In this document: one piece after another, positions 1 to 64,000 of the stretch | Layout of the letters: the number at the start of each line of letters is the position of its first letter | How positions within the stretch are numbered: the stretch's first letter is position 1 | Notes under the pieces: model-generated | The model's input: only the letters and a program-made list of their open reading frames with translations | What the model was told of the DNA's origin: nothing | Databases searched by the model: none | Program-made: the position numbers and the translations under genes | IMG/VR virus record: IMGVR_UViG_3300029258_003221 | Coordinates: 1-64,000 of that record | Length of the DNA: 64,000 nt | Direction: 5' to 3' (one strand)

Positions 1-2
1 AT

Positions 3-665
3 TGCCATGGAAGCATTTTGTCGAGCTGCATTGGCACCAGCAGCTTCATATCCACTAGCGAATATCACGACTTGTGGTTCGAAACCTAAATTGACAGATG
101 TAGTGCTTGTTCCATCTGTAAAAATACCTGCTGCTACATTAAGTCCAGCAGTGCCATCCCCACTGTCTGCTTCAGTGTAGTGAACAGTCATGCTTATGTA
201 ATCAATTCTAGCATCAACCTCTCTATCGTTTTCTTCGGCAGCAATAACAACGCCAAAGTTTGAATTATTGATATCAGAATAAGTCCAAGTTAGTCCCCAT
301 AATTCAGCAACACCACCAACGGTTACTGCTGCTACACTGGTAGGCCAATCACCGGGATCATCAGAAGCTCTATTGTCTCCTGATATAGTTCCACCTTTCA
401 CCAACCTAATAGATTCTGAATGTGCATTTCCCGGACCATCAGCATCTCTTTCGAAAGTTACTTCAATTCCATTAATTGTAGCATCAACAGGAATAGAGAA
501 ACCAAAATTTGTGGCTTTAATGTAATTGGAGATTTCTTCTCCAATGCCAACAACTGCATAAGATCCATTATTTGCTGTAACATTGCTTGTATTTGTCCAA
601 GCCTGTGTACCAATTGATGCATCATTCGCTACTGTGCTGGGGAAATTTGGACCTTCGGATGCCAT
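3..665 (-). CDS. Virion structural protein (tail fibre/baseplate-like), runs off the window start; missing from the ORF track
   Basis: ATG at 665, open to the window edge: MASEGPNFPSTVANDASIGTQAWTN...ATNFGFSIPVDATINGIEV...WGLTWTYSDINNSNFGV; G/T/N/A-rich beta-type composition. Confidence 0.6.
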   Translation of the reverse strand, partial: MASEGPNFPSTVANDASIGTQAWTNTSNVTANNGSYAVVGIGEEISNYIKATNFGFSIPVDATINGIEVTFERDADGPGNAHSESIRLVKGGTISGDNRASDDPGDWPTSVAAVTVGGVAELWGLTWTYSDINNSNFGVVIAAEENDREVDARIDYISMTVHYTEADSGDGTAGLNVAAGIFTDGTSTTSVNLGFEPQVVIFASGYEAAGANAARQNASMA

Positions 666-711
666 GCTTTTTCCTAATTAAATTCAAGACATGATATTTA
701 CGTCTCATAAT

Positions 712-744
712 AAAAAAAACGCTCCCGGTGGGTGACCGGGAGCG
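712..744 (-). terminator. Rho-independent terminator
   Basis: Perfect 10-bp stem cgctcccggt/accgggagcg, then a T-run on the minus strand, downstream of 808..1164. Confidence 0.85.
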
Positions 745-807
745 TCGGTAACAGAGAGTCAGGTCTTGTCTAAGACAATTCCCACTCCTAGGGTAATATG
801 CGTGGCA

Positions 808-1164
808 TTAGTTGCCAGTACTAGAGCCAGCACCTGAAACACCGAGCTTGATTACAGCCCATGTAACAGAGTTTGTGCCTGTTCCAGCCAATGTCAGTGT
901 GGTGGCAGTTGAAGTGATTGCCAAAGTTCCGCTGGTTGCAGCAGCAGTGCCACTTGCATCGCCAACGACAACAATGTAGTCACCAGAAACGCCGTCCATT
1001 GCTTCGAGGACAACTGTGGCAGCACCACCCGCAAGGGTAGCAGTACCAGCAGCCATAACTCGTGGACCGATCAAGTGACCAACACCAAGTGTCATGTGTG
1101 AAGAGCCTTTATTTTTTCCGTCAGCAGACCCAAGTCCGACGCCAGTTACAGATGTAGCCGCCAT
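808..1164 (-). CDS. Small G/A/T-rich putative virion (decoration-type) protein
   Basis: ORF track; composition; late-promoter-like CATAGATA upstream (1235-1242); followed by a terminator. Confidence 0.5.
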   Translation of the reverse strand: MAATSVTGVGLGSADGKNKGSSHMTLGVGHLIGPRVMAAGTATLAGGAATVVLEAMDGVSGDYIVVVGDASGTAAATSGTLAITSTATTLTLAGTGTNSVTWAVIKLGVSGAGSSTGN

Positions 1165-1320
1165 AGTGTTAATCTCCTTGGAATTAAAATCCTATGTTTT
1201 TTGTGCTTTGTGATTTCAAAGCCATTTTCACAGGTATCTATGACCTTCACACATATTGTTTTAGTTTTCGGTGCGCCAAAGTATCGTAAAAAAATGCATT
1301 TGGTGAACGTAAATAGAATA

Positions 1321-1893
1321 ATGGATGAAACACAGAAGCAAATTGTCACAGGAACCGTGTTAGGCGGTTCATCATTATACAAGCAGAGCAAAGGTCGAAA
1401 CTACTTTCTTTCAATGCGTAGTAAAGATCCTGTTTGGCTATGGTACAAAATTGCAATTCTGCAATCTTATTTTACTTCTGATAAACTGACTCAGCAAAAT
1501 GTAACTTATCGTTGCTGTTCTATTTGTCATGAAAACTTCACTGATTTATATCATCTACTTTACAAAGATGACAAAAGGCATCTTACAGAAGAGATTCTCA
1601 ATAAAATTACAGCAACAGGTTTAATGACTTGGTGGCTGGAAGGAGGCGGTTGGGCAGGAAGAGGCAAGAAAAATGCTTATCTTAATACAACAATGTTGGG
1701 AGAAGAAGGGACCAATCTTGTTCAGCGGTATTTCAGTGAATATTATGGAATCAAATGTAATGTCAACAAAAACAAGAATCGACGGAAAGTTTTGCTTAGT
1801 GTTCAGGGGACTTTGAAATTTTGGAAAACCGTTGAAGACAAATTTCCAAATTTTTACATTACAAGAATAGAAAAAGCCCTCAAAGCCAATTAA
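1321..1893 (+). CDS. LAGLIDADG_2-family homing endonuclease homologue with degenerate catalytic motifs
   Basis: QIVTGTVLGGSSL and LMTWWLEGGGW occupy the places of the usual LGDG and W(F/Y)MDDG motifs; start refined to ATG 1321. Confidence 0.7.
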   Translation: MDETQKQIVTGTVLGGSSLYKQSKGRNYFLSMRSKDPVWLWYKIAILQSYFTSDKLTQQNVTYRCCSICHENFTDLYHLLYKDDKRHLTEEILNKITATGLMTWWLEGGGWAGRGKKNAYLNTTMLGEEGTNLVQRYFSEYYGIKCNVNKNKNRRKVLLSVQGTLKFWKTVEDKFPNFYITRIEKALKAN

Positions 1894-1926
1894 GACCTTG
1901 AGGGCTTGATTGTTCAGAAACTGAGA

Positions 1927-2787
1927 TTACTCAGTCATTTTATCTTCTTCGGTCATTTCGTCGGTCATGTCATCAGCGACAACATCTTCAACGATTGGTT
2001 CTTCGATCATTTCATCAGTTGTGTCTTCAACGACTGGCTCTTCAACCATTTCGTCAGTTATGTCTTCAACAACGTCTTCAACGATTGGTTCTTCGACCAT
2101 GTCATCTTCAATGACGATCACATCATCGGTTGTGTCTTCAACAACATCTTCAATGATTGGTTCTTCGACCATGTCATCAGTTGTGTCTTCAACAACGTCT
2201 TCAACGATTGGTTCTTCGACCATGTCATCAGTTGTGTCTTCAACTGGTGCTTCAATGACATCCACAATAACTGGTGCCTCTGGAGCAGAAGGTGGGACAA
2301 CATCGATAACAGTAAACTCATAATGAGTACCGTCTGGAGAGCGGTTTCCAGCATCGTCGATATCAACCAAATAAACCATGCAGTGAGCATCTTCTGGAAG
2401 TGTCAACTTCCATTCCATAATGCTCAAATCCGTAATTTCATGGACTTCCTCTACGCCATCAACGATGACGTGCAGTTCACGACTGACAACGTCGTTAGCT
2501 CCAAGAGCAGGCAGTCCAAGTGTGTAAATATAATTCATGTCAGTTTGATCCTCCATAATTGACAAGATGGTGACTTGCTCAGGTTGTGGTAAAACAACCT
2601 CCGGTTCTGGCTCGGGCGTAGGCTCGGGCTCTGGTTCAGGGATGGGCTCTGGCACAGGAATCGGCTCTGGCGCAGGCACCGGTTCTGGTTCTGTTGTTTC
2701 TGGCTCGATTTTGAACACAGCCCAAATCAAAACGATTTGGATAATCAAGTGCAAAATGCAAGCAATAATGAGCAATAGTATCCACAT
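1927..2787 (-). CDS. Membrane-anchored acidic protein: N-terminal TM, (PE)n linker, FN3-like segment, acidic repeats
   Basis: Hydrophobic N-terminus; EPEPVPAPEP linker; LVDIDDAGNRS resembles an FN3 strand; EEPIVEDVVEDTTDDMV repeats. Confidence 0.7.
   Translation of the reverse strand: MWILLLIIACILHLIIQIVLIWAVFKIEPETTEPEPVPAPEPIPVPEPIPEPEPEPTPEPEPEVVLPQPEQVTILSIMEDQTDMNYIYTLGLPALGANDVVSRELHVIVDGVEEVHEITDLSIMEWKLTLPEDAHCMVYLVDIDDAGNRSPDGTHYEFTVIDVVPPSAPEAPVIVDVIEAPVEDTTDDMVEEPIVEDVVEDTTDDMVEEPIIEDVVEDTTDDVIVIEDDMVEEPIVEDVVEDITDEMVEEPVVEDTTDEMIEEPIVEDVVADDMTDEMTEEDKMTE
1985..2260. repeat. Imperfect tandem coding repeat, about 51-nt (17-aa) unit
   Basis: Recurring acgattggttcttcgaccatgtcatcagttgtgtcttcaacaacgtcttca. 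Confidence 0.85.
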
Positions 2788-2840
2788 AACGCATGTATCT
2801 ATGCGTAATAAGTATATCTCTGTATGTTTGAGAAAGTTGC

Positions 2841-2868
2841 TTTACAAGTTCTTTTTTTGTCGTACAAT
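2841..2868 (+). promoter_or_regulatory. Sigma70-like early promoter
   Basis: TTTACA-N16-TACAAT upstream of 2920. Confidence 0.6.
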
Positions 2869-2919
2869 GTTTTCATGAACAAACTCAAATTCCCCGTTAC
2901 TCGTTTCATGAGGTGACAC

Positions 2920-3378
2920 GTGTCTGCACAAAATCTTTCCATTGAACGACTCGAAAGCATTCTACAAAAACGTCGTTCTGATGCTCAGGATCTGGAAAAC
3001 AAAAGGAACAAACTTCTGGCTCAACTTGAAATCATCGACAACAAGTTGACAAAGATCAAAGGTGGGTCAACCACAAAGAAAACAAAAAGCCGATCTGTTG
3101 TTCGTGCAAGCAATGATCGACCGCTTCGTGCTTTTGTTGCTGATGCTCTGAAAAAGGAGCCTGCAAATTTGCAGGAAATCACTGACCGTGTGCTGAAAGC
3201 TGGATATAAATCCAACAGCTCTAAGTTCAAGAACGTTGTGTATCAAAGTCTTTTCCACAATGAAGAATTTGTTCATGACGCCAAAACAGGTCAGTATTCT
3301 TACAAAGCCAAGAAAAAGGCGGTGAAAAAGAAGACCACCAAGCGAACAACCAAGAAGAAGGTGGCGAAAAAGAACTGA
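2920..3378 (+). CDS. Coiled-coil plus winged-HTH DNA-binding protein with a Lys-rich histone-like tail
   Basis: N-terminal coiled coil; LRAFVADALKKEPANLQEITDRVLKAGYKSNSSKFKNVVYQSL; tail KAKKKAVKKKTTKRTTKKK. Confidence 0.65.
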   Translation: MSAQNLSIERLESILQKRRSDAQDLENKRNKLLAQLEIIDNKLTKIKGGSTTKKTKSRSVVRASNDRPLRAFVADALKKEPANLQEITDRVLKAGYKSNSSKFKNVVYQSLFHNEEFVHDAKTGQYSYKAKKKAVKKKTTKRTTKKKVAKKN

Positions 3379-3394
3379 TTTTTATTCAAGAATC

Positions 3395-3426
3395 AAAAAA
3401 GCCACTCCGAAAGGGGTGGCTTTTTT
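3395..3426 (+). terminator. Bidirectional Rho-independent terminator
   Basis: A6-gccactcc-gaaa-ggggtggc-T6. Confidence 0.9.
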
Positions 3427-3451
3427 ATTTGGAATACTCTAATATTCAACT

Positions 3452-3739
3452 ATGATTAAAGTACTTAAACTCACAACTGGCGAAGACATCATTGCAGATG
3501 TCGAAGTTTCCGAAAACACATATACGCTCAAACAATCTATTCGACTTTTGCTGACTCCTGAAGGAGGCGTAGTAATGATGCCATATGCACCGTTTTTGTC
3601 AACTGATACGGTTGACATCAAAGATGAATTGGTTGTTTTTTCAGGTGAACCTGAACCTAAATTGAAAAACTCTTACAATTCAAAGTTTGGCAATGGAATT
3701 GTTACTGCGGGTGCGGCTGATCTTAAGATCGTCACATGA
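3452..3739 (+). CDS. Sm-like protein of T4-like phages
   Basis: IKVLKLTTGEDII...MPYAP...EPEPKLKNSYNSKFGNGIV follows the pattern of the cyanophage-type Sm-like family. Confidence 0.7.
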   Translation: MIKVLKLTTGEDIIADVEVSENTYTLKQSIRLLLTPEGGVVMMPYAPFLSTDTVDIKDELVVFSGEPEPKLKNSYNSKFGNGIVTAGAADLKIVT

Positions 3740-3993
3740 AAAATCTGATCGACATCATTAATCAGATATTTGATGTGATACCAGACAGCTACGAAGATAA
3801 AGAATTTTTGTCTTTGAAGCTTGGGAGCATTAAAGAAAGCAGTAGATTGGCTTCACCAGAAACGCAAAGGCTTTGCTGGAGTAGATTTTTTTATGTCATT
3901 GACGAATGCATTTCGCCAATTGAAGAAGATTGGAAAACGTCAGTGGCTTTAATTATTCAAAGTGAAGCCACTGACTGGAAACAAGGTTTTTAA
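3736..3993 (+). CDS. Hypothetical protein
   Basis: ORF track; ATGA overlap with the upstream gene. Confidence 0.6.
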   Translation: MKNLIDIINQIFDVIPDSYEDKEFLSLKLGSIKESSRLASPETQRLCWSRFFYVIDECISPIEEDWKTSVALIIQSEATDWKQGF

Positions 3994-4160
3994 TCAACCA
4001 AACTTCGCATCATTGCCAAAGATTGTTTGAGAGAATCATTGTCAGTATGTTGACCAACTTCTTCATCCAAACGAATAAGTAATTCCTGAAGTTTGTCAAG
4101 TTGAATATATTCTTGACAAATTTGAACAATGTGAGTAGCTTCTGATGTAGTCGTAGGCAT
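3990..4160 (-). CDS. Hypothetical protein (56 aa)
   Basis: Start refined to ATG 4160 after a GGGAGGG RBS. Confidence 0.5.
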   Translation of the reverse strand: MPTTTSEATHIVQICQEYIQLDKLQELLIRLDEEVGQHTDNDSLKQSLAMMRSLVD

Positions 4161-4218
4161 TTTTTGCCCTCCCTTCTCTTCTAAAAGAGTTTCGAATTCA
4201 CAATTTGCAATCCAAAAA

Positions 4219-4752
4219 TTGGGCTGTTTCTCAATGAGCATAAAATGCGTATCTGATATTGATCGCCCGCTTATTGTCGGTGAAAGATACAAAGTAGAAT
4301 GCTTGAAGGCCAAAATAGGAAAACGGTTATTTTGGTTGCCTGTTCTTTGTTCACATGTTGGAGATTTTTCAGAAGAAAATCATTTTCATTTAGACAGTCG
4401 ATTTCTTACTGATTTCTTTTATAAATTGCTTAATTGGAAGCCACATTATGTTTTTGGCGTTCCTGATGATCAGATTTTAGGCAAAAGACTGAAGATCAAA
4501 ACTTGTGTACGCCAATTTGGAATTCCACACACAGATCAAGTTGATACTTTTCGCAAACTTCAAAATCTTTGCAAAAACAGAATTGTCAATTGTTTGACCT
4601 GCCCCCATCAAGGTGTTGATCTTAGCCAAGTGCCTGTCACAAATACTTTAAACGAATCTGTTCGTTATTGCCCGGCACATGGGTTGAAATGGAGTGCAGA
4701 AGATGGAAGAATGATTGAAAGAGACTCATTTTTTGAAATTTCCGGCATATGA
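4219..4752 (+). CDS. Protein with a C-terminal Rieske-like [2Fe-2S] motif
   Basis: TCPHQG ... YCPAHGLKW (CxH / CxxH pair). Confidence 0.6.
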   Translation: MGCFSMSIKCVSDIDRPLIVGERYKVECLKAKIGKRLFWLPVLCSHVGDFSEENHFHLDSRFLTDFFYKLLNWKPHYVFGVPDDQILGKRLKIKTCVRQFGIPHTDQVDTFRKLQNLCKNRIVNCLTCPHQGVDLSQVPVTNTLNESVRYCPAHGLKWSAEDGRMIERDSFFEISGI

Positions 4753-4753
4753 A

Positions 4754-4933
4754 ATGCTGTGTTTACTAAAGTCTTTATTGGTTATTGTGTCTTTCGTGTT
4801 GTTTGGCACATCGATTCAATTGATGATTTTGGGAAATTTTTTGATTGGGGGCTTGCTTTTGATTCCCGCTACAGATATACTTCGAGACATCTGTGAAACT
4901 CAAAAGAGTTTGGCACACCAGTTGCATAAATAA
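4754..4933 (+). CDS. Small membrane protein
   Basis: Two hydrophobic stretches; start refined. Confidence 0.4.
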   Translation: MLCLLKSLLVIVSFVLFGTSIQLMILGNFLIGGLLLIPATDILRDICETQKSLAHQLHK

Positions 4934-4978
4934 GCCACAGACATTAATTTCACTGTCATTTTGACACAGGAGAAGATC

Positions 4979-5329
4979 ATGAAACCCGACACGTAGAACG
5001 TCAAACATTACAGCTATATCTTTGTCAGGGAAGACCTGACAACCTCTCAGCAGGCGGTACAATGCTGTCATGCCGCCATCAACGCCACTGCCAAATACGG
5101 TCTAGGCGATTTGCCAGACCATCCTTATCTTGTCATCTTGGCAGTCAAGAATGAATCCAAGTTGCTCCGGGTACAAAAATACCTGTCAGAGCACGGAATT
5201 CAGTTCTCTTCTTTTCACGAGTCTGATCTCGATAATGAGCTTACGGCTATTGCGACCGAGCCCATTAAAGAGCATCAACGTGCAATCTTCCGCAAGTATC
5301 AGTGCCTTAAACCAAGGGAGGCTGCGTGA
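4979..5329 (+). CDS. Pth2-like peptidyl-tRNA hydrolase with an in-frame TAG at codon 6 (4994-4996)
   Basis: AGGAG-N6-ATG; MKPDT*NVKHYSYIFVREDLTTSQQAVQCCHAAI...FHESDLDNELTAIATEP. The Pth2-type VRxDL/QxxHAA motif lies upstream of the ORF-track start 5111, and no alternative start codon lies between the TAG and the motif. Confidence 0.8.
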
Positions 5330-5511
5330 TGAGTCAAATCAAAGACCTTATCGAAGAACTAAAATCTCTTACCCGTTATGACATGGAAGTCAGAGAATAT
5401 GGTCGAACCAAATTTCGTGATTCACATGCTGAAGCACGTGAAGTGGTTTCTGGAGATGGAGACTGGGTGGAGTGGGAAGATATTGTTTATTTGATCAAGG
5501 AGTATGAATGA
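5326..5511 (+). CDS. Hypothetical protein
   Basis: ORF track; GTGA overlap with the upstream gene. Confidence 0.6.
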   Translation: MMSQIKDLIEELKSLTRYDMEVREYGRTKFRDSHAEAREVVSGDGDWVEWEDIVYLIKEYE

Positions 5512-5521
5512 GTTTGAATGT

Positions 5522-5671
5522 GGGACAGAGGTGGATTGGTTCACACAAACCAACAATTTGTTGTTGGCCTGCATGGGTTCGAGTCCTGACAGGATGCAAT
5601 GAATTGTTGGGGAGGCAGAATTGCCAGCCGTTTTCGGAACGGCCTTGCAGGTTCGATTCCTGCCTGTCCCA
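5522..5671 (+). ncRNA. Expanded tRNA-like RNA (150 nt)
   Basis: Perfect acceptor stem GGGACAG/CTGTCCC; Leu-like D-arm; perfect T-arm GCAGG-TTCGATT-CCTGC; long variable arm GCCGTT-TTCG-GAACGGC; extra hairpins where the anticodon arm should be. Confidence 0.6.
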
Positions 5672-5676
5672 CTTAT

Positions 5677-5751
5677 GGGTGCGTAGCTCAATTGGCAGAG
5701 CAGCGAGTTCTAGCCTCGTGTTTGTTGCAGGTTCGATCCCTGTCGCACCTT
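5677..5751 (+). tRNA. tRNA with anticodon CTA (amber suppressor), Trp-like body, no encoded CCA
   Basis: Cloverleaf: GGGTGCG/CGCACCT; GCTC/GAGC; GCGAG-TTCTAGC-CTCGT (CTA at 5710-5712); GCAGG-TTCGATC-CCTGT. Confidence 0.85.
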
Positions 5752-5756
5752 TTTTA

Positions 5757-5914
5757 CCGCAGGTAGCTCAGTTGGTAGAGCGTTGCTTGTGTTGAAGCTA
5801 AGACAATGGTGTACAACATTGAATTAGTGAATGCACACGTGCTGTCAAAAGTGGCCACTTTTGGCTGTCATGTAAACATAGCAGAGGTCGGAGGTTCGAG
5901 TCCTCAACTGCGGA
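5757..5914 (+). ncRNA. tRNA-like gene whose anticodon loop is replaced by a 92-nt structured segment
   Basis: CCGCAGG/ACTGCGG; GCTC-AGTTGGTA-GAGC; anticodon stem TTGCT(5783-87)/AGCAG(5880-84); AGGTC; GGAGG-TTCGAGT-CCTCA. Confidence 0.65.
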
Positions 5915-5954
5915 ATATTTTCATTTTTCCCCGGATAGAAAGGAAGAAGTTGTG

Positions 5955-6356
5955 ATGTAGAAATGGCATTGGAATCAAAAACTTGGACCTGAAAACTGTC
6001 CATACATGGTGCGATGGGTGTTTGATTTTTACTTCTTCACCATTCGTATTCATCATTGGCTTCATAGTGACGATTTGCGTCACCCCCATGATCATCCTTG
6101 GTCTTTTTGGGCCATTTGTTTGTGGGGCGGATACACAGATGTTTCACCAGATGGCGAGGACCGAGTGCGACCGGGAAGTGTACGGTTTCGCTCGGCTCTT
6201 CACCAACATTCTGTTAAAGTTGATGAAGGTGGATGTTGGACCATCCTTTTGACAGGACGTGAGCATCGTCGTTGGGGTTTTTGGGTTAATGGTAAGTTTC
6301 GTAAAAGAAACAAGTATTTCTATATGATGGGTCATCACAATCCATGTGATTCATAA
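5955..6356 (+). CDS. Cupin-like phage protein with an in-frame TAG directly after the start (5958-5960)
   Basis: AAGGAAG RBS then GTG ATG TAG AAA TGG CAT TGG, giving M*KWHWNQKLGPENCPYMVRW...HHWLHSDDLRHPHDHPW; the ORF-track start 6006 lacks an RBS. Confidence 0.7.
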
Positions 6357-6944
6357 AACTTTCAACCAGTCACTCACGAAGTTTTGATCTGGCCAACCCA
6401 ACAATGTTGAATTGTAATTAGACAGTTTTTTAAAGATTGCACATTTTTGATTTCTTTCCATGAGTTTCCAATGCTTGTCTGCCATTAAAAACCTGCATGT
6501 GTAATTAACTGCTTCAAGCAAAACATCATCAAACATCACAAATCCTCCGACTTTGATGTTCCTATGAGTGTAATACCAATCAATCATAGGAATAGGGAAT
6601 TCATGTCCTCCATCTACCAAAACAAAGTCGTATTTTCTTTTCCCCATCACTGGCAGTAATTTGTCAGATGGGCCTTGGGTGTATTTGACGTTGTCCAAAG
6701 AGATATCAATTTCTTTTGCGACATCGTCAAGCTTGTTCATGAAATCATGCTTGAACAAAGAAATTGCTTGGTGGCTTTTAGAACGTTCTGCAAAAAAGAT
6801 GGTTGTCAGCCCGGCTCCTGTTTCAAGTGAAACTCCTTTTTCTGGAGCATATTTGTCTATCATTTGATAAACAAATTCATCCATGCACCCATGAGTGTGT
6901 GGTTTGTGTCTGAAAAAGGAACTCAACGCTTCATGATAATTCAT
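6351..6944 (-). CDS. Class I SAM-dependent methyltransferase (Methyltransf_24-like)
   Basis: LETGAGLTT, FVLVDGGHEF, VGGFVMFDD motifs. Confidence 0.85.
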   Translation of the reverse strand: MNYHEALSSFFRHKPHTHGCMDEFVYQMIDKYAPEKGVSLETGAGLTTIFFAERSKSHQAISLFKHDFMNKLDDVAKEIDISLDNVKYTQGPSDKLLPVMGKRKYDFVLVDGGHEFPIPMIDWYYTHRNIKVGGFVMFDDVLLEAVNYTCRFLMADKHWKLMERNQKCAIFKKLSNYNSTLLGWPDQNFVSDWLKVL

Positions 6945-6965
6945 TTTCTTATCTAGGTGTTTTGC

Positions 6966-6994
6966 TTTACACTTCGGAATTTTTGACGTAAAAT
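6966..6994 (+). promoter_or_regulatory. Sigma70-like early promoter
   Basis: TTTACA-N17-TAAAAT. Confidence 0.7.
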
Positions 6995-7048
6995 GATCTT
7001 GTCAAGAAGATTGATGACAGAGTATCATGGCAGGAAAAGGAAAACATC

Positions 7049-7726
7049 ATGTGTGAACCGCATCACAGCATTGTGCAATATCCAGACAATGACGATCATG
7101 GCCCTACCAAATCCCGGTTGGACGCTGCTGTGAAAGGTCTGCTGGATCAGGGGAAGAGAATTCTCCGTTGGTTTCATTTTTCTAAAATGGGTTCTGGCCA
7201 CGCCGGTGCTACTGGATTTGGTCGCACTCAAATGAGACACTTGCCAAATCCGACTTCCTATGAAGCCATGTGGTGGAACAGGACAGTCAAGCGTGATGGC
7301 GAGTTTCGTGGAGAGTCATTCGACATAGCGGATGCTCTGGAATGTGCTGAGGAATATGCCAATAGGACTTCGATTGGTGACCTTACTCAGCTTCGACGTT
7401 TCCTAGAGGTTTCAATGCAACAAACAAACCAACATCAAGGCTATGTCCGACAGTTTGTTGATGGAATGCTCAACAAAGAAGGGAGGGATAGTTTCCGAAA
7501 GCGTGCGAAAAAAGCATTGGGTTTGGATTTGGCAAACTATTACGGCATGTCAAATACTGGCTTTTTCAGATCGCTTACAAATGATGCTCGTAAACGAAAC
7601 AGCCTAACGAAGTTCATGCTGGGCTACACTCGCAAACGTGGGTTGCTGGTCCCGGAATGGGCTGACGATGCATCACTTTGGACCCCACCCGGCCAGAAGG
7701 GTTTGGAGGCGGCTCCAGTCCAGTAA
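7049..7726 (+). CDS. Hypothetical protein
   Basis: ORF track; promoter and RBS upstream. Confidence 0.65.
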   Translation: MCEPHHSIVQYPDNDDHGPTKSRLDAAVKGLLDQGKRILRWFHFSKMGSGHAGATGFGRTQMRHLPNPTSYEAMWWNRTVKRDGEFRGESFDIADALECAEEYANRTSIGDLTQLRRFLEVSMQQTNQHQGYVRQFVDGMLNKEGRDSFRKRAKKALGLDLANYYGMSNTGFFRSLTNDARKRNSLTKFMLGYTRKRGLLVPEWADDASLWTPPGQKGLEAAPVQ

Positions 7727-8071
7727 GCTTGTTTTGCACAAGTGAATTCCAGTCATGTGTGTAAGATGAGACTTAGGACAATCTGGTTACCCAAAATTAT
7801 ACTTAAAAATTAACATTTAGATTTTAGATTATGCAGAGGGCTATCAAATCGTCAAACGATTATGACCCGGCCAGAGAAAGGGTTCGAGGACCAACCTCGG
7901 TTTCAATTTGAAAACACTTACAGCGTAGACAAAAAACAAGATTTGATCACCTTCTGGAATAAGGTTTGATGATCTTCTTTTGTTAAATCTGATTTGTTTT
8001 CGCCGAAACAATCTGGTAAGCCCGTCCCAGAATTAAAAAAATAAAAAGTACAAAAAATCCAAAAGGAAAAG

Positions 8072-8105
8072 AAGAAGGGGGCACTTTGCTCCCTTCTTTT
8101 TTTGG
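8072..8105 (+). terminator. Rho-independent terminator
   Basis: agaagggggca-ctt-tgctcccttct followed by a T-run. Confidence 0.65.
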
Positions 8106-8156
8106 ATTTCACTCAAGTTTCAACAACCCCGTATCGATAATGAAAGGACAATTACC

Positions 8157-8624
8157 ATGACAGATACAGAGGTTACAATGAAAACTATTGACACAACAAA
8201 AATTGAAAAAGGTCACCTGATGGCCTTTGTTTACTACACCAAAGTGACAGATGTCAAAGATAATGGCTCCAGACTTGAAGTTGCTGATCTTGACAATAAC
8301 GAAGAGCCAATGTACGTGACAGGGCAACATCTTGTTGAACGTTCGTATTCAGCAGATTTGTATCAAGAAGAAGTCAAAGAAAACAAAACAAAGGTTGCTG
8401 AGATTTTAACCAAATCTGCGGGAAAACCATTTACTGTTTGTTTTGACAAACAAGATGGCGAAGAAAGAGTCCTTAGAGGCCGCATTATTACACCCGAGCC
8501 TTTTCTGGGTCGATCTAAGGTTGAAGATCTTGATGTTGACCCAAGCCAGCACCGATTTCGTCAAGTTGACCACAGAACACTTCATTGGTTGATCTTGGAT
8601 GGCATCAAATACGTCGTGAAATAA
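8157..8624 (+). CDS. Hypothetical phage protein (SH3/WYL-like barrel)
   Basis: FTVCFDKQDGEERVLRG motif; AAAGGA RBS. Confidence 0.55.
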   Translation: MTDTEVTMKTIDTTKIEKGHLMAFVYYTKVTDVKDNGSRLEVADLDNNEEPMYVTGQHLVERSYSADLYQEEVKENKTKVAEILTKSAGKPFTVCFDKQDGEERVLRGRIITPEPFLGRSKVEDLDVDPSQHRFRQVDHRTLHWLILDGIKYVVK

Positions 8625-8776
8625 TCCATGTTTTTGTCCACATTTACAGATGGACATTTGTGAACTACCCCGCCGCTAAAGACGGCGGGGCTTCTGACCC
8701 AGACAGTTGCCCACTCAATGCAGGTCTTGCACCATGACGATCAGCTATCTCCGTAGTTCCTACGGTTCTGTTTTTC

Positions 8777-8977
8777 TCATGTAGTCCTTGTCGCAAAATG
8801 CAAATGGTCATTACGAATGTTTGCAATTCTTAGGTCAAATTTGGCTAATGCTCGGCGAGCTTTTTCTCTTCCGTTGCTTCCCTTTTGTCTTCTGGAAAGA
8901 GCTTTCGCTAACACTCGCCGTTTCTTTTCACTATTCCTATAAGGTCTGATATTGGGAAACACCTTGCCATCACTACA
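8777..8977 (-). pseudogene. tnpB: tnpB internal fragment
   Basis: CSDGKVFPN...KALSRRQKGSNGREKARRALAK...IANIRNDHLH. Confidence 0.85.
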
Positions 8978-9028
8978 GGGGATGTTAGCACTGAGATCAT
9001 TAAGCGATACATTGAAGAACAGGGGTGA
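8969..9028 (+). pseudogene. tnpA: IS200-type (Y1) tnpA C-terminal fragment
   Basis: ITTGDVSTEIIKRYIEEQG* matches the Y1 transposase C-terminus (catalytic Tyr helix). Confidence 0.75.
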
Positions 9029-9131
9029 GTATTATTTTGAGCATTGCTTATAGGGCGGCTCTCATCCCGCTACCCTAAAGAGGCAAGCGGCGTTGCCGTA
9101 GGGGTTTTCCCGCCGCCAATGGATAAATCCC

Positions 9132-9170
9132 AAAAAATGTGAGCGTTTTCGAACGCTCACATTTTTTTTT
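9132..9170 (+). terminator. Bidirectional terminator
   Basis: aatgtgagcgtt-ttcg-aacgctcacatt followed by a T-run. Confidence 0.9.
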
Positions 9171-9175
9171 GTAGC

Positions 9176-9421
9176 ATGTTCATATCTAGGGTAATGACAA
9201 ACCATTGGGTCAACATAGGAAGGTTCATTTCCATCATCAATAAAATCCATGTTCTTGACTACAAAGTATCAAGAAAAGGGATGATGTATTTGTACGAAGA
9301 ATACACAAGATGGAACAGGGGTGATAATTTAGATAAAGTTGATCATTGGTATGGAAGTTTGTTGAAAATCAACGATGGAGAAAAGCTCAAAAGAAATTTG
9401 CGACGAGTTTTAACCATGTAA
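9176..9421 (+). CDS. Hypothetical protein
   Basis: ORF track. Confidence 0.5.
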   Translation: MFISRVMTNHWVNIGRFISIINKIHVLDYKVSRKGMMYLYEEYTRWNRGDNLDKVDHWYGSLLKINDGEKLKRNLRRVLTM

Positions 9422-9520
9422 AATTCCAGTCAACTTTATTTTAACCTTCTGGCAAAGGAGTCAGATTGGTAAGGATTTCAATACCTCAAACAAAAACACA
9501 AAGTGTTTTAAGTAGGAAAA

Positions 9521-9868
9521 ATGGCATATAGACGATCAAGAAAAAAGGTCATCATTAGAGAAGTGCCTGAGAAAATCATCGTTAAAGAAGTTCCTATCCT
9601 TGGAAGACATCGTCAAACAGGCGTGTTGCATCTCAATAAAGGAACACATTCAATTAACGTAGAAACAAAACATAAGCCGGAAAAAGTCTGGGTTTCTTTC
9701 AAAGAAGCAGAAGGCATTCCTGTTTGTCATGGTGACATTGATCGAGTAGGTGTAACTATTACGCCTGATGGATTCATTGTCGATGCTCACATTAACTCAG
9801 ATACACGATCAATAGAATGGCTATCATCACATCAACCTCCAAGACGCCGAAGACGACGACGCAGATAA
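9521..9868 (+). CDS. Hypothetical protein with an Arg-rich C-terminus
   Basis: ORF track; AGGA RBS; ends PPRRRRRRR. Confidence 0.6.
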   Translation: MAYRRSRKKVIIREVPEKIIVKEVPILGRHRQTGVLHLNKGTHSINVETKHKPEKVWVSFKEAEGIPVCHGDIDRVGVTITPDGFIVDAHINSDTRSIEWLSSHQPPRRRRRRRR

Positions 9869-10821
9869 TTGGATGGTATGGAAGAAAGAATATTGGAGAT
9901 GAGAGTTACAAGCTCTCATTTCCAATATGCTTTCCCAATTCAAACATTATCTTTGGTGGTGAATTTGAAAGCACCGATGCTTGCATCCTTGGTGGCGGGG
10001 ATATTTTGAATGATCATTATATTCAAAAATTATTAGACCACCCAGCTCCCAAGAAATACACGATTTCTACAGCAGTAAACGCCAACACGCCTTTTTCCAA
10101 GCTTAAACAACTTGATGGTGTTTATGTAAGGGATCTTCGCTCTATCGATCTCTTAAATTCACATTCTGTACCTTGCAGGTACATTCCCGATGTCTCTTTG
10201 ACATTAGAACCAAATAGAAAAAAGGGCCGTGAATATATTGAAAAAACATTTCACGGACATGATTTGTATGATCGAGTCATAGGCGTTGTATTGAATTGTC
10301 ACTTGTTTCAATCAAAGCCTCCTGATTTACTGACAAGGGATTTCATTACTTTTTGGAAAGTGATTTATGACCTTGTTTCAGTCATAGATAATACATCAGC
10401 AAGTTTTGTCTTTTTTCCAATGTGCACTGGCCTTCCTTATGATGATCGAGTCACAAATTCTATTTTGGCTAGTCGTTGCAAATTCTGGAAGAAAAATGCT
10501 GTTGTGTATGATGAACTCGATGTTCAGGATACCTTGAATCTAATTTCAGCTTGTGATGCTGTAATTAGTACGAGATTGCATTCAAGTATTTTTTGCTTGG
10601 CGTCTTCAGTGCCAAGTGTTGATTTGATTCATCACGATAAAAGCAAATGTTTCTTAGAGTCAGTAGGTCTTATTGAAAATTCAGTTTCTTATTGGAACAT
10701 GGACGTTTCAGTTGTAAAAAACATGTTAAACAACCTTCCTGACAAAGGTTCGCTTGACGAAAAACGGTATGAACAACTTTGTATTTTAGGCGAGGAAATT
10801 AAACATGTATCTCTCAGTTGA
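9817..10821 (+). CDS. Polysaccharide pyruvyl transferase family protein
   Basis: GWYGRKNIGDE, ILGGGDIL, YVRDLRS, IPDVSL, ISTRLHSSI. Confidence 0.85.
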   Translation: MAIITSTSKTPKTTTQIIGWYGRKNIGDESYKLSFPICFPNSNIIFGGEFESTDACILGGGDILNDHYIQKLLDHPAPKKYTISTAVNANTPFSKLKQLDGVYVRDLRSIDLLNSHSVPCRYIPDVSLTLEPNRKKGREYIEKTFHGHDLYDRVIGVVLNCHLFQSKPPDLLTRDFITFWKVIYDLVSVIDNTSASFVFFPMCTGLPYDDRVTNSILASRCKFWKKNAVVYDELDVQDTLNLISACDAVISTRLHSSIFCLASSVPSVDLIHHDKSKCFLESVGLIENSVSYWNMDVSVVKNMLNNLPDKGSLDEKRYEQLCILGEEIKHVSLS

Positions 10822-12085
10822 CAAACACAATTTCATTAGATTGGTATCAGAAACTCCAATTCGATCTAAAGATACGACAATTATTCAAACAGATGAAGTT
10901 GATCACAGTGTGCTCGGCAACAAAATTACATTTGATAAAAAGCCTGATTTGAGCAATTTGAAATTGGCAATTATTTGTAATTGGGGAGACCAATGTGGAA
11001 TTGCCACTTATACTAAACTTTTAGTTGATTCAATTCGCCCGAAAGTTAAAGAAGTTAGAATATTTGCAGAATATGTTGATGGTGCAGAGGAAGAAGAAGG
11101 CGTTGTTAGATGTTGGAGACGTGGCGAAAGTATGGCATCTGCGATAGAGCAAATAAAACACTGGAAGCCAGATATTATTCACATTCAACATGAATATGGA
11201 ATTTTCCCTAAAGCTACACATATGTTGAAAATGCTGGAAATGCTGGACGACATTCCCTACGTGCTTACAGCTCATGCTGTTTACCAACATTTAGATAAAA
11301 CGGTCTGCACAGCTTATGTGAAAAATATGATTGTTCATTCAAATGAAGCTAATGAAGTTTTGAATGATTTAGGTCATAGAAATAAAGTTTATGTGATTCA
11401 TCATGGATGTGTGGAATACCCAGACAGTTCTGAACTTTGGAACATTTTTCACAATGATCACACTGTGATTCAATTCGGATTTGGATTTGGCTACAAAGGT
11501 GTGGATCAGGCAATTGAAGCAGTTAAACATATTGTTGATACAAAAGCTCATCTTAAAGACGTTTTTTATTGTTATTTATGCAGTGAAAACACTCACACTA
11601 AAGCAACTCATCAAGAGTATTTGAACTATTTAAAAGACAAAATAGAAGCAGAAAAATTAAACGAAAACATCGTTATTTTGCGAGGCTTCCAGTCAGAGGA
11701 AATACTTGGAAATTTCCTGAGAACAGCCAAGTTGGCTATTTTTCCTTACAAAACAGATGAAAACAACATTGTTTATGGGGCATCAGGGGCTGTCCGTAAC
11801 GCTATGGCAAATGGAATTCCTGTTATTGCCAGTGATTCTCATTTGTTTGATGACCTTGATGGCATTGTGCCAAGAGTGCACAATGCTAAAGATCTAGCCG
11901 ATGAAATATCTAAGGTTTTTGAAAATGATGATTATCGAATGTCACTGAAGGCTAAGAATTTACAGTACGTTAAAGACAATAATTGGGAAATGACTGCCGA
12001 TAAACACATATCTGTTTATGACGATGTTTTAAGTCAATTTGAAACAGGAATTGTCAGGCTTAATCGCTATCAGGTGGTAGACTAA
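10805..12085 (+). CDS. GT-B glycosyltransferase (GT4-like)
   Basis: CGIATYT, IIHIQHEYGIF, QFGFGFGYKGV, SGAVRNAMANGIPVIASD. Confidence 0.85.
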   Translation: MYLSVDKHNFIRLVSETPIRSKDTTIIQTDEVDHSVLGNKITFDKKPDLSNLKLAIICNWGDQCGIATYTKLLVDSIRPKVKEVRIFAEYVDGAEEEEGVVRCWRRGESMASAIEQIKHWKPDIIHIQHEYGIFPKATHMLKMLEMLDDIPYVLTAHAVYQHLDKTVCTAYVKNMIVHSNEANEVLNDLGHRNKVYVIHHGCVEYPDSSELWNIFHNDHTVIQFGFGFGYKGVDQAIEAVKHIVDTKAHLKDVFYCYLCSENTHTKATHQEYLNYLKDKIEAEKLNENIVILRGFQSEEILGNFLRTAKLAIFPYKTDENNIVYGASGAVRNAMANGIPVIASDSHLFDDLDGIVPRVHNAKDLADEISKVFENDDYRMSLKAKNLQYVKDNNWEMTADKHISVYDDVLSQFETGIVRLNRYQVVD

Positions 12086-12248
12086 TCCCGCCCCAGTTTT
12101 CCGGGTCGTGTTTTTTCATGAAATCTTTGATGTCTTGAGACACATCAAAACACACCATATCATCCCAGCTTTGTGGTAAAAATGAAATTCCATCAATCAA
12201 ATTGTTGATGATTTTTATTGCCTTTTTCAATTCTTGTTCGTTGTCCAT
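12060..12248 (-). CDS. Hypothetical protein
   Basis: ORF track. Confidence 0.45.
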   Translation of the reverse strand: MDNEQELKKAIKIINNLIDGISFLPQSWDDMVCFDVSQDIKDFMKKHDPENWGGISLPPDSD

Positions 12249-12298
12249 CCTTGGCTCCTTTTGAGCAAAGTATACTAGATACCAAAAAGGTGGTCAAT

Positions 12299-13183
12299 GT
12301 GAAATCTCTATGCTTTACAACTTATGTTTTTGGATGGTATCAAGATTACATTCCAACTTACATCTATTCAATTTTGTTGGCTTTTCCGCAACACTTTGTC
12401 AAAATCTTCGTCAAAGAAAAGTTGACTGAAAACAACAAACGAGCCTTGGATTTAGTGAAAAGACACGTTTCTGATTCATTTGAAATCATAGAAGAATTTG
12501 ATGACTTAGATCATTGCAAAATACAACATTTGCCTTCTTTGAGATTTCTCATGACACGTGATTATTTTGAGGGTTTTGATTATGTGTATTTCGGAGATGT
12601 TGATTTCATTATCTACAATGAAAATGATGACAATTTCTATGACCATTATGTTGAACACATGAAGCAAACCGGTCTCCCATTTTCTAATGAATGGAATTAT
12701 GACCGAGGCAAATTTCGAATGACAGGGCTGCACTTTATTGAAAAAGATTCCTATTTTGATGCAATGGACTCGATTATTGAAGAGACAAAAAACCCAAAAG
12801 GAAACCTTTTCAGGAAAGAATGTAGTTATGATTCGAGAACATCTCCTTCTTACGATGAAGAGATGCTTTACTATATGACAACTCGCATTTTTGATCTTAG
12901 ACCACTTGATGGATATCTTAGACCATTTCATGGCTTGCATTTTGGCACTTTTAGGTCCGGTCTATACTCATGGTTTTCTGCAAATCAATTCAGTCGAAGA
13001 ACAGGCTTAAAATCTGAAATGCTACTTAAGGATTGTTTGCCTTTGTGGTGGAGAGACAAAGAAAAAATAGACGCTGTTATGAAAAGTGAACTCTTTCAGA
13101 AATTAAATAAACTCATGTGCGAAAAAGCACAAATTACAGTAACTAAAGCGAAAAATCATGTTTTTGCTAAATTGTTTGGATGA
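12299..13183 (+). CDS. Putative GT-A glycosyltransferase, paralogue 1
   Basis: YVYFGDVDF (DxD); start refined to GTG 12299 after AAGGTGG; paralogous to 13187..14044. Confidence 0.6.
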   Translation: MKSLCFTTYVFGWYQDYIPTYIYSILLAFPQHFVKIFVKEKLTENNKRALDLVKRHVSDSFEIIEEFDDLDHCKIQHLPSLRFLMTRDYFEGFDYVYFGDVDFIIYNENDDNFYDHYVEHMKQTGLPFSNEWNYDRGKFRMTGLHFIEKDSYFDAMDSIIEETKNPKGNLFRKECSYDSRTSPSYDEEMLYYMTTRIFDLRPLDGYLRPFHGLHFGTFRSGLYSWFSANQFSRRTGLKSEMLLKDCLPLWWRDKEKIDAVMKSELFQKLNKLMCEKAQITVTKAKNHVFAKLFG

Positions 13184-13186
13184 TCA

Positions 13187-14044
13187 ATGAAACTTTGTTT
13201 TACAACTTATGTTTTTGGATGGTATCAAGATTACATTCCAACTTACATCTATTCAATTCTTCATGCTTTTCCACAACACTTTGTCAAAATATTTGTTAAA
13301 GAAAAACTCACTGAAAACAACAAACAAGCATTGGATTTGGTCAAAAAACAAATCTCTAATTCATTTGAAATCATAGAGGAATTTGATGATTTAGATCATT
13401 GCGGAATCCCCCATTTACCAGCAATCAGATTCCTGCTGACACGTGATTATTTTGAAGAGTTTGATTATGTGTATTTCGGAGATGTTGATTTTGTCATTTA
13501 CAATCAATGGAATGATTCATTTGCAGATCGTTATGTTGAACACATGAAGCACACTGGCCTCCCGTTTTCTAATGAATGGAATTACGATTATGGGAAGTAT
13601 CGAATGACAGGACTGCATTTTATTCAAAAAGATTTTTACTTTGATGTCATGGACCCATTCATCGAAGAAATGAAAATTCCAAATGGAAACTTCTTCAGGA
13701 AACAATGTCGCCACAACCCCAAATGGCCATCATATGATGAAGAAATGCTTTTCAATATGGCCGTGCGTGCTTTTGATATTAGACCTCTTGATGGTTATCG
13801 AAGACCATTCCATGGCCTGCATTTTGGCACCTTGAGAATTCTTGATGTTGGTGATTCCTTTGTTGAAAATAAAGCACAGGAATCAGATGGCAGAAATTAC
13901 TTACAAGAGTGGCGAAATGAACCTAAAATACACAACATACTTCTAAGTCCTCTTTTTAAAGACTTAAATAAGCTCATGGGCAAAAAAGCACACGAAACAA
14001 TTTTTAAGACACAAACTGCTCTCTACAGAAAGATGTTTGCTTAG
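13187..14044 (+). CDS. Putative GT-A glycosyltransferase, paralogue 2
   Basis: YVYFGDVDF, RMTGLHF, YDEEML, PFHGLHFGT shared with paralogue 1. Confidence 0.6.
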   Translation: MKLCFTTYVFGWYQDYIPTYIYSILHAFPQHFVKIFVKEKLTENNKQALDLVKKQISNSFEIIEEFDDLDHCGIPHLPAIRFLLTRDYFEEFDYVYFGDVDFVIYNQWNDSFADRYVEHMKHTGLPFSNEWNYDYGKYRMTGLHFIQKDFYFDVMDPFIEEMKIPNGNFFRKQCRHNPKWPSYDEEMLFNMAVRAFDIRPLDGYRRPFHGLHFGTLRILDVGDSFVENKAQESDGRNYLQEWRNEPKIHNILLSPLFKDLNKLMGKKAHETIFKTQTALYRKMFA

Positions 14045-14589
14045 AGCAATTTCATGTTAATGTTTCCTCTAATTACCATTTCTCCACGAACATTCTGAAT
14101 ATGTTCATCACAAATTTCTTTTTGGCTTTCGTAAATGTCCACTAAAGCTACTTTTTCCTTCCAAACATCTTCTGGTAAATCCGGGCCATCAAAACAAAAT
14201 GTCCAAAGTTTATCCGAAGGTACAAGTTCACGCATTAGTTCGTTGATTTGCTTGTGATGGAGATGTCCGTATTCTCCATCTTCGTTGTGAGTGACGATTT
14301 TTGACCAATTTCTTTCATTGATGACACGTCTCAAATCTTCTCTTAATACATTGAAATCTAAAGGCGTAAAACGTTCATCGTGATAATCCCAAACTTCAAA
14401 TCTTGAATTGGTCACAAACATTACTTGCTGAAATTCGCCTTTGCGAATGGGATTTCGACCATTGGTAACACACACAACTTTCCAACCCGGTTCTGTTATT
14501 AACTGTGCTCCACCAAATAAAGATTCATCATCTGGGTGGGCTACGACCATAAGTTTATCAGGATCAGTGTTGACAGAAATTTCGCTCAT
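14041..14589 (-). CDS. PIG-L/LmbE family N-deacetylase
   Basis: VVAHPDDESLFGG and THNEDGEYGHLHH. Confidence 0.9.
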   Translation of the reverse strand: MSEISVNTDPDKLMVVAHPDDESLFGGAQLITEPGWKVVCVTNGRNPIRKGEFQQVMFVTNSRFEVWDYHDERFTPLDFNVLREDLRRVINERNWSKIVTHNEDGEYGHLHHKQINELMRELVPSDKLWTFCFDGPDLPEDVWKEKVALVDIYESQKEICDEHIQNVRGEMVIRGNINMKLL

Positions 14590-14674
14590 AGACTAATATA
14601 GTAGTGACCGGATTCAAGTGAAACGGTCATTCAACTGGATGCTAAACAACAGTTTCAAAAAAAGGAGGATTCAA

Positions 14675-15166
14675 ATGAACCTTATGCGTAGACGATCCAG
14701 CTTTCCACGTGACGATTTTTTCTTCCCCATTCAACAACACTTTGACAAAGTCTTCGAGGATTTTCTTAAAGATTTCAGCGTAGACAGCATCAAAGCAACA
14801 GGCAATTATCCTAAGATGGATATTTTGACTGAGGAAAATGATTGGGTGATTAAGGCCGCTATTCCGGGGACAAAATCCGAAGACATAGAAGTGGAATTTA
14901 TCCCTAACCCTGTCCATCATGGGCCTTCAAGTCTTGTAATTAGCGGAAAAATGTCAGAAGAACATCGATCCCCTGAAGATGCAGATTACTTCCTGCGAGA
15001 GTTGAAGAAATCCTCTTTCCGAAGAGAGATTGTTCTTCCTAAATGGATTAAAACCGATCCTAATGCGTCTTTTAAAGATGGGATTCTAAGGCTATCTTGG
15101 CCACTTCCAGAAGAAGTGACAGTAGAAGAACCAAAGGCAAGACGCATTGAAGTAAAAGATCAATAA
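14675..15166 (+). CDS. Small heat-shock protein Hsp20
   Basis: YPKMDI...IKAAIPGTKSEDIEV...FRREIVLP...ASFKDGILRL; AGGAGG RBS. Confidence 0.92.
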   Translation: MNLMRRRSSFPRDDFFFPIQQHFDKVFEDFLKDFSVDSIKATGNYPKMDILTEENDWVIKAAIPGTKSEDIEVEFIPNPVHHGPSSLVISGKMSEEHRSPEDADYFLRELKKSSFRREIVLPKWIKTDPNASFKDGILRLSWPLPEEVTVEEPKARRIEVKDQ

Positions 15167-15196
15167 GATCAATAAGATTGATTTTGATGTTAAAAA

Positions 15197-15226
15197 TAAC
15201 TGGGAGATCATTGGTCTCCCAGTTTT
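15197..15226 (+). terminator. Rho-independent terminator
   Basis: aactgggaga/tctcccagtt stem followed by Ts. Confidence 0.75.
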
Positions 15227-15245
15227 CAATTTGAAAGGAACACGG

Positions 15246-15740
15246 ATGTTTGATGAAAAATGGGACATGAGATTCATGCGGATGGCTAAGATGGTCTCTG
15301 AGTGGTCCAAAGACCCCTCGACGCAATGCGGTGCTGTCTTGGTAGATTCCAACAAAAGGCTTATCAGCGTTGGTTACAATGGGTTTGCACAAAACGTTGA
15401 AGACACCTCTGAAAGGTATGCTGATCGTTATGGCACCAAATACAAGATTGTCATTCATGCTGAGGTGAACGCTGTTCTTTTTGCAGACAGCTATCGTTTG
15501 CAGGGTAGCTGCCTTTACACATGGCCCTTCCAGTCATGTGCAGCATGTGCTGGCAAAATGATCCAAGTTGGTGTGAAAAGAGTTGTTTCAAAAGAGCCAG
15601 AGCATATTGACCTCACAAACGCCAATGATCCCAATCGATGGGAACGTGATTTTGTTCTATCTAAAGAGCAATTTACCGAATCAGGCGTTGAGATGAAATT
15701 CTACCCCAAAGAAATGTTTGAAGGCCAATTCTGGTGTTGA
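15246..15740 (+). CDS. dCMP deaminase
   Basis: SKDPSTQCGA, GYNG, HAEVNA, PFQSCAAC. Confidence 0.92.
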   Translation: MFDEKWDMRFMRMAKMVSEWSKDPSTQCGAVLVDSNKRLISVGYNGFAQNVEDTSERYADRYGTKYKIVIHAEVNAVLFADSYRLQGSCLYTWPFQSCAACAGKMIQVGVKRVVSKEPEHIDLTNANDPNRWERDFVLSKEQFTESGVEMKFYPKEMFEGQFWC

Positions 15741-16525
15741 AAATCGGTGTTTTCTCAGGGTCATTTGATCCACCGACAAAAGGACATGAGTGGATCATTG
15801 AAACAGCTCATGGTTTGTTTGATGAATTTTATGTTCTTGTTGGATATCATCCGAGAAAAACGCATCGACATGACACAGAAACTCGTTTAATGATGCTCAG
15901 AGACATTGCTCCTGAAGGAGTCTTTGTTGATTCATTGGGTAAGCAAAGTATTCGGAAGTACTTGAAAGATTTATCCGACAGAAAAAATGCTGAAATCACT
16001 TTGGTGAGAGGGATTCGAAATAAGACAGATTTTGAATACGAAAAAAACATCAATCATTATCATTCCAGTAAACCAGATTTGTTCCTGAAACAAATTTACC
16101 TGATTCCACCACCTCATTTGGAGAACATCAGTTCATCTCAAATTCGAGAGAAGGAAGTTGTTTACAAAGACACACTTCAAATGAAAAAGGCAAGGAAATA
16201 CTACAAATTGTGCCTTGATGCAGGTATAATTCAACACCCAACCACAATCACAGGTGATCAGGTCAGAAAAACACTTGATCCATACCCTTTCGATGTTGTT
16301 TCCTCTGAAATTTTCACTTTGATGAGGGTTGATCTTTACAAACTGCAAGTAAATGGAGATCGTTACCAGCCTTGTAGTGCCTCAACAGGCCCAGTTATGG
16401 TGGATTTGTTCCCAAATGGACCCACAGCTATTGAAGGCAAACATCGTGTTCTTGATGCACGAAAAAGAGGGGAAAAGGATATCCTGTGTTATGTGGGCGA
16501 TTTGGTGATTGAAAAATTGTCTTAA
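15734..16525 (+). CDS. CoaD-like nucleotidyltransferase fused to a ParB/Srx-like C-terminal domain
   Basis: GSFDPPTKGH, LVRGIRNKTDFEYE, ISSSQIRE; C-terminus AIEGKHRVLDARKRGEKDI. Confidence 0.75.
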   Translation: MLKIGVFSGSFDPPTKGHEWIIETAHGLFDEFYVLVGYHPRKTHRHDTETRLMMLRDIAPEGVFVDSLGKQSIRKYLKDLSDRKNAEITLVRGIRNKTDFEYEKNINHYHSSKPDLFLKQIYLIPPPHLENISSSQIREKEVVYKDTLQMKKARKYYKLCLDAGIIQHPTTITGDQVRKTLDPYPFDVVSSEIFTLMRVDLYKLQVNGDRYQPCSASTGPVMVDLFPNGPTAIEGKHRVLDARKRGEKDILCYVGDLVIEKLS

Positions 16526-16537
16526 GGAGCTTCAGGC

Positions 16538-16777
16538 GTGAATCCTTGGTTAAAAAGATCAGTTACTACACCACACAAATTACCGATTCGTATAAAAAAA
16601 GGATATGGAAGTTCTTGTCCACATTGTGGAGAAGAAGAAATAACAAATTCAATCCACAAAAGATTGACTTACAAATGCGGTTATTCCTCTGATGGCAATA
16701 AAGTTGTAATGACTCATTGTTTGGGTGATCATTTCACAAAACATTACGAAGTTGAAGAAGTCGAAACTTTCACATGA
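16538..16777 (+). CDS. Small Zn-ribbon protein
   Basis: CPHC...YKCG. Confidence 0.5.
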   Translation: MNPWLKRSVTTPHKLPIRIKKGYGSSCPHCGEEEITNSIHKRLTYKCGYSSDGNKVVMTHCLGDHFTKHYEVEEVETFT

Positions 16778-17151
16778 AACACGCATGCGTCCTCTGTGAC
16801 AAAGATTTAGAGCCTGTCAACCCAGACAAACCTGAAGCTCTCCAGCCATATGAAGGTGGAGAAATCAGGTTTGTGTTTGCTTATGGCAGTACCAAATTTG
16901 ACCACTTTCCCGGAAGCACTCACTTCAAGGGGCTTATCTGTGATGATTGTGGTGAACCACTCGTTAAGAAAATGAAGAGAACTGGCTATGACATGGATGG
17001 TGAGCTTCTGAAAGCGCCCGATGGGGAAAGATGGAAACCCACTGAAATGTCTGAAGAGGTGTTTAACGCTCTCAAAAAAGAATTAGAAGATATGGACAAG
17101 GAGGCTTCAGCAGCCCTCGATCAACTTATTGATGAATCAGAGATCGAGTAA
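16774..17151 (+). CDS. Hypothetical protein (two CxxC)
   Basis: ORF track; ATGA overlap. Confidence 0.6.
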   Translation: MKHACVLCDKDLEPVNPDKPEALQPYEGGEIRFVFAYGSTKFDHFPGSTHFKGLICDDCGEPLVKKMKRTGYDMDGELLKAPDGERWKPTEMSEEVFNALKKELEDMDKEASAALDQLIDESEIE

Positions 17152-17550
17152 GTGCTTCCTGTTGGCAACTGTCATGTGATAGGTTTTGCCAAACCCTTCT
17201 GGTGTATTCTCTTTAGAATCTACTGCCAAGCCCAAGTCTCTACGCAATTCATCCAGTCGATTTGAAAAGCAGTTAAGCCAATAATACATCTTGCTTTCGC
17301 CAAATCGCACACACGGCTCATAATAGAATTCAATATTCTCGCCTTCAAATGCTCTCCAAAATACAAGATTATTTGGCATTTCAACCTCTGGCCTTGAGAT
17401 CGTAATGTGGGCTCCGTACCGAGGGCGTCTCACATCCATGTATTTGGGCGTAAGTGCTCGATAGTAATCTGCGATTTGCTGATTGCAATCTAAGATCAAC
17501 CAATATCTGCTTGTGTATCTTAGACTGCCTGTTGCTTTAAATAAATTCAT
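17137..17550 (-). CDS. 2H phosphoesterase-like protein
   Basis: Two HxT motifs: GAHITIS and YHMTVA. Confidence 0.7.
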   Translation of the reverse strand: MNLFKATGSLRYTSRYWLILDCNQQIADYYRALTPKYMDVRRPRYGAHITISRPEVEMPNNLVFWRAFEGENIEFYYEPCVRFGESKMYYWLNCFSNRLDELRRDLGLAVDSKENTPEGFGKTYHMTVANRKHLLDL

Positions 17551-17621
17551 CTGAAGTGATCTTGTGGTTACATTGGCTTAATGTTAAACTCAGTTTTTCA
17601 AGCTAAAAATCGGAGTTTAGC

Positions 17622-18254
17622 ATGCATATTGATTGCTTAATAGAAGTCACTGGTCACAAATTTTCAAAAGATGATCTTGAATGTTTTGAATATTTGGAAT
17701 CGGATCTTGTTTTCGATGAAGAACTTGATGGCGTTTTAACCAAAGAATGGAAACCGCCTGAAGAAGATACGAAAAAGAAAAAAAGTTCCCGAAGAGTGTT
17801 TACTATGACGGAACAAATTCGAATGGATCATTTGGATGCAATTTTCCTTAAAGACTGTTGGGGAATGGAATTCAAGTTAATTCGTGAACTCCATGATGAC
17901 AACAATCAAATGAGCGGAATTGAACATGAAGTAGAATATTGTGGCTGGCAAGATGTTGCAGAACACTATTTTGATGATCTTGTAAAATTGCTTGAAGCTG
18001 AAATCAGTCAACCAAAGATTCGCCTAATAAAAGGGGGGTCTCTGAAAGACACATATCGCTCTTTGAGAAAGAAAGAAAGTCCACCATCGAAGACCCCAGT
18101 AATTATCACAGCATGGACATACGATGCTGGATATTGCAGTTGGGATGGAGAATATGATCCATCTTGGACTATGTTGGGTCGAGTAGATATGAACAAAATA
18201 CAAATAGTGAAGGAGAAAGATGTTTCGGATACCAGCGATAACGAGTCTGTGTGA
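17622..18254 (+). CDS. Hypothetical protein
   Basis: ORF track. Confidence 0.65.
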   Translation: MHIDCLIEVTGHKFSKDDLECFEYLESDLVFDEELDGVLTKEWKPPEEDTKKKKSSRRVFTMTEQIRMDHLDAIFLKDCWGMEFKLIRELHDDNNQMSGIEHEVEYCGWQDVAEHYFDDLVKLLEAEISQPKIRLIKGGSLKDTYRSLRKKESPPSKTPVIITAWTYDAGYCSWDGEYDPSWTMLGRVDMNKIQIVKEKDVSDTSDNESV

Positions 18255-18960
18255 TCAGGCCAAAGAACGTGCACGTCAAATTGGAAGGCTCCATGGCTCC
18301 ATCCGTGGAGGTGAAGGAAACTATACCGGATGTCTTCTCGAAGTGGCACACAAACTTTTGTTTGGTGGAAAGTTTTCATCTGGTGATGACATCTACGACT
18401 ATGATGTCCTCATGCCCGAGGATTGGTTCTATGCAGAACATGGACGTAGAGTAGACTGCAAAGCCAAAGAACGCACAGTTCCTCAAATGGACCCGGAATG
18501 GGATGCATCCATTGCTGATCACGCTGGCAAAGGCGTCACACAGAATTGTGACATTTATGCCTTTGGCAGCGTCTATGTGAATCGCTCACGGCAACCAACT
18601 TGGATATGGTTCATGGGTCTTATGTCCAAGAAAATCTATCTGGAAGGTCGTTCTCAAAACCCACAAGGGGAAGAAATTGATTCCAGAGGCAGACCCGTCA
18701 AACGGTGGAAAGACCTTGAAGACGGAGCCGAGTTCAGAAAGAAAGGTCTGCCCTATGATGACAATGGCTTCACCTGCCGAGAAGATTGCTGGAACCGAAC
18801 TTACAGTTACCTTGATCCATACAATGTCGATAAGCTTCCGCTGGAAGCTAAGAAAAAGGTGGCAACCGTGCTGGCTCAAGCCAAAAGGGAAAGATGGGAG
18901 AAAGCATCCATGTATCACATGTTAGGAATACCAAATGCAAAGCCCGTTAATCAATTATAG
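18220..18960 (+). CDS. Hypothetical protein, possible PD-(D/E)XK nuclease
   Basis: YDYDV...RVDCKAK pattern. Confidence 0.45.
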   Translation: MFRIPAITSLCDQAKERARQIGRLHGSIRGGEGNYTGCLLEVAHKLLFGGKFSSGDDIYDYDVLMPEDWFYAEHGRRVDCKAKERTVPQMDPEWDASIADHAGKGVTQNCDIYAFGSVYVNRSRQPTWIWFMGLMSKKIYLEGRSQNPQGEEIDSRGRPVKRWKDLEDGAEFRKKGLPYDDNGFTCREDCWNRTYSYLDPYNVDKLPLEAKKKVATVLAQAKRERWEKASMYHMLGIPNAKPVNQL

Positions 18961-19552
18961 TCTTATCCAAAAGGCTGTTGAATACTACGAATCCTGTGGC
19001 TATCAATACATAGAAGTTCCATGGGTTGTCTCACCCGAAGCACTGAACATTACTCGTCCAGCAAATCTTCCACCCATTGACAGCCCTCGCCTTGTTGCTT
19101 CAGGGGAACAATCCTTTTTGGAAATGATCCTTAAAGGAGAATTAGGAAAAGGGAAGTTTTGTTGTGCTACACCTTGTTATCGCCCCGGAGATCAAGGCAA
19201 AGACCCATATCACTTCGATCAATTCTTCAAAGTGGAATTGATCTCCAACAAAAGTGATGATACTGAAAGTGACAGAGGCAAATTTATCATTGATGCAATG
19301 GGGTTCTTTCAACGTCGGGGAGTCAGAATTCTGATCACAATGCCCGAAGATGAAGAAAGGGCAGAGTGCACAGAGAGATATTCTCCTATGGACCTTGTTG
19401 CCCCACTCGGCGATGAAGAAATCGAACTGGGTTCTTACGGAGTCAGGTGGAACAAAAACACAGGGTATTGGGTCTACGGAACAGGATTGGCTCTCCCCAG
19501 ATTTCAGCAGGTGCTCGATGGGATATCACAGAACAAAAATCAAGAAGGGTAA
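18935..19552 (+). CDS. Stand-alone class II aminoacyl-tRNA-synthetase catalytic-core-like protein
   Basis: GYQYIEVPW (motif 1), TPCYR...QFFKVEL (motif 2), GTGLALPR (motif 3). Confidence 0.75.
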   Translation: MQSPLINYSLIQKAVEYYESCGYQYIEVPWVVSPEALNITRPANLPPIDSPRLVASGEQSFLEMILKGELGKGKFCCATPCYRPGDQGKDPYHFDQFFKVELISNKSDDTESDRGKFIIDAMGFFQRRGVRILITMPEDEERAECTERYSPMDLVAPLGDEEIELGSYGVRWNKNTGYWVYGTGLALPRFQQVLDGISQNKNQEG

Positions 19553-19766
19553 GTTGGGCGAGGTCTCAAAGATCGAAGAAGAACTCGCTGAACTCAGAGA
19601 CGCTATCGCACAAGATAACAAAGTAATGGCTTTGGTTGAATTGTCTGACATGTGTGGAGCAATTAAACTCTATCTGGAAAAACACCACCCCTCAATTACA
19701 ATTCACGACTTGCTCAAAATGGCTGATGCCACAGCCTCTGCATTTCAGGATGGGACTCGATCATGA
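19518..19766 (+). CDS. MazG-like pyrophosphohydrolase
   Basis: KIEEELAELRDA...LVELSDMCGAI; start refined to ATG 19518. Confidence 0.65.
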   Translation: MGYHRTKIKKGKLGEVSKIEEELAELRDAIAQDNKVMALVELSDMCGAIKLYLEKHHPSITIHDLLKMADATASAFQDGTRS

Positions 19767-20044
19767 CGACAAGAACGATAGCTGAAACAACAGTCCATGT
19801 TCACCTTGATGGGACTCACAGGCTTATTGAGAGAAGCTTGGATCGTGCCTACAAAGATGCACTTTATGAGTTTGGGATCGATGAATACGCTCACTCAGAC
19901 AAAGTCGAAGAGTGGGAGCGTTCAAGTTGTTGTATCGAAGTTGAATTCGAGAAGCTGATTTTTAGTGGGGGTTATGTTGGCGGCGGAACCACTGTTGTCT
20001 ACAAAGCCCGATGTGAAAAAACCGAGGATGAAGAATATGACTGA
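19763..20044 (+). CDS. Hypothetical protein
   Basis: ORF track; ATGA overlap. Confidence 0.6.
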   Translation: MTTRTIAETTVHVHLDGTHRLIERSLDRAYKDALYEFGIDEYAHSDKVEEWERSSCCIEVEFEKLIFSGGYVGGGTTVVYKARCEKTEDEEYD

Positions 20045-20444
20045 TTGGAAAAAGTGGGCAAGGGATAATTTGGAACCTGAGAGACAGGAGGAATTCTTCG
20101 CAGAACTTGAGGAGATCAAGAAAGACTGTGAAAGAACTGAGCAGTGGTTAAATAACACAGAAGAGGCTCTTGGGCTGACAACCGAACACAAAGATTTCCT
20201 GCATAAGCACGACATCTACATTTCTACAGCCTACATTGGCATGGTGAGATTCTACAAAGACAATAGAACGATCTTCCAAACAACCATGTTCAATTTGTAT
20301 GAAAACAAGTCTGGTGGACTATCGCAAGACTACGATAACATGACCATAGAGGTTCATGATTATCTCAACTCAATCATGTCAGCTACTCCTGAATTACAGG
20401 AACAATTGCTGATGACAAATCTTCCTTTGTTTGGGGCCGACTGA
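20037..20444 (+). CDS. Hypothetical protein
   Basis: Start refined to ATG 20037. Confidence 0.6.
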   Translation: MTDWKKWARDNLEPERQEEFFAELEEIKKDCERTEQWLNNTEEALGLTTEHKDFLHKHDIYISTAYIGMVRFYKDNRTIFQTTMFNLYENKSGGLSQDYDNMTIEVHDYLNSIMSATPELQEQLLMTNLPLFGAD

Positions 20445-20602
20445 TGTCTGTTGAAGAAAACCCATTTGATGACATGTCACGTGAAGACATGATTTCTTTG
20501 TTGACGAAACTTCATGAGCTTATCGCTCAAACAGATGAAAGTGATGAAGACGCTTACAGTGATGCTGTTTGGAATGCGAGACAGTTGCTGCGGAAATTTT
20601 AG
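20444..20602 (+). CDS. Hypothetical protein (52 aa, not in the track)
   Basis: TGATG overlap; MSVEENPFDDMSREDMISLL... Confidence 0.55.
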   Translation: MSVEENPFDDMSREDMISLLTKLHELIAQTDESDEDAYSDAVWNARQLLRKF

Positions 20603-20604
20603 CC

Positions 20605-20633
20605 TTGAATTCATTCTTAGATTTTTCTAACAT
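20605..20633 (+). promoter_or_regulatory. Sigma70-like promoter
   Basis: TTGAAT-N17-TAACAT. Confidence 0.55.
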
Positions 20634-20684
20634 GCGTCGAATTCGATCCTAAGACAATCTTAGGGCAAGACAAAAGGAATTACC

Positions 20685-21131
20685 ATGTTAGAAACAATCA
20701 AGAAGAAATACCTGAATCGAATGAGACAGGAGATGAAACAGGAGTTTCTCAAAGAAGCTGAAAGGGAGTTTGACCGAGAATTCTCTCAGCAGTTTGAGAA
20801 ACCTACTCGTGCCAAGAAGAAGCCGTCTAAGAAAAAGACACGAGCCAAAAAGGTAATGAAGGGTCACACGAAGGCTGAAGATTTCATCCCTGCTGTCACT
20901 GCTTTTCTCAAGAGAAACAACGGCAGAGCTTCTAAGAAGGACATCGCTCAACACATCCTCCTGTCAGGCACTCTGACAGATGTGGATGTCCAGACTCACT
21001 CAGACGGCAAGTATCGGTTCTACAAAACGCTTGACAGAACCCGAAAGATCATGGTTGAGGCAGACGATCTTTCCACAAACAACCGATCTGGTATCTGGGA
21101 ACTCCAACAGAAGCAAACTGTGTTGTTCTAG
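20685..21131 (+). CDS. Mrr N-terminal (winged-HTH) domain protein
   Basis: FIPAVTAFLKRNNGRASKKDI...LTDVD...TRKIMVEADDL...SGIWEL. Confidence 0.65.
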   Translation: MLETIKKKYLNRMRQEMKQEFLKEAEREFDREFSQQFEKPTRAKKKPSKKKTRAKKVMKGHTKAEDFIPAVTAFLKRNNGRASKKDIAQHILLSGTLTDVDVQTHSDGKYRFYKTLDRTRKIMVEADDLSTNNRSGIWELQQKQTVLF

Positions 21132-21502
21132 TTCCCAAACAACCAATCCAAGAAGGGACGCCTTCTCTTTCGTTCTTTTGGCTGTTCCTCTTCGGTTGCA
21201 ATCATAGCCTCATCTTCATTGACATCTGCGGTGATTGTCGGTGGATTTGAGGCTTTTGGTTTACCCACATCCACAATAGCTGGTGATTGATTGTTGGAAA
21301 CCTGATAGGTGATTGCCCCACCCACTCCAACGGTCATGAGCAACAAAGTTGCAATCATTGCATGTTTCCAGTAGGATTTCTTTTGTGGCGGCGGCGTAAT
21401 TTGCCCCATTCCCACAAGCATTCCTCCCCCTGTATCCCCCTTTTCCTGAAGGGATTTCAGGTATTCTGGCAAATCTCCGAGCGGCATAGGTTCTTGACTC
21501 AT
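21128..21502 (-). CDS. Single-TM hypothetical protein
   Basis: Hydrophobic segment; AGGAGG RBS; CATACATA upstream. Confidence 0.6.
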   Translation of the reverse strand: MSQEPMPLGDLPEYLKSLQEKGDTGGGMLVGMGQITPPPQKKSYWKHAMIATLLLMTVGVGGAITYQVSNNQSPAIVDVGKPKASNPPTITADVNEDEAMIATEEEQPKERKRRRPFLDWLFGN

Positions 21503-21534
21503 TTTTGACTCCTCCTTTCTTATGTATGTTGGTC

Positions 21535-21563
21535 TTGAGATAGTTTCAAGAATGATCTATGAT
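21535..21563 (+). promoter_or_regulatory. Sigma70-like promoter
   Basis: TTGAGA-N17-TATGAT. Confidence 0.6.
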
Positions 21564-21585
21564 CAGATTTCATAGGGAGGATAAC

Positions 21586-22077
21586 ATGACATCAATAGGT
21601 GGATGGGGTGGCGAACACGCTAGTAACGAAGTGCTTGGTTTTCCAAGGAGAATCGACACTGAACAAATGACAGAAGCAGAATTGGCTATCACCAAAGCCA
21701 TGGAAGAAGTTGAGAAAGCCGGATGTCACCCGTTTTTGACTGATGCTGTTGTTCTACTCAGTGAAGCAAGAGAAAAAGTCGCTGATTTCGTAGACAAGAA
21801 AGAACTGAAGATGTCAAAGCTAACACTGAATAAAACCTGTGGTGCATGCCCTGAGCAATATGACGTTTTCTTGGAAGGGGAAAACGTAGGTTACATGAGA
21901 TTACGCCATGGTTACTTCACAGCAGAATGCCAAGGTAAGATAGTCTATGAAGGCACCCCAAAGGGTGATGGCATTTTTGAGCCAGAAGAAAGAGATAGGT
22001 ATTTGCATGAAGCTTGCCAAGCCATTCTGAAAGATTTGAATAGTCGCCAAGAAAACCTCTATGAAATAGAGGAATGA
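21586..22077 (+). CDS. Hypothetical protein, possibly two fused small phage domains
   Basis: GGGAGG RBS; second half begins MSKLTLNKTCGACPEQYDV...YMRLRHG. Confidence 0.6.
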   Translation: MTSIGGWGGEHASNEVLGFPRRIDTEQMTEAELAITKAMEEVEKAGCHPFLTDAVVLLSEAREKVADFVDKKELKMSKLTLNKTCGACPEQYDVFLEGENVGYMRLRHGYFTAECQGKIVYEGTPKGDGIFEPEERDRYLHEACQAILKDLNSRQENLYEIEE

Positions 22078-22078
22078 C

Positions 22079-22432
22079 ATGGAAGTCATACTGTCATGGT
22101 TTACATTCAGGTGTTTGGATCAATTGTTCGATTGGTCCATTCCTGTTGTTTCGACGATTTGGAAACACTTTCGACAAGCTTGGAAACAAAGTGAGTTTGG
22201 TGATCACTTCATCTTTGTTTGGATCAAATCTTCTCTGTTTCTTTGTATTCCGCCAATGTGTCTAGGGCAAATGTTGATTGTGTTATTTTCATTACTTGTA
22301 GGACAGTATTTCTTGCCTGAAGAAGATGCTTTGATCTACGCTTTTTCAACCTTCCCTTTTTCTACGGTTGTCTTAGGGTTTTTTATGGCTAGATTTTACG
22401 GAAACCCTTGGAACCCAAAGGTGGATCATTAA
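22079..22432 (+). CDS. Membrane protein
   Basis: Multiple hydrophobic segments. Confidence 0.5.
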   Translation: MEVILSWFTFRCLDQLFDWSIPVVSTIWKHFRQAWKQSEFGDHFIFVWIKSSLFLCIPPMCLGQMLIVLFSLLVGQYFLPEEDALIYAFSTFPFSTVVLGFFMARFYGNPWNPKVDH

Positions 22433-22612
22433 ATGTGCACACTAACAAACCTCGGCAATATGGGTGGCGAGCTACCCAATCTTGAATGCGACAATTGCGA
22501 CACGATATTCTCTGTAGTTTGGCACCGAACACCTGACTACGATGATATTCAATACTGCCCCTTCTGTGGAGAAGGCGTTGAAGAAATAGTTTGGGAAACA
22601 GAGGAGGAATAA
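22433..22612 (+). CDS. Small Zn-ribbon protein (59 aa, not in the track)
   Basis: CDNC...YCPFCG; TAATG overlap with the next gene. Confidence 0.65.
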   Translation: MCTLTNLGNMGGELPNLECDNCDTIFSVVWHRTPDYDDIQYCPFCGEGVEEIVWETEEE

Positions 22613-22908
22613 TGAAAAACCACTGGCTAAGCACAAGCCTTCATCTTTGGTATATTGATGATGGCGAACAACATTGGTATGCTGCATCCTCGGCAGATCG
22701 TGCCGTCGAATTGCACACAGAACCACTTCGTGACCCCAAAACAGGTAAAGTAGACCTCAGCGACCTTGAGGAAATTGAGGTTGAACAGGTTCCTGATGAC
22801 TCTGTTTTGCCTGTAAGACACGAAGATTACGACAACCAAGTGATCAGAAAGACTGCCAAAGAATGGTGCGAAGGCGGTGAAGGATTCATAGCTTCTACCG
22901 TCTACTGA
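22612..22908 (+). CDS. Hypothetical protein
   Basis: GAGGAGG RBS; start refined. Confidence 0.6.
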   Translation: MKNHWLSTSLHLWYIDDGEQHWYAASSADRAVELHTEPLRDPKTGKVDLSDLEEIEVEQVPDDSVLPVRHEDYDNQVIRKTAKEWCEGGEGFIASTVY

Positions 22909-22921
22909 CATACATACTCTC

Positions 22922-23236
22922 ATGAAATTCAAGGACTTCATGGAAAACAGGCAGCTTGGCAGATCATTGCCCGAAACAGGCTACACAAGCCCACATGCCA
23001 TCATTTATCGAGCCTCACTGGAACCCGATCTCTTGGGAAACCGTGAATATGTGACCATGAGCCGTAAATTCGCAGTCGAACACGCAGAACACCAAGCGGC
23101 TGTGGAAGAAGAGCCATGTAGTGTTTACCGCTATCTGGTGAAGTCCTCGAATGTCTATGAGGCATACAATCCCGGAGAGTATTTCTATGCTGGACCACCG
23201 GTTCAGGGAAGGATCATACATGTTGCAGAAGTTTAA
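22922..23236 (+). CDS. ADP-ribosyltransferase-like small protein with a capsid-targeting-like N-terminus
   Basis: MKFKDFMEN; IYRA...VTMSRKFA...GEYFY resembles an R-S-E triad. Confidence 0.45.
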   Translation: MKFKDFMENRQLGRSLPETGYTSPHAIIYRASLEPDLLGNREYVTMSRKFAVEHAEHQAAVEEEPCSVYRYLVKSSNVYEAYNPGEYFYAGPPVQGRIIHVAEV

Positions 23237-23768
23237 GACATTCCAAAGGTTTCTGACGGAGAAGAAGGATGCTGATTACAGCTACTCCTGCGTCATGTTG
23301 ATGTTCCCCTCCGAAGATGCCAAAAATGTCCTAGACTGGTCCAAGCAACACATCCCGGACGACAAAATCTTTGAGGATGATGACAAAGGCCGAGAAGACG
23401 AAATTCATGTTACAGTCCTGTATGGCCTACATACAAATGAATCTGGTCCCGTGGAAGAGATCATGGAGTCTCATGAGGGTTTTGAGATTGAGCTAGGAGA
23501 AATCTCAAAGTTCGAAAGCAAGGATTATGATGTCATCAAAATCGGAATCTCTGGAGAAGCTTTACATAAAGCCAACAAGACGCTCAGAGAGCTTGATTTC
23601 ACATCGAATTACGATGAATACAAGCCACACTGCACGATTGCCTATGTGAAAAAGGGATCGTGTGACGACCTGCTCGGAAACAAAGACTTCACAGGGCAGA
23701 AGGTTCCCGTCAAGGAATTGGTCTTTAGTCCCGCTGAGGGTGATCGGACAAAGATCGCTCTGACTTGA
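23220..23768 (+). CDS. 2H phosphoesterase (T4 57B/Acb1-like fold)
   Basis: EIHVTVLYG and YKPHCTIAY; start refined. Confidence 0.8.
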   Translation: MLQKFKTFQRFLTEKKDADYSYSCVMLMFPSEDAKNVLDWSKQHIPDDKIFEDDDKGREDEIHVTVLYGLHTNESGPVEEIMESHEGFEIELGEISKFESKDYDVIKIGISGEALHKANKTLRELDFTSNYDEYKPHCTIAYVKKGSCDDLLGNKDFTGQKVPVKELVFSPAEGDRTKIALT

Positions 23769-23815
23769 TTTTGCCACGAGATTTGGTAACATTCTCCTTT
23801 TGCACAAAGGAGATA

Positions 23816-24694
23816 ATGATGCAAACCCTATCCAAGTTAATGGTTGAAGAATACGACGCTGATCTAGGCCAAGAATGGAATCAAGATACACTCGATCTGA
23901 AGACCATGGTTACGGCCTTGTCGTTCCAAAGACACATCTACCTGAACCCGGAAGAGAACGTAAAAGCACGGAAAATCATTGAGAATGTGTTTCGATCACA
24001 TTGTGATTTTGTCGAAGTTCAAGGCGATTATGGCAATGTCATCGGTGGCTGGGATGCCGATCTGTCAGGCAAACACGTGATCGGAGGTCATTACGATGGT
24101 CCTCCGGGCAGCCCCGGAGCCGACGACAACGCCTCGGCAATCTCTTCTCTTTGCCTGCTGGCAAAGAAACTTTCGGACATAAAACCGAAAGATGTTGTCC
24201 TTGTGGCCTTCAATGGAGAAGAAGAAGGTCTTCTAGGTAGCTTTGACTTTGTTGAAAAGATGTCACCAAAGTCAGGCGTGATCCTTGAGATGGTTGGGTA
24301 TTTCGTGGAAGACGAAGATTCTCAGCAGATGCCTCAAGGTTTGCCAGAATACTCCGTAGGAGATTTCTTAGGCATTGTAGGCAATCGCTACACAGGTAGT
24401 TTGGGGAAAGAGCTAACAGACATTGCACGATCCATGAAGCTGAACCTTCCCATCAAAAACCTGAAGATACCTCTCGGCCTTGAAGAAAGATTGCCGGGCC
24501 TGAGTAACACCAGACGCAGTGACCACTACCCGTTCTGGAAAAAGAAGCTCCCGGCTGTCATGCTCACTGATACTGCCGAATTCAGAAATGCCAACTACCA
24601 CAGACGAACAGATACGCCCGATACCCTGAATTACAGTGGAATGGCACAGGTCGTCAGAATGCTTGAGCAGTATTGTCAGAAGTTACTCTCTTAG
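23816..24694 (+). CDS. M28 family peptidase
   Basis: GGHYD, PGADDNASA, FNGEEEG, ILEMVG, RRSDHYPF, NYHRRTD. Confidence 0.9.
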   Translation: MMQTLSKLMVEEYDADLGQEWNQDTLDLKTMVTALSFQRHIYLNPEENVKARKIIENVFRSHCDFVEVQGDYGNVIGGWDADLSGKHVIGGHYDGPPGSPGADDNASAISSLCLLAKKLSDIKPKDVVLVAFNGEEEGLLGSFDFVEKMSPKSGVILEMVGYFVEDEDSQQMPQGLPEYSVGDFLGIVGNRYTGSLGKELTDIARSMKLNLPIKNLKIPLGLEERLPGLSNTRRSDHYPFWKKKLPAVMLTDTAEFRNANYHRRTDTPDTLNYSGMAQVVRMLEQYCQKLLS

Positions 24695-24710
24695 GCAAAG
24701 GAGAAACACT

Positions 24711-24998
24711 ATGCCCAAAGCAGCAGCTAGACACATTTTGGTCGCCGATGAAGCGACATGCAGCCTTATCAAACAACAAATCGAAAGCGGAGAAGCCACT
24801 TTCGAAGAACTCGCCAGACAACACTCCAAATGCCCTTCAGGTAAGGCCGCAGGTGGAAGCCTCGGAACGTTTGAACCGGGACGTATGGTTCCTGAATTTG
24901 ATCAAGTTTGCTTCAATAGCATGGTTGGCGAAGTGCACGGTCCTGTGAAAACTCAATTTGGTTACCACTTGATTGAGATTACAAATCGAATCGACTAA
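24711..24998 (+). CDS. ppiC: Parvulin-type peptidyl-prolyl isomerase
   Basis: ARHILV, FEELARQHSKCPSG, GGSLGTF, MVPEFD, GPVKTQFGYHLI. Confidence 0.95.
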   Translation: MPKAAARHILVADEATCSLIKQQIESGEATFEELARQHSKCPSGKAAGGSLGTFEPGRMVPEFDQVCFNSMVGEVHGPVKTQFGYHLIEITNRID

Positions 24999-25216
24999 CC
25001 CTCGACCTTTATATCTTTGATGTAATCTCCACCGTCACCATCCCAGTGGAACCTCTTTTCTCTCTCGTCATCTGGATCAACGATGATTGAGAACGAATGA
25101 CCCGTGTTCCCATTGGATTTGATGTGTTTGATCAAGTCCTCAAGCTCATTGTCCTGATCATGACACGTGATTGTTATGGTTTTGGGGTTCTCACGCCATT
25201 CGTTTAAGCTTTTCAT
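24995..25216 (-). CDS. Small protein with a capsid-targeting-like N-terminus
   Basis: MKSLNEWRE; CCTATATA upstream. Confidence 0.6.
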   Translation of the reverse strand: MKSLNEWRENPKTITITCHDQDNELEDLIKHIKSNGNTGHSFSIIVDPDDEREKRFHWDGDGGDYIKDIKVEG

Positions 25217-25293
25217 ACAAACATACCTTCAAAGGTTTATGAAGCCTCTTGATACGCTTCGGGGGTCTTCTGACTGGTTTATATAGGTTTGTT

Positions 25294-25689
25294 TCACAAA
25301 ATAATCCGAGTTTCATAGGTCCAACTCCTGAAATGCCCTGAGCAATTCGCTATGGCAATTTGATGGAAAAGTGCACCGCCGCACACACTCACAGTCTCCA
25401 AGCTTTGGCCATAACTGTAATAAAATGACACGTGAGGATTCTCAGGAAACCAAGGCTGAACCGGGCTCACATGGTAATACAAGGCACTGAAATCCTCTCC
25501 GTATTCCGCTATTGGAGAGCCTTGTAAATTCAGGTAAACTGAGTTGAAATCACCTGATAGAAATGATTCAACTTCCTCTTTCTCTAAGAAAGAGTTGAGA
25601 GTCAGGTGAATTGGAAATCCATTCGTTAGGGAATTCCATGAATGCCTTTCGCTGGGCATCAACCAAACACACCATTTGAAGCTTTTCAT
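25294..25689 (-). CDS. Hypothetical protein
   Basis: ORF track; start refined. Confidence 0.45.
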   Translation of the reverse strand: MKSFKWCVWLMPSERHSWNSLTNGFPIHLTLNSFLEKEEVESFLSGDFNSVYLNLQGSPIAEYGEDFSALYYHVSPVQPWFPENPHVSFYYSYGQSLETVSVCGGALFHQIAIANCSGHFRSWTYETRIIL

Positions 25690-25700
25690 AAAGGTTAGGT

Positions 25701-26222
25701 ATGAAGATTTACACAAAAGCAGGAGACAAAGGTAAGACGTTTATGCCGGGAGAAGGTAAAGTAGATAAATACGATTGCTCCGTAGACGCTCAGGGAGAAA
25801 TCGATGAACTCAATGCGTGGCTCGCTCACCTCCTACAGGAACACCCGGAATCCCCCGAAGAACAAATCATAGTAAACGCTCAAAACGTCCTGATGCACAT
25901 CGGAGCACAACTTGCAACCAGAGAACAAAGACTCAGAGAATCAGATATCACTGAGTTGGAAATTTCCATTGATCGTATGGAAGGCGGTTTACCAGAACTG
26001 ACCAACTTCATTCTTCCTTGCTACCCAACAGAAGGACATATTGCCCGAACAGTTTGCCGACGTGCCGAAAGGCAAATGGCCGCTTGGGAAGCAAATGCAG
26101 ATGATAAAGAGAAATTCAATCTCATCCTGCCTTATCTGAACAGACTCAGTGACTTCCTCTTTGTCTGGTGCCGAACTCTCTGTGGTAACCTCGAAGAAGT
26201 TTGGTATGGAAACGATAGATAA
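25701..26222 (+). CDS. pduO: ATP:cob(I)alamin adenosyltransferase, PduO type
   Basis: KIYTKAGDKGKT, GEIDELNA, LTNFILP, ARTVCRRAER, YLNRLSDFLF. Confidence 0.93.
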   Translation: MKIYTKAGDKGKTFMPGEGKVDKYDCSVDAQGEIDELNAWLAHLLQEHPESPEEQIIVNAQNVLMHIGAQLATREQRLRESDITELEISIDRMEGGLPELTNFILPCYPTEGHIARTVCRRAERQMAAWEANADDKEKFNLILPYLNRLSDFLFVWCRTLCGNLEEVWYGNDR

Positions 26223-26225
26223 TCT

Positions 26226-26918
26226 ATGTTTTCTTTGGATGGACTAAGTGAAAATTTGGGTTATGTTGGTGAATCATTGATTGATTCATTGACAGATGCT
26301 GTTGATTTAACATATGCAATAATTAACGGTCTAATAACCCAGCAATTTGCTATCGATCACTTCCCAACTAATTCAATTCTCGTAAAAAACTTTGGCTTAT
26401 CACTTAGGTTGCGTAAAGTTGGTTTATCGCCGCCAGACCTAACAATTCGAATTGTCAAAAATGATGATGTTACCTTGTTGGCATCATCGGAAACCCTAGT
26501 TGACTTTGATTCAAATTTCACTACCACCGAATTGGACTTCACCGTTTTGGATAATAGTCCTTCTAGTTGGATTGGATCAAAAATTGAAATGGTTTCTGGA
26601 GTTGCCGCCGCAGGTCTAATTCAAATGTCAGAAATGGATTTGAATTACGAATTGTCTTTCCTCAATACTGAAATCGCCAGTGGAGGATGTGTTGTAAGTG
26701 GGAACTCAAATCAAAATTCGGTCAAAAACCTGTTTGTAACAGGTGGGGCTCTGTGTGGTGGGCAAGACTCATATGTTTCTGGCAGAAGAAATAACACCCC
26801 AACAGTTGCTACACTCAGTCAGTTCAGGAATGCCTTCAAAGGAACAATTCGTGGTTCTATAAATGTTCCAATTTGGCCAGATAGAACAAATCCTCTGATG
26901 AGACTTTGGATCAATTGA
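26226..26918 (+). CDS. Hypothetical, possibly structural protein
   Basis: ORF track. Confidence 0.55.
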   Translation: MFSLDGLSENLGYVGESLIDSLTDAVDLTYAIINGLITQQFAIDHFPTNSILVKNFGLSLRLRKVGLSPPDLTIRIVKNDDVTLLASSETLVDFDSNFTTTELDFTVLDNSPSSWIGSKIEMVSGVAAAGLIQMSEMDLNYELSFLNTEIASGGCVVSGNSNQNSVKNLFVTGGALCGGQDSYVSGRRNNTPTVATLSQFRNAFKGTIRGSINVPIWPDRTNPLMRLWIN

Positions 26919-26925
26919 AATAGAC

Positions 26926-26954
26926 TTGATCTCTATGATCAATTGAGCTAATCT
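26926..26954 (+). promoter_or_regulatory. Sigma70-like promoter
   Basis: TTGATC-N17-TAATCT. Confidence 0.55.
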
Positions 26955-26985
26955 TACACTTTCAAACATAAAACAGGAGGTTCTT

Positions 26986-27186
26986 ATGCTGAGCCCTACT
27001 TCTTATCTGTTCAACAAAATCTGTGAATACTCAATGAACCAATTTTCAGAAGGAAATATCACCGAAGAAGAATCTGAACAGATCATGGACAAAGCAGAGC
27101 TTTGTGATCTGGAAGGTATGGTTGACATGTGCGTCGAACATAACATCATTATCCCCAAGGAAATTCAAAAAGGATTGTCATGCTAG
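26986..27186 (+). CDS. Hypothetical protein
   Basis: AGGAGG RBS. Confidence 0.6.
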   Translation: MLSPTSYLFNKICEYSMNQFSEGNITEEESEQIMDKAELCDLEGMVDMCVEHNIIIPKEIQKGLSC

Positions 27187-27500
27187 AAAACCTAAGAGCC
27201 GCAAACAAACAACGACACAAAGAATGGGGCGAAGGAGCAGACCTCACACTCTCTTTCCGAGGACTGGAATTGGGTGGCGAAGCCGGTGAAGTCTGCAACG
27301 AACTGAAAAAACTGGAACGGACCCGATTCGGTATCGCTGGTGGAAAAGAAGATACTCAGGGTCTTCGTGAAGAACTTGCCGATGTCATCATCTGTGTTGA
27401 TTTGATCGCCATGGATATGGGCATCGATCTCGGAGACGCCATCAGAGAAAAGTTCAATATGACCTCCGAAAAATACGGTCTGGAAACAAGGATCGCCTGA
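27180..27500 (+). CDS. MazG-like pyrophosphohydrolase
   Basis: ELGGEAGEVCNELKK...LREELADVII. Confidence 0.85.
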   Translation: MLENLRAANKQRHKEWGEGADLTLSFRGLELGGEAGEVCNELKKLERTRFGIAGGKEDTQGLREELADVIICVDLIAMDMGIDLGDAIREKFNMTSEKYGLETRIA

Positions 27501-27518
27501 TCCAAACTATGATATGAC

Positions 27519-27677
27519 ATGCAAACTCAGACCATAATGCCACCACCAAAACCGCCCGAGGACAACATTGTTGCCTCGGGCTTTCCTGATGACATTCGAG
27601 ATATCGGTGACCGAATCGCCGCACTCTCCTCTGATCAAGCATCAAAGCTGTCCCAATACCTCGACGGAAAACAATGA
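27519..27677 (+). CDS. 52-aa protein resembling only the N-terminal domain of ribosomal bL12 (not in the track)
   Basis: MQTQTIMPPPKPPEDNIVASGFPDDIRDIGDRIAALSSDQASKLSQYLDGKQ; ATGA overlap with 27674. Confidence 0.55.
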   Translation: MQTQTIMPPPKPPEDNIVASGFPDDIRDIGDRIAALSSDQASKLSQYLDGKQ

Positions 27678-28489
27678 AGCACGACAGAGTTATGATCCTT
27701 GGCTCCAATGGATACCTTGGAAAAAAGTTCCATGAAGCCTACCCAGAAGCCATCACCACAAACATCGATATCATGGACCAAAGAGAACTCCTCAGTGCCA
27801 TCGATGTCAATTCACCCAATGTTATCATAAATGCCGCAGGAAAAACCGGTAGACCAAATGTGGATTGGTGTGAGGATCACAAAAAAGAAACTCTTAGATC
27901 AAATGTTACAGCCCCTCTGATGATCTGTGATGAAGCCCTCAAACGAAATATCTACTTCGTCCACATTAGCTCAGGATGCATATATCAAAATGGGGAATTT
28001 GGAGAAGATGATGAGCCTAACTTCAAAGGGAGCTATTACTCTAAGACGAAGGCGTTTGCTGATCAACTTCTGGCTGACTTTCCTGCTTTGGTCCTTCGCC
28101 TGAGAATGCCATTCGATGATTCCCTCGGCGAACGAACTCTTATCGGCAAAATCTTAAAGTACAAGCGTGTAATCGATGTCAAGAACTCCCTGACCTACAC
28201 GCCAGACTTTGTTGAGACTGCTCAAAAGCTCATAGATCGCCGCAAAACAGGCATCTACAATGTCGTGAATACAGGGTCCATCTCCCCATTCGAAATCATG
28301 GAGATGTACAAAGAACACGTCGATCCCAATCATGAGTTCGAAAAACTCCCTCTCGAAGAACTGGGAGACTACTGCAATACAGGTAGAAGCAACTGCCGAC
28401 TGTCAACAAAAAAACTGGCAGAAGAAGGATTGGAACTGCCTCCAATCCACACTCGGCTCAAAGAAGCTATGCAAAAGATCGCATCATAG
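27674..28489 (+). CDS. NDP-4-keto-6-deoxy-sugar epimerase/reductase (RmlD-like, rhamnose synthesis)
   Basis: ILGSNGYLG, NAAGKTGRPNVDWCE, SSGCIY, YYSKTK. Confidence 0.9.
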   Translation: MKHDRVMILGSNGYLGKKFHEAYPEAITTNIDIMDQRELLSAIDVNSPNVIINAAGKTGRPNVDWCEDHKKETLRSNVTAPLMICDEALKRNIYFVHISSGCIYQNGEFGEDDEPNFKGSYYSKTKAFADQLLADFPALVLRLRMPFDDSLGERTLIGKILKYKRVIDVKNSLTYTPDFVETAQKLIDRRKTGIYNVVNTGSISPFEIMEMYKEHVDPNHEFEKLPLEELGDYCNTGRSNCRLSTKKLAEEGLELPPIHTRLKEAMQKIAS

Positions 28490-28765
28490 CTCGATCTCTT
28501 CGTCGTCCCAGATGATAGCTTTCTGATCAAACCGCTTGCCGAGTTCCGTGAGGTCTTCTAAAGAGATGTCGCTGATCTCAAACGCATCTTCCTCGTGCCC
28601 ATTGTAGCTGCCTCGAACCGGAACAGGATCGTATCCACGATCTCTCAGAAACTGAAGAAGCTCTCTATTGGCGTCTTCGTTCTCCTTGTCCGGGAGCTTG
28701 TTACCCATTGGGTTGTGTGCAGTGATAACACCACGCTTTCTGACGAACTCTCGAAATGTGCCCAT
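28484..28765 (-). CDS. DUF3293-like protein with a capsid-targeting-like N-terminus
   Basis: MGTFREFV; ITAHNP...EN..AN..L...G.Y..EE. Confidence 0.6.
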   Translation of the reverse strand: MGTFREFVRKRGVITAHNPMGNKLPDKENEDANRELLQFLRDRGYDPVPVRGSYNGHEEDAFEISDISLEDLTELGKRFDQKAIIWDDEEIEL

Positions 28766-28781
28766 GCTGTATATATGAGAC

Positions 28782-29837
28782 TTACTTGATATACCTGTAA
28801 TCCTCGCCAGCCTTCAAGCTTTTTACAGTATTATACATCAATTTAATTGTGCTCTTCACATCCTTCTTGTGAACCATTTCAACAGATGTATGCATGTACT
28901 TCAATGGCAAACTAATCAAACAGGAAGGAATTCCACCAGCAGCTTTGTAAAAAGCTCCTGTGTCCGTTCCACTGTTGCCATTGTATGTGCCGATCTGAAC
29001 TTTGACCTTACTCTTCTTGGCAACCTTCAAAACCTTCTTCAAAAGATTTCTCTGAACATCAGGACCATAATACAAAGCAGGCCCATTCCCGCATGACACA
29101 TCACCACACAATCGTGTATTATACATCGGTGAATGTGAATCATGTGTTACGTCTGTAATGATGGCCACATCCGGCTTGATACTGTGAGCAATCATGTGAG
29201 CGCCACACAAGCCTATCTCTTCCTGAACTGCATTTACTACATGCAAACCAAATGGAAGCTCGTCTTTCTTTTCCTTCAACATTCGAGCAACCTGAGCAAT
29301 CATATAACCGCCCATTCGATTGTCTAAAGCACGACACAAATAGTAATCACCCATGACCTCAAACGGAGCATCATAAGTCATCACACAACCAACATGAATT
29401 CCCATCTCCTCAACTTGCTTTTTGTTCTCAGCTCCAACATCAACATAAAGATTCTTAACCTTTGGTGTTTCTGAGTCACGCTCGTGAATAGCAAGCCAGC
29501 CAAATACGCCACGAACAGTTCCCTTTTGGCCAATTATGTTCACCCGTTGACCCGGAGCAACCATCTCATCTGATCCACCTCGGCGAACAACACTGATATA
29601 ACCCTTTTCATCAATGTGCGAGACTGTCCAACCAATTTCATCGGCATGAGCTTCAATCACCACTTTGTATTTGGCATCAGGGTTTACTACGGCAACTGCT
29701 GTCCCATAAGAATCACAGTATGTTTCATCAACATACTGTGAGATGTAGTCCAGCCAGATCTTCTGACCTTCGGTTTCCCAACCAGTGGGCGACTGAGCAT
29801 TCAAATAACTTTGTAGAAACTTCTCTCGCTTATTCAT
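28782..29837 (-). CDS. M42 family aminopeptidase
   Basis: EAHADEIG, ALDNRMG, VQEEIG, IITDVTH, LKYMHT. Confidence 0.93.
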   Translation of the reverse strand: MNKREKFLQSYLNAQSPTGWETEGQKIWLDYISQYVDETYCDSYGTAVAVVNPDAKYKVVIEAHADEIGWTVSHIDEKGYISVVRRGGSDEMVAPGQRVNIIGQKGTVRGVFGWLAIHERDSETPKVKNLYVDVGAENKKQVEEMGIHVGCVMTYDAPFEVMGDYYLCRALDNRMGGYMIAQVARMLKEKKDELPFGLHVVNAVQEEIGLCGAHMIAHSIKPDVAIITDVTHDSHSPMYNTRLCGDVSCGNGPALYYGPDVQRNLLKKVLKVAKKSKVKVQIGTYNGNSGTDTGAFYKAAGGIPSCLISLPLKYMHTSVEMVHKKDVKSTIKLMYNTVKSLKAGEDYRYIK

Positions 29838-30376
29838 CTTTCAAAATCCTTTTCGGTTAATGTCTTGTAATTCCGTCGCCATCTCCACGCATACTGCTCT
29901 TTCCAAATGTCAAATTTCTCTTCACCAAGATTTCTTTCAATCCATTTGCACAAATCATTTTTGCTGTAACCCAATGAATCGCCAAGTAAGATGTCTGTTG
30001 TAAGAACAGAAGCACCTGTGTTCATTCTAGTTGGGTCTTCTAAAAGTAAAAATGCGTACTCCGCTTGATGAATTCTCCAAATATTATCTGGAGAACAAAT
30101 ACCACCTTTATACATGTCGTCATGTCTGCTTTTAAGACACTCTATCGGATAATATTTAAAATCTTTTTGTCCAAAATATCGTTCAAATTGATTTGCCATT
30201 CGAGGGCTTGTAAGAGCCATTGGTTTTTTGCGGGTTATCAATAAAGCAAATTCCACATCATTGTGCGGGCCGATACTTCCATGTTCAGAAAGTAATTTAA
30301 TCTCAGTCCAATCAAAAGATAGAAACGAAGAAATCAACTCATCACAATCTGTTATCCAATCTTTTTTACTCATCAT
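29834..30376 (-). CDS. Hypothetical protein
   Basis: ORF track. Confidence 0.6.
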   Translation of the reverse strand: MMSKKDWITDCDELISSFLSFDWTEIKLLSEHGSIGPHNDVEFALLITRKKPMALTSPRMANQFERYFGQKDFKYYPIECLKSRHDDMYKGGICSPDNIWRIHQAEYAFLLLEDPTRMNTGASVLTTDILLGDSLGYSKNDLCKWIERNLGEEKFDIWKEQYAWRWRRNYKTLTEKDFER

Positions 30377-30600
30377 TAATGTATCATGACCACTCGATTA
30401 GTTTTCTCTTTTAATTCTTCTGAATCAAAAATACTGACAGACCAACAATCCACTTCGTCATCAGACAATACCGACAAGTCTACAAAATTAGCCAATTCTA
30501 TGTAAGCCAAGTTAACACAACCAACAGAAACATAAACATCTAATTCCGGGTCAAACTCTGACAACTTTTCAATTAAATCTTTAACCTTCATCGAAACCAT
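30376..30600 (-). CDS. Hypothetical protein
   Basis: MKVKDLIEKLSEFDPELDV, a common small phage motif. Confidence 0.6.
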   Translation of the reverse strand: MVSMKVKDLIEKLSEFDPELDVYVSVGCVNLAYIELANFVDLSVLSDDEVDCWSVSIFDSEELKEKTNRVVMIH

Positions 30601-30868
30601 ATTTCTCTAATAATTCACTACATTGTGATTCACCATAGCCTTCTTCAAAGCAACCATTTTCATTAAGCTTAAGCAATACTTCATCTGATTGTTCTTCTAA
30701 GACAATGATGTGCATTTTCAATCTATTTACATCATCTTCAGCAGAAGTCGGTTTAAATCATCATCTCTTTGATTAAATGAAAATCCTACAATAGGAATTG
30801 CTCCTATCATCTTCAACACACTTCTTCTATCTACTTTCATTTTTAAACTCCTCTTTTCATCGTAAATT

Positions 30869-31075
30869 TTAGTCCTCAAATTTCACTTCTAACAAGTCTT
30901 CTGGGAGACCGCCTGTTATCATCAAAAATTCTCCAGCATCTTTCTTCTCAAAAGATAACCCTAAAGCCTCCAAAACATCATCAGCTTCAATTCTGTGATT
31001 CTGGAATTTTAGCTTACCGTCCACATAAAGACCAGACCAATCGTCGCCGTACACTAATGTAATTTGATTAGTCAT
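30869..31075 (-). CDS. Hypothetical protein
   Basis: Start refined to ATG 31075 (MTNQITLVYG). Confidence 0.6.
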   Translation of the reverse strand: MTNQITLVYGDDWSGLYVDGKLKFQNHRIEADDVLEALGLSFEKKDAGEFLMITGGLPEDLLEVKFED

Positions 31076-31202
31076 TTTCAATTCTTTCCAATAGAAAAAA
31101 ACCATCGTTTTCCAATTGAATTGCGTAAGGCACATCTTCAAAAAGGTAAGCGTAGATTTCTGTTTTCACATCATTTACCAAAGCTTCTTTATGCTCACAA
31201 TA
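31068..31202 (-). pseudogene. 3' half of the 78-codon gene split by the IS607 element
   Basis: YCEHKEALVNDVKTEIYAYLFEDVPYAIQLENDGFFLLERIEND*; joins in frame to 35891-35790 across the GG core. Confidence 0.8.
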
Positions 31203-31336
31203 CCGTTCCTGAAAACCTACGGAAATCTAGGATACGCAAAAATGCCCTAAATTCCTTGTTCCATTCCTGCTTCATTGAGGCTGGTTTCACTCAAAACTAC
31301 AAGTTTCAAGCCAGAGCCTTCCTCTCCACAAGCGTT

Positions 31337-32443
31337 TCATATCTCCGTCGAACTGGCGGCGATGTATTCTAAATTACAACTGGCATTGAAGTCTCGGTCG
31401 TGGTGAGTTCCACATCCATCGCAATCCCATTCTCGGTCTGCCAAGGTCAAGTTTTGATTGATCTGACCGCAAATCGAACATGCTTTGCTGGATGGGAAGA
31501 AACGATCCACAGGGACGATCCTGCATCCATACCAAGTTCCTTTATATTCCAGTTGTCTTCTACACTCGAAAAATCCAATATCTGCGATTGATCGAGATAA
31601 TCTTCTGTTCTTCAACATTCCAGACACATTCAAGTCTTCAATTCCAATCGCACGCTTGGTTTTCGCTAATGCTGTTGTCATCTTGTGTAATGTATCTTTA
31701 CGAATGTTGCTGATCTTGAAGTAGAGCCGAGCAAGACGGTTCGCCGCTTTCTTTCGGTTCTGACTTCCTTTTTGTTTGCGACTCAAACTTCTGTTGAGCC
31801 GCTTGAGTTTCCTTAGTTTTTTCTTGAGCGGTTTCGGGTTCTCAAAGGTTGTCCCATCGCTCACGGTTGCCAGTGTTTTGATCCCCAAATCCATACCAAC
31901 CACATCATGTTCGTCCTTCTGGATATTGGGTTCTAACATATCTTCTTCAACTTGAATGCTGACAAACCACCTACCTGCTCTTTCACTTACAGTTGCCGAC
32001 AATATCTTGGCATCGGTTGGCAGGTATCCACTTTCTTTGAGTTTTAGTTTTCCAAGTCTCGGAAGTTGGATTGTTTTCTCTGTTACTTTGATCGTTCCCG
32101 TCAGTCGAAACCCGCCGATGCCTTTTCTCTTACTCTTGAATTTCGGGAACTTTCCTCGCTTCTTGAAGAAATTGTCAAAAGCACGATCTAGGTTTCTAAG
32201 GGCTTCCTGTGGGCTACATTTGCTGACTTCATACATCCAAGGGAATGTATCTTTCTTGAGGTCGTTGAGGCGACGGTGAAGTTCAATGGCGTTGGGAATC
32301 TTATCTTTGACTTCCATCGCTTGCTTCTTCTGGTTCATGCCCCAATTATATGTGAACCTAGCAGCACCAGCATGTTTTAGACATGCGGTTCGCTGCTTGT
32401 TGTTCAACCTCAATTCGGTCTTATAGCCCCTCTGTATCTTCAC
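31337..32443 (-). CDS. tnpB: TnpB RNA-guided nuclease
   Basis: RuvC I VGMDLGIK, RuvC II GIEDLNV, zinc finger CSICG...CDGCG, RuvC III DRDFNAS. Confidence 0.96.
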   Translation of the reverse strand: MKIQRGYKTELRLNNKQRTACLKHAGAARFTYNWGMNQKKQAMEVKDKIPNAIELHRRLNDLKKDTFPWMYEVSKCSPQEALRNLDRAFDNFFKKRGKFPKFKSKRKGIGGFRLTGTIKVTEKTIQLPRLGKLKLKESGYLPTDAKILSATVSERAGRWFVSIQVEEDMLEPNIQKDEHDVVGMDLGIKTLATVSDGTTFENPKPLKKKLRKLKRLNRSLSRKQKGSQNRKKAANRLARLYFKISNIRKDTLHKMTTALAKTKRAIGIEDLNVSGMLKNRRLSRSIADIGFFECRRQLEYKGTWYGCRIVPVDRFFPSSKACSICGQINQNLTLADREWDCDGCGTHHDRDFNASCNLEYIAASSTEI

Positions 32444-32861
32444 ACTCCTCCTCTGCTATGAACTTGCCGAAATCATGTTCATTGAACTCAGCAGTTTCAT
32501 AGACATCCCATCCAAGAACAACAGGGTCTTCGCCAACAGGCAAAGGCTGTCCATGTCCATCTAACAATGTGCCATCACGTTTTACATCAATGTGTTTAGC
32601 TCGCCAGCCATCGTACCAAAAGCCACCACGATTGAATGTGATGCAACCTTTGGGTTTGTATTCAACAACAATGTCAAATGTTGCTTCCTGCCCCATACTA
32701 ACAGGCTTGCGTTGCTTGAATTCTTTGATCTTGCAACTTTTGGGTTCTTTGCTCATCCACTCTGTTTCATTCAACTTATTCATTAGACCAAACATCAACT
32801 TTGTTGGGTCTTTCGTAACCAACTCGAACTTCAAGTAAGTTGGATTCACATTATCGGTCAT
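32421..32861 (-). CDS. Cargo hypothetical protein
   Basis: ORF track; overlaps both neighbours. Confidence 0.7.
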   Translation of the reverse strand: MTDNVNPTYLKFELVTKDPTKLMFGLMNKLNETEWMSKEPKSCKIKEFKQRKPVSMGQEATFDIVVEYKPKGCITFNRGGFWYDGWRAKHIDVKRDGTLLDGHGQPLPVGEDPVVLGWDVYETAEFNEHDFGKFIAEEECEDTEGL

Positions 32862-34849
32862 GCAACCTCCTTCAAATAATGTTCTCTCGCCGCCGCAGCT
32901 TCCTCTATGGTGTCATAAGTCCCGACACTTTGACGACCAACTCTTGCTGACCATCTCCCATTGGCTTGTTTGTAAACACCCTTATGTCCAGAGCCAGCCA
33001 ATTTTTGGCAATCGCATTTTGAGTTTGCCTTCATATTGCCGGGCAATCGTTGAAACTCTTTGCCATGCTCGCACCTGACTGTCACATACTCAAAAAATCC
33101 AGCATATTCTGACGCCAACTCCCACCCTTTATCCTCAAGAAACTGCAACAATTTTTGCTTTCCGTAATCCAAGCAGTTAGTTCTTACACAATCGCATTGG
33201 GCGTGTGGCCGCACGGCAGATCGACGCTTCATAGTGAAAACTTCACCATGTTCGCACCTAATTTGGATTTCACCCTCGCCACTATATTCAGATAGCAACT
33301 CCCACCCACGATTGGCAAAGATTTCAGTCAAGTTATCCTTACCCATCTCAGTCATTCTTTCGCCAGAGGCGATGTCGCAACAACGTGGACAACCACACTC
33401 GTTCTTGAAGTTCTGCACCAGCGTCGTCCAGACATGACCCTTATCGCACTGGATGGTCATATCTCCGTAGTATCCTTTATACTCCGAGAGACGCTTCCAG
33501 CCCCTCCGCTCCATCTCAGTGTCAATAATTTGAGTTTGGTGTTCTTTATCTTGCGGACGTTTAGATGAATAATCCCAAGAGTAGAATTTCTCTTTCTTGC
33601 AATCCATCGAAACAGACGAATCTTCGTAAAGCCAATCTCTAATTCGGAGTGCTGGCGTTCCACTGTAGCTGAACAATGACGCTGTGGAGTTCTTTAGTTC
33701 TCGATCATACTCCTCTTTGCTTCGGTCTATCACAGTATTCTTCGAGACATTGGCTTCTTCAACAATGACATCCACCACATCCTCAAGGAATTTAGGAACA
33801 GCCCCGCAAATGCTGAATGTTGGAGTTTTGTAAACCTTATGCCTGTATTTCGTAGTGCCAACGCTCACTGACCCGTCGCCATCGAAAAGTCCTCGGATGA
33901 AGTGTCTTCTCAACTCTTTAGGAATATCAGGAAAAGAAACAAGAAAGGTTTTGTTCGGAATAACGCCATGTTTCATCAAGGCTTCTACGAAACCAGTGTG
34001 ACAACATTCAAGAGTGTATTTGGTTTTCTTTCCGCCCTTATTTTTGCTGCTCACATGATATGGACCAAGAACCTTGCCTGTATATCCGATTGCATCCTTG
34101 AACTTCTCTAAATGTCTCTTCCCTTCTACAACCAACGAAATACGAAGCCGGTGTGGATTGAGTGCAACTGATCCGTCTGCATAGATGAACCCAAGCCAAT
34201 ATGCCTTTTCTTCTGTGTCTATCTCATCAAAGAAGTTGAAATCAAATGTGTATTTTCTAATCAAACCAGCAGAGCGGCGACTGCCAACTTTCAGTGTTAC
34301 TGCACGCCCGATGATGGCATTCCAAGTTCTATTGGGCAAGCCAGCTTGGATGAACTCTTGACTTTCCTTGGTGTAACTTGAGCGAAGAAAATCATCTTCC
34401 TCAGATGACCACGAAAAATCAGGCTTACTCAAGCCCAGTTTGACCGCCTTGTTCCTAATCTCGGATTCAGTCTTGTCTGAAAGCAATTCAAGCAATTCCG
34501 AATTGCTCATGGTGGCATAATTGGATTTCAACAAATCTAACTCTTTAGAAGTCCATTTCTTTCGCTTTCTGGTAAGCCCCAATCGGCAGGCTCTATCTTT
34601 GATTGCCTTGTATTTGCGGTTCGGAAGCAAATTCGACCATTGATCGGCTGCGATCTTGCCATAATACTGCCTGACAACATCATCTTCCGCCAACTGCCAT
34701 TTAGTATCTTGCGTCAAGCCAAGCCGAGATAATTTGTGTCTTATAGAAGTGTCACTCTTATCCAACTCGTTACTCAACCAATCAGTCGGTTTATCCGCAT
34801 TTTCTACAAGAAATGCCTCTTCTTTCTTAGTCCAATGCTTTCCGCTCAT
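32858..34849 (-). CDS. Multidomain LAGLIDADG endonuclease: 4 Myb-like repeats, double LAGLIDADG, 3 Zn-ribbon repeats, AP2-like domain
   Basis: WTxxE repeats; YWLGFIYADGSV and FIRGLFDGDGSV; GW.LLSEY...C..GH...C repeats; SGHKGVY...GRWSARV...GTYDTIEEAAAAR. Confidence 0.9.
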   Translation of the reverse strand: MSGKHWTKKEEAFLVENADKPTDWLSNELDKSDTSIRHKLSRLGLTQDTKWQLAEDDVVRQYYGKIAADQWSNLLPNRKYKAIKDRACRLGLTRKRKKWTSKELDLLKSNYATMSNSELLELLSDKTESEIRNKAVKLGLSKPDFSWSSEEDDFLRSSYTKESQEFIQAGLPNRTWNAIIGRAVTLKVGSRRSAGLIRKYTFDFNFFDEIDTEEKAYWLGFIYADGSVALNPHRLRISLVVEGKRHLEKFKDAIGYTGKVLGPYHVSSKNKGGKKTKYTLECCHTGFVEALMKHGVIPNKTFLVSFPDIPKELRRHFIRGLFDGDGSVSVGTTKYRHKVYKTPTFSICGAVPKFLEDVVDVIVEEANVSKNTVIDRSKEEYDRELKNSTASLFSYSGTPALRIRDWLYEDSSVSMDCKKEKFYSWDYSSKRPQDKEHQTQIIDTEMERRGWKRLSEYKGYYGDMTIQCDKGHVWTTLVQNFKNECGCPRCCDIASGERMTEMGKDNLTEIFANRGWELLSEYSGEGEIQIRCEHGEVFTMKRRSAVRPHAQCDCVRTNCLDYGKQKLLQFLEDKGWELASEYAGFFEYVTVRCEHGKEFQRLPGNMKANSKCDCQKLAGSGHKGVYKQANGRWSARVGRQSVGTYDTIEEAAAAREHYLKEVA

Positions 34850-35532
34850 ACCTCCACAACCTCTTTCTGTTCCGCAGGCACAAGACCATCTTGTGCTACC
34901 GCCGCCAACTTCTCTTCTTTCTTTTTCCTGCGATTTTCAGCACTACGCTTGCCGTAAATCTTATTGCTGAACGAGGACATCAATGTGAGCATATCTTCTA
35001 CAAGTTCTTGCTCGTAGGACTTGCCCAACACATTCTCCATCCACTCGATCTGAACACCATGACTGGCGAAGAAGTCGTCCAAGAATTGAAAGTTGAAGCG
35101 AGTCAAACGATCTTTGTGTTCGACCACAACCTTGCTGATCTTCTTGTCCTTGACCAACTCAAACAGGTTTCTCAACTTCGGTCTGGTGTCCGACATGCCT
35201 GATCCTACTTCTTCGTAGGATTTGACAATCTTGTACTGCTTCTTGACGCAGTAGGACAAGAGCCGCCCGTTCTGTCGTTCTAGGTCGCCCTTTTTCTTCT
35301 GTTCGTGGGAACTTACTCTTGCGTAAGTTGCGACCTTGACTTCACTTTCTTTCTTGTGTTCCACGATCTCGCCGCAGAAGGCTTTGATGTCTGATAATCT
35401 GTACCTTCTGTGATTTCCCGGCGTTTTGACTGGAACTAGCTTTCCTTCTTTATCCCATTCTCTGAGCGTATCGAGGCAGACACCGAGGATGTCGGCTGTT
35501 TTACCGATGCTCAACAACTTCTGTTCGTTCAT
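34846..35532 (-). CDS. tnpA: IS607 serine-recombinase transposase
   Basis: MerR-like HTH (TLREWDKEG...TPGNHRRY); YARVSS; VVEHKDRLTRF; ELVEDML; start refined to ATG 35532. Confidence 0.96.
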   Translation of the reverse strand: MNEQKLLSIGKTADILGVCLDTLREWDKEGKLVPVKTPGNHRRYRLSDIKAFCGEIVEHKKESEVKVATYARVSSHEQKKKGDLERQNGRLLSYCVKKQYKIVKSYEEVGSGMSDTRPKLRNLFELVKDKKISKVVVEHKDRLTRFNFQFLDDFFASHGVQIEWMENVLGKSYEQELVEDMLTLMSSFSNKIYGKRSAENRRKKKEEKLAAVAQDGLVPAEQKEVVEV

Positions 35533-35704
35533 TCTCAATGAGTCCTTTTTCAAGGAACGCATCGAGCCATTCATCGTATTGTTCCTGAAACTCCTCTACT
35601 GTCGGTGTTTCCTCCAAATCAAAGAGAATCGGATGGATCGTACCATCCTCCATCTCAAACTCGGTTTTGGTTACTCTAACGATTTTTCGACTCAACATGT
35701 TCAT
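35501..35704 (-). CDS. Small acidic protein, first ORF inside the IS607 element
   Basis: AGGAGAG RBS; overlaps the tnpA start. Confidence 0.65.
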   Translation of the reverse strand: MNMLSRKIVRVTKTEFEMEDGTIHPILFDLEETPTVEEFQEQYDEWLDAFLEKGLIENERTEVVEHR

Positions 35705-35789
35705 TCTCTCTCCTATAATAGTCGTCTCAACTTCATTTTTTCTTTAGCAATCCGTAGATTTTCCGAGATTTTTCTTCAACTGCTTAGAA

Positions 35790-35891
35790 CCCTCCACTCA
35801 AAGTTTGATATTCGATGAACTGACTTCTTAAAGCTTCACTTGAGAGGCCAACCATTTCGATCTTTGGTCCTATTACTTTGTAACTTTCCAT
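35790..35891 (-). pseudogene. 5' half of the gene split by the IS607 element
   Basis: AGGAAAGG RBS; MESYKVIGPKIEMVGLSSEALRSQFIEYQTLSGG, then runs into the element. Confidence 0.8.
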
Positions 35892-36028
35892 TCAATCGCC
35901 TTTCCTTTGTAAATTTCGAATGAATTTTTCAACGCTGAAGGATATGGACGCTTAGGGTCTTGTAAAATTCTTAAACGTATCATTAAAATCAAAAATCCAT
36001 TTTTTAGCTCATCTTTGTTGATGTCCAT
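35873..36028 (-). CDS. Hypothetical protein (51 aa, not in the track)
   Basis: MDINKDELKNG...; AAAGGA RBS. Confidence 0.45.
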   Translation of the reverse strand: MDINKDELKNGFLILMIRLRILQDPKRPYPSALKNSFEIYKGKAIEWKVTK

Positions 36029-36051
36029 TTATCCTTTTAACCTCTTTAAAT

Positions 36052-36240
36052 TTATGAGCCTCTTGAGTTACGGGCGATCAAGTTATCGACCAAAAATTCA
36101 GCGATCTGACCGTTGTCCAACATCACTTTGTAATGTTCTTTGTCATCTATCCAACGGTCTAATACAATTGCATCATGTCGTTCTCTTGGTTCACTATGAG
36201 AGAATGCCACAACATGAGATTTGTCAGCAAATTTGAACAT
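36052..36240 (-). CDS. Hypothetical protein
   Basis: ORF track. Confidence 0.55.
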   Translation of the reverse strand: MFKFADKSHVVAFSHSEPRERHDAIVLDRWIDDKEHYKVMLDNGQIAEFLVDNLIARNSRGS

Positions 36241-36722
36241 TATTCAGCCATTTCTTGAATTTTAAAATTCAACACGTTTTTTCTTTTATACTCCTGAACG
36301 TCCTCGAATGTCATTCCTATGAATTTACCTAAAGGTATGTCGGTCTCCGTCTCAGGATCATCATACTGTAAAATCGATAACTCTAAGTCATCATAGGAAT
36401 ACGTTTCATTAGCTTCGTGATTGAGATTCTTGAATTCGTAAATCATGTTACGCTTCCATTCATCTCTGTTTGTGTTCCCATTCGTGTATGTTAAGATTAA
36501 ATCTGGAGCAGAATAAACATCGATTCTTGCCTTGTCATAGTGGCTTTCAGGCTCTTCATCAAAGAACTTAAGCAACACACGTTTGTTTGGATTGTCAACT
36601 TCCAATTTAGTGACAATCAACTGATTGTTTAGAATGTGTCTAACTGGATTACCCATTTTTCTCGGCCTCTTCAACGGCCATATGATACAAGCCTTCAAAC
36701 CAATTTGTGATCCCGTCGCCAT
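36240..36722 (-). CDS. Hypothetical protein
   Basis: ORF track; true start may be later. Confidence 0.55.
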   Translation of the reverse strand: MATGSQIGLKACIIWPLKRPRKMGNPVRHILNNQLIVTKLEVDNPNKRVLLKFFDEEPESHYDKARIDVYSAPDLILTYTNGNTNRDEWKRNMIYEFKNLNHEANETYSYDDLELSILQYDDPETETDIPLGKFIGMTFEDVQEYKRKNVLNFKIQEMAE

Positions 36723-37035
36723 TCACGACTTCACACAGATAAGTTTCCAGCTTTCCCGCTCGTCTCATCTTGTCTATCACATCATCACACCAAACATCGT
36801 GGTCATCATTTGCCTTTTCAAAAAGGTCAAGGTTGTCAGATGTATGATCCTCCGAGTATTGACATAGTTCTAGTAAGTCCAGCGTGTCTTCATGAACACT
36901 GAATTCTCTTAGGTCTTCACGCTCTTTGGTGGGATAAAGGATTACGTCAGCTTCTCCATCTTTGACCACAAATTCCCAGTATACTGTTACCTTAGACATC
37001 TTTGTTTTCCTTGTTTTGTTCTTTTTTGCTGTCAT
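36649..37035 (-). CDS. Hypothetical protein
   Basis: ORF track. Confidence 0.55.
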   Translation of the reverse strand: MTAKKNKTRKTKMSKVTVYWEFVVKDGEADVILYPTKEREDLREFSVHEDTLDLLELCQYSEDHTSDNLDLFEKANDDHDVWCDDVIDKMRRAGKLETYLCEVVNGDGITNWFEGLYHMAVEEAEKNG

Positions 37036-37174
37036 CTAACAAGATCAACAAATCTCTGATTGACACAACTGCTGAAGCGTTCATCTTCTTAGCCAATTCG
37101 GGGTGATTCATGTCATCAGGGATATTTTCTAGTTTGTCTTTGATATCCACTCCTTGAACTCCTTTTCGTCGCAA
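36992..37174 (-). CDS. Hypothetical protein
   Basis: ORF track; true start probably the internal GTG. Confidence 0.45.
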   Translation of the reverse strand: MRRKGVQGVDIKDKLENIPDDMNHPELAKKMNASAVVSIRDLLILLDDSKKEQNKENKDV

Positions 37175-37219
37175 ACATCGGCCTTAGACAAGTTCTCAGG
37201 GCCGGGCATTGGACGCAGG

Positions 37220-37513
37220 TTAAAAAAGATAAGAGATGTACTTGAAAAGCACAATGATGGCAGAGGGAAGACCTACGAAAAGACAAATGTTTTTTGTCAA
37301 TTCTATGAGGCTTATTTTTTTCAATCCCTTTTCTTGAATTTGAAACTCATAGACCCCATGATCTCGGCGTAATGAATGAAACCATCCTTCTCCTGTACCA
37401 CTCCATTGTTCATGTTGTTGCCGGGTGATTCCTAGTTCTTCTAACGTTGTAATCAACCGATTATTGCCTTGATTTTTTCTCATCTTCCACAAAGCTCTAT
37501 GTAAATCAAACAC
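37220..37513 (-). CDS. Hypothetical protein with a C-terminal TM
   Basis: ORF track. Confidence 0.45.
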   Translation of the reverse strand: MFDLHRALWKMRKNQGNNRLITTLEELGITRQQHEQWSGTGEGWFHSLRRDHGVYEFQIQEKGLKKISLIELTKNICLFVGLPSAIIVLFKYISYLF

Positions 37514-38623
37514 TTATTTCACCTTTGCCGCCTTTCTACGGCACTCTTTGCACCGGGTAGCATAGCCATCGCTCTTAGAACTGTCTACCCCAAACTCTTC
37601 GAACAACTTCACGTCCTTGCATCCATTGCACAACTTCTTACCCTCGGCAGCATAGGGATTTACCTTCTTCCTCTTAGACCTCTTTCCAGCAATGGAGCCT
37701 CCCTCACGCTCACAGATGTAACGACCATTTCGGGCAATGTTCTTCTCGTGGGTCTTCCTGAGAACCGTGTGAGTCTCATTACAAAAATTGCATTCGACTT
37801 CGACAGTGTCTTTGGCAATCTTCTCGTCGTAATGCTTCTTGGCTTTCTTACGATTTAGCTCTTTTCTGTGCTCCACATAATCTACTCCATGGAGTTTACT
37901 CATTTCCTCATCAGCCCATTTGGTTGCTTCTCTGTCATTTTCAAAGCCAAGTTCGGCCTCAGACCATATCTCAAAATCGTAACCATTTCGATCAGCATAA
38001 GTCATGTTATCCATGATTTGAATTTGAACTTTGTGTGACTGAAGCATTCGTTTGGGTTTTACTTCTACCAACTTTGACTCATTGATCAAGAAGTCAGCAC
38101 TTCGATCACGTCCGTCAATTTTGAATCCAATTTGAACTTCGTATGTTTTCACACTGTCGTCTGCTTCTAGCAACAATATGGCCTTGAGTTCATAGGATGA
38201 TTGGAACGGGAAGGTTTTTCCCATTTTCTTTGATTGGTAAACACCTCTTCTGCGGGTGGGCTCAAAGTCATTGTTCCTATGACGTTTTGTTGTCAATCCT
38301 GCAAGGTATTTCTTCAAACGCTTGCCTTCAGGCGTGGCCCACTTTTTGTTAGCTGAATCACGCATTTTCTGTTTTGTTGCTTTGGACCTTTTGTAGCTGG
38401 TCGCTTCGGCAATGCGTTGGCGTCCCTCTTCAGTGTACACACGAGTGGGGATAGCATTTGCTGTGGCACACTTCTGGCAGATGTATTTGCCGTTCTTTTG
38501 GATGTTCTCTTTGGCCTTGAATTTACCGGGATGCTTTGTTGTGCCACATTGTTCGCAATCTATGGAAATGTGATCTTTGGCTCGAACCCCTGCATAGATT
38601 TGCTCAAACTCTTTTACATTCAT
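37514..38623 (-). CDS. TnsA-like PD-(D/E)XK endonuclease with Zn-ribbon and basic helical segments
   Basis: PFQSSYELKAILLLEADDSV...ADFLI...LVEVKP; several CxxC; AGGAG RBS at ATG 38623. Confidence 0.8.
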   Translation of the reverse strand: MNVKEFEQIYAGVRAKDHISIDCEQCGTTKHPGKFKAKENIQKNGKYICQKCATANAIPTRVYTEEGRQRIAEATSYKRSKATKQKMRDSANKKWATPEGKRLKKYLAGLTTKRHRNNDFEPTRRRGVYQSKKMGKTFPFQSSYELKAILLLEADDSVKTYEVQIGFKIDGRDRSADFLINESKLVEVKPKRMLQSHKVQIQIMDNMTYADRNGYDFEIWSEAELGFENDREATKWADEEMSKLHGVDYVEHRKELNRKKAKKHYDEKIAKDTVEVECNFCNETHTVLRKTHEKNIARNGRYICEREGGSIAGKRSKRKKVNPYAAEGKKLCNGCKDVKLFEEFGVDSSKSDGYATRCKECRRKAAKVK

Positions 38624-38650
38624 AGCTTTCTCCTTAATCTCTAACATCGG

Positions 38651-38679
38651 AGAATAGCAGAAATACTTGAGTGAATCAA
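38651..38679 (-). promoter_or_regulatory. Sigma70-like promoter for the TnsA-like gene
   Basis: TTGATT-N17-TATTCT. Confidence 0.6.
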
Positions 38680-38701
38680 GTCCCTTTACAAGTTTTTTGC
38701 C

Positions 38702-38734
38702 AAAACAAAAAGCCTCACCATTTCTGGTGAGGCT
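38702..38734 (-). terminator. Terminator after the major capsid gene
   Basis: agcctcacca-tttc-tggtgaggct; T-rich on the minus strand. Confidence 0.85.
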
Positions 38735-38765
38735 CTTGTTCGTTTCAGTTGCTAAGCAGCTAAGC

Positions 38766-40205
38766 TTAGATGATGAAATTCGCCACGCTCATGCGGGCAT
38801 AGAACTTCGATCCTTCCCTTAACAACTTTTTTCCATACCGAGTCAAGATTCCCTTACGAGGGCAGAAGCTCTCAGGATCAAGCACTACGGGTGTTTGTGT
38901 CAGTGGCACGTAGGGACAGTAGAAATATCCCGAGTCCATGTAAGAATCACCTTTGTATCCCATGAGGATTTGACCTTGTGGGAACAGAGGGTCTTTGTAG
39001 AGACGCCATCTGTTGTTGATCGTACCAACATACTGAATACCAAGACTTGAAGTGAAGGTTTCAGAAGGTGCAGGTGCGAAACCAGCAGTAGCAGTTTCGA
39101 AGATAGAAGCAACTTCAGGGCTTGTGACAAGCCAGTTACATCCGCCTCTGAGCGTCTTACGGTGAACGACGTTAGAGACTTCGACAACCTTGATGTACAG
39201 GGCTTCGTACTTCTCTTTGATAGTGTCACCGAGTGCTGTATTGAAGTCCCAAACAGCGACAGTACCGGCGTTGTTACGCAGGTCAGTCAGAACCTCACGG
39301 TCGATCTCAAGATTGATTTCCTGAGCGAGGACAGCAGTCAATTCTGCCTCTGCATCAAGGTTGTGCTGAGATCGGAGGTCTTGCTGAGCTTCATAAGACC
39401 AGACAGCTTTGAGCTTACGGGTCTTAGCAGCAATTTCTTCAGATTCGACAACCAGATTAACTTCTGGGAGGTCTTGGTTGCATTCCATGTTGTATTCGTA
39501 AGAAACAACAGCGTGGTTTTCACCGGGATCACCGTCCCAAGTGAAGGTCATTTCGCCCGTGGTCAGGTCAATCGATCCGCTTGTAACAGCAGGAGAAGGA
39601 GCAGATCCAACGTTGGAGAAAGTGAAGGTTCCAGCTTCAGACACAACAAATGTCTGGATAGCGGTTGATCCATCATAGATGGTACCAGTGAGAGTACCAG
39701 CAAGGATAGGAGTGTGCTCAAGAGCACCGAAGGTGGAGGTTGTATCGCCACCGGCATCCGTTGTGGTAGTTTCATTCTGCACGAACTGATGCGTGTAGTA
39801 GATTTCCAAGTTTCCATCACCGGAAGCCAACTGCTGGAGTGATGTGCTGTCATCCGATGGGAATCCAGCGTTCAGATCAGCACCTCTCATGGCACCTTTG
39901 TTGCTGGAGTAGCGGAATCGCAGGTAGTACACCAAACCAGTTGGGCCGAGCAATGGTTGCACGGAAACAACTTTGTTTGCGATCAGTTGTGGGTAAATTC
40001 TTCGCACAAGCGGAATAGAAATTCGCTTGAACTGAGCGATGTCACCTGTGTCGGTCATGGTCTCATTGATGAGACGCTGGTTTTCCAGAAGCACAGCGGC
40101 TGTGGAACGTTCAAACCGATCAGAAATGCCATCCAGCATCTGAGTTCGACCCCATTTGGCTTCGATCTTAGCTGCTTCGTTTAGATATTGAGCATTTGCA
40201 TTCAT
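38766..40205 (-). CDS. gp23: Major capsid protein, T4 gp23-like
   Basis: IPLVRRIYP...VQPLLGPTGL...RKLKAVWSYEAQQDL...EINLEIDRE...GYFYCPYVPL...KGILTRYG. Confidence 0.97.
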   Translation of the reverse strand: MNANAQYLNEAAKIEAKWGRTQMLDGISDRFERSTAAVLLENQRLINETMTDTGDIAQFKRISIPLVRRIYPQLIANKVVSVQPLLGPTGLVYYLRFRYSSNKGAMRGADLNAGFPSDDSTSLQQLASGDGNLEIYYTHQFVQNETTTTDAGGDTTSTFGALEHTPILAGTLTGTIYDGSTAIQTFVVSEAGTFTFSNVGSAPSPAVTSGSIDLTTGEMTFTWDGDPGENHAVVSYEYNMECNQDLPEVNLVVESEEIAAKTRKLKAVWSYEAQQDLRSQHNLDAEAELTAVLAQEINLEIDREVLTDLRNNAGTVAVWDFNTALGDTIKEKYEALYIKVVEVSNVVHRKTLRGGCNWLVTSPEVASIFETATAGFAPAPSETFTSSLGIQYVGTINNRWRLYKDPLFPQGQILMGYKGDSYMDSGYFYCPYVPLTQTPVVLDPESFCPRKGILTRYGKKLLREGSKFYARMSVANFII

Positions 40206-40239
40206 TATTGAATCCTCTTTCGTTATTGTTTGTTAGAGT

Positions 40240-41148
40240 TTATTTCTCTTCAGGGGTTACACCTGAGAGGAAAAGAAGGTCGTTCATTTGATCATTTTCC
40301 ATGAGAACGTCTTCTTTCGGTTGTTTGTTATCAGCTTGTGGATTGTTGAATTCAGAAATAATCTGATCGCCATCCGCCACTCTATGTCCACGCCCGCTTG
40401 CTTTCTTTGCACTTTCCGCTCTTTCTTTTCTTTCGGTTTTCACTGATTCAGTGATCATATTTTGCTGTTCTTTAACAGCTTCGTTCAACTTGTTGTTATG
40501 CATAGTCAAACGAGTGTTCTTAGACTCAAGAACTCTCAGGTTAGCTTTAAGGTCATCGATTTGACGCTGTGACTCTTCCAGCTTAGCTGAGGTGACAGAA
40601 GAGTAATCTTCGTCAGAGAGTCGATCAGCGACGATATCGGTGATCTTGTCAAAAGCGACCTTATGTTCAAGAGTGCGAGGATCGTTGAGAACGTCACGCT
40701 TAGCGTGTTCATAGATTTCAGCGTTCTGCAACTGAAGGAACTGATCGACTTTATCGACCATGAAGTCCTTCATATCCTTGAGTTTATTATCAAATTCTTT
40801 GTAGAGTTCGACTTCGATGTTTTCTTTGTCGCCCTTAGCTTCTTCGATCATTTTGTAAGCTTCTTCGAACTGTTCTTCCATGTGGTTTTCAAATTCCTCA
40901 CGTTGCAGTTCCAGACGCTTCTGGAGATCGTCGATGATGGCAAAGGCTTGCTGATAACCGGCTTCACGAGATTCTTCAATCTCCTTCTTTTCGGTTTCGA
41001 GCTGCTCATAGGCTTCGTTCAACTTTGCGTTGTACTCTTCTTCGAGCTTAGCATTGGACTCTGTCATCATGTCTGCGACAGCCTTGGCAACATCTTCCAC
41101 CTGATCTTCTGGGATCAGTTTATTGAGTGCTTCTGTTAATTTATCCAT
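40240..41148 (-). CDS. gp22: Prohead core scaffold, T4 gp22-like
   Basis: Acidic coiled coil between the protease and capsid genes. Confidence 0.75.
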   Translation of the reverse strand: MDKLTEALNKLIPEDQVEDVAKAVADMMTESNAKLEEEYNAKLNEAYEQLETEKKEIEESREAGYQQAFAIIDDLQKRLELQREEFENHMEEQFEEAYKMIEEAKGDKENIEVELYKEFDNKLKDMKDFMVDKVDQFLQLQNAEIYEHAKRDVLNDPRTLEHKVAFDKITDIVADRLSDEDYSSVTSAKLEESQRQIDDLKANLRVLESKNTRLTMHNNKLNEAVKEQQNMITESVKTERKERAESAKKASGRGHRVADGDQIISEFNNPQADNKQPKEDVLMENDQMNDLLFLSGVTPEEK

Positions 41149-41149
41149 G

Positions 41150-41875
41150 TTAGATTAACCCCGACTTTATGGTTTCTGTTTGAGACTTCACAATACCGCC
41201 CAAGCAAGCTATGAGTGCCTCTTTGCTCACATTATTGGTATGTATGTTTGAGTCCTCATTTTTGAGATGAGAATTATTAGATTCCGATTCTTTTTCGATA
41301 ACAATTCCCCGAGAATTGTCTTCGTGTGCTTCATTCCTTGACTTTCGTGTAGTAGTATGTGGTCCAACAACTTTTTGCTGGAAGGCAGCAAAAGTAGAAG
41401 GGTCAGCAACAGCGTCGAAGGTGATAAGTTTATAGCTTTCACCAATAACGAGGATGCCATCTTCGTTTGTTGATCCATTACCAACTCCTCTTGAGGAGAT
41501 GCCGACCTTAACACCATCATTAATGAGTGCTTGAAGCACTCTTCCATTAGGTGTACTTAGGATTTCGCCTTCTCCCATGAGTACATTTCCTTCCCACCAT
41601 AATCTTGTGATAACGTGGGAAGCATCAGCAAAGTGAATAATACTATCTGAAGGGTGATCAAGTTCACCCAGCAGGCGTCGTTCAGCAATTGCTTCCTGTA
41701 AACGTTGCATGTTTTCATCCAAGACGTTGTATGGATACATGCGTTTGTTTTTGTTAACTGCTTCGGCTTCTTGAAATTTACCTCGGAACCTTACTCGTCC
41801 TGAATCACCAGCACTTTCGCAAAGTTCCAAGTTAAATCCTGAATCGTTACAGCTATCAATGAACATAGATTCCAT
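41150..41875 (-). CDS. gp21: Prohead protease, T4 gp21-like
   Basis: NKNKRMYP, LGELDHP, GISSRGVG, FDAVADPS. Confidence 0.93.
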   Translation of the reverse strand: MESMFIDSCNDSGFNLELCESAGDSGRVRFRGKFQEAEAVNKNKRMYPYNVLDENMQRLQEAIAERRLLGELDHPSDSIIHFADASHVITRLWWEGNVLMGEGEILSTPNGRVLQALINDGVKVGISSRGVGNGSTNEDGILVIGESYKLITFDAVADPSTFAAFQQKVVGPHTTTRKSRNEAHEDNSRGIVIEKESESNNSHLKNEDSNIHTNNVSKEALIACLGGIVKSQTETIKSGLI

Positions 41876-41888
41876 TATTTGCTGCTCC

Positions 41889-43745
41889 TTACTTGTTGAC
41901 TACGAGGTCTTTGTTGTCGATGGTTGCCTTGTGGCCCTTGCCACCGACGCCACCTGCTTCTTTAGGAACATATGGGTTTTGCAGTGCTGGCCATGTGTCA
42001 GAAGACTGCCATGATCCGTGGTGCTGTCCAAATGTGTCCTTATCAACGCCCTTTTCTCCCTTCATGGTGTAATCACCGAATGGAGAAGGAACGTAAGGGT
42101 TTTTCAAGCTTGGGAACGTTTCTTTAGAAGTGTTACCCCAGCTTCTGCCTCTCATTTCATCAGCGTGGCTACCTTTGTAGTTCATGCTGTCCTGTCCGAT
42201 GGCTGGTGCAGCGTCACCCCAGTTTCCTGAGAAGTCACTCGAAGGTTTGTAAGAGTGCTTAGCTTTCTTAGCCATATCTGGGTGATCTCCACTCACGGTA
42301 ACGTGAGCATTGTTAGAGACGCTCCAGACGCCTGTTTCCAGATTGGTTTCTACAAGGCTCTTAGACCAAGAAGCAACCTCTTCAGCCAATTCAAGTTCTG
42401 GCTTAGCTTGGTTATTGAGAACAGCAGCGAGATCATTAAGATAGCTTGCCGTTTCGTTCTTGAGAGCGGTATCGCCACGTCGGTCAGCTTTCTTGTAAAT
42501 CTTCTCAAGAGACTCATAGAGATCAGAGAAGACTTTTCTTTCCAGACCGAATCTTTCATCGATAGCTGGGTAGAAGCTTTCAACAACGTGCTGGAAGTAC
42601 AGGTAGTGATCAGCATTATCTTCTTCCAACTTAGGAGCAGAAGCCAAATGCAGAATTTGTTGTACTCGTTCTGTGTGAGCATCATGTGCGGTTCTCAGAA
42701 TGCCTTCGGCCATGAAGGCACATGTGTTATCGTCATAGTTCTTTTCACCAGCGATTCTAAGAGATTCGCCAATAATTTTTGCCAGTTCAGTTTGAGTGAC
42801 ATAAAGAACATTTGGAAATGCTCCGACAATATTTTCGAGGACTTCTTGCAGTGCCTCATTATCAGAAACATTATTTTGTCGTTTGAGATCAACACAAGCT
42901 CGACAGAAGTTTTGGTTCTCACAGAGCGAAGAAGCACCATCACGCAGAACTTTGACGTTATGGTTCAGGGTCTTCCAGTTGAAGTTCAGGACTTTGCCTT
43001 CGTTTCGAACTTTTCTTGTAGGAACTTTAAGTTGTGTAACATTTCCATTTTCATCAGTTTTGGAAACTGATTCAGCCAGAGCTGGTCCAAGTCTCATGTA
43101 CTGAACGTAATCGAGAACATTTTCAGCTACTGTGTAGCATTCAGCGATTTCATTGCCAGCAGCTTTTTCACGACGGATAAGAGCATCTTTCTTATCATCG
43201 TCTTGTTTTTCCTGACTTGGTGATTTTTTATCTTTGTTATGTTCTTCTTCAGATTTCTCTGAGAAGGTTTTGTGATCATGACTGAATGTGTCATCATCTT
43301 TTTTGGGCTCATGATCGATAGCTTTGTATCCGCCCTTTTTGCTATCGGGAACAATTCGCTTTGTTGCTTCCTGCCAATTGAACAGCCCCATGTAGTTTTC
43401 GAGCAGGGATGTTGCTTTGGTGGTATTGTCAACAAGCAAAGCGTCGATCATTTCCGACAGAGTTGACTTCATTTTGTTCTTCTTAGAATCATGATCGACG
43501 ATCAGTTCTTCAATTCCTGAAAAAGTGATATCGTCGTCTTTGACTTCGTATCCTGCGTGAACGTAGGTGCCATCGAGTGTTTCGAACAGTGCCGTTGATT
43601 CATTGAAGCAACGAAGCTTGAGATGGTCTTTTTGTAATGCTTTTGACAGAAGTTCTTCTGCTTCTCGAAGTTCAACTTCAGAGTTCGTAATAGAACCTTT
43701 AGTGATCGAGTCGAAGTCTTCCTGCTTGATGAGATGTCGCCTCAT
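41889..43745 (-). CDS. Large hypothetical protein of the head operon
   Basis: 618 aa; TATAAATA upstream; C-terminal duplicated motif (F/W)P.L.NPYVP. Confidence 0.7.
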   Translation of the reverse strand: MRRHLIKQEDFDSITKGSITNSEVELREAEELLSKALQKDHLKLRCFNESTALFETLDGTYVHAGYEVKDDDITFSGIEELIVDHDSKKNKMKSTLSEMIDALLVDNTTKATSLLENYMGLFNWQEATKRIVPDSKKGGYKAIDHEPKKDDDTFSHDHKTFSEKSEEEHNKDKKSPSQEKQDDDKKDALIRREKAAGNEIAECYTVAENVLDYVQYMRLGPALAESVSKTDENGNVTQLKVPTRKVRNEGKVLNFNWKTLNHNVKVLRDGASSLCENQNFCRACVDLKRQNNVSDNEALQEVLENIVGAFPNVLYVTQTELAKIIGESLRIAGEKNYDDNTCAFMAEGILRTAHDAHTERVQQILHLASAPKLEEDNADHYLYFQHVVESFYPAIDERFGLERKVFSDLYESLEKIYKKADRRGDTALKNETASYLNDLAAVLNNQAKPELELAEEVASWSKSLVETNLETGVWSVSNNAHVTVSGDHPDMAKKAKHSYKPSSDFSGNWGDAAPAIGQDSMNYKGSHADEMRGRSWGNTSKETFPSLKNPYVPSPFGDYTMKGEKGVDKDTFGQHHGSWQSSDTWPALQNPYVPKEAGGVGGKGHKATIDNKDLVVNK

Positions 43746-43812
43746 ATTTATAAACTCCTCAACTTAGATTGGTCGCTTCCAAAGTGTTAGGCACGTTTTT
43801 GTTCCAACTTAG

Positions 43813-43841
43813 CATAAATAGCCAGTGCCTACTTATTTATA
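43813..43841. promoter_or_regulatory. Divergent T4-type late promoters
   Basis: CATAAATA (+, 43813-20) and TATAAATA (-, 43834-41) between divergent genes. Confidence 0.7.
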
Positions 43842-43886
43842 TGGTATGCACCAAGCTCTAATTTTTGATAAGGAAACAGGTTTATA

Positions 43887-44240
43887 ATGCGGACATTTGC
43901 AGCTTACGCCCAAGAACGAGGTCTTAGAGAAGACATTGACGACATCCAAAACCCTGCTGATGGCTTCAAGCTTAATAGGGATGAAGACATGGGACAGGAT
44001 TATGACCATACTTTGACCGAGCTTATCAAAGCGGTTATGACTAAGTATGAACAGGAAACTATGCAGTTTTTACACGGTATTGCAGACCGTGGAGATCAGG
44101 AGGTTGCTGATCTTCTTAGAAAGCTTGACAAAGAGCACAAGCCATCTGAGCTTGAAGAGCCTCGGCACCCCACAGATATAGACAATGAGGTTATTCCACC
44201 TATTGCTGACACGGGTCATTCTGAAACAGGCGGGGACTAA
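43887..44240 (+). CDS. Acidic hypothetical protein with a capsid-targeting-like N-terminus
   Basis: MRTFAAYAQERGLRE. Confidence 0.65.
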   Translation: MRTFAAYAQERGLREDIDDIQNPADGFKLNRDEDMGQDYDHTLTELIKAVMTKYEQETMQFLHGIADRGDQEVADLLRKLDKEHKPSELEEPRHPTDIDNEVIPPIADTGHSETGGD

Positions 44241-44903
44241 TTAGAAAATTTTAGGGCTTGGTGGCGAAAGAATGTGTTTTGCATTCAAATTCAGAGTTTG
44301 AATTAGAAATTCTTGGTTTTGCATAATGAGTTCTGGCTGATAAATCATTGATCCACCAATACGTGGATCGTGTCCAAAGCCCAATTGAGCAATTTTTGGA
44401 TCACATCCTATGAACAGGCAATTTTGGCATCCTGTGAACCACAACATGTAAATTGTGGTTGTTATTGTCCCAAAGCCAGTTGCTATTCGATTACGCTTAA
44501 TGACTTCATCTTTGTCTAACAACCAGTCATATTTTTCGAAGAACCATGGTTCCAGCTTATTGTGAACCTGTGCATCTACTGTGACAGCCTTACCTTTGGG
44601 TCTATGTTTGGCTATCATAATATCTTGGTAATCAGGTCCGGTATCATCCAAAAATTGTGCTTGAACATAGATTGTTACAGGATCAACCTCTTGAAATTGA
44701 GGTCTCATGCCCAAATGATGTGAAAAGAAGAGCTTATGGGGACTTGGGCAAAGATGTTCATATTGAACGGTATCGTTAATGAAAAAGATTGGATCATTGA
44801 TATCTTTGATGTCTTTTTCGTAATCAAACAGGGTTGGTCCGCTTCCTAAGACGTAAACTGTATCTGATGTGAATTTGTTTTTGAGATCATTTAATGTCAG
44901 CAC
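44241..44903 (-). CDS. DUF115/Maf-like (GT29/GT42-fold) CMP-sugar transferase candidate
   Basis: VYVLGSGPTL, IFFIND, LWFTGCQNCLFIGCD; overlaps kdsB. Confidence 0.65.
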   Translation of the reverse strand: MLTLNDLKNKFTSDTVYVLGSGPTLFDYEKDIKDINDPIFFINDTVQYEHLCPSPHKLFFSHHLGMRPQFQEVDPVTIYVQAQFLDDTGPDYQDIMIAKHRPKGKAVTVDAQVHNKLEPWFFEKYDWLLDKDEVIKRNRIATGFGTITTTIYMLWFTGCQNCLFIGCDPKIAQLGFGHDPRIGGSMIYQPELIMQNQEFLIQTLNLNAKHILSPPSPKIF

Positions 44904-45628
44904 GGCAATTCTGGTATCATTGACGATACAAATTCCTCATAGTCATCTGGGGTGTCAACGCCTTTTGTTGCATTTTTGGTTTCAACCATTGTGATTTGAA
45001 ATCCCTGATCCAAAAATTGGAGTTGTTCGAGATCTTCACTTTTCATAGGAGAATTCCATTCTTGATCTCTCATTTGAAGATAGAATCGAATCATAGTCAG
45101 ACTTAGGCTGTACACGCCAATGTGATATAACAATTCTTCTGAGTTGTGAGGAATTGGTTGGCGGCTAAAGTAAAGAGCATGCCCAAGACTATTCACGACA
45201 ACTTTAACGAGGCTTTCATTTGATTTTTCTGCTGAACCTCGATAATAGAGAGATGCCATTAAAGGTTCATCGGGCATGAATGATGCAGTGTTGATGATGT
45301 TATGGATATCAACTGGGTTTACGCAGGGCCATTCTCCTTGAACATTTGTAACAGTGTCACAATCATCCAGTTTGGATGCCGCTAAGACAACACGGTCAGT
45401 GCCGGATTTGGTAGGCCGTTCATCATAATCTACCTTTGCCCCAAAGTTTTCGCAGGCTTCTTTAATTTTTTTATTATTGGTAGCGATGATAATTTCTTCG
45501 ACGTGTGGAATCTTTTTGCAATTTTCCCACGTGTGTTGAATCAATGGTTTCCCGGTTTCATCCAAAAGCAGTTTACCCGGAAGTCGAGTGCTTTCCATAA
45601 TAGCTGGAATCACAACGTAATTAGCCAT
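44897..45628 (-). CDS. kdsB: CMP-Kdo synthetase (3-deoxy-manno-octulosonate cytidylyltransferase)
   Basis: IPAIMESTRLPGKLL, SGTDRV, NVQGEWP, ALYFSRQPIP, HIGVY, EDLEQLQFL, GVDTPDD. Confidence 0.9.
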   Translation of the reverse strand: MANYVVIPAIMESTRLPGKLLLDETGKPLIQHTWENCKKIPHVEEIIIATNNKKIKEACENFGAKVDYDERPTKSGTDRVVLAASKLDDCDTVTNVQGEWPCVNPVDIHNIINTASFMPDEPLMASLYYRGSAEKSNESLVKVVVNSLGHALYFSRQPIPHNSEELLYHIGVYSLSLTMIRFYLQMRDQEWNSPMKSEDLEQLQFLDQGFQITMVETKNATKGVDTPDDYEEFVSSMIPELPC

Positions 45629-45629
45629 T

Positions 45630-45890
45630 TCAATCTCTTTCAGCTAAGCGATTTATTTTGAGGTCATGATATAAATCAGTTCCTCCAGACACAACACTTT
45701 TTACTTGAAGAGCTTCTTTTTGTCCACCCAAACCTAATTCTTCTAAGATAGCTGCAATGTCTCTGGCTTTCATTTGAGCAAGAGTTTCATTATCCAGACC
45801 TTTCCCATAATTCAAATGGTTAAGGATTCTTCTTAGTTCATCAAATTCACGCTGTCTATTTTCGCAGTATTCCTGAAAAGATTGCATCAT
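45630..45890 (-). CDS. Small protein with a capsid-targeting-like N-terminus
   Basis: MMQSFQEYCENR. Confidence 0.6.
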   Translation of the reverse strand: MMQSFQEYCENRQREFDELRRILNHLNYGKGLDNETLAQMKARDIAAILEELGLGGQKEALQVKSVVSGGTDLYHDLKINRLAERD

Positions 45891-46750
45891 ATCTCCGTCT
45901 TTGAGAAAATCTCGTCAAGCTTATTTAGAAGTGCTTTGTAATCTTCACAATCAAAAACTTCAGTCGCACAATTTCCTATACCATCTTCCGTGTAAAGTTG
46001 AGTGCATCCAACCTTAGTTGCTTTGGAGATTACCTTTTGTTCGTCTTCCTTTTTGCACTTCCATTTTTTGACAACAGATGCATTCGGGCAAATACATCTA
46101 TGTTGCTTCATTCTGTTTTCTACATTTCTTGCGAACCCTAACTTAACACGATTTTTATTGAATTCAGGAATTGGATGTACCATGTAGAAAAATCCATCAG
46201 ACTGTTCACACATAAGATATTTCTTTAATTTCTTGGCATCTTTTATAACCAACGCCTTTTTGTTTCGTCCACCAACCTCTGATCTTGTTTCTACAAATTC
46301 ACATTTGTTTCTTTTGGCCCATCGTTTAACCAAATTCCAGTTGGTATTGTATTGATCGATTATCTCGGTTACAGGGACGCAATTCTTTTGCAACAAACTA
46401 TCGCTGAATTTTTTAGCATCTTTGATAGACATTGCTTGGGTAGGTGGGTGTTTAGAGTTACGAATTGTTTTTGTTTTTATGTCGTTTTTATCAATCCATA
46501 ATCTAACAGTTTTTCTGTCTACATTATTTGTTTTAGCTATGTCTGGAACAGTTACCATATTTTTTGGTAAAGATGTCACATCTTTCCAATGATACTCAAA
46601 TTTGCAGGATTCATCAATAGACATAGCTTGCACTAATTTTCCATTGCCTGCTTTAACTTTTTGAGTTTGGATTTTGTGTTTTTTAACCCATCTTCTTACA
46701 GTTAATGGATCGCAGTTGCATTTTCTTGCTAAGTCGAGTATTGTTATCAT
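45887..46750 (-). CDS. HTH-repeat protein with a C-terminal GIY-YIG-like (T5orf172/MUG113) domain
   Basis: Three (L/I)A...VRxW repeats; GFFYMV...VKLGFARNVENRMKQH...EVF. Confidence 0.8.
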   Translation of the reverse strand: MITILDLARKCNCDPLTVRRWVKKHKIQTQKVKAGNGKLVQAMSIDESCKFEYHWKDVTSLPKNMVTVPDIAKTNNVDRKTVRLWIDKNDIKTKTIRNSKHPPTQAMSIKDAKKFSDSLLQKNCVPVTEIIDQYNTNWNLVKRWAKRNKCEFVETRSEVGGRNKKALVIKDAKKLKKYLMCEQSDGFFYMVHPIPEFNKNRVKLGFARNVENRMKQHRCICPNASVVKKWKCKKEDEQKVISKATKVGCTQLYTEDGIGNCATEVFDCEDYKALLNKLDEIFSKTEI

Positions 46751-46803
46751 AGGTTCTCCTTAACTTATGATAGCGTGCTGTGTATATTTTTTCCTACTCG
46801 TCT

Positions 46804-49329
46804 TTACATTTCTGAAAAATCTATCTCTTCTTCATCCTGCTCTTTAGCGTAATCCTTGATATCCAGATTGTATTTCTGAATATCTTCTTCTGTTGGATCA
46901 GGTAAAGGCGTGGCTCCTGTTGGTCCTTCCATTCCGCCTGATGGGCCTTGATCATCTCCTGTTGGAGCAGGTGCTCCACCCATTCCCATATCATCTTCAC
47001 CGCCTTCTTCACCTTCTGGCGGTTGATCTCCCAACATAGGACTTGGTCCACCAGCTTCTCCACCAATTTCGGTTTCGTCTGGTCCGGGAAGTCCAACGCC
47101 CAAAAGCATTGGGTTTTGAGCAATGATTTGGAGTTTGAGTTCTTCCATCTTTTGGATTTTAAGACGAGCAAGCATCTTCAGAGCTTCTTCTTCATCGTAT
47201 TTCATCCACTTGGTAAGAATATCAAAGTCCGACATGAGTTGTGCTCCTTTCAAAGCACCGGCGTTTTGAATTCTACCAGCTACAACTTCTGATCTTGTTA
47301 GCTCACGCCAATCAGAAGGTGGAGTTAACTTAATTTCCAAATCCTCATAGGCTTCTTTTGGGAAACCAAGCAGCGTTAAGTGACGGTTGCAAATTTCCCA
47401 AAAAGCGTTCTGAATGTGAGATTGAAGTCGTTCGATCATGCGAGCGAACTTCACATCCTGTGCAGACAGGGTGATTCTTGTACTTTGAACATCTTCGTTA
47501 TTGAAATAGTTCTTAGGGAAATTCAGAGCTGTAAACAGTTTATTTCTGAAGTAGACTGTATCATCGATTTCACCAAGATTCTGAGCACCCGGTAAAGTTT
47601 CAACTCTTGTGTTGGAGTTGGGCCTAACAGGAATCCAGTAATCTTCATCGGCTGCTGGTGCGTGCCAACGTTCTTCAACACTGGAGGCACCCGGCAATCC
47701 AGATTTTCCGGTAGCAACCTTTTTCTTTTTGAACTGATCTTTCATTCGTTCAACAAAGGCTTCCGCCCTGTAAGGCGGAAGCTGGAACGTGTCAATATAG
47801 AACACTCTACGTTCTGGTGCTCTTGTCAATCGATAAACCACCATGGCATCTTCCATCAATCTCAATTGATGAGCAGGTCCACGTGCTGCTTCAATAAGAC
47901 TTACACCATATGGATAGAATGTTTGTCTATCATCCCCGACACGAATATGCACAACCTGATCTGCTGCGAATCTAATAGCTGTAGCTTGTTGTAAATCTGC
48001 TTCTGTTGCCTGTGTGACTTCCACACGGGAAAGGCTTTGGTAGTCAGGCCCTTCTTTAGACTGTTGGAATTCAACCAATTTTCCTTTGGTTGTTTCAATT
48101 CGATACATGCTGTCAGGAGGCAATGGAACAAGACCTACGATACCATGTTTAGGGTTTTCCAAATCAATAATGACTTCATAAAAGAAGTCGCCCATGATGA
48201 ATAATCTTTTGGCCATGTCCCAACATGTATTTTGGTCCATATTAAGCATGTCACGATGAAACAATAGATATTCACATTCTTCTTTGACTGATTCATTGCC
48301 GCAAACAACCTGCATTACTCTGCCATCTTCATTTTTCTGGCAATTGTGAACAACTCCCCAGTTTGTACAGAAGTTATGATGTTTCTCAACAGTTAGGTCA
48401 TAGACATCAATCTCTTCCCAAGGTTGTATTCCGACAACTCTTCTTCGATCTTCTTTGCGACCGAGCCATTTCATCTCTTTGTTTGAGAATCCAGCTTTTT
48501 CGATTCGGCTTTTAATTGTCTTGAAGTCATGACCTGTCATGTCAACAATCTGCTGAGTCGTCAATCCTTCAGAGATGTATCGACAAAGTTTGTTAACGCT
48601 TTCAAGTTCAGGATTGTCTTTGCCCGTAGCCCATTCGTCGGCAAACTGTCGTTCGTGAATCCAGCCTTTGCGATGAGTATAAATTCTAGGGAACTGATTG
48701 ACTTTGATTTCGGTAATATCCGGGTTTGGCGAAATGCGATAGAAAGGCATGAGTTCATCACCGGAATTTAGTTCACCTGCTTCTCTCCATGTACCTTTTC
48801 TGGTCATAATTCGGTGATCAGGTGTGCAGATCACATAATTGCCATCATCAAAAATGATTTTGATTGTTTTGGCTTTTTTGGTTTTACGTGCATCAAATGC
48901 CCAGCCAAGCGTATAATCGCCTTTATCCTGATCATAGCAATAGACTAAGAATCGCTCGTTTTCATTGACGAGATCTTCGATCTTTTTATATCCATGTGGT
49001 GTGGCGATAAGAGTATCGCCAGCCAAACAGGTCTCATCTGCGAAAACGGTCATTGCCATTTCGATTTCCGGCATATTTCGCAGTCGTTCGTATTCTTTGT
49101 AGCGATGAACTCTATTAGTGACGGTACTTAAATCTACGAAATCATTAGTGTCTCGAAGGCGAATGGCCCCTCGTCCACCACCTGTAGTTCCGTCATTGCC
49201 ACCCCTGATGTCAGGAATAGCTCCATCAACTGGATATCCCGCTCCACTGGCATCTCGGTCTCTGCGTCTTGCGAGTGGATCATCAGTGAAAGCGTAAGTG
49301 AAAGTTTTGAAATAATCCCACCAAGCCAT
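46804..49329 (-). CDS. gp20: Portal protein, T4 gp20-like, with an intein
   Basis: RLMEDAMVVYRLTRAPERRVFYID, EDYWIP, VETLPGAQNLGEIDD, FARMIERLQ. Confidence 0.96.
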   Translation of the reverse strand: MAWWDYFKTFTYAFTDDPLARRRDRDASGAGYPVDGAIPDIRGGNDGTTGGGRGAIRLRDTNDFVDLSTVTNRVHRYKEYERLRNMPEIEMAMTVFADETCLAGDTLIATPHGYKKIEDLVNENERFLVYCYDQDKGDYTLGWAFDARKTKKAKTIKIIFDDGNYVICTPDHRIMTRKGTWREAGELNSGDELMPFYRISPNPDITEIKVNQFPRIYTHRKGWIHERQFADEWATGKDNPELESVNKLCRYISEGLTTQQIVDMTGHDFKTIKSRIEKAGFSNKEMKWLGRKEDRRRVVGIQPWEEIDVYDLTVEKHHNFCTNWGVVHNCQKNEDGRVMQVVCGNESVKEECEYLLFHRDMLNMDQNTCWDMAKRLFIMGDFFYEVIIDLENPKHGIVGLVPLPPDSMYRIETTKGKLVEFQQSKEGPDYQSLSRVEVTQATEADLQQATAIRFAADQVVHIRVGDDRQTFYPYGVSLIEAARGPAHQLRLMEDAMVVYRLTRAPERRVFYIDTFQLPPYRAEAFVERMKDQFKKKKVATGKSGLPGASSVEERWHAPAADEDYWIPVRPNSNTRVETLPGAQNLGEIDDTVYFRNKLFTALNFPKNYFNNEDVQSTRITLSAQDVKFARMIERLQSHIQNAFWEICNRHLTLLGFPKEAYEDLEIKLTPPSDWRELTRSEVVAGRIQNAGALKGAQLMSDFDILTKWMKYDEEEALKMLARLKIQKMEELKLQIIAQNPMLLGVGLPGPDETEIGGEAGGPSPMLGDQPPEGEEGGEDDMGMGGAPAPTGDDQGPSGGMEGPTGATPLPDPTEEDIQKYNLDIKDYAKEQDEEEIDFSEM
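48343..49029 (-). mobile_element. Intein (229 aa) in the portal
   Basis: N-terminal CLAGDTLIAT, block B CTPDHRIMT, C-terminal VYDLTVEKHHNF...VVHN followed by +1 Cys. Confidence 0.95.
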
Positions 49330-49386
49330 AAATTGTACCTCGTTTTCCTGTTACCTATTCATTAGTTAGTAGAGGATTTAGTAATT

Positions 49387-50184
49387 TTGAAAGTTTTGAC
49401 GTGTTCAGATAACGCTCTTGGAAATGCAATTTCTGATTTGTTGCCTTTGCTTTCGATCTGGAAAAGGCGTAATGCGACAATTCATGGCATTTTGAGAAAC
49501 AAACATGCTTATCGTCTATTCAGAGAAACTCCTTATTTTGATAGAATTTTACCACTCTATGACAAAGATGATTTGTGGCATGATTTAATCAAAGATGTAC
49601 CTCAATGGTTTGAAGATTACGATAAGGTCTATGTTGTCAATAACAGGCAAATGCCGGGGGTGGAAAAAAGCGAAAAGGTACCTGTTGATTACCGTCCAGC
49701 AATGAGGGTGGCAGAATATGGAGAGCTTTTTTCGCCAGAAGATATATTGCTGGATATCAATTGGTATCAAAAGTACTACAAAGACTTCAAATGTCACAGC
49801 AAAACAGTGTTATTGAACACCCAATCAACCAGTTTTCATCGATGTTATACGAGGCCATTAAAGGAAGAATTGGCTAAATTAGGATTTGATGTTCGTGAAT
49901 TTAATTACAGAAGAGATATTCGAGAGAATTTACATTTAGTTCATCAGGCAGCTCATATTTTAACTGTTGACACATCAACCATGTGGTTGGCTAGAACATT
50001 AGGGAAGGTTCCTTATGTTTTTATGGCACGTGAATCAGGGACTCTTCCTGCTTTTGGCCCAAACACAGAAAAGAGGCATGGGCTTAAAAACTTGATACCA
50101 TGGAAGGAAAATCTAAACGATACAGCTCCTGACTTTATTGCCAGTCAATTTTCAGGAGCTATTCAAACCATTCCGGTTATTTGA
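49387..50184 (+). CDS. GT9 (heptosyltransferase-like) glycosyltransferase
   Basis: N-terminal ALGNAISDLLPLL; C-terminal LTVDTSTMWLARTLGKVPYVF. Confidence 0.65.
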   Translation: MKVLTCSDNALGNAISDLLPLLSIWKRRNATIHGILRNKHAYRLFRETPYFDRILPLYDKDDLWHDLIKDVPQWFEDYDKVYVVNNRQMPGVEKSEKVPVDYRPAMRVAEYGELFSPEDILLDINWYQKYYKDFKCHSKTVLLNTQSTSFHRCYTRPLKEELAKLGFDVREFNYRRDIRENLHLVHQAAHILTVDTSTMWLARTLGKVPYVFMARESGTLPAFGPNTEKRHGLKNLIPWKENLNDTAPDFIASQFSGAIQTIPVI

Positions 50185-50702
50185 TGGAAGTCTTTGCTGT
50201 GTCTTTTTCCATTTCTGGAAGAGAACACGTAGCTATTAGCCGTAAAACTTCTTCCAACAAACTCTTTATCGCCTTTGAGCCCCCATGCTTTATCTTTTTT
50301 GACATAAGCGATGGTTACATGTGGGACATAGCTTTCGTAGCGATTGGAATAGACAACATTTGATTTCAACTTTTCATTAAGTGCACAAATTTGTTGACTG
50401 TGCACTTTAACGAATACGACATCGAACAGATTTGATCTTGTAAAAAGGTCAATTTCACCAAGTTGTATATCAACACTGGATTCGTTTCTGAATGTCTCGA
50501 ATGTCCTACGAGGTTTATCTGAATGGATTCCATAGAGAATCGTGACATGCATTTCATTTTCACGTCCGAAAAAGGGGTCTTTCGGGTCTCGAAAAAGAAT
50601 ATGATCAGGGATACTCTCATTACCCCATTGCATAATCTCTTCTGCTAAATAATGGGGCACATCGACGTGGACAGACGAGAAATCATAACGAATATTCTGC
50701 AT
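50163..50702 (-). CDS. 2H phosphoesterase, paralogue of 23220..23768
   Basis: GRENEMHVTILYG and YVPHVTIAYVKK. Confidence 0.8.
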   Translation of the reverse strand: MQNIRYDFSSVHVDVPHYLAEEIMQWGNESIPDHILFRDPKDPFFGRENEMHVTILYGIHSDKPRRTFETFRNESSVDIQLGEIDLFTRSNLFDVVFVKVHSQQICALNEKLKSNVVYSNRYESYVPHVTIAYVKKDKAWGLKGDKEFVGRSFTANSYVFSSRNGKRHSKDFHQITGMV

Positions 50703-50737
50703 GTCGCTATTTATTGCTAAGCTTTAATATTCTGAGA

Positions 50738-51448
50738 TTATTGTGGCGACATTGCAGCTTGTTGCACCGGTGCATTACCTTGGTTAATCTCCGGGTGTCT
50801 TCTACGAATAGCTTGCTGACGCTGTCTTTGCAGCCCTTCACGACCTTTTTGGAATTGAGCGTCATCTCGTTTGCCGAATTTAGCCTTCATGGCAAAATTA
50901 TCAATCATAGGCTGAGACGCTTTCATAAGACGATCATAGAATGCTTTAGCAATTTTCCATCCAATGTAATCGTTTTCCTGTGTAGCGTTACTTTGCATCG
51001 CACTCAGGAAATCACGCATTTGTTTAATGAATTCGTTTTTGACATTCTGCACACTTTGATCAATTGTCTGTTGATATTGCTTGAGTTTGGCCTGACGACG
51101 CATTTCTCTTTCTTCGTCGCTATTTTGCATGCTTTGCGTATTTTGCATGTTTTGATTTACACGAACTCTTTGATTGTATTTATCTGTTTGAGGATCTCCA
51201 CCACCAAGATTTCTGATAGCTGATCCCCAGTTAGATGGATTCATCATTGATCCACCCAAATTGAATTCACTCAGGAGGTCTTTTTCATTTTCAAATCCGC
51301 AATTAAGAAGAACGGGAAGTGCATGATTTTCCCAATATTTTTCAAAAGAGATATCTGACAGAACAATATTTGCACACAGTTCATCGAACTGTTCCTGAAA
51401 TTCACGATCTTGACGCTCTTCAGAATACAGATTGAAAGTCTTATACAT
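50738..51448 (-). CDS. Gln-rich hypothetical protein with a capsid-targeting-like N-terminus
   Basis: MYKTFNLYSEER; TCTAAATA upstream. Confidence 0.65.
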   Translation of the reverse strand: MYKTFNLYSEERQDREFQEQFDELCANIVLSDISFEKYWENHALPVLLNCGFENEKDLLSEFNLGGSMMNPSNWGSAIRNLGGGDPQTDKYNQRVRVNQNMQNTQSMQNSDEEREMRRQAKLKQYQQTIDQSVQNVKNEFIKQMRDFLSAMQSNATQENDYIGWKIAKAFYDRLMKASQPMIDNFAMKAKFGKRDDAQFQKGREGLQRQRQQAIRRRHPEINQGNAPVQQAAMSPQ

Positions 51449-51498
51449 TGGTGGTCTCCATAAGCTGTTTGAGTTATTTAGAGACCTAGATTAGATTT

Positions 51499-51915
51499 TT
51501 AATCCATAAACAATTTGCTATCATCTTCATCGTCTTTAGTGGTTCCGCTGGCTTTCTCCAGATCATCCAATTTTTGTTTCTCTTCATCGATCATAGAATT
51601 AAGTTGATCTAAAGACACGTTATTACTGACAGCAGAAGCGGTTGTGGGGCTTGAAGAAACTCCTGCCAGAACATTTTGCCATTGTTCAAACGCTGTTTGG
51701 TTGTTCTTTTTGCGTTTTATTTGTGTTTTTTGAACCGATTCCAGTTTATTGATGGCTTGTTTAATGTGGCCTCTGGCTTCTGAAACATTTCGATTATCGC
51801 TCATGGAATTGAGAGCAGTTCCAAGAACTGAGGAAAGTATACTTTTAGCTCTGGCAAGTTCGTTGATTTGTTCTTTCAAGGTTTTTCTCCCATTTTTCAA
51901 ATTCAGTGTGTGCAT
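51499..51915 (-). CDS. Coiled-coil hypothetical protein
   Basis: ORF track. Confidence 0.6.
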   Translation of the reverse strand: MHTLNLKNGRKTLKEQINELARAKSILSSVLGTALNSMSDNRNVSEARGHIKQAINKLESVQKTQIKRKKNNQTAFEQWQNVLAGVSSSPTTASAVSNNVSLDQLNSMIDEEKQKLDDLEKASGTTKDDEDDSKLFMD

Positions 51916-52177
51916 CTAATATTTCCCCTACATCATCATTTGTTGGAAAAGGGTATAGTTTTTTAAGATGCAGCATTTGACAGAATAATAGAGTGCCTTT
52001 TTTCCACTCTGCGATATTGAATTTATCACAACTGTCTTTGACTCTCTTACGAATGTAAGAAGCAGCAAATTCAATTTGTTCATTATCCAGTGGTGTTTCA
52101 CCAACTGGTGTTTTCAGCATGAGCTTGACATAATCACAAATGCCGCTTTGGCATCGATCTAACCAAAAGTTTCTCAT
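51845..52177 (-). CDS. Hypothetical protein
   Basis: ORF track; ACTATATA upstream. Confidence 0.55.
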   Translation of the reverse strand: MRNFWLDRCQSGICDYVKLMLKTPVGETPLDNEQIEFAASYIRKRVKDSCDKFNIAEWKKGTLLFCQMLHLKKLYPFPTNDDVGEILDAHTEFEKWEKNLERTNQRTCQS

Positions 52178-52217
52178 ATCGCTTTTATATAGTGACGTAA
52201 ATGAGGACTCTGATTTT

Positions 52218-54020
52218 TTACCAGCCGAATTCTTTTAACAATTTGTTGTGTTTTCTTTTGAAATGACTAGGCACAGCAAACTCATCTTTATCAATCGCAT
52301 TCATATTTAAATCTTCTTCTTCAAACCAATTGTCTGGAGCATCTTTAGTCAATTCAGCTTTGATATCTTCATAGATTTTGATTTTGAATGCTTCTTTTTC
52401 TTCTTCAGGAACATCATAACCAACAGGTACAAATCGGGCACGAGCATCACGTGCGTGCAAAGCCAGACACATTGCCATAATAGCATCATCATGGTGACCT
52501 TTTTCAGCTTCAGCTCGTTTGGTTTGTTTGTTGTAAACGAATGTTCCCAGTTCTTTAACGAATCTTCGACTACGAATTGCCATGCTTTTGTTGATCAAAC
52601 GTGTGTGTAGTGTTTCAAGATACAATGGTCTGTTGCTTCTTGTTGTTTTAACGCCTGCTTGTTCTTTTTTACCCTGCACAGTGTGAAAAATGTTTCCGTA
52701 ATGAAAATCGTGCTGTAGTTTATTGAGAACCGTTAATCCGCAACTTTGACTTTCAACAACAATGCATGCATCATTGTAGGTATGTCCAACCATGGCGAGG
52801 ATTTGAGCAAATGAATGCGGAGGGCAAGTATTACTGTAAAACTCTGCAACTTGTTCACATGTGCTTTGGTCTATGACTTGAAAACAAGTATTGTCTGCCT
52901 CTTCGCCTTGTCCTTCGGCAGGGTCTACACCGATGATATACTCTCTGCCATCAACAGGTTCTTTCCACACATGAAGAGCACCACGTTCCCACAAATCTTC
53001 GTCTTCAACTTTAAGTTCACGAGCTTCTGCACTATTGTTCCATTCCGGGAATAACATTCTCAAAGGTTCGATGTCTTTAATTTTTGCACGAAGTTCTTCA
53101 ATGATGTGTGGCGGAATGTAAGAATCACCAGCACCAAGAAAGTCACGAAGCACTTCCTGTTTCCAGCCTTTTTCACCAAGCTGAGCTTTTGTTTGTTTAA
53201 CCCATTTTTCATCGTGGTAATCGGGGTGTTCCCAATAGTCCAAGTCGATGATGTGAAAAAAGTTATCACCTTTTTCTGCATTGTGATATGTTTCTTCATA
53301 CCAGTTGCCTACACCGTTAACCGTAGAAATTGCGATACATCGACCACCAGTTGAAATAGTCGGATACATAGCTTTCCAAAACTTTTCCATGTTTGGAATA
53401 AACGCTGCTTCGTCAAGAATCAAATATGTAATAGCACGACCACGGGCAGCTTCTGGTGTATAGAAGAACAGTTTGCAGCCTGTATCGGAGAAAATCTTTT
53501 GGTGGTCGTTATTTTTGTCCATTTGAGGAGTCATCCAAGATGGAAGTTCCTCTAAGGCTCTTTTAGCGACTTCACCAGCAGCAATAGCTTCACGGTCAGA
53601 TTTAGATAAGACCATCATAGTCTCATCGAGCTTGAATAAACTTCTCCATAAACACCAGTTTACGGTCACGGTTGTCAATCCACCTTGCCTAAACTTAGAA
53701 ATTATGTTAAATCTGTAATCAGCGTATTCTTCAATTACCCTTCTTTGGTAATTGTACAGTACAAATGGAAGTAAACCGTGAATAGGATGAGTAATCTTAA
53801 CGTACTTGTGAGAAAAGTATGGAAATGACAAAGCACATTTGTACATCTCCAATTCTTGCTTCTCTACGCTGTAATTCTCAATATCTTCGATGGTTTCCAT
53901 TGGATCAATTTCCAATTCAAACTTATCGAATTTGTAATATTCACTGTCATATGTGGCATCATAGTACTCTTTCAATGAAGCGTATTTGCCACGCCAATTT
54001 GTATCAACAATGTAAGACAT
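52218..54020 (-). CDS. gp17: Terminase large subunit, T4 gp17-like
   Basis: SKFRQGGLTT (adenine/Walker A region), LILDEAAF (Walker B), ISTVNG, IGVDPAEG, HDDAIMA; start refined. Confidence 0.96.
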   Translation of the reverse strand: MSYIVDTNWRGKYASLKEYYDATYDSEYYKFDKFELEIDPMETIEDIENYSVEKQELEMYKCALSFPYFSHKYVKITHPIHGLLPFVLYNYQRRVIEEYADYRFNIISKFRQGGLTTVTVNWCLWRSLFKLDETMMVLSKSDREAIAAGEVAKRALEELPSWMTPQMDKNNDHQKIFSDTGCKLFFYTPEAARGRAITYLILDEAAFIPNMEKFWKAMYPTISTGGRCIAISTVNGVGNWYEETYHNAEKGDNFFHIIDLDYWEHPDYHDEKWVKQTKAQLGEKGWKQEVLRDFLGAGDSYIPPHIIEELRAKIKDIEPLRMLFPEWNNSAEARELKVEDEDLWERGALHVWKEPVDGREYIIGVDPAEGQGEEADNTCFQVIDQSTCEQVAEFYSNTCPPHSFAQILAMVGHTYNDACIVVESQSCGLTVLNKLQHDFHYGNIFHTVQGKKEQAGVKTTRSNRPLYLETLHTRLINKSMAIRSRRFVKELGTFVYNKQTKRAEAEKGHHDDAIMAMCLALHARDARARFVPVGYDVPEEEKEAFKIKIYEDIKAELTKDAPDNWFEEEDLNMNAIDKDEFAVPSHFKRKHNKLLKEFGW

Positions 54021-54109
54021 AAAATCCCCCAACTCTCTGTTACCTAGAAAGTAGTTATTAACTAAAAGGCGATTTTTGTTGCACATTCCAGAAAAAAATG
54101 AGGTAACAA

Positions 54110-55282
54110 ATGAAAACTGAATGGAAGTGGATAGCGATACTAGCTTTGATGTTCACTCTAAGCATGAGTGTATTATTGTTGTTTTCCAAGCATAGAAGTG
54201 CTCCCAAGTTTACCCCACCCAGTTACATACAAAGACCACCACAATGGGTAGAGCCGGAGCCTGAACCTGAACCAGAACCTGATCCATATACATTTGAAGA
54301 TGCTGTCACTTCAATTACCGAAGAGTCTCTTAAGAAAGATCTCTATTATCTTGCTTCAGATGAGCTTGAAGGAAGAATGTCAGGGAAAAGAGGAAATGTA
54401 ATTGCTGCAAAATTCATCAAAGACAAATTTGAAAGTTTTGGTCTTAAAACGATGTATCATAGATTCAGAATTCGAAGAATGAATTCAGGGCCTAAGAATG
54501 AACGAGGTGATGATTTTACTCAAAACATTTATGGTTGGATCGAAGGTAATGATCCAGAATTGAAAGATGAAATTGTTGTAATTGGTGCTCATATGGACCA
54601 CATTGGTTACGGTCCTTCAATGTCTCGTTGGGGAGGTGGAAGGATTCATCCGGGTGCGGATGACAATGCTTCAGGGACTGTTGCTCTCTTAGAAATTGCT
54701 GAAGCTTTTTCAATGATGAAAGACCGGATAAAGAGAACAATTGTTTTTCAGGCTTACTCTGCTGAGGAAATGGGGTTGATTGGAAGTCGATATTATTGCA
54801 ATAATCCTGAATTCCCAATTCACAACCCTTCTATGAAAAAGCACGTTTTCATGCTCAACATGGATATGATTGGGCATTTGGGACAAGGCAGGTTTGCTAC
54901 GTCGTTTTTTGATGGAAACAGTTCCATTGACATTGATCGATACATTAGAGAATTGAATGAAAAGTACTCTTTTGCCAGATCAATTACTGGTCGGCGAGGT
55001 GGAGGAAGTGACCATGCCTGTTTTTACAACAAGCGTGTTCCTGTTGCTTTCTTGCACACGGGAGGCCATTCACATTATCACAAGCCAAGTGACACACCGG
55101 ATAGAATCAACTATTCGGGGATGGAGAAAGTTGCACGTTATGGATTTGAGCTGGCTTGGAAGGTTGTTCAATCAGAAGCGAGTCCAACATTTAATCATGG
55201 CGGCTTTAAAGAATTGCCATACATTCATGATCACGGACACGGTGTTCCGTTCATACACAATCACACACACGGAGAGAATTAA
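54110..55282 (+). CDS. Membrane-anchored M28 peptidase
   Basis: N-terminal TM and PEPE linker; IGAHMDH, GADDNASG, YSAEEMG, LNMDMIG, GSDHA, YHKPSD. Confidence 0.92.
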   Translation: MKTEWKWIAILALMFTLSMSVLLLFSKHRSAPKFTPPSYIQRPPQWVEPEPEPEPEPDPYTFEDAVTSITEESLKKDLYYLASDELEGRMSGKRGNVIAAKFIKDKFESFGLKTMYHRFRIRRMNSGPKNERGDDFTQNIYGWIEGNDPELKDEIVVIGAHMDHIGYGPSMSRWGGGRIHPGADDNASGTVALLEIAEAFSMMKDRIKRTIVFQAYSAEEMGLIGSRYYCNNPEFPIHNPSMKKHVFMLNMDMIGHLGQGRFATSFFDGNSSIDIDRYIRELNEKYSFARSITGRRGGGSDHACFYNKRVPVAFLHTGGHSHYHKPSDTPDRINYSGMEKVARYGFELAWKVVQSEASPTFNHGGFKELPYIHDHGHGVPFIHNHTHGEN

Positions 55283-55284
55283 AT

Positions 55285-55713
55285 ATGACAGATGAAGAAT
55301 TAATTAACATGCTTCAAAATGATTTGAAGAACGAACGGAAGCATCTTGCTTTCTACACACAAGCTGCTGTTAGAATCAGAGGGCCTCATCGTGAAGAGCT
55401 TCGGGAGTTTTGCGAAACAGAGGCTAAAGGTGAACTACAGCATGTGACGGAGTTTTCAGAGCTTATTGTTCATTTGGGCGGCGATCCGGGAACTGATGTG
55501 AATCATTTTCCTAGTTTGAAAACTCCACGTGATATTCTGAATTACATTGTCAAGATGGAAGAAGAGGTTGCTGAAAATTACGCTCAGCGACTTAAACAAA
55601 CAGAAGATATGGAGAATGCCAACACGGCGTATGTTCATCTCTTCTATGAAGATCAACTTCAGGATTCTTGGAAGACTGCAAAAGAAGTCAAAGAAATGAC
55701 TTGGATTGTTTAA
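55285..55713 (+). CDS. Ferritin-like (bacterioferritin/Dps-type) diiron protein
   Basis: E..E...Y, ELQH, KMEEEVAENY, EDQLQDS carboxylate pattern. Confidence 0.75.
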   Translation: MTDEELINMLQNDLKNERKHLAFYTQAAVRIRGPHREELREFCETEAKGELQHVTEFSELIVHLGGDPGTDVNHFPSLKTPRDILNYIVKMEEEVAENYAQRLKQTEDMENANTAYVHLFYEDQLQDSWKTAKEVKEMTWIV

Positions 55714-55729
55714 TCAAAGAGAGTGAAAG

Positions 55730-56002
55730 ATGGCTTTTGTTGTTACTGAACCTTGCTTCAACTGCAAGTACACGGATTGCGTTACGGTTTGCCCTGTAGA
55801 TTGTTTCTATGAGGGAGAAAGTATTCTGTTCATCAACCCGAATGAATGCATTGATTGTCACAATTGCGTTCCCGAATGTCCGGTCGAGGCGATCTTCCCA
55901 GAAGATGAAGTGCCTGATGAATGGAAAGATTACATTCAGTTAAATGCTGAGATGGCACCTAAGTGCCCAAACATCACTGAGAAAAAAGACCCACTTTGTT
56001 GA
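55730..56002 (+). CDS. fdxA: 7Fe/2x[4Fe-4S] ferredoxin
   Basis: [18 protein letters not shown]...[16 protein letters not shown]. Confidence 0.95.
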
Positions 56003-56015
56003 AGGGAGCAAAGTC

Positions 56016-56573
56016 ATTCCTACCGAGCACGAATACAAATATGTGGTCTCACTGGACATTGCTGAAAAGTATGACCACAAATCGCTAAAGTCTATGAGCG
56101 ATGCTGTTCAAAATATCAAACAGGGTTATCTTGCTTTCTCAAAGGGCATGACACTTCGTGTTCGTTCTATCTCAGATGTCAAACGACAGAAGTGGTATAT
56201 GACTTTCAAGCAAAAAGTCAACAATCGGGTCATAGAGATTGAGAAGAAACTTGATGCCCGTGATGGCGTTGATCTTTGGGAGGTTTGTGTAGGTCGTTTG
56301 ACTAAGAATCGTTACATCATAGATGTGGATGGTTTGACATGGGAACTGGATTACTTCTGGAAAGGCCATCATTTGTATTTCATACAAGCTGAGGTCGAAC
56401 TGGATGAGGGTGCTCCTCGTCCTAAGAAGTTGCCAGATTTTCTTAATGACTACATTCTTTATGAAGTGCCCTTGACAGATGATAGGTTTTCTAATAAAAG
56501 ATTAGGAGACGCTGAATACGCCAATCGGCTTTACAAAAAACTTGAGGAGAAAAAGAAAAATGGCAAAGCGTAA
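56016..56573 (+). CDS. CYTH-domain triphosphatase, probable ATT start
   Basis: EHEYKY (ExExK), LRVR, IEIE, WELDYF, AEVEL; AAGGGAG RBS 7 nt before ATT 56016. Confidence 0.85.
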   Translation: MPTEHEYKYVVSLDIAEKYDHKSLKSMSDAVQNIKQGYLAFSKGMTLRVRSISDVKRQKWYMTFKQKVNNRVIEIEKKLDARDGVDLWEVCVGRLTKNRYIIDVDGLTWELDYFWKGHHLYFIQAEVELDEGAPRPKKLPDFLNDYILYEVPLTDDRFSNKRLGDAEYANRLYKKLEEKKKNGKA

Positions 56574-56883
56574 AAGGAATTACGATATTATTTACAGAAA
56601 ACCGGCTGCTAAGTTTTTCTACAAAGGAACACACAGTCATCCCGTTCGACGAACCGTATTGATTGTTGAAGACAATCCAGAATTTATTGTTGGCTATGAA
56701 CTGCGTGCTGGGAACACAGTGCGTTCAATGAAGGATGCTCCTGTTCACACTTATCGCAAGGACAGAATTGCACGTTATGGTGATTACTCAAGGCTGGAGC
56801 AACATATGCCAGCCGGGAAAACAGAACGAAGCACGACGCTCCGTCGAATGGATTTGCTGGAGTACGTCAAAGAAGGAACATAA
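56560..56883 (+). CDS. WYL-like/SH3-barrel hypothetical protein
   Basis: FFYKG...RRTV...VGYEL...TYRKDRI. Confidence 0.5.
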   Translation: MAKRKRNYDIIYRKPAAKFFYKGTHSHPVRRTVLIVEDNPEFIVGYELRAGNTVRSMKDAPVHTYRKDRIARYGDYSRLEQHMPAGKTERSTTLRRMDLLEYVKEGT

Positions 56884-56904
56884 TTGTTCTTTTGAGCTTT
56901 GCTA

Positions 56905-56945
56905 AAAGAAAAAAAAACCGTAAGATTTCTTACGGTTCTTTTTTT
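56905..56945. terminator. Bidirectional terminator between convergent genes
   Basis: A-run, aaccgtaaga-tt-tcttacggtt, T-run. Confidence 0.85.
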
Positions 56946-57151
56946 GTACTCATTTGATCAAATAGAGTTTCCAGATCGTTTCTTTCTCGTGCTGACAATT
57001 TGCTGTATGTTATTTTAACAACAGGCTTAGGTTTATCGCATTGGTCACTGTGATGTTTTATCACAGTGACCGTGTACGAAGGGATATTGTGAAAAACGCA
57101 TTTTTCCCAATTCCAAATATCCATCTTACATAAAGAATACCCAGAAACCAA
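56930..57151 (-). CDS. Hypothetical protein
   Basis: ORF track. Confidence 0.35.
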   Translation of the reverse strand: MVSGYSLCKMDIWNWEKCVFHNIPSYTVTVIKHHSDQCDKPKPVVKITYSKLSARERNDLETLFDQMSTKKEP

Positions 57152-57773
57152 ATGCCAACTGAAGCATAATCAGAACAGCCAATACCATGTTGACAACTGA
57201 GTCCGTGCCTCCAGATTTAGTTTCGCCTTCTTTAACTCTTTGTTGAACCTGAGCAGCCGCAGACATGATTGGCTGATGCATGTGCATGGCGTGATCATCT
57301 TCTTCGCTGAAATCGATATTTTCCATCATGGTTTGAATACCGGTAACAACAGCTTCAGAGATAGCTGGGCCAAGTTCAGGGCAGAGTTCTTGTTTTGTAA
57401 CATACTGCTTGTTGTCAGTAGCATAGTGTTCTGCAATGCCAAGGTGCTCTCGCATCTGGAGACGTGTTTCTGGCTCAAGTGATCTCACTTCAACTTCAAC
57501 GATCTCCCCATCCCTGACATGTTCCACTCGCTCTTCAGCAAGCACATTCTTGTGTTTTTGAACGATTCTTTTTTCAAGATGGAGTGGTCTTTTTTCTTCA
57601 GCAAAAATCTCAACAACTTTATCACCATCATCGTTAAATGACGTGTGACGTTCAGCCATACGACCATCAAATGTAGTTTGTTCGATATCTACAGAATTTG
57701 AGTAATCTTCGCAGCAGCAACAGTGCCTGTTGCCATGACCATCCGACATCGTTCTTTTATCAACGTTAGCCAA
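57126..57773 (-). CDS. Hypothetical protein with a C-terminal TM
   Basis: AGGAGG RBS before TTG. Confidence 0.65.
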   Translation of the reverse strand: MANVDKRTMSDGHGNRHCCCCEDYSNSVDIEQTTFDGRMAERHTSFNDDGDKVVEIFAEEKRPLHLEKRIVQKHKNVLAEERVEHVRDGEIVEVEVRSLEPETRLQMREHLGIAEHYATDNKQYVTKQELCPELGPAISEAVVTGIQTMMENIDFSEEDDHAMHMHQPIMSAAAQVQQRVKEGETKSGGTDSVVNMVLAVLIMLQLAFGFWVFFM

Positions 57774-57856
57774 AATGACCTCCTTAACTTAAGCGTCCTT
57801 GAATAGACAAGCAATCGTAAAAATATGTAGTCATCATAATAAAGATTTTTGGAACT

Positions 57857-58399
57857 TCAGATGCCCCACTTATCTCTAAGACGCTCTAAATATTCTCCTA
57901 CTTTTTTCATCTTTTGCTCTTTGCGAGCTTCTTTTTCAGCTTTCTTGTGAGCTTTTCTTATTTGAACAGCCTCTTCGTGAAGTTTTTCAATTCTGTCTTC
58001 CCATTCCGGGAATGGATTATATCTTTCTAAATCCCCAGCAATTTCCACAAAAACTTCATATCCTTTGAAAGTAACTGTCAGACGTTTTTCGTGATCAATG
58101 TACTTAATTTCCAAATGAATGCCTCTATTTAAGCCATCGAACATCCAGCCAACTTCATAAAGCCCACCACTTTCTGCATCAAATACAGGAATTTCATTCA
58201 TGATTTGTTCATTGCCGAAAGAGTCCATTGGCACTTCATAGGGATCTTCCCACAGAGGTTCTGATTCAGAACTGTGAAAAGTTATTGGGCTTCCTAAAAA
58301 TTTACAGATAACTCCGAGTTTCCCACCCGGACCCATTAAATTTTTTCTTGTTGCTTCTATGGTCCTTCTTTCTTTGACCATAGATTCCTTGGAATCCAT
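57857..58399 (-). CDS. Hypothetical protein
   Basis: AGGAGG RBS; start refined. Confidence 0.65.
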   Translation of the reverse strand: MDSKESMVKERRTIEATRKNLMGPGGKLGVICKFLGSPITFHSSESEPLWEDPYEVPMDSFGNEQIMNEIPVFDAESGGLYEVGWMFDGLNRGIHLEIKYIDHEKRLTVTFKGYEVFVEIAGDLERYNPFPEWEDRIEKLHEEAVQIRKAHKKAEKEARKEQKMKKVGEYLERLRDKWGI

Positions 58400-58445
58400 T
58401 TTCCCTCCTGAATTGTTACTCCTATATATTAGTGAAGGAGGGGCT

Positions 58446-59927
58446 ATGTTCAAAAAACTCAAATCAATGTTTTCAAGTTGTTTTAACTTCTACGAAACAG
58501 GCACAGAAATGGAAACCAGTGCCAGACGACGTTGGAGAATTAAAAAGAAACAAGTTAAATCTGGACCTGTTACAAAAGATAAAGAAATAGAATATCTGAT
58601 CAATGATCGTTCAACGCCTGATTTGGTTAAGATGGTTATGCCACCTGAGCCTTACAATCTTTTGAATTATTCAGTTCATCAATACAAAGGTGGTGGTTTC
58701 CCATCTGATTCAGATGAAGGGCGTGCTGCAAATGTGTATGTGACGGTTACAAACTGTTTGAACATGATGCGTAAGTATTCTAACAAACCTTTAGTGCGAT
58801 GGGCTGGCACAAAAGACCTTGCTGTTCTTCCTATGGCGGGAACTGATTTCAATGCATTTTACAATCGTAAATCAATGCAGTTTTTCTTTTCTTATGACCC
58901 TGTTGCAAAGGTGCCAATTTTCACATCAGAATCTGCTGACATTGTTGCTCACGAATTGGGCCATGCTATTCTTGATTCATTCCGACCTGACACATGGGGA
59001 GTTGCATCTCTTGAAGTTTGGTCTTTCCACGAAGCTTTTGCAGATCTAACAGCATTACTGTCAATCATGCAACACGATGAAATTCTCAAATATGTTCTTG
59101 CTGAAACCAAAGGCAACATAAGAATGGAAAGTGTTATGACTCGTTTAGCGGAAAGTATGGGACGAGCAATTTACAACATTACAGGTGGTCAGGGCGGTCG
59201 TCCAAAGAATCATCTTCGATCAACAATCAACAACTTTAAATACGTCAATCCGGGAACGCTCCCAAAACAAGCTCCTCACAACAAACTTGCCGCAGAATGT
59301 CACAGCTTTGGTCGTGTTTTTCTAGGTGCTTTTTATGATATTATGGAAATGATGTATCATGAAAATGTCGCACAGGGCAAAAGTCAGTTGAAGGCTCTTA
59401 AAGAAGCAAGAGATACTTTGGGCAAATATGTCTTCAAGGCAATTATGCATGTTCCAGTGAATGTCAAATTCTATGAATCATTTGCTAAAACAATGTTGTG
59501 GGTTGATCACAATCAACCAAACCGACCTTATTTTGAAAAGATGCGAGAAATTTTCCTTGATCGAAATTTGATGAAGCCTCAAATTCGCATGTTGAGTGCT
59601 CCTCCTGTTGATGAAGATGGAGACGGCATTGTGGCTTTGGGAAGTCAAGTTCCAATGACTTTGTCTCATCACATCATTCGAGCACAGGGACAAGATGAAA
59701 ACCCACTTTATGACGTAGAACTCGTTGCTGCCAAAGAAGGTGCATTTTTCTATGATCAAAATACTGGAAGTGCAATTGATCACGTCAGTGTTTCTGACGA
59801 AGATGTTCTTAGTGCTCTTCAGGATATGATTGTTTTTCTGCACGAAACTGGTGCAGTAAGTGATGATGAGTCTACGCCTTTTGAGATTAAAGATGGAAAA
59901 TTAGAGAGGACTCATTTTTCATGGTAG
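58446..59927 (+). CDS. Zinc metallopeptidase (thermolysin M4/M36-like)
   Basis: FNAFY, VAHELGHAILD (HExxH), FHEAFAD; start refined. Confidence 0.88.
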   Translation: MFKKLKSMFSSCFNFYETGTEMETSARRRWRIKKKQVKSGPVTKDKEIEYLINDRSTPDLVKMVMPPEPYNLLNYSVHQYKGGGFPSDSDEGRAANVYVTVTNCLNMMRKYSNKPLVRWAGTKDLAVLPMAGTDFNAFYNRKSMQFFFSYDPVAKVPIFTSESADIVAHELGHAILDSFRPDTWGVASLEVWSFHEAFADLTALLSIMQHDEILKYVLAETKGNIRMESVMTRLAESMGRAIYNITGGQGGRPKNHLRSTINNFKYVNPGTLPKQAPHNKLAAECHSFGRVFLGAFYDIMEMMYHENVAQGKSQLKALKEARDTLGKYVFKAIMHVPVNVKFYESFAKTMLWVDHNQPNRPYFEKMREIFLDRNLMKPQIRMLSAPPVDEDGDGIVALGSQVPMTLSHHIIRAQGQDENPLYDVELVAAKEGAFFYDQNTGSAIDHVSVSDEDVLSALQDMIVFLHETGAVSDDESTPFEIKDGKLERTHFSW

Positions 59928-60106
59928 ATTTGTCTAAGATATCCAATGTCATGGCTTACAGCCTGCCTTTGAAACCCAAAGGCTCGCCTGAGTATCAAAA
60001 AGACTACAAACCGGAGAATCATGCGGGTTGTGGCTGTAAGCCCAAAACTGTGACTACTCCTAAGAACGTTTGTCGATGTGCAGCAATTCGGTACAAAATT
60101 ATCTAA
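59921..60106 (+). CDS. Small Cys-containing protein
   Basis: ORF track; overlaps the upstream stop. Confidence 0.45.
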   Translation: MVDLSKISNVMAYSLPLKPKGSPEYQKDYKPENHAGCGCKPKTVTTPKNVCRCAAIRYKII

Positions 60107-60207
60107 TTTGCTCTGGACATTAAAAATTGTTTTTTGTAAGAAACTCTCAATGGATTATTCAGGGCAAGAGCTAATATACTCTTGCCTCTTTTTTCAAGGA
60201 GAGAATC

Positions 60208-60489
60208 ATGGTTGAGCGTTATGGGGAAGATTTTTTCCCGGAAGATATTCTTAGTGTTTATGACTCGGTTGACGAGGAAAATCCATATTACGACGACGAC
60301 GACGATGACGATGATTACCAATCAAATAATGATTGGTATGATGACGATGATGAAATTTACGATGACATCGATGAAGAAGACGAATGGTACAATGAAGACG
60401 ATGATGAATGGGATGACGATGATGACGACGAATGGTACGATGACGATGATGATTTAGACGATGACTTGTATGATGAGGACTATGAATGA
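60208..60489 (+). CDS. Extremely Asp-rich low-complexity protein
   Basis: AAGGAG RBS; D-runs punctuated by WY/YD. Confidence 0.7.
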   Translation: MVERYGEDFFPEDILSVYDSVDEENPYYDDDDDDDDYQSNNDWYDDDDEIYDDIDEEDEWYNEDDDEWDDDDDDEWYDDDDDLDDDLYDEDYE

Positions 60490-60851
60490 CAGCAATATTT
60501 TTGTTTCGATTCGTGGTGGTAATCCACATGTTAGTTTGCATAGGAAACGTAACTTGTTTCTTTTTGCTTCCTTTTGTTGAGCCCCCATGGATAGCATTGC
60601 CTTGTTGCACGTTGATATTCTTTCTTACTTTTCAAAAAGAGGTGACATGTCCTATGACTCGTTTTGAAAATAAGTTGAGACGCCAACTGGGAATGCGGGA
60701 AATTCGTGGCTTTATAGGCCACTACATGATTTGGCCGATTAAAAGAAGAATTCGGGATCGAAAAAGAGCGAAACTATATCCGCCAATTAAGGCAACAATG
60801 TTTCAGGGTTTGCAACTCAACTCTTCTTCATCTTCTTCTTCATCCCTTTAG
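60486..60851 (+). CDS. DUF2784-like membrane protein
   Basis: VVVIHML...CPMTRFENKLR...G; ATGA overlap. Confidence 0.65.
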   Translation: MTAIFLFRFVVVIHMLVCIGNVTCFFLLPFVEPPWIALPCCTLIFFLTFQKEVTCPMTRFENKLRRQLGMREIRGFIGHYMIWPIKRRIRDRKRAKLYPPIKATMFQGLQLNSSSSSSSSL

Positions 60852-61065
60852 ACATGTGCCTTCGCTGGTAATATTTGGCATCAGGGCTTTTTCGACCATA
60901 GACAGGTGGATTCTCATTATTATTGTGATGAGGAAACGCTCCAGCTCCTTTTTTAGCTATTTCTTTACTGTCACGTTCGACACTTCCCACGGATGAATCC
61001 ATGGTGCCACCACCACCCGGACCAGCAAGACTCTCTATCATCTGAAACCACTTTTTGAATGTCAT
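60817..61065 (-). CDS. Small protein with a capsid-targeting-like N-terminus
   Basis: Start refined: MTFKKWFQMIES. Confidence 0.55.
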   Translation of the reverse strand: MTFKKWFQMIESLAGPGGGGTMDSSVGSVERDSKEIAKKGAGAFPHHNNNENPPVYGRKSPDAKYYQRRHMSKGMKKKMKKS

Positions 61066-61105
61066 AACACTAATATATACCAAACCAGCTTTGGAAAAGG
61101 TAAAC

Positions 61106-61624
61106 ATGAGCGATAATAATTGGAATGGCATCATGAAGGTGCTCTGGATCAAGCAGGAAAGAGATGGCGAAGTCATCTATGAACAAAATAACATTCGCAA
61201 TCTTTTACACACAGATGGTGAATCTTTCATTTTGAGAGCAGTTTTTACTGGTGGTCAGGTCAGTTCTGTGATTCCCACGAACTATTATCTGGGATTAGAT
61301 AACAGATCAGAAATTGTAGCAGCAAACACTTTAAGTAGTCTTGTTGCTGAACCAACTGGTGATGGCTATGTTCGACAAGCTGTAGCTTCTGCTGGGGATT
61401 TTGTGGTGACTCTTGAAGGTGTAAATTACCGAGCAACAAGTCCAATTGTTGCATTTCGTGCAGAAGGTGGTAGCTGGGGACCAGTCCAGAATATTTTTCT
61501 AACAGATAGTGCCACCACATCAGGCACATTAATATCTTCTGCTCAATTAGATACAGCAGTGACTGTTGCCGATGGGGATCAAGTTACCATGAGAATTGGC
61601 TTGGTGTTGAAAGATTGTCCATAA
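61106..61624 (+). CDS. Tail-associated structural protein
   Basis: YYLGL...EPTGDGYVRQAV...F.A.GGSWG...GTLISSA.L...TVADGDQ pattern of phage tail-fibre-associated proteins. Confidence 0.65.
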   Translation: MSDNNWNGIMKVLWIKQERDGEVIYEQNNIRNLLHTDGESFILRAVFTGGQVSSVIPTNYYLGLDNRSEIVAANTLSSLVAEPTGDGYVRQAVASAGDFVVTLEGVNYRATSPIVAFRAEGGSWGPVQNIFLTDSATTSGTLISSAQLDTAVTVADGDQVTMRIGLVLKDCP

Positions 61625-61625
61625 A

Positions 61626-62114
61626 TCATCTTTCAGATTCAGATATTTCACCAATGTCAATATAATGCATGATTCTTAAGAAATCATCATTTTGTTTAAC
61701 TTTATTTTGCTCTCTATAATTCAAACGCTTAGAGCCTCCGTCCTCAATGTCCAAAAGAGATTTTGAGGAAATTTCAGATACAAATAAAGAATAATAATCA
61801 TCTCTTTGAGATTGATCCATATCTCTCCATTCTTTGTCGCTGATTCTTTTTGGCTCACTGCCTGCCCTGTTTGGCAGCGTAATTTCATATCCGTCTGCTA
61901 ATATCTTGACGGGATGCATTTTTTGATTGTTTTTGAGGTGATATTTGCAAAATATTTCCTTTGCTGGTTCGGATGTTGCTTTTCCCATGAACCATACTGG
62001 CACAGACACTCCTACAACTTCTACGGACTTTCCGTTGTGAAGATCATATCTTTGATCACGTGTCAGACGAATGTTGTGATGAATTGTTAGTGAAAGCATT
62101 TGTTTTGTGTTCAT
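61626..62114 (-). CDS. Hypothetical protein
   Basis: ORF track. Confidence 0.6.
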   Translation of the reverse strand: MNTKQMLSLTIHHNIRLTRDQRYDLHNGKSVEVVGVSVPVWFMGKATSEPAKEIFCKYHLKNNQKMHPVKILADGYEITLPNRAGSEPKRISDKEWRDMDQSQRDDYYSLFVSEISSKSLLDIEDGGSKRLNYREQNKVKQNDDFLRIMHYIDIGEISESER

Positions 62115-62146
62115 ACATACCTTTAGGTCTTAACTGGAGTGTAACC

Positions 62147-63106
62147 ATGCAAGGAATTCGTGTAAAGTACATTTTGTATCCGATGTCAATCATAATGAGC
62201 ATAGTCATGTTAATTGGCATCAGTATAAGAGTGCAAAGAGCAAACGTTCTGGAAATATCTGTTGATAACTCTAATCCAGAATTGACGATGCCTATCGTTG
62301 AAAATGACCCTTATGCACACTTGGCTGCAAATGTAGCTCCTGTTCCCAAAAGAGGAATTGAGTATCGAAAATGGTTGCAGGCTTCTGTTAGAATTCGAGT
62401 ATCTTATGCATCAGGTTCAGGCACTATTGTCTATTACGATGATAAAACAGGTTGGGCATACATTCAGACATGTGGCCATCTTTGGGGTGGCATGAAAAGC
62501 AACATGTCAGCCGAAGAAGGTAAACGAAGAAAAGAAAAATGTCGTATCAATGTTTTTTATCACAACGAAAAGAAACTTGATCAACCAAAAACATACAGTG
62601 CAGATGTGTTGTATTACAATAACAGAGGTGGTCCCGGTGGTGGACACGATTGTGCGTTAATTCGATTTAAGCCCGATTGGAAACCAAATTATTTTCCTAT
62701 TGCACCTTCAGATTATCGATATAAACCGGGCTCAATGTTACATTCAACTGGATGCGATGGCGCAACAGAAGCTGCACATTATGATGTGCGTGTCATTGGG
62801 TTTTCTAATTCTTCTCAGTTTCCAAGTTTGGTCACTACAGAAAACAGTCCAAGACCCGGACGTTCGGGTGGAGGATTGATGAATGACAGTTATTTTGTGG
62901 CTATTTGCTGGGGCACTTCAGATCGTTCTGGTAATGGTAACGGGTTCTTTACACCATTGAGTACAGTACGATATTACAACGAAAAAAATGGATTTGGTTG
63001 GCTTAATGATGTTGGAAGTAGTTTGGCAAGACAAATCCCAATTAAAGACAGAAACAACCCTCAAAGAAGGTATGAACCAGATTACATTCCATTGCCGGGA
63101 CGTTAA
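62147..63106 (+). CDS. Membrane-anchored trypsin-like serine protease
   Basis: TM; TCGHL (His), HDCALI (Asp), GRSGGG (Ser); start refined. Confidence 0.88.
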   Translation: MQGIRVKYILYPMSIIMSIVMLIGISIRVQRANVLEISVDNSNPELTMPIVENDPYAHLAANVAPVPKRGIEYRKWLQASVRIRVSYASGSGTIVYYDDKTGWAYIQTCGHLWGGMKSNMSAEEGKRRKEKCRINVFYHNEKKLDQPKTYSADVLYYNNRGGPGGGHDCALIRFKPDWKPNYFPIAPSDYRYKPGSMLHSTGCDGATEAAHYDVRVIGFSNSSQFPSLVTTENSPRPGRSGGGLMNDSYFVAICWGTSDRSGNGNGFFTPLSTVRYYNEKNGFGWLNDVGSSLARQIPIKDRNNPQRRYEPDYIPLPGR

Positions 63107-63468
63107 ACGTTGTCTCTCCAAGCTTTACCGAGTTCGCCGATGTGATCAGAATGTACAACAGTATCAAAATCCTGTTGTGCTAGTTGGAGCAATTGTCTCG
63201 CATATCCTTGTCGCCTAACATCTGGCATTGTGTAAACATTGGCAATTTGGGCATTAGTTCCATCTCTTGATACAACCTGAAGGGCACTAACAGCCTGCCC
63301 ATCAACCATGTAAATGTATCGATAAGAACCATGCGGTGAGACATACTTCACCGCACCATTCTTAGTGTCACCGCCCAAATTTTCTTCTGGGCCAATCTGA
63401 CTGGTTTGACCTGCTGGACTCAGAAGGTATTGCAGCATTTCATTTTCTAACCAAAGTTTAAACTTCAT
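63103..63468 (-). CDS. GNAT acetyltransferase with a capsid-targeting-like N-terminus
   Basis: IANVYTMPDVRRQGYARQLL; MKFKLWLENE. Confidence 0.85.
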   Translation of the reverse strand: MKFKLWLENEMLQYLLSPAGQTSQIGPEENLGGDTKNGAVKYVSPHGSYRYIYMVDGQAVSALQVVSRDGTNAQIANVYTMPDVRRQGYARQLLQLAQQDFDTVVHSDHIGELGKAWRDNV

Positions 63469-63480
63469 GCCTTATGTATG

Positions 63481-63999
63481 TCACAAGTTACTCATATCTC
63501 CATCCCATCCAGATTGCTGCGTGGAAAGAGGTTTGTAAAAAGGGCATTTGACACGAAAATCACATCTTTTACAGTGATGACCAACATTTCCCCAAACTTT
63601 ATCCGGGTCAGATTGTTCAATTCTTTTGAATGTCTTCAAAAGCTCTTGTTCAACTTTTATTAATGTTGATTCTGTGAAAGTCGCCGCTACTAAACTTCCA
63701 CCATCCACGTAATACAAACCTGCTTTAATGTTTTCAGGTTCAATTTCAAACTCTCGTTGTACCGCTCTTGCATAAACACACAATTGAAGATCCTGTGTGA
63801 TGGTTTTTCTTGTTTTTCTCCATCGACCTTTCTTGGTTGTTTTGTAATCTATGATCCAAGCTTTGTTGCCTTTAATGATCAAGCGGTCGATAAATCCTTT
63901 GACAAAACGTCCGTGAGGAGGATCAAGATCGTAGTAAATCTCATGTTCAACAATCCCATCTGTCCCCATGCTATCCATCAGTTTTTGAATGGATCTCAA
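63481..63999 (-). CDS. PD-(D/E)XK exonuclease (RecB/Cas4-like), 5' end beyond the window
   Basis: GFIDRL, IIDYKT, QLCVY, CKRCDF...CP. Confidence 0.88.
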   Translation of the reverse strand: MRSIQKLMDSMGTDGIVEHEIYYDLDPPHGRFVKGFIDRLIIKGNKAWIIDYKTTKKGRWRKTRKTITQDLQLCVYARAVQREFEIEPENIKAGLYYVDGGSLVAATFTESTLIKVEQELLKTFKRIEQSDPDKVWGNVGHHCKRCDFRVKCPFYKPLSTQQSGWDGDMSNL

Positions 64000-64000
64000 A

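Follow-up and report, generated by a model that had tools for sequence, protein, structure and literature searches.

Suppressor tRNAs have repeatedly been reported in jumbo and T4-like phages that use the standard genetic code, without any known target. For instance, Xanthomonas phage XacN1 is reported to carry CUA suppressors, and its authors explicitly could not find targets for them (PMC5852040). The locus described here, from a T4-like phage, raises this question in a sharper form: what is decoded by a tRNA that reads the UAG stop codon, when it is flanked by two genes that each begin with that same stop codon, in a phage that otherwise appears to read TAG as an ordinary terminator?

We analysed a window of 64,000 nucleotides, this being the whole stretch of DNA examined (positions 1 to 64,000 of IMG/VR record IMGVR_UViG_3300029258_003221, from a genome of 234 kb). 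An initial annotation, made from the sequence alone, had pointed to a Pth2-like gene and a cupin-like gene with early in-frame TAG codons on either side of a tRNA with anticodon CTA, and had proposed a local translational switch that makes both proteins only when the phage suppressor outcompetes host RF1. The observation itself is confirmed, as everything that was described is present in the sequence, and it is much stronger than could be known from this sequence alone. By contrast, the interpretation is supported only in part: the local, gene-specific use of TAG holds, as does the position of both codons after good SD/start pairs and before conserved protein sequence, but there are no expression data to show that competition with RF1 sets the output, and the additional idea that the hydrolase would report termination or drop-off stress is speculation that nothing in our analysis tests.

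Anatomy of the locus

The features of the locus are listed in Table 1.

Table 1. Positions, in the window, of the features discussed in the text.
Position	Strand	Feature	Remarks
4954-4966	+	Conserved motif TGTCATTTTGACA	12 nt upstream of the ATG; role unknown
4968-4972	+	Shine-Dalgarno AGGAG of the PTH2-like gene	AGGAGAAGA is conserved in relatives
4979-5329	+	PTH2-like gene	ATG (4979-4981), four sense codons (K-P-D-T), in-frame TAG, 110-codon PTH2 domain, stop TGA (5327-5329)
4994-4996	+	In-frame TAG of the PTH2-like gene (proposed gate codon 1)	Preceded by ACG (Thr), followed by A
5111	+	TTG, first ATG/GTG/TTG after this TAG	38 codons in
5329-5511	+	60-aa ORF	Its ATG overlaps the PTH2 stop (TGATG); probably translationally coupled; not conserved in relatives
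5522-5671	+	tRNA-shaped RNA	Large internal insert, including an extra T-arm-like hairpin
5677-5751	+	Suppressor tRNA, anticodon CUA	Anticodon loop UU-CUA-GC; elongator-type cloverleaf
5757-5914	+	tRNA-shaped RNA	Anticodon loop replaced by an insert of about 90 nt; directly upstream of the cupin gene
5940-5946	+	Shine-Dalgarno-like AAGGAAG of the cupin gene	Relatives have TTTTGGAGA at the same place
5952	+	GTG	Upstream of the cupin ATG
5955-6356	+	Small cupin-like gene (PHROG 4786 family)	ATG (5955-5957), in-frame TAG, 131 codons, stop TAA (6354-6356)
5958-5960	+	In-frame TAG of the cupin gene (proposed gate codon 2)	Codon 2, followed by A
6006	+	First in-frame ATG after this TAG	15 residues lie between the two

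In the first gene, the domain begins 3 residues after the TAG. Pfam PTH2 (PF01981) matches residues 7-93 of the post-TAG translation over profile positions 4-103 of 115 (E=1.3e-7, 32.2 bits against a cutoff of 23), and a profile of 43 relatives hits the PDB peptidyl-tRNA hydrolase 24bt_A at E=5e-7. An AF2 model built from a 43-sequence alignment (pLDDT 95.9) places strand beta1 at residues 4-11 after the TAG, and its top 15 Foldseek hits in the PDB are all Pth2 or Bit1 structures (TM 0.70-0.79), whereas an alignment of only 10 close relatives had given an uninformative model (pLDDT 53). Initiation at the first canonical start after the TAG would delete beta1 and helix 1 with the invariant Q..HA motif. 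Although the family match and the predicted fold are clear over the whole domain, the phage family lacks the conserved Lys of the canonical GK loop, a residue that is important in the Sulfolobus enzyme. In alignments to 24bt, 2zv3 and 1rzw, the loop before the Q..HA helix is 2 residues shorter and has Q or other residues where the canonical enzymes have GK, while the R.DL, VQ..HA and acidic E.D motifs are kept. Consequently, even the substrate is uncertain, and hydrolysis of peptidyl-tRNA was not assayed. A scan of genome contigs found no convincing cellular homologue, only a 17-residue match.

The second gene matches PHROG 4786, a family associated with tRNA clusters (a point not made by the initial annotation), at E=1.5e-32, and its invariant residues include H..HDH and H.H. 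The match to solved Cupin_2 proteins in the PDB is only weak (E=0.03), no Pfam family matched, and the 'cysteine dioxygenase' label of the PHROG family is an annotation rather than a tested function. The residues between the TAG and the first in-frame ATG align with the conserved N-terminus of the family, W.QKLG...CPY. Scoring across the TAGs by codon-usage log-odds was too weak to be informative for genes this short. The small ORF after the PTH2-like gene has the strongest codon-usage score in the region, but no Pfam or PHROG family matched it.

The suppressor tRNA was called by ARAGORN and matches the Rfam tRNA model (RF00005) over its full length, with 52.2 bits against a gathering score of 29. 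Orthologous CUA tRNAs occur in L002-L007, L010, L012 and L017 (L numbers designate the related loci that were compared). The anticodon loop in the window is unusual in having G37/C38 instead of the classic CUA-AA loop, and the 29 distinct CUA tRNAs compared with other phage tRNAs show no consistent isotype. The inserted amino acid, the host and the RF1 background are all unknown. The initial annotation did not mention the two tRNA-shaped RNAs with large inserts that flank this tRNA. The upstream one scores 29.4 bits with the Rfam tRNA model and is not called by ARAGORN, although an orthologue is visible in L012 at about 3343-3495. The downstream one scores 33.4 bits, and seven orthologues keep the acceptor, D, anticodon and T stems, with compensatory changes in 22 of 32 pairs. 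Weak Rfam YrlA hits at 5645-5701 and 5722-5782 straddle the T-arm of one tRNA and the D-arm of the next, and were rejected as artefacts of adjacent tRNAs.

Upstream of the PTH2-like gene, TG[TC]CA[TC]TTTGACA is kept in L002, L005, L007, L012, L013 and L014. However, no sigma-70 -10 element lies at a suitable distance, promoter and terminator scans gave nothing above shuffled expectation, and a general phage promoter was rejected because the motif has only one exact copy in the 64 kb.

The rest of the window uses the standard code. TAG ends ordinary ORFs at 18958, 21129, 24692 and 28487, as had been noted initially, and 10 of 97 long ORFs in all, while portal, capsid (gp23) and terminase genes are uninterrupted. 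Stop-to-stop ORFs of at least 100 aa cover 89% of the window under code 11, and reading TAG as sense gives the smallest gain of the three stops. A scan for an SD, a start, an early TAG and a long ORF with a distant first start found only these two credible cases in the window. Additionally, the readthrough tails of the 10 TAG-terminated ORFs are 1-52 codons long and show no sign of being functional.

Conservation of the early TAG in other large phages

The initial annotation had proposed, as a test, to collect homologous loci and ask whether the TAG position is conserved and co-occurs with a CTA tRNA, and this comparison came out positive across many unrelated phages. About 35 of about 37 distinct PTH2-like genes from unrelated large phages carry one in-frame TAG within the first 2-8 codons (such genes are called gated hereafter). 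Eleven distinct close relatives (60-85% identity) all have M-x(1-4)-TAG, as do 19 of 20 distant IMG/VR loci (32-50% identity) and L029, L039, L042 and L060. The locus search used a 16-sequence alignment, as no stretch of the 43-sequence alignment was conserved enough. Seven of 8 cultured jumbo or T4-like phages examined are also gated, and the cultured carriers include Cronobacter GAP32, Pectobacterium CBB, Acinetobacter ME3, Salmonella Arash, Ralstonia RsoM2USA and Xanthomonas XacN1/Xoo-sp13. The cassette is widespread and includes cultured phages, which the initial annotation missed.

The TAG stays 1-7 codons from the start, while its distance to the domain ranges from 3 to about 190 residues. 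Among 26 strictly scored loci, the base after the TAG (+4) is A in 16, G in 9 and C in 1, the preceding codon is Thr in 16, and a tRNA(CUA) lies within the fetched flanks in 17. In GAP32 and CBB this tRNA is annotated 3-4 kb away. The association is not absolute, as L109-111, L113, L117, L120 and RsoM2USA are gated but show no CUA tRNA within the flanks. The gate is not obligatory either, since L116 has a CUA tRNA but an ungated gene, and RaK2 is ungated.

For the cupin gene, ATG-x-TAG is conserved in L002, L003, L004, L005-7, L010 and L012, the gene is gated in all loci of the window's group, and an early TAG also occurs in L025, L028, L029 and L042, although most of the family is ungated. 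A CUA tRNA lies within 4 kb in 3 of 5 gated loci against 4 of 75 others (hypergeometric P of about 0.004, ignoring relatedness), whereas L031/L032 have a CUA tRNA with an ungated cupin.

These comparisons exclude chance and effectively refute the idea that the TAGs are sequencing or assembly errors, or that the genes are pseudogenes. Scattered stops with pseudogene-like decay in the homologues had been named in advance as an outcome that would contradict the switch, but each gene has a single stop at a conserved place (with the exception of L120, see below), downstream protein conservation is strong and the AF2 model is confident. Although the window is a metagenomic assembly for which reads were not examined, the same feature appears in dozens of independent assemblies and in at least 7 finished genomes of cultured phages. 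The identical 1378 bases also occur in a second public record, L011, but we cannot say that this assembly is independent.

How the UAG codons may be used

We consider it more likely than not, though far from certain, that this is a conserved phage cassette in which the phage-encoded amber-suppressor tRNA(CUA) licenses translation of two small enzymes encoded beside it, a PTH2-fold (peptidyl-tRNA-hydrolase-like) protein and a small metal-binding cupin. In this view, each mRNA has a normal ribosome-binding site and start codon, followed within 1-7 sense codons by a single UAG. Without the charged suppressor, ribosomes would terminate after a 1-5-residue peptide and no enzyme would be made, as no alternative start codon precedes the first essential strand and helix of the domain, while with the suppressor the UAG would be read as a sense codon, yielding the full-length protein. 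Output would then be gated by, and proportional to, the activity of the phage's own tRNA cluster set against host RF1. Our analysis demonstrates the anatomy of the cassette, the need to translate through the TAG to obtain the complete fold, the deep conservation of an early TAG in two gene families, its co-occurrence with CUA tRNAs, the suppression-friendly purine at +4 and the standard code elsewhere in the window. On the other hand, it is by inference that we attribute readthrough to this tRNA, and also that we take the early position to serve control rather than the insertion of a special residue, given that the position is conserved relative to the start codon and not to the domain, and falls in a non-conserved N-terminal stretch. 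The purpose of the gate (timer, homeostat or compensation) is likewise inferred. We prefer a feed-forward interlock, in which enzymes that act on tRNA or peptidyl-tRNA are made only when, and as far as, phage tRNAs and suppression are active, although this rationale rests on an activity that has not been measured. No expression, proteomic or ribosome-profiling data exist for the cassette.

An alternative purpose, which we regard as only tentative, is an autoregulatory homeostat analogous to RF2. The PTH2-like enzyme would act on the suppressor tRNA itself, in its aminoacyl or peptidyl form, or on the short peptidyl-tRNAs released at early UAGs, so that more suppression would make more enzyme, which in turn would lower suppression and clamp readthrough of genuine TAG stops at a set point. 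An early in-frame stop in a translation-termination-related gene is exactly the logic of prfB (an established analogy that was not tested here), the gate is nearly universal in this PTH2-like clade but only sporadic in the cupin family, the phage still uses TAG as a real stop in about 10% of ORFs, which need protection, and the divergence at the catalytic loop is compatible with a changed substrate. However, nothing shows that the enzyme touches tRNA(CUA), the model does not explain why the cupin is gated too, and L116 keeps the tRNA with an ungated enzyme.

It could also be argued that the TAGs reflect incipient or partial code-15 recoding, as in-frame TAGs may be tolerated once a suppressor is present and accumulate neutrally or in late genes, these two simply being the ones that fall in the window. 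Phage TAG recoding with CUA tRNAs is well documented, an evolutionary path through standard-code phages acquiring suppressors has been proposed (Borges et al. preprint), L120 has a second TAG, and 170 kb of this genome, where other TAG-containing genes may exist, was not examined. Nevertheless, we consider this unlikely, since the TAGs are not scattered: there is one per gene, always in the first 2-8 codons, in the same two families across very distant phages, and none in structural genes or in any other gene of the 64 kb. Scattered in-frame TAGs in many genes would contradict the gate, and a search for other gated genes found none in 49 kb of GAP32 or 50 kb of ME3. Code-11 coverage is already high in the window and in related loci. 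Of the additional candidates considered, GAP32_440 has no support because the PHROG profile starts at the annotated Met, position 25384 of ME3 lies inside the upstream gene in another frame, and L025:5163 matched no family.

A tRNA-independent control by a leader mini-ORF, in which the 1-5-codon ORF terminates at UAG and the enzyme is made by reinitiation, with the suppressor tRNA being coincidental or serving other targets, seems less likely still. Minigenes and start-stop elements act as regulators, and an ATG follows the TAG within 0-19 codons in XacN1, Xoo-sp13, L108 and L113, and in the cupin of L002, where termination-reinitiation could serve. By contrast, in most loci there is no ATG/GTG/TTG between the TAG and the conserved beta1 strand, and the residues immediately after the TAG are conserved as protein. 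Moreover, the stop is always TAG, never TAA or TGA, in about 35 lineages, which only a CUA reader explains, and the second in-frame TAG of L120, which lies inside the domain, cannot be bypassed by reinitiation and can be rescued only by readthrough. Initiation at the UAG itself by an initiator-like tRNA was rejected, because most of these tRNAs have a paired 1-72 position, their anticodon stems lack the three G:C pairs, and the SD/ATG lies up to 7 codons upstream of the TAG.

Finally, insertion of a special amino acid that the proteins need, in the manner of pyrrolysine, is very unlikely. ARAGORN labels the tRNA 'tRNA-Pyl', and the tRNA sits next to UAG-containing genes as pylT does, but the label follows from the anticodon alone and the tRNA fits the general tRNA model over all 71 positions with an ordinary D-loop. 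The UAG also lies in a non-conserved N-terminal stretch whose length and position vary. No synthetase or biosynthetic genes were seen among the neighbours scanned, which show Rieske, methyltransferase and other unrelated families, although the whole genome was not searched for pylS/pylBCD.

Comparison with described systems

Our literature searches, in agreement with the initial annotation, found no published description of this architecture, and we regard it as a form of phage stop-codon recoding that differs from those described. In crAss-like, Lak and other gut phages, TAG is recoded to Gln (code 15) by phage suppressor tRNAs (Ivanova 2014; Yutin 2021; Borges et al. 2021/22; Peters 2022). 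Both cases involve a phage-encoded tRNA(CUA) and in-frame TAGs in a phage of a presumably standard-code host, and in both recoding is proposed to control when proteins are made. However, in the recoded phages many TAGs are scattered through many, mostly late, structural and lysis genes, coding density collapses under code 11 and TAG is no longer a stop, while here only two small non-structural genes next to the tRNA are affected. In prfB, an in-frame stop near the 5′ end also makes output depend on how efficiently that stop is recognised, but RF2 uses a +1 frameshift at UGA with an internal SD stimulator, and the product recognises its own stop. Here, the conserved protein continues in the zero frame directly after the TAG, bypass needs a dedicated tRNA, and any feedback of the PTH2-like enzyme on UAG decoding is unproven.

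In the pyrrolysine (pylT with UAG-containing methyltransferase genes) and selenocysteine systems, a dedicated stop-codon-reading tRNA is likewise encoded close to the few genes that contain the stop, but in our locus no dedicated synthetase or biosynthetic genes were seen among the neighbours scanned, there is no recoding signal, and the codon is not at a functional site of the protein. The bar minigenes of lambda share with this cassette very short ORFs ending in a stop, which are classic sources of peptidyl-tRNA drop-off linked to peptidyl-tRNA hydrolase function; the lambda case is established and was not tested here. They are free-standing and toxic only when Pth is limiting, whereas here the 'minigene' is the head of the hydrolase gene itself and, in our model, is meant to be read through. 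Synthetic amber-codon gates, such as orthogonal tRNA-dependent expression and biocontainment switches, also use an N-terminal amber codon to make expression conditional on a specific suppressor tRNA (for example PMC6412442), and this cassette appears to be a natural, widely conserved counterpart of those engineered systems.

The finding supplies a specific, conserved target class, and a testable logic, for suppressor tRNAs of standard-code phages, and suggests that phage stop-codon recoding can act as a single-codon control device, not only as a block-wise or genome-wide code change. It also ties a phage PTH2-like enzyme and a tRNA-cluster cupin functionally to suppression, which gives a handle on two families of unknown role, and several carriers are cultured phages of easily grown hosts. 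A bolder possibility, about as likely as not, is a natural, self-contained 'amber interlock' conserved across many large standard-code phages, in which the dedicated targets of the suppressor tRNA, a PTH2-like enzyme and, in some lineages, a cupin, form a feedback or feed-forward circuit that measures and tunes stop-codon suppression during infection. If so, it would be the first gene-specific stop-codon gate outside the Sec and Pyl systems, and would answer what suppressor tRNAs do in phages that are not recoded.

PTH2 genes have been noted in jumbo phages as RNA-repair or ribosome-rescue accessories (Iyer et al. 2021, PMC7824862), in the same protein family and the same kind of phages, but that survey mentions neither the in-frame TAG nor any link to suppressor tRNAs. 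A systematic annotation error is also exposed, as these genes are truncated, split or missing in the GenBank records of GAP32, CBB, Arash, RsoM2USA and ME3, and in Arash the CUA tRNA is labelled tRNA-Phe.

Early TAG codons and genomic context of the locus

The 234,631-bp IMG/VR contig, of which the first 64 kb were read, belongs to a T4-like myovirus, with a gp20-type portal, a gp23 capsid protein, a T4-type large terminase and 41% G+C. The portal gene carries an intein, recognized as a Pfam Intein_splicing match at residues 113-329, ahead of the portal domain. Additionally, a TnpB / IS605 OrfB-type gene (OrfB_IS605 plus a Cas12f-like TNB domain) sits inside the phage genome, and the neighbouring 663-aa ORF has a LAGLIDADG-like segment. 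Under the standard bacterial code, stop-to-stop ORFs of at least 100 aa already cover 89% of the window, and treating TAG as sense gives the smallest gain of the three stops. Ten of 97 long ORFs end in TAG, including the four that the initial annotation had cited as ordinary terminators.

The observation made in that annotation, namely a tRNA with anticodon CTA between two genes with early in-frame TAG codons, was confirmed, and all of the elements are where it had placed them, although no sequencing reads were examined. In the first gene, Pfam PTH2 matches from residue 7 after the TAG (profile position 4 of 115) with E=1.3e-7, above the curated cutoff. With a 43-sequence alignment, AlphaFold2 gives a confident model (pLDDT 95.9), in which strand beta1 occupies residues 4-11 after the TAG and helix 1 occupies residues 16-34, and the 15 best Foldseek matches in the PDB are all Pth2 or Bit1 structures (TM 0.70-0.79 over the whole length). 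A product started at the first canonical start codon after the TAG would therefore lack beta1 and the helix carrying the invariant VQ..HA motif, and, thus, the fold needs translation through the TAG. The tRNA fits the general tRNA model end to end at 52 bits.

The second gene belongs to a large phage family (PHROG 4786, annotated “cysteine dioxygenase”, E=1.5e-32), while its matches to solved Cupin_2 proteins are weak. The 15 residues between its TAG and the first in-frame ATG align with the conserved N-terminus of the family, W.QKLG...CPY. A window-wide scan for an SD and a start codon followed by an early TAG and a long ORF whose first start is far away recovered only these two credible cases, and no region becomes convincingly coding only when TAG is read through.

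Positions of the features in the window, in homologous loci (L handles, fetched from sequence databases) and in GenBank records
Record	Position	Strand	Feature
Window	4954-4966	+	Motif TGTCATTTTGACA, 12 nt upstream of the PTH2-like start
Window	4968-4972		AGGAG of the PTH2-like gene
Window	4979		ATG of the PTH2-like gene, followed by four sense codons (K-P-D-T)
Window	4994-4996		In-frame TAG of the PTH2-like gene
Window	5111		TTG, first canonical start after the TAG, 38 codons in
Window	5327-5329		TGA ending the PTH2-like gene
Window	5329-5511	+	60-aa ORF, ATG overlapping the PTH2 stop (TGATG)
Window	5522-5671	+	tRNA-like element of 150 nt
L012	about 3343-3495		Corresponding tRNA-like element
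Window	5677-5751		tRNA with anticodon CUA
Window	5757-5914	+	tRNA-shaped RNA with an insert in place of the anticodon loop
L002; L003; L010; L012; L004; L005	3724-3888; 3510-3649; 3578-3715; 3587-3727; 4057-4199; 896-1033		Orthologues of the tRNA-shaped RNA at 5757-5914
Window	5940-5946		AAGGAAG of the cupin gene
Window	5955		ATG of the cupin gene, preceded by GTG
Window	5958-5960		In-frame TAG of the cupin gene, followed by 131 codons
Window	6006		First in-frame ATG after the TAG of the cupin gene
Window	6354-6356		TAA ending the cupin gene
Window	31337-32443 and 32858-34849	-	TnpB / IS605 OrfB-type gene and neighbouring 663-aa ORF
Window	46804-49329	-	T4-type portal (gp20) gene with intein
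L002; L005; L004; also L003, L004 and L010	3563-3710; 736-882; 3723-3869; just downstream of the PTH2-like gene		tRNA-Ile-like genes with an insert and mini tRNA-like hairpin of related tRNA clusters
L020	3940-4000		Region showing a tRNA or tRNA-like gene immediately upstream of the cupin gene (also cupin loci L024-L067)
L120	3944-4312		PTH2-like gene with two in-frame TAGs
OQ632216 (Arash)	49176-49247		tRNA labelled tRNA-Phe, anticodon CTA according to ARAGORN
MG752970	about 68877-69200		PTH2-like gene

Distribution of the early TAG among homologous genes

The initial annotation had put forward the collection of homologous loci as a test of its proposal, asking whether the TAG position is conserved and co-occurs with a CTA tRNA, and the result of this comparison was striking. 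Among close relatives of the PTH2-like protein (60-85% identity), obtained from protein databases and metagenomes, all eleven distinct sequences read M-x(1-4)-TAG at the homologous place, although gene callers either truncated them at an internal GTG (“MREDL...”) or translated the TAG as Q under code 15. Wherever at least 400 nt of downstream sequence exists, a tRNA(CUA) follows; loci L003 and L012 have two, and L004, on a 693-kb contig, also has a tRNA(UCA). In every one of these loci with enough sequence, the cupin gene is also present downstream of the tRNAs and reads SD-ATG-x-TAG.

A second search of IMG/VR, aimed at distant relatives (32-50% identity), gave 20 further loci from contigs of 17-572 kb. 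Nineteen of them have a single in-frame TAG 1-7 codons after a start codon and just before the domain, and thirteen have a tRNA(CUA) within 4 kb, while one metagenomic locus, L116, is not gated. Four more gated PTH2-like genes were found inside loci fetched for the cupin (L029, L039, L042 and L060). In addition, tblastn found the family in 38 records, mostly of jumbo phages, and, of the 8 distinct cultured phages that were opened, 7 are gated, whereas Klebsiella RaK2 is not. Overall, about 35 of about 37 distinct genes are headed by TAG, and the codon is never TAA or TGA, although the loci are related to each other and, consequentially, these counts are not independent events. Several gated loci lack a CUA tRNA within the fetched flanks.

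Early TAG and tRNA(CUA) in the seven gated cultured phages
Phage	Gate	tRNA(CUA)
Cronobacter GAP32	ATG GCA CAA TAG	Annotated “Sup-tRNA” 3 kb downstream
Pectobacterium CBB	ATG GCA CAA TAG	Annotated “tRNA-Pyl” 3.7 kb downstream
Acinetobacter ME3	ATG ACT TAG	Annotated “anticodon CTA” tRNA 0.4 kb upstream
Salmonella Arash	ATG CTG TAG	1.3 kb downstream, mislabelled tRNA-Phe
Ralstonia RsoM2USA	ATG TTG TAG	None found within the flanks; the gene is unannotated
Xanthomonas XacN1	ATG AAG TAG	CUA suppressors reported elsewhere in the genome
Xanthomonas Xoo-sp13	ATG AAG AAG TAG	Not confirmed

Because of the in-frame TAG, the PTH2-like genes are annotated truncated, split or not at all in GenBank records JN882285 (GAP32_397), KU574722 (CBB_406), OQ632216 (Arash gp84c/gp85c), MG752970 and KU935715 (ME3_195). 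In the Xanthomonas jumbo phages (XacN1 ORF364, locus L125, and Xoo-sp13 gp327, locus L132), the PTH2-like domain is fused to an N-terminal extension of about 185 aa containing an H..HDIGKP-type motif, and the early TAG sits ahead of the whole fusion.

The TAG keeps its distance from the start codon (1-7 sense codons), while its distance from the domain varies from 3 residues in the window to about 35 in L113, one of the gated loci, and about 190 in XacN1, and it falls in a stretch with no residue conservation. In 26 strictly scored cases, the base after it is A (16), G (9) or C (1), and the codon before it is Thr in 16. By contrast, the ten genuine TAG terminators of the window are followed by a purine in only five cases. 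In classical suppressor genetics, a 3′ purine favours amber suppression, an effect that was not tested here. Furthermore, the PTH2-like gene of locus L120 has two in-frame TAGs, one at codon 6 and one inside the domain, before the DHPHLV strand. Together, these characteristics argue that the codon is decoded, that what is inserted matters little and that the early position itself is selected, which is the signature of a control device and not of a special residue.

These genes are not simply a case of code 15. In related loci, code-11 ORF coverage is generally already high and, beyond the two families, no convincing gated gene was found in the window, in 49 kb of the tRNA region of GAP32 or in 50 kb of ME3. 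Most of the cupin family is ungated, and two ungated examples had no CUA tRNA within 4 kb. Among the 80 cupin loci from IMG/VR, a CUA tRNA lies within 4 kb in 3 of 5 gated loci and in 4 of 75 others (hypergeometric P of about 0.004, uncorrected for relatedness).

A suppressor-dependent gate as the best-supported account

The initial annotation proposed a local translational switch, and this interpretation was partly supported: a suppressor-dependent translational gate is the best explanation, but its physiological purpose is unproven. In this model, ribosomes would initiate normally, meet UAG after 1-7 codons and either terminate or, if charged tRNA(CUA) wins against RF1, continue into the enzyme. 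As the tRNA lies between the two genes on the same strand, it is probably co-transcribed with them, and enzyme output would then follow the functional output of the tRNA cluster. The early position may limit waste, avoid truncated proteins and let a terminating ribosome occlude the start site. While the early TAG and its recurrence in other phages were observed directly, these advantages are all inferred; the host is unknown, and there are no expression data. In a few loci, an ATG shortly after the TAG could allow reinitiation instead. The 60-aa ORF that overlaps the PTH2 stop, which has a strong coding signal, no detectable family and no counterpart in related loci, may be coupled to the PTH2-like gene.

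As for the reason for gating these enzymes, we favour an interlock or compensation model, in which enzymes that act on tRNA or peptidyl-tRNA are made only when phage tRNAs and suppression are active, but a homeostat analogous to RF2 autoregulation is a serious alternative. In any case, the phage family keeps the R.DL, VQ..HA and acidic motifs but lacks the Lys of the canonical GK loop, which is two residues shorter here. “Peptidyl-tRNA hydrolase” is, therefore, a fold-level assignment and not a demonstrated activity. The inserted amino acid is also unknown. The 29 distinct CUA tRNAs that were collected are diverse and resemble no single isotype. Most of them have the classic CU/UU-CUA-AA loop, while that of the window has UU-CUA-GC, with an apparent G1-U72 pair and U73.

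The closest known phenomenon is TAG recoding by suppressor tRNAs in gut phages, which shares the tRNA and the idea of translational timing. We consider the present case a form of phage stop-codon recoding that differs from it in scale, in gene class and in the stereotyped early position. A comparative survey of jumbo phages lists PTH2 as an RNA-repair or ribosome-rescue accessory without mentioning stop codons or suppressors. The XacN1 paper reports two CUA suppressor genes per terminal repeat and states that no target genes could be identified, and other papers treat such tRNAs as unexplained. Full-text searches of an incomplete collection of the literature found no description of early-TAG-gated genes, although prior description elsewhere cannot be excluded, and we regard the finding as one of high interest.

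tRNA-like RNAs and the upstream motif

The motif upstream of the PTH2-like start is unique in the window and conserved in relatives as TG[TC]CA[TC]TTTGACA. As the hairpin is imperfect in some relatives, it may be a protein-binding or operator site.

The tRNA-shaped RNA next to the cupin gene keeps its acceptor, D, anticodon and T stems, with compensatory changes in 22 of 32 pairs, but its anticodon loop is replaced by a 70-110-nt insert with the shared motif AAGTGGCCAC / AAGTGATCAC. It always lies directly upstream of the cupin gene and could be an intron-containing tRNA or a tRNA-like structural RNA; tRNA “introns” in jumbo phages are mentioned in PMC13037316. The second tRNA-like element of the window has a good acceptor stem and T-arm, an internal extra T-arm-like hairpin and no normal anticodon loop. 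It scores 29.4 bits on the Rfam tRNA model, and ARAGORN does not call it.

Across many unrelated phages, the cupin gene starts immediately downstream of a tRNA or tRNA-like gene, and the upstream “protein” conservation GVAQRQSAAQ...RSV.R.HP is a translated D-arm and T-arm, which suggests a functional or processing link between this cupin and a tRNA. Additionally, related tRNA clusters hold tRNA-Ile-like genes (anticodon GAU or UAU) with an insert of about 75 nt in the variable region, as well as a conserved mini tRNA-like hairpin of about 60 nt (acceptor plus T-arm only). The tRNA(UCA) of L004 is next to its tRNA(CUA), and another locus, L030, has a tRNA(UCA) directly upstream of its cupin gene.

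Follow-up and report, generated by a model that had tools for sequence, protein, structure and literature searches.

A large phage that otherwise uses TAG as a stop codon begins two of its genes with a very short leader followed by an in-frame TAG, and encodes a tRNA with anticodon CUA between them. The same pairing of an amber-led gene with tRNA(CUA) recurs in dozens of diverged phages, including cultured jumbo phages, and would give their suppressor tRNAs, so far regarded as "orphan," a first conserved target. We found no prior description of this arrangement; the authors of the XacN1 study read through the TAGs that end the genes of that phage in silico and reported that they could not identify targets for its CUA tRNAs (PMC5852040). 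The analysis is based on a window of 64,000 nucleotides (positions 1 to 64,000 of IMG/VR record IMGVR_UViG_3300029258_003221); only these 64 kb of the 235-kb genome were screened for other targets.

The amber-led PTH2-like gene and its neighbors

The observation that prompted this study, a Pth2-like coding region placed in frame behind a five-codon mini-ORF ending in TAG, is confirmed. The frame remains open after the TAG up to the TGA and reads MKPDT-stop-NVKHYSYIFVREDL...QAVQCCHAAI... (Table 1). No ATG, GTG, or TTG occurs between the TAG and the TTG at 5111, a gap of 38 codons, and thus the first strand and helix of the protein precede any canonical start codon. The sequence-only reading had named the absence of a PTH2 match as an outcome that would refute it; this was not the case, as the post-TAG piece matches Pfam PTH2 (PF01981) with E-value 1.3e-7 and 32.2 bits against a cutoff of 23, covering profile positions 4–103 of 115, while the ORF starting from the TTG covers only profile positions 52–103 and falls below the cutoff. 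Many relatives score below the cutoff when tested alone. The AlphaFold model (pLDDT 96.7, pTM 0.89) is consistent with this assignment, the top 15 Foldseek matches in PDB all being Pth2, Bit1, or DUF2000 proteins with TM 0.66–0.77 (about 0.75). The public protein collection already holds the 116-aa read-through product with Q at the TAG position, i.e., a code-15 gene call.

Table 1. Features of the amber-led locus (coordinates in the window)
Coordinates	Strand	Feature	Observations
4910..4933	+	Conserved promoter-like element TTGGCAC-N5-TTGCA followed by TAAATAA; TGGCAC 4911–4916, TTGCA 4922–4926, CATAAATA 4925–4932	Overlaps the end of the upstream ORF 4715–4933; two conserved blocks separated by a variable 5-nt spacer in 12 related loci, most with TTGACT just upstream; fits the sigma-54 -24/-12 consensus, but can also be read as a sigma-70-type or T4-late-type promoter; function not established
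4940..4957	+	Short hairpin (GACA, 10-nt loop, TGTC) between the promoter-like element and the ribosome-binding site	Relatives have GGCAG...CTGCC, ACAG...CTGT, or CAGT...ACTG at the same position, pairing being kept through changes on both sides; a 5' mRNA stem is inferred, with no role assigned
4968..4972	+	Shine–Dalgarno AGGAG, 6 nt before the leader ATG	An SD-like sequence precedes the leader ATG in nearly all lineages
4979..4993	+	Five-codon leader ATG AAA CCC GAC ACG (MKPDT); ATG 4979–4981	Relatives keep M-K-P-D/E/H/N-T through synonymous changes (Pro CCC/CCG/CCT/CCA, Thr ACG/ACA/ACC, Asp GAC/GAT), which indicates translation in this frame
4994..4996	+	In-frame amber codon TAG, followed by A (TAG AAC)	Conserved as TAG in about 44 of 49 lineages plus cultured phages
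4997..5329	+	Body of the PTH2-fold protein (fold predicted), 110 codons plus TGA at 5327–5329	Strand beta1, residues 4–11, and helix alpha1, residues 16–34, of this piece
5329..5511	+	Small ORF, 60 aa from the ATG at 5329, start overlapping the PTH2-like stop (TGATG)	No family found, function unknown; not conserved in relatives; in relatives L002–L005 the tRNA directly follows the PTH2-like gene
5522..5671	+	tRNA-like gene with a ~78-nt insert in the anticodon region	Rfam tRNA, 29.4 bits against a gathering score of 29; not called by ARAGORN
5677..5751	+	tRNA with anticodon CUA (amber suppressor), 350 nt downstream of the PTH2-like gene	Called by ARAGORN; Rfam tRNA, 52.2 bits, E 5.6e-10; canonical cloverleaf, class I, G1-U72, U73, G37, no encoded CCA; homologous position in relatives
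5757..5914	+	tRNA-like gene read as tRNA-Asn(GUU) with an 83-nt insert at position 38/39	Rfam tRNA, 33.4 bits; ARAGORN in intron mode
5955..6356	+	Second amber-led gene: ATG 5955–5957, TAG 5958–5960, then a 131-codon cupin ("cysteine dioxygenase" phrog_4786)	Ordinary ORF call starts at the ATG at 6006; phrog_4786 match at E 1.5e-32 starting at residue 6 after the TAG

The protein is a divergent paralog rather than an ortholog of the archaeal/eukaryotic peptidyl-tRNA hydrolase Pth2. It shares with Pth2 the fold over the full length and the R-x-D-L ... VQ-x-x-HA core, and, similarly to the canonical PTH2 of jumbo phages (Iyer et al., PMC7824862), is found in large phages rich in tRNA genes. However, it scores far below the curated NCBIfam equivalog models (20.0 bits against a cutoff of 126 for NF003314, and 18.5 against 82 for TIGR00283). 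In S. solfataricus Pth2, the lysine of the G-K segment and the aspartate of D-A-G are the catalytic Lys18 and Asp86; in HMM alignments to 24bt and 2zv3, this Lys aligns with an invariant Gln in a segment two residues shorter, and the Asp aligns with the near-invariant Glu75. Esterase activity is thus unproven, and neither peptidyl-tRNA hydrolysis nor complementation of pth(ts) was assayed here. The same phages carry in addition a canonical, normally started PTH2: these genes are annotated full-length, and RaK2 ORF188 starts at a clean ATG, so that an amber leader in canonical phage PTH2 was rejected.

The cupin gene was found by an unbiased scan (see below). Its relatives L002, L005, L007, L008, and L010 (L numbers denote related loci or lineages) have ML-stop or MS-stop leaders and a conserved W.(Q/E)KLGP..CPY block upstream of the internal ATG of the window gene. 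The amber leader is not a family-wide trait of the cupin, as the distant cupins L082–L086 start normally and have no tRNA(CUA) nearby.

Conservation of the early TAG and its linkage to tRNA(CUA)

A start of the homologs downstream of the TAG position had also been named beforehand as a result that would overturn the reading, and this was not observed either. Related loci were sought with alignment A1, as the deep alignment A2 lacked a conserved block. About 44 of 49 lineages at <90% identity (down to ~32% identity), as well as cultured phages GAP32, Arash, ME3, RsoM2USA, XacN1, and Xoo-sp13, have a leader of 1–7 codons followed by TAG, never by TAA or TGA. In about 39 lineages no ATG, GTG, or TTG, and no conserved alternative start, lies between the TAG and the conserved body. 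The TAG tracks the start of translation: in HD-PTH2 fusions it sits at the head of the fusion. In the tree, 46 rows with TAG are opposed to four scattered clean rows. Some loci have a second in-frame TAG in the leader (L024, L060) or TAGs inside the body (L011–14, L056, L059, L063). The TAG occurs in independent assemblies from many samples and in finished genomes of cultured phages.

The arrangement is far more frequent than expected by chance. An unbiased scan of 441 kb for an SD, ATG, 1–7 codons, a stop, and an open frame of at least 80 codons yielded 44 cases with TAG, six with TGA, and one with TAA, although TAA is the most common terminator in these genomes. HD-domain genes that are not Pth-like carry the same amber leader in other phages.

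Of 99 unique tRNAs within 3 kb of the gene, 36 are CUA, all on the same strand; 29 of 49 lineages have one in the flank retrieved (17 of 26 loci with full flanks). Among the cultured phages, GAP32, Arash, ME3, and RsoM2USA have both the TAG and tRNA(CUA), whereas RaK2 has neither in 40 kb. The linkage is strong but not absolute: two TAG-less lineages (L022, L053) still have a tRNA(CUA) nearby, and several TAG-bearing loci show no CUA within 3 kb. These genes often lie in tRNA clusters, which inflates co-location in general, though not the 36% share of CUA, and the p-values treat lineages as independent; no phylogenetically corrected comparison of tRNA(CUA), the PTH2-like subfamily, and the TAG leader over all complete phage genomes was made. 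The body is under purifying selection, with dN/dS 0.07–0.17 at dS 0.55–1.7.

The codon before the TAG is Thr in 21 of 47 lineages, mostly ACG, and a purine follows the TAG in 46 of 47; a purine at +4 improves amber suppression in E. coli (PMC6266110). The CUA tRNAs are class I with diverse acceptor stems, the clade of the window having G1-C72 (G-U in the window itself), G2-C71, G3-C70, and U73. The tRNA of the window has G37 instead of the usual A37, and, given also its G1-U72 pair, may be a weak suppressor.

Interpretation and alternative explanations

Taking all this into account, we consider it likely, though not certain, that the gene is intact, that translation starts at the ATG of the leader, and that the UAG at codon 6 is decoded as a sense codon by the phage's own tRNA(CUA). 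In this view, the full-length PTH2-fold protein would be made only when the suppressor tRNA has been made, processed, and charged and competes successfully with host RF1, and in proportion to that, whereas upon failed suppression the only product would be a five-residue peptide. The cupin gene on the other side of the tRNA would be gated in the same way, as would HD-phosphohydrolase genes in other phages, so that the tRNA and its amber-led neighbors would form a small suppressor-dependent gene set in a phage that otherwise terminates at TAG. The gene architecture, its deep conservation, the linkage to tRNA(CUA), purifying selection, and a suppression-friendly context follow directly from the data, whereas the decoding by this particular tRNA and the reason for the gate are our inference; there is no expression, charging, or proteomic evidence, and the inserted amino acid was not identified. 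The leader region cannot be aligned with the TAG-less homologs, the CUA tRNAs were not scored with isotype-specific tRNA models, and existing proteomes or ribosome-profiling data of jumbo phages were not searched for the leader peptides. As to the purpose of the gate (a self-limiting loop, clean-up, or a timer), we prefer a self-adjusting loop. The PTH2-like and HD products would be enzymes of the tRNA 3'-end type, and tying their synthesis to the charged state of a sentinel tRNA would either limit an esterase that can discharge tRNAs (negative feedback) or dose a clean-up activity to the amount of read-through. A simple timing gate is about as likely, and the amber leader of the cupin does not fit a loop specific to tRNA-ester hydrolysis. 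A more speculative possibility, which we hold only tentatively, is that the suppressor tRNA is a sentinel in a virus-encoded homeostat, where the PTH2-like esterase, with the HD phosphohydrolase where present, acts on tRNA 3' ends, including that of the suppressor, and the N-terminal UAG makes the enzyme's own synthesis report the charged state of the tRNA pool. If so, this would be an autoregulatory recoding circuit working through a dedicated tRNA instead of a release factor, and the reason why standard-code jumbo phages keep "orphan" amber suppressors.

The interpretation offered by the sequence-only reading is partly supported. Its claims that the product is PTH2-like and that an intact protein requires read-through hold, and the early stop, for which it proposed a check in phage homologs, is conserved in them, but it missed the suppressor tRNA, which would supply read-through directly, and its proposed mechanism, a lambda-bar-like minigene whose peptidyl-tRNA drop-off, the substrate of Pth, is sensed as in prfB autoregulation, which we spell out as read-through by host near-cognate tRNAs rising or falling with Pth activity, has no support and seems unlikely. 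The leaders do fall in the length range in which minigenes sequester tRNA and early peptidyl-tRNA drop-off is frequent (PMC2490762; PMC10192219), the product has the predicted PTH2 fold, and the codon before the stop, which matters for minigene effects, is strongly biased to Thr. However, the stop is always TAG, in about 47 lineages, whereas a drop-off or termination sensor should work with any stop; a cognate suppressor tRNA is linked to the gene across the family; cupin and HD genes, which are not Pth-like, have the same leader; and the protein is a divergent paralog coexisting with a canonical PTH2. Moreover, no step connects low Pth activity to increased read-through, as tRNA starvation at the leader would yield less product, which is the wrong sign. 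A prfB-like logic, in which the product influences decoding of its own in-frame stop, remains possible in a modified form acting through the suppressor tRNA, but was not examined here.

Genome-wide reassignment of TAG (genetic code 15) could be suggested by the tRNA(CUA), this being the known use of phage suppressor tRNAs (10.1101/2021.08.26.457843), and by the public gene call with Q, but is also unlikely. TAG terminates nine of 87 confident genes in the window and only two genes require read-through; the capsid, portal, and terminase genes (gp23, gp20, and gp17) are intact; and making TAG a sense codon lengthens ORFs less than doing so for TAA or TGA. Neighboring ORFs in relatives end in TAG about 11% of the time (only the stop-usage totals of the analysis of 6-kb flanks are used, as its test for TAG-bridged frames included non-coding frames), the cultured members are annotated normally under code 11, and XacN1 has 18 TAG-terminated genes. 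It is similarly unlikely that the TAG really terminates, with the body translated by re-initiation or from a non-canonical codon just downstream. Although short upstream ORFs with translational coupling are common in phages and the linker after the TAG is short (2–8 codons), the absence of alternative starts in about 39 lineages argues against this, re-initiation would not require TAG specifically, and it would explain neither the linkage to tRNA(CUA) nor the second TAGs in leaders and those inside the body. A pseudogene or an assembly error, despite the stop at codon 6, is refuted by conservation and selection. Pyrrolysine, which the ARAGORN label "tRNA-Pyl" might suggest, is very unlikely, as ARAGORN gives this name to any CUA tRNA, and the tRNA is an ordinary cloverleaf with a GG D-loop and a TTCGA T-loop that scores well on the general tRNA model, lacking the atypical features of tRNA-Pyl; no pyl genes were seen in the window, though they were not searched for specifically.

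Comparison with known systems

In code-15 phages (crAss-like, Lak, and others; model of Borges et al., 10.1101/2021.08.26.457843), a phage-encoded tRNA(CUA) likewise allows translation of genes with in-frame TAG in a standard-code host, and such genes stay silent until the tRNA acts. Here, TAG remains a working terminator, only one to three genes next to the tRNA carry the amber, it always lies within the first 2–8 codons, the amber-led genes are accessory genes in an early-type region rather than late structural or lysis genes, and the core target is one specific protein family across very different phages. In prfB (RF2), a conserved early in-frame stop also makes the yield of the product depend on the competition between termination and recoding, but prfB uses UGA at codon 26 and a +1 frameshift stimulated by an internal SD, and RF2 itself reads the stop. 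Here, the body is in the same frame as the leader and no frameshift is needed, the inferred recoding agent is a dedicated tRNA, and any effect of the product on that tRNA is unproven. Lambda bar and other toxic minigenes share a strong SD, an ATG, a few sense codons, and a stop, but here the mini-ORF continues in frame into a conserved protein and the stop is always TAG with a cognate suppressor next door; peptidyl-tRNA accumulation, toxicity, and Pth dependence were not measured. In programmed read-through in viruses, e.g., the Q-beta A1 protein, an in-frame stop is also read through at some frequency to make a longer product, but both short and long products are functional and host tRNAs do the misreading, whereas here the short product is a peptide of 1–7 residues and the virus brings its own cognate tRNA.

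Suppressor tRNAs are annotated in many large standard-code phages, and the proposed conserved target is truncated or missed by ordinary gene callers: GAP32_397 and Arash gp84c are annotated as fragments, and several genomes have no gene there at all. Annotation pipelines should look for short leader-plus-TAG starts next to tRNA(CUA). The gene-specific N-terminal amber gate would be a form of translational control distinct from whole-genome code reassignment, and may represent a stable alternative to, or an early stage of, that reassignment. The module is directly testable, as it exists in cultured phages of Cronobacter, Salmonella, Acinetobacter, Ralstonia, and Xanthomonas, and the natural leader/tRNA pairs could also serve as compact suppression-dependent switches.

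A PADLOC search gave no hit to known defense or anti-defense families. The promoter-like motif TGGCAC-N5-TTGCW is not recurrent in this phage, as it has five matches with at most one mismatch and 13 of 100 shuffles reach that number, and a generic promoter/terminator scan of 4600–6100 found nothing above shuffles. Two other TAG-interrupted candidates were rejected: 57857–58651(-) has an upstream stretch that is not protein-like and an internal ATG start, and 27674–28561(+) has only a 23-codon tail after its TAG. The remaining genes bounded upstream by TAG lack an SD plus start plus conserved gap, and TAG as the previous in-frame stop (19 of 87 genes) is close to its share of stop triplets.

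Gene architecture and the adjacent tRNA(CUA)

The phage is T4-like, with a gp23 capsid, a gp20 portal carrying an intein, and the gp17 terminase; the window comprises the first 64 kb of a 234.6-kb IMG/VR contig. A Shine-Dalgarno sequence AGGAG is followed, after 6 nt, by ATG AAA CCC GAC ACG TAG, and the same frame then stays open for 110 codons (coordinates are summarized in the table). The absence of a PTH2 match had been named in the sequence-only reading as an outcome that would refute it; in a profile search, the post-TAG piece matched Pfam PTH2 at 32.2 bits, with a cutoff of 23, covering profile positions 4–103 of 115, whereas the ORF reported by an ordinary gene caller, starting at a TTG, covers only the second half of the domain and falls below the cutoff. 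An AlphaFold model built on 100 homologues is very confident (pLDDT 96.7, pTM 0.89) and places strand β1 at residues 4–11 and helix α1 at residues 16–34 of the post-TAG piece, upstream of any ATG, GTG, or TTG. Its 15 best PDB matches are all PTH2-fold proteins (archaeal Pth2, human Bit1, DUF2000), aligned over the full length at TM about 0.75. The earlier observation of a PTH2-like gene behind a five-codon leader and TAG is confirmed in every detail.

That reading overlooked, however, a canonical tRNA with anticodon CUA located on the same strand, 350 nt downstream, which was found by both ARAGORN and Rfam (52 bits). It is flanked by two tRNA-like genes with inserts of ~78 and 83–91 nt in the anticodon region, the second of which reads as tRNA-Asn(GUU) with an insert at position 38/39. 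The inserts are too short for typical group I introns, and the first contains a second T-arm-like segment; the nature of these genes was not identified. The phage has not reassigned TAG: it ends nine out of 87 confident genes, compared to 45 for TAA and 33 for TGA, the structural genes contain no in-frame TAG, and making TAG a sense codon lengthens ORFs less than doing the same with TAA or TGA.

Features of the window and of related loci (L followed by a number denotes a related locus)
Position	Strand	Feature
Window 4910-4966	+	Conserved upstream element and hairpin
Window 4968-4996	+	AGGAG, 6 nt, ATG AAA CCC GAC ACG TAG
Window 5111	+	TTG start of the ordinary ORF call
Window 5327-5329	+	TGA ending the PTH2-like frame
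Window 5329-5511	+	60-aa acidic ORF
Window 5522-5671	+	tRNA-like gene with insert
Window 5677-5751	+	tRNA with anticodon CUA
Window 5757-5914	+	tRNA-like gene with insert
Window 5955-5960	+	ATG TAG of the cupin gene
Window 5955-6356	+	Amber-led cupin gene (phrog_4786)
Window 6006	+	ATG used for the cupin by ordinary callers
Window 4219-4752	+	ORF with weak Rieske [2Fe-2S] match
Window 54110-55282	+	M28-family peptidase gene
Window 31337-32443, 32858-34849, 46804-49329	-	TnpB/IS605 OrfB gene, 663-aa ORF with LAGLIDADG and HNH-type endonuclease matches, and intein inside the gp20 portal gene
L016:3320, L051:844, L080 (RsoM2USA):20903		Stand-alone HD/HDIG genes
L007 4490-4563; L008 4433-4506 and 4677-4751; L036, L056		L007: tRNA with anticodon UCA (opal suppressor type) next to the tRNA(CUA); several loci: two different CUA tRNAs, one with G37 and one with A37

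Conservation of the early amber and its linkage to the suppressor

Homologues were collected from assemblies, IMG/VR, JGI metagenomes, and GenBank phages; the conserved body was located in each locus with an HMM, and the sequence was read upstream in frame. Homologues starting downstream of the TAG position had likewise been named beforehand as evidence against the reading. Out of 49 lineages at <90% identity, reaching down to about 32% identity with the window protein, about 44 have a Shine-Dalgarno sequence, an ATG, a leader of 1–7 codons, and then TAG, e.g., after MKPDT, MPHT, MKDL, MRPDT, MT, ML, MF, MS, MR, MK, MNHT, and MNEKTGW. In about 39 of these, no canonical start lies between the TAG and the body. 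Four lineages start cleanly (L022, L053, probably L066, and RaK2), and one is cut off by a contig end. Where the body is fused to a ~180-aa N-terminal HD domain (XacN1, Xoo-sp13, and L050; the HD assignment was confirmed), the TAG sits at the head of the fusion, after MK, MKK, or MNYKVGW, and therefore tracks the start of translation and not the PTH2 body. Additional in-frame TAGs were acquired independently in the same gene, as a second TAG in the leader (L024, L025, L060) or in a surface loop of the body, α1–β2 (L011–L014 and L045, after RFAPG; L056, L059, and L063, after AFYDP); L026 and L064 have Ser where L056 and L063 have TAG.

Cultured phages show the same design, with leaders MAQ in GAP32, ML in Arash, MT in ME3, and ML in RsoM2USA, although public annotations truncate or miss the gene (GAP32_397, Arash gp84c/gp85c, ME3_195, and records with no gene there). 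About half of the database representatives of the family begin inside strand β1, and many others carry a Q at residue 2–7 that corresponds to TAG. On a maximum-likelihood tree, the four clean starts are scattered singly among 46 TAG-bearing rows, three being nested inside TAG-bearing clades and RaK2 branching next to the outgroup; the amber is therefore ancestral to nearly the whole family.

Between the window and its relatives, the body has dN/dS of 0.07–0.17, although synonymous sites are near saturation (dS 0.55–1.7). The leader keeps its peptide through synonymous changes (Pro CCC/CCG/CCT/CCA, Thr ACG/ACA/ACC, Asp GAC/GAT), which indicates that it is translated in this frame and that the TAG has been held in place throughout. 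Hence, a pseudogene and an assembly error are excluded.

Out of 99 unique tRNAs within 3 kb of these genes, 36 have anticodon CUA, and no other anticodon exceeds six. All 36 lie on the strand of the gene, between 2.9 kb upstream and 3.1 kb downstream. A tRNA(CUA) lies in the fetched flank in 29 out of 49 lineages, and in 17 out of 26 loci with full flanks. The linkage is not absolute, as L022 and L053 lack the TAG but keep the tRNA, and some TAG-bearing loci show no CUA within 3 kb. ME3 has an annotated “anticodon CTA” tRNA 506 nt upstream, GAP32 has an annotated “Sup-tRNA” 3.1 kb downstream, Arash has one 1.3 kb downstream that is annotated as tRNA-Phe, and RsoM2USA has one 13 kb away, whereas RaK2 has no TAG, and none of its eight tRNAs within ±20 kb is CUA.

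The residue before the TAG is Thr, mostly ACG, in 21 out of 47 lineages, compared to a background of 4.4%, and the base after the TAG is a purine in 46 out of 47, compared to a background of 57%; the p-values treat lineages as independent, and the statistics are not phylogenetically corrected. A purine at +4 is the classical context for efficient amber suppression in E. coli (PMC6266110).

Other amber-led genes and the PTH2-like protein

In order to search for other such genes without bias, we scanned 441 kb (the window plus 51 loci) for a Shine-Dalgarno sequence, ATG, 1–7 codons, a stop, and an open frame of ≥80 codons, and obtained 44 cases with TAG, six with TGA, and one with TAA. Besides the PTH2-like genes, the scan revealed a second amber-led gene in the window, in which ATG TAG is followed by a 131-codon cupin. 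It matches phrog_4786, annotated as “cysteine dioxygenase,” at E 1.5e-32, and the match begins 10 residues upstream of the ATG used by ordinary callers. Relatives L002, L005, L007, L008, and L010 have ML or MS leaders before the TAG and a conserved block upstream of that ATG; thus, in this clade the tRNA(CUA) is flanked by two amber-led genes. More distant cupins start normally and have no tRNA(CUA) nearby, and therefore the cupin acquired its gate locally, whereas the PTH2-like gene is the core partner of the tRNA. Within the window, which represents only 27% of the genome, no other gene shows the full architecture. Stand-alone HD genes next to the PTH2-like gene in L016, L051, and RsoM2USA are amber-led too, as is an unknown gene in L055. 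This HD/HDIG phosphohydrolase (phrog_14850) is either fused to the N-terminus of the PTH2-like body (L033, XacN1; L078, Xoo-sp13; L050) or encoded right after it, and in both arrangements it starts with a short leader plus TAG.

The protein belongs to the PTH2 superfamily but is not an orthologue of Pth2, the NCBIfam equivalog models being missed by a wide margin (20 bits against 126). In HMM alignments to solved Pth2 enzymes, the R-x-D-L ... VQ-x-x-HA core is kept, but the G-K segment is two residues shorter, with an invariant Gln in place of the Lys, and the Asp of D-A-G aligns with the near-invariant Glu75; the Lys and Asp are reportedly the catalytic residues, according to work on S. solfataricus. 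In at least seven jumbo phages (GAP32, CBB, Serratia BF, XacN1, Xoo-sp13, RsoM2USA, and RaK2), the gene coexists with a canonical PTH2 about 6–12 kb or more away, which keeps the G-K motif, starts normally, and is annotated full-length. PTH2 in jumbo phages has been noted previously, with a proposed role in ribosome rescue (Iyer et al., PMC7824862). The recurrent fusion or adjacency to an HD/HDIG phosphohydrolase suggests, by inference only, an activity at tRNA 3′ ends; the activity of the enzyme is unproven.

Possible mechanism and further features of the locus

The architecture, its conservation, the linkage, the selection, and the suppression-friendly context are all directly supported by the data, whereas decoding of the UAG by the phage’s tRNA(CUA), in competition with host RF1, is inferred, though with good confidence; there are no expression data, the inserted amino acid is unknown, and the tRNA of the window is atypical (G37, G1-U72). 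In this view, the protein would be made only when, and in proportion as, the suppressor is functional, and failure would cost only a peptide of 1–7 residues. The purpose of the gate is open, with three options. The esterase may discharge tRNAs, including the sentinel suppressor, and so throttle its own synthesis in a self-limiting loop, which has prfB-like logic but works through a tRNA; the gate may dose a clean-up activity to the amount of read-through; or it may be a simple timer or gate, like a miniature version of the code-15 model of Borges et al. The amber leader of the cupin favors a general gate, while the family-wide amber in two enzyme types that act at tRNA ends favors a loop.

The interpretation given in the sequence-only reading is supported only in part: the PTH2-like product, the need for read-through, and the conserved early stop hold, but the proposed mechanism, an autoregulatory sensor analogous to the lambda bar minigenes and prfB, has no support, and several results argue against a bar-like drop-off sensor. 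The stop is exclusively TAG, a cognate tRNA is linked to the gene, and genes unrelated to Pth share the gate; moreover, the model lacks any step linking Pth activity to read-through, and tRNA starvation would give the wrong sign. At the same time, the leader lengths do fall in the range where drop-off is frequent, and thus drop-off may accompany failed suppression.

Suppressor tRNAs in standard-code jumbo phages have been described without targets (PMC5852040; PMC8386662), and PTH2 in jumbo phages and code reassignment have been described as well. We found no description of an amber-led PTH2-like gene or of a suppressor-linked gene set of this kind in the literature searched, although this does not prove that none exists. 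We consider the system as phage suppressor-tRNA-dependent translation, which is known as such, in a form that we have not seen described.

Upstream of the leader ATG, the window and L002, L004, L005, L007–L010, L036, L037, L041, and L046 share a conserved element, (TTGACT)TTTGGCAC-N5-TTGC(A/T), which matches the sigma-54 −24/−12 consensus and can also be read as a sigma-70 or T4-late-like promoter. It is followed by a hairpin whose stem changes in a compensatory way, and then by TTTTGACA; it is specific to this locus and is not a recurrent motif in the window. The 60-aa ORF after the PTH2-like gene starts in the TGATG overlap with its stop, which suggests translational coupling; it has no family match and is absent from close relatives.

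A GatB/YqeY-like “glutamyl/aspartyl-tRNA amidotransferase” gene lies 1–16 kb upstream of the PTH2-like gene in three unrelated jumbo phages (XacN1, Xoo-sp13, and ME3), and ME3 also has a tRNA nucleotidyltransferase 2.2 kb upstream. In the window, the weak Rieske match (E 4.9e-4, 20.4 bits against a cutoff of 20.3) lies in the ORF two genes upstream of the module, and the peptidase gene lies next to the terminase, both being unusual cargo for a T4-like phage. The mobile elements listed in the table lie inside a T4-like structural region.

What the first reader, a model, noticed from the sequence alone, without database searches (positions are those of the whole stretch)
5522..5671. tRNA scaffold with intact acceptor and T arms but extra domains in place of the anticodon arm
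Seen: 7/7 Watson-Crick acceptor pairs and a 5/5 T-stem enclose 150 nt. Inside are a Leu-like D-arm, a CCAACAA/TTGTTGG hairpin, a second T-loop-like GGTTCGAGTCC, a GGCA/TGCC hairpin and a UUCG-capped variable arm. Perfect outer pairing argues for selection. Inference: a tRNA mimic (decoy for anticodon nucleases, or a Y-RNA/tmRNA-like adaptor). The alternative is two fused decaying tRNAs.
Basis: partly seen in the sequence, partly recalled or inferred. Interest (0 to 1): 0.65.

Follow-up and report, generated by a model that had tools for sequence, protein, structure and literature searches.

The report
Conserved remodelled tRNA-like RNA of phage
A huge marine T4-like phage encodes, next to a stop-codon-suppressor tRNA, a 150-nt RNA that keeps the ends and elbow of a tRNA but has a rebuilt middle; a second phage shares it with compensating base changes, so it is a real, selected RNA of unknown function.

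Summary
Window 5522-5671 (+) has a 7/7 acceptor stem, unpaired A73, a canonical T arm and a Leu-type D arm, enclosing three extra helices. It is the first gene of a tight cluster with tRNA(CUA) at 5677-5751 and another insert-bearing tRNA-like gene at 5757-5914. The host record is a fragment of a roughly 0.5-Mb T4-like phage.

A syntenic metagenome contig (L127:1573-1722) carries a 150-nt homologue at 74% identity. Eight of 48 modelled pairs show compensatory double changes. Two blocks are nearly invariant: an apical module with a second T-loop, and a 17-nt hairpin with the anticodon-like loop UUUCGGA. This argues strongly against "two fused decaying tRNAs".

It is not a canonical tRNA: A8 instead of U8, a six-helix junction, and only 2-3 nt before the T stem. 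It is also not a YrlA, a tmRNA, a group I intron or a bulge-helix-bulge (BHB) intron.

My best reading is a tRNA-scaffolded adaptor or decoy that tRNA enzymes process (0.42). The main rival is a decoding tRNA-Arg(UCG) with an extra arm or an unknown kind of intron (0.30). No RNA data exist.

The closest known cases are T4 species 1 RNA and the "enigmatic introns" of Lak megaphage tRNAs. I rate it a new variant of a known kind.

The parts
5522..5528 (+). Acceptor stem, 5' strand (GGGACAG), followed by A8 G9 at 5529-5530
   Evidence: It pairs 7/7 with 5664-5670. Pairs 3 and 4 change on both sides in the homologue L127:1573-1722. Position 8 is A in both homologues, not the universal U8.
5531..5546 (+). 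D arm: 3 bp plus a G.A pair, with a GG-containing loop, of tRNA-Leu type
   Evidence: The Rfam tRNA alignment places it here. It resembles the tRNA-Leu D arms of related phages. Pair 11-24 changes U-A to C-G in the homologue.
5550..5610 (+). Long arm. A 15-bp helix (5550-5564 with 5596-5610) carries an apical module (5565-5595): unpaired UGG plus a hairpin whose loop matches the T-loop consensus.
   Evidence: The fold is. Four compensatory double changes occur in the helix, and three middle pairs open in the homologue. The apical module is 91% identical between homologues, while the helix strands are 47-53% identical. G.U pairs make the + strand 7 kcal/mol more stable than the - strand.
5614..5625 (+). 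Short hairpin GGCA-GAAU-UGCC
   Evidence: The homologue has GGUA-GAAA-UAUC. Pair 3 changes C-G to U-A and pair 2 changes G-C to G.U. This rejects the alternative reading of a 5-bp Leu(CAG) anticodon arm over 5609-5625.
5626..5643 (+). A plus a 17-nt hairpin GCCGU-UUUCGGA-ACGGC. It looks like an anticodon arm, with triplet UCG at 5634-5636.
   Evidence: 17 of 18 positions are identical in the homologue. Deleting 5546/5547-5623/5624 makes ARAGORN call tRNA-Arg(UCG) at a raised threshold. Only CUU (5644-5646) separates it from the T stem.
5647..5671 (+). T arm (5647-5663), acceptor 3' strand (5664-5670) and discriminator A5671
   Evidence: The T stem is invariant and the T arm is 88% identical overall. 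A73 is conserved.
5677..5751 (+). Neighbouring canonical tRNA with anticodon CUA (amber suppressor), 5 nt downstream of the target
   Evidence: ARAGORN and Rfam, 52.2 bits. The order and the 5-nt spacing are the same in L127.
5757..5914 (+). Third gene of the cluster: a Val-like tRNA-like gene with G33 and an 85-nt structured insert between positions 33 and 34
   Evidence: Rfam tRNA scores 33.4 bits. Six relatives share N-G / insert / NACA(U/A), and one relative has no insert. The insert folds with z = -3.0 on the + strand and 0.0 on the - strand.

Best explanation
Window 5522-5671 (+) is a genuine, selected RNA gene: a tRNA-derived RNA with six helices.

It keeps what tRNA-processing enzymes read: a 7-bp acceptor stem with unpaired A73, a canonical T arm, and a D arm with GG. 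Its middle is rebuilt into three parts:
- a 61-nt long arm tipped by an invariant module with a second T-loop and an unpaired UGG;
- a small covarying hairpin capped by GAAU or GAAA;
- an invariant 17-nt hairpin with the loop UUUCGGA.

Shown: the anatomy, the strand, conservation with compensatory changes in a second phage, and its fixed place 5 nt upstream of an amber-suppressor tRNA in a three-gene cluster.

Inferred:
- It is co-transcribed with the cluster, cut out by RNase P and 3' trimming, and given CCA by the host enzyme.
- It then acts as a tRNA look-alike, not as an ordinary decoding tRNA.
- Its two invariant surfaces bind a partner, such as a tRNA-recognising host or phage protein. 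That would make it a tRNA-scaffolded adaptor or decoy.
For: 1. Conservation pattern of a functional RNA. The homologue L127:1573-1722 is 74% identical overall. Of 48 modelled pairs, 95.8% of cells pair, against 35-44% when the 3' partners are slid. Eight pairs change on both sides, against 0-1 when slid. The apical module is 91% identical and the 17-nt hairpin 94%, above the neighbouring genuine tRNA (79%) and the flanking gene DNA (65-76%).

2. Departures from a decoding tRNA occur in both homologues. Both have A8 instead of U8 and a non-purine at position 15. A14 is kept only in the window copy and is G in L127. The central junction has six helices. Only 2-3 nt lie between the anticodon-like hairpin and the T stem.

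3. The lineage clearly makes non-decoding tRNA shapes.
- The neighbour at 5757-5914 and its six relatives all have G33.
- Relative G001 has four tandem tRNA-like genes whose anticodon arms end in UUCG or UCCG tetraloops.
- The same record holds 114-nt and 139-nt RNAs with only an acceptor stem and a T arm.

4. The RNA-level strand is clear. G.U pairs favour the + strand, which folds at -65.9 kcal/mol against -56.2 for the - strand.

5. The insert is not a repeat. No other copy exists in the 234-kb record.
Against: - No expression or end-mapping data exist. All 11 public runs that hold the sequence are DNA.
- Only two family members were found, so the covariation rests on one pairwise comparison.
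- The invariant 17-nt hairpin is exactly what a real anticodon arm looks like.
- CGA, the codon an UCG anticodon would read, makes up 21% of Arg codons in this phage.
- Paralogues in relative G001 combine a shared inserted module with different, apparently canonical anticodon arms. That looks like real tRNAs carrying an add-on.
- No binding partner is identified.
Confidence: 0.42

Rival explanations
1. It is a true decoding tRNA-Arg(UCG). A ~79-nt domain (5547-5625) has been built in between the D arm and the anticodon arm (5627-5643). The domain is either retained as an extra 'expansion' arm or removed by an unknown, non-group-I, non-BHB pathway, like the enigmatic short introns of megaphage tRNAs.
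For: - The hairpin at 5627-5643 has 5 perfect pairs and a 7-nt loop with U33, G37 and A38. It is invariant in the homologue.
- Deleting the insert in silico yields an ARAGORN tRNA-Arg(UCG) call at 110% of the default threshold.
- The R1 model aligns this hairpin to the anticodon arm of a normal tRNA-Pro.
- CGA is 21% of Arg codons in the phage.
- Relative G001 has four tRNAs with one shared ~55-nt module after the D-loop GG and different anticodon arms.
- The neighbouring gene family shows presence and absence of its insert at one fixed site.
- Rnl1- and Rnl2-type RNA ligases occur in relatives.
- Lak megaphage tRNAs have unexplained introns (PMC6784885).
Against: - The variable loop would be only 3 nt here, and 2-3 nt in the homologue.
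- A8 and U15 break universal core pairs, and the D arm is of class II (Leu) type.
- The apical part of the 'intron' is as conserved as the 'exon' hairpin.
- There is no BHB motif, and no splicing endonuclease or RtcB in the held fragments.
- No group I signal appears in the region.
- No insert-free allele of this gene was found.
Confidence: 0.3
2. It is a Y-RNA-like partner of a phage Ro60 protein. This is a special case of the adaptor idea: the long arm or the invariant hairpin would bind Ro60, and the tRNA-like body would recruit a nuclease or another effector.
For: Relative G006 (459 kb, 91% complete) encodes a Ro60 orthologue with TROVE and Ro60 vWA domains, both above their cut-offs. A tRNA-like gene with an anticodon-loop insert starts 36 nt downstream on the same strand. 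Bacterial YrlA Y RNAs mimic tRNA and lie next to rsr (bioRxiv 10.1101/312249).
Against: - No TROVE match exists in the G000 or G001 fragments.
- The YrlA model gives only 25 bits against 69, and that hit bridges two adjacent genes.
- The topology is opposite to YrlA: here the acceptor end is free and the long arm is closed.
- G006 has no full-length homologue of the target.
Confidence: 0.08
3. It is debris: two fused or recombined tRNA genes, or a tRNA-Leu-like gene wrecked by an insertion. It would be transcribed and trimmed but have no function.
For: - The body resembles class II tRNAs.
- The interior holds a T-arm-like piece and a direct repeat, UUGUUGG twice.
- These phages carry arrays of more than 50 tRNA genes, which are prone to recombination.
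- Only two members are known.
Against: - Eight compensatory double changes occur, and no helix is lost across 26% divergence.
- The interior blocks are the most conserved parts.
- The 'direct repeat' is not kept as a repeat in the homologue, yet both copies stay complementary to the 5' strand.
- Every helix is perfect in the window copy.
Confidence: 0.07
4. It is a cis-acting processing or stability module. This tRNA-shaped leader would serve mainly to ensure RNase P entry and correct maturation or dosage of the suppressor tRNA that follows 5 nt downstream.
For: The position directly upstream of tRNA(CUA) and the 5-nt spacer are the same in both phages. Other relatives place a different small acceptor-plus-T-arm element in the same locus, upstream of the cupin gene, with a tRNA(CUA) next to or near it.
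Against: Such a role does not need two invariant internal modules or a 61-nt covarying arm. More distant relatives have the suppressor tRNA without any such leader (L136-L138).
Confidence: 0.06

Closest known systems
Bacteriophage T4 species 1 and species 2 stable RNAs (rnaC, rnaD)
   Same: Both are oversized stable-RNA genes (139 and 119 nt) that sit inside the tRNA cluster of a T4-type phage. rnaC ends in a perfect T arm and an acceptor-like stem. Their function is still unknown (PMC9697503).
   Different: There is no sequence or model homology. The R1 model hits only the T4 class II tRNAs (Ser, Leu), not rnaC or rnaD, and BLAST shares only T-loop words. rnaC lacks a D arm and the two invariant modules seen here.
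'Enigmatic introns' in tRNA genes of Lak megaphages (Devoto et al. 2019, PMC6784885)
   Same: These are short, non-group-I insertions in tRNA genes of ~0.5-Mb phages. They are highly conserved where present, and one is predicted to look like a tRNA itself. The target's insert likewise holds a T-arm-like module.
   Different: The Lak introns were called with tRNAscan-SE in eukaryote mode, and their positions in the tRNA were not checked here. The target's insert lies between the D arm and the anticodon-like hairpin. No insert-free allele was found for the target.
YrlA (tRNA-like bacterial Y RNA, Rfam RF02553)
   Same: Both are non-decoding tRNA mimics with T arm, D arm and acceptor, a long helix where the anticodon arm belongs, and sometimes class II-like variable arms. 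A related phage has a Ro60 gene next to a tRNA-like gene.
   Different: YrlA is circularly permuted relative to tRNA: its 5' and 3' ends lie in the Ro-binding stem and its acceptor is closed. The target has free acceptor ends. The Rfam score is far below threshold, and no Ro60 gene lies in the held fragment.
Class II tRNAs (tRNA-Leu and tRNA-Tyr of the same phage lineage)
   Same: The D arm, A73, the T arm and a hairpin just before the T stem all resemble them. The R1 model's best partial hits are mostly class II tRNAs: tRNA-Leu of G012, tRNA-Tyr of G011, and Ser and Leu of T4. A tRNA-Pro of G001 also scored highly.
   Different: The target is 150 nt rather than 82-90 nt. It has one helix too many, A8 instead of U8, and no Leu or Tyr anticodon loop. 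The CAG look-alike is disproved by covariation.

Membership tests
Canonical elongator tRNA (Rfam RF00005) | 7-bp acceptor stem with unpaired discriminator, 5-bp T stem and T-loop consensus, D loop with G18 G19 | tested here: met
   All are kept in the homologue.
Canonical elongator tRNA (Rfam RF00005) | Score at or above the Rfam gathering threshold | tested here: inconclusive
   It scores 29.4 against 29 bits, but only in the small-region scan, and only with the anticodon arm replaced by a 78-nt local gap. The default whole-window scan missed it, as did ARAGORN.
Canonical elongator tRNA (Rfam RF00005) | Universal core: U8-A14 pair, purine 15, one nucleotide (26) between D stem and a single 17-nt anticodon arm, variable region of at least 4 nt, length about 70-95 nt | tested here: not met
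   Both homologues have A8. Position 15 is U. Either 3 nt plus a 61-nt arm follow the D stem, or the variable loop is only CUU. The length is 150 nt.
tRNA-Leu (class II) | Leu anticodon loop (NAG or YAA) in a 5-bp arm | tested here: not met
   The GGGGA-GGCAGAA-UUGCC reading has G33 and a G.G mismatch. The homologue's changes support the 4-bp hairpin 5614-5625 instead.
tRNA-Leu (class II) | A73 and a Leu-type D arm with a G13.A22 pair | tested here: met
   Whether LeuRS can charge it cannot be tested here.
YrlA / Y RNA | Rfam YrlA score; 5' and 3' ends paired in a Ro60-binding stem with a closed acceptor; gene next to rsr (Ro60) | tested here: not met
   The score is 25 against 69 bits, across two genes. 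The ends are free at the acceptor. There is no TROVE match in G000.
tmRNA | G3-U70 alanine identity pair, internal tag reading frame, Rfam tmRNA match | tested here: not met
   Pair 3-70 is G-C here and A-U in the homologue. No tmRNA match was found in the region.
tRNA interrupted by a group I intron | Group I catalytic core within the insert | tested here: not met
   There is no Intron_gpI match at E up to 10 in 5300-6200. The same model does find the group I intron in the tRNA at G000:121538-121851. At 79 nt the insert is too short.
tRNA with an archaeal or eukaryal BHB intron | Bulge-helix-bulge motif at the exon-intron junctions, plus a splicing endonuclease and an RtcB ligase | tested here: not met
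   The closing helix is a continuous 15 bp without 3-nt bulges. No PF01974 or PF01139 match was found in G000 or G001. Those records are only 44-46% complete.
T4 rnaC / rnaD | Homology to T4 species 1 or species 2 RNA | tested here: not met
   The R1 model and BLAST do not match L010:1909-2172. Only the genomic setting and the acceptor/T-arm design are alike.
Lak megaphage tRNA introns | Insert-bearing and insert-free alleles of the same tRNA; sequence relation to the Lak introns | not testable with these tools
   No Lak intron sequences were in hand. No insert-free allele of the target was found in 25 related records, 5 MAGs or 36 metagenome loci.

The most novel reading that the evidence does not exclude
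The target and its homologue represent a new structural class of tRNA-shaped RNA in huge phages. A complete tRNA body carries, at the D-arm/anticodon-arm junction, a long arm ending in a second, self-contained 'elbow' (a T-loop plus unpaired GG). Such an RNA could engage two elbow- or tRNA-binding sites at once. One version would be a charged, CGA-reading tRNA with an extra arm that shields it from host tRNA-targeting defences. Another would be a bridging adaptor of the Ro60/Y-RNA kind. It may also switch between the proximal and distal pairings of strand 5550-5556, both of which are conserved.
Probability: 0.2. Interest if true: 0.8.

Novelty: new variant of a known kind. Interest (0 to 1): 0.6.

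Why it matters
Phage tRNA-like RNAs have lacked a function for fifty years (T4 species 1 and 2 RNAs). The short inserts in megaphage tRNA genes are also unexplained.

This element gives a compact, testable example. It has a defined secondary structure, two invariant candidate binding surfaces, a covarying scaffold, and a fixed link to an amber-suppressor tRNA.

It also lies in a lineage that remodels tRNA genes in many ways:
- anticodon arms capped by tetraloops;
- modules inserted in the D loop;
- inserts between positions 33 and 34;
- a Ro60 gene next to a tRNA-like gene.

If the extra arm is retained on a working tRNA, that would widen the known structural range of tRNAs. If the RNA is a decoy or adaptor, it would point to a new layer of phage-host conflict over the tRNA machinery.

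Tried and rejected
**Searches that found nothing useful**
- Exact-word scans of IMG/VR with the T arm plus acceptor, the 17-nt hairpin (two versions) and the apical block found nothing or only chance hits in coding DNA.
- A two-block pattern in 185,579 genomes found nothing.
- BLAST against 50,697 phage records found only a tRNA cluster of Virus Rctr197k at 72% over the neighbouring tRNA.
- BLAST of the target in 25 related phage records found only T-arm words.
- The R1 model found no further full-length member in 20 related records or 5 MAGs.

**Expression and population data**
- All 11 public runs that hold the region are DNA.
- Laying contigs of four runs on 1,401 bases showed a strain variant with 13 substitutions in the region and none in the target. 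About 1.4 were expected, so this is not significant. The reported joints belong to ordinary tRNAs of other organisms.

**Readings rejected**
- MITE or repeat: the record holds no other copy of either insert.
- Leu(CAG) anticodon arm over 5609-5625: covariation contradicts it.
- Nested complete tRNA inside the insert: the T-loop is not next to the inner 7-bp stem.
- BHB intron and group I intron: see the membership tests.
- TAG recoding of the phage: reading TAG as sense opens no more frame than reading TAA or TGA as sense, and the capsid, portal and terminase genes are intact under code 11.
- Low-threshold ARAGORN calls on the region (Thr, Ser) are not credible.

**Host inference**
- Relatives sit in MAGs of five unrelated families, which is most simply mis-binning.

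Full report
**Setting**

The window is the first 64 kb of a 234,631-bp IMG/VR virus record (G000, 42% G+C, CheckV completeness 44%). It encodes a T4-type major capsid protein (Gp23), a portal protein (Gp20, carrying an intein) and a large terminase. The capsid protein has hundreds of relatives at 80% identity or more. Several lie on contigs of 343-546 kb. The record is therefore a fragment of a huge T4-like phage of about 0.5 Mb. The public runs that hold the region are seawater and sediment metagenomes. MAG labels give no consistent host.

**The observation**

- The acceptor stem pairs GGGACAG (5522-5528) with CUGUCCC (5664-5670), 7/7 Watson-Crick. A5671 is unpaired and no CCA is encoded.
- The T arm GCAGG-UUCGAUU-CCUGC lies at 5647-5663.
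- The D arm GUGG-AUUGGUUC-ACAC lies at 5531-5546.
- The hairpin CCAACAA/UUGUUGG, the second T-loop motif at 5576-5586, and the hairpin GGCA-GAAU-UGCC at 5614-5625 are all there.
- The 17-nt hairpin lies at 5627-5643.

ARAGORN and the default Rfam scan miss the element. A sensitive Rfam scan of 5300-6200 matches the tRNA model end to end at 29.4 bits (gathering 29, E = 6.5e-4). In that match 78 nt stand where the anticodon arm belongs.

The RNA folds at -65.9 kcal/mol (z = -4.2). The fold has acceptor, D arm and T arm. It also has a 15-bp helix (5550-5564 with 5596-5610) capped by a 31-nt module, and two small hairpins. The + strand is about 10 kcal/mol more stable than the - strand, because of G.U pairs.

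A strict search for a T arm followed by a 7-nt strand that pairs with a site upstream finds five elements in the record. Markov-chain randomised copies of the genome give 0.75 on average.

**Neighbours**

Five nucleotides downstream lies a canonical tRNA with anticodon CUA (5677-5751, 52 bits). Five nucleotides after that lies a 158-nt gene (5757-5914). It matches the tRNA model at 33.4 bits, with about 85 nt inserted in the anticodon loop. The cluster follows two small ORFs on the same strand, and a cupin-like gene follows it. A promoter-like site lies at 5036-5063, but such sites are not enriched in the region.

**Homologue and covariation**

No homologue appeared in the phage database, in IMG/VR word scans, or by BLAST in 25 related records. 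Scanning metagenome contigs with the downstream cupin protein gave syntenic loci.

One of them, L127 (84% protein identity), has the same gene order. Its 150-nt first element, L127:1573-1722, aligns with the target at 74% identity. On the six-helix structure:
- 95.8% of cells pair, against 35-44% when the 3' partners are slid by 1-3 columns.
- Eight of 48 pairs change on both sides: two in the acceptor, one in the D stem, four in the long helix and one in the small hairpin. The slid controls show 0-1.

Conservation is uneven, in the way expected of a working RNA:
- apical module 91%;
- the A plus 17-nt hairpin 94%;
- T arm 88%;
- strands of the long helix 47-53%;
- the adjacent genuine tRNA 79%;
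- the cupin gene DNA 76%.

The proximal hairpin (5550-5556 with 5561-5567) also remains fully paired in the homologue. The 5' strand therefore keeps two alternative partners. This evidence is incompatible with random decay of two fused tRNAs.

**What it is derived from, and which hairpin is the anticodon arm**

The D arm matches the tRNA-Leu genes of related phages. The T arm and the CUU before it match their tRNA-Tyr. A covariance model of the two homologues (R1) gives its best partial hits mostly to class II tRNAs. These are Leu in G012, Tyr in G011, and Ser and Leu in T4; a tRNA-Pro of G001 also scored highly. The body is therefore class II-like.

Three registers were considered.

1. A Leu(CAG) arm at 5609-5625. 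The homologue's changes reject it, because they support the 4-bp hairpin 5614-5625 instead.
2. The long arm as an extended anticodon arm, followed by two 'variable' hairpins.
3. The invariant hairpin 5627-5643 as the anticodon arm (loop UUUCGGA, triplet UCG). Under this register, 5547-5625 is an insert after the D arm.
   - In silico deletion of the insert gives an ARAGORN call of tRNA-Arg(UCG).
   - CGA makes up 21% of Arg codons in the phage.

I cannot decide between registers 2 and 3. Either way the RNA departs from canonical tRNA in both homologues. It has A8, U15, one helix too many, and only 2-3 nt before the T stem.

**What the insert is not**

- It is not a group I intron. There is no match here, although the same model finds one in the tRNA at G000:121538-121851.
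- It is not a BHB intron. The closing helix is continuous, and no splicing endonuclease or RtcB gene is found in G000 or G001.
- It is not a repeated mobile element.
- It is not a known ribozyme or other Rfam family.

**Lineage context**

Related huge phages carry 12 to about 60 tRNA-model matches and many remodelled ones:
- G001 has four tandem tRNA-like genes whose anticodon arms end in UUCG or UCCG tetraloops. Three of them share a D-loop insert.
- G001 also has four oversized tRNAs that share a ~55-nt module after the D-loop GG but have different anticodon arms.
- G011 has tRNAs with 20-40-nt inserts in the anticodon loop, and a tRNA-Sec.
- The target's neighbour at 5757-5914 belongs to a seven-member family. 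Its members have covarying anticodon stems, an invariant G33, a conserved NACA(U/A) (Val-like), A73, and an insert of 0 or 63-117 nt between positions 33 and 34. The inserts seem to fall into two unrelated sequence families, judged by eye.
- G006 has a Ro60 gene followed 36 nt later by an insert-bearing tRNA-like gene.
- RNA ligases of the Rnl1 and Rnl2 types occur in relatives, but not in the held G000 fragment.

**Interpretation**

The element is a real, selected, tRNA-derived RNA. I favour a non-decoding tRNA-shaped adaptor or decoy (0.42). On this reading, tRNA enzymes process it and its two invariant modules are the working surfaces. I favour it for three reasons:
- The tRNA core is non-canonical in both homologues.
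- The interior module is as conserved as the anticodon-like hairpin.
- The lineage demonstrably makes anticodon-less tRNA shapes.

The strongest rival is a decoding tRNA-Arg(UCG) with an extra arm or an unknown kind of intron (0.30). Support comes from the perfect, invariant anticodon-like arm, the codon usage, and the G001 paralogues with varied anticodons. A Ro60 partner role, a leader role for the suppressor tRNA, and debris are less likely.

No RNA data exist for this phage, so processing, CCA addition and charging are all inferred.

**Comparison with what is known**

The closest precedents are the T4 species 1 and 2 RNAs (rnaC, rnaD) and the 'enigmatic introns' of Lak megaphage tRNAs.
- T4 rnaC and rnaD sit in the T4 tRNA cluster. 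rnaC has an acceptor-like stem and a T arm, and their function is unknown (PMC9697503).
- One of the Lak introns was predicted to encode a tRNA-like sequence (PMC6784885).

The target shares their setting and design but shows no detectable homology with T4 rnaC or rnaD. It fails the defining tests for YrlA, tmRNA, group I and BHB introns. It is best called a new variant of a known kind.

**Limits**

- The family has only two members.
- The genome is a 44% fragment.
- Read laying was used once, on 1,401 bases.

Noticed in passing
window 5677-5751; also G000:211217-211284 (-), outside the window: There are two tRNA genes with the amber-suppressor anticodon CUA, the second with a shortened D arm. 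The record still reads well under the standard code: TAG ends 13% of long ORFs, and the capsid, portal and terminase genes are intact. The role of the suppressors is therefore open.
   Followed up: partly
window 5757-5914; relatives L127:1817-1957, L128:284-419, L129:161-350, L131:14-151, L004:2278-2417, L136:2384-2456: This is a Val-like tRNA-like family with an invariant G33 instead of U33, a conserved NACA(U/A) and A73, and covarying anticodon stems. An insert of 63-117 nt lies between positions 33 and 34, and the inserts seem to fall into two unrelated sequence families (by eye). More distant relatives have no insert at all.
   Followed up: partly
window 46804-49329 (-) and 32858-34849 (-): The T4-type portal gene carries an intein. 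A 663-aa ORF has a LAGLIDADG motif. The genome is rich in selfish elements.
   Followed up: no
G000:121538-121851 (+), locus L001: A tRNA gene is interrupted by a ~240-nt group I intron (Rfam 40.6 bits). ARAGORN calls it Leu(TAA). However, the body is class I, and joining after U33 to the 3' exon CAUAA would give anticodon CAU. Similar group I tRNAs occur in relatives L110 and L117.
   Followed up: partly
G000:134422-134560 (-) and G000:146976-147089 (-): Two more oversized RNAs have an acceptor stem and a T arm. One is a 139-nt tmRNA-like element with a G3-U70 pair, which ARAGORN calls a tmRNA with a 13-residue tag. The other is a 114-nt element in which a long hairpin replaces the D and anticodon arms, as in T4 rnaC.
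   Followed up: no
L011 (G001:141300-142300, - strand) and L015:16673-16803, L016:18439-18567, 19236-19370, 19720-19847: Relative G001 has four tandem tRNA-like genes whose anticodon arms end in UUCG or UCCG tetraloops. Three carry a shared D-loop insert with UUCG and GCAA tetraloops. A second four-member family shares a ~55-nt module (ACUUGGRC ... CCCCnAC ... UACAAAC) and has different anticodon arms.
   Followed up: partly
L167:2-1465 and L167:1501-1588 (G006:160047-163134): A 459-kb relative encodes a Ro60 orthologue with TROVE and Ro60 vWA domains. An insert-bearing tRNA-like gene follows it 36 nt downstream on the same strand, which resembles the bacterial rsr/Y-RNA arrangement.
   Followed up: partly
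L124:58-150 (G011:80837-80929) and L012:245-601 (G001): A complete 533-kb relative carries a tRNA-Sec gene (76.5 bits). Relative G001 carries a full-size tmRNA gene.
   Followed up: no
L182-L186 (genome contigs): Capsid relatives at 64-84% identity lie in MAGs labelled Bacteriovoracaceae, Chloracidobacterium, Neisseriaceae, Acidimicrobiaceae and Acidobacteriaceae. One is a 546-kb contig. These are most simply phage contigs mis-binned into bacterial MAGs.
   Followed up: no
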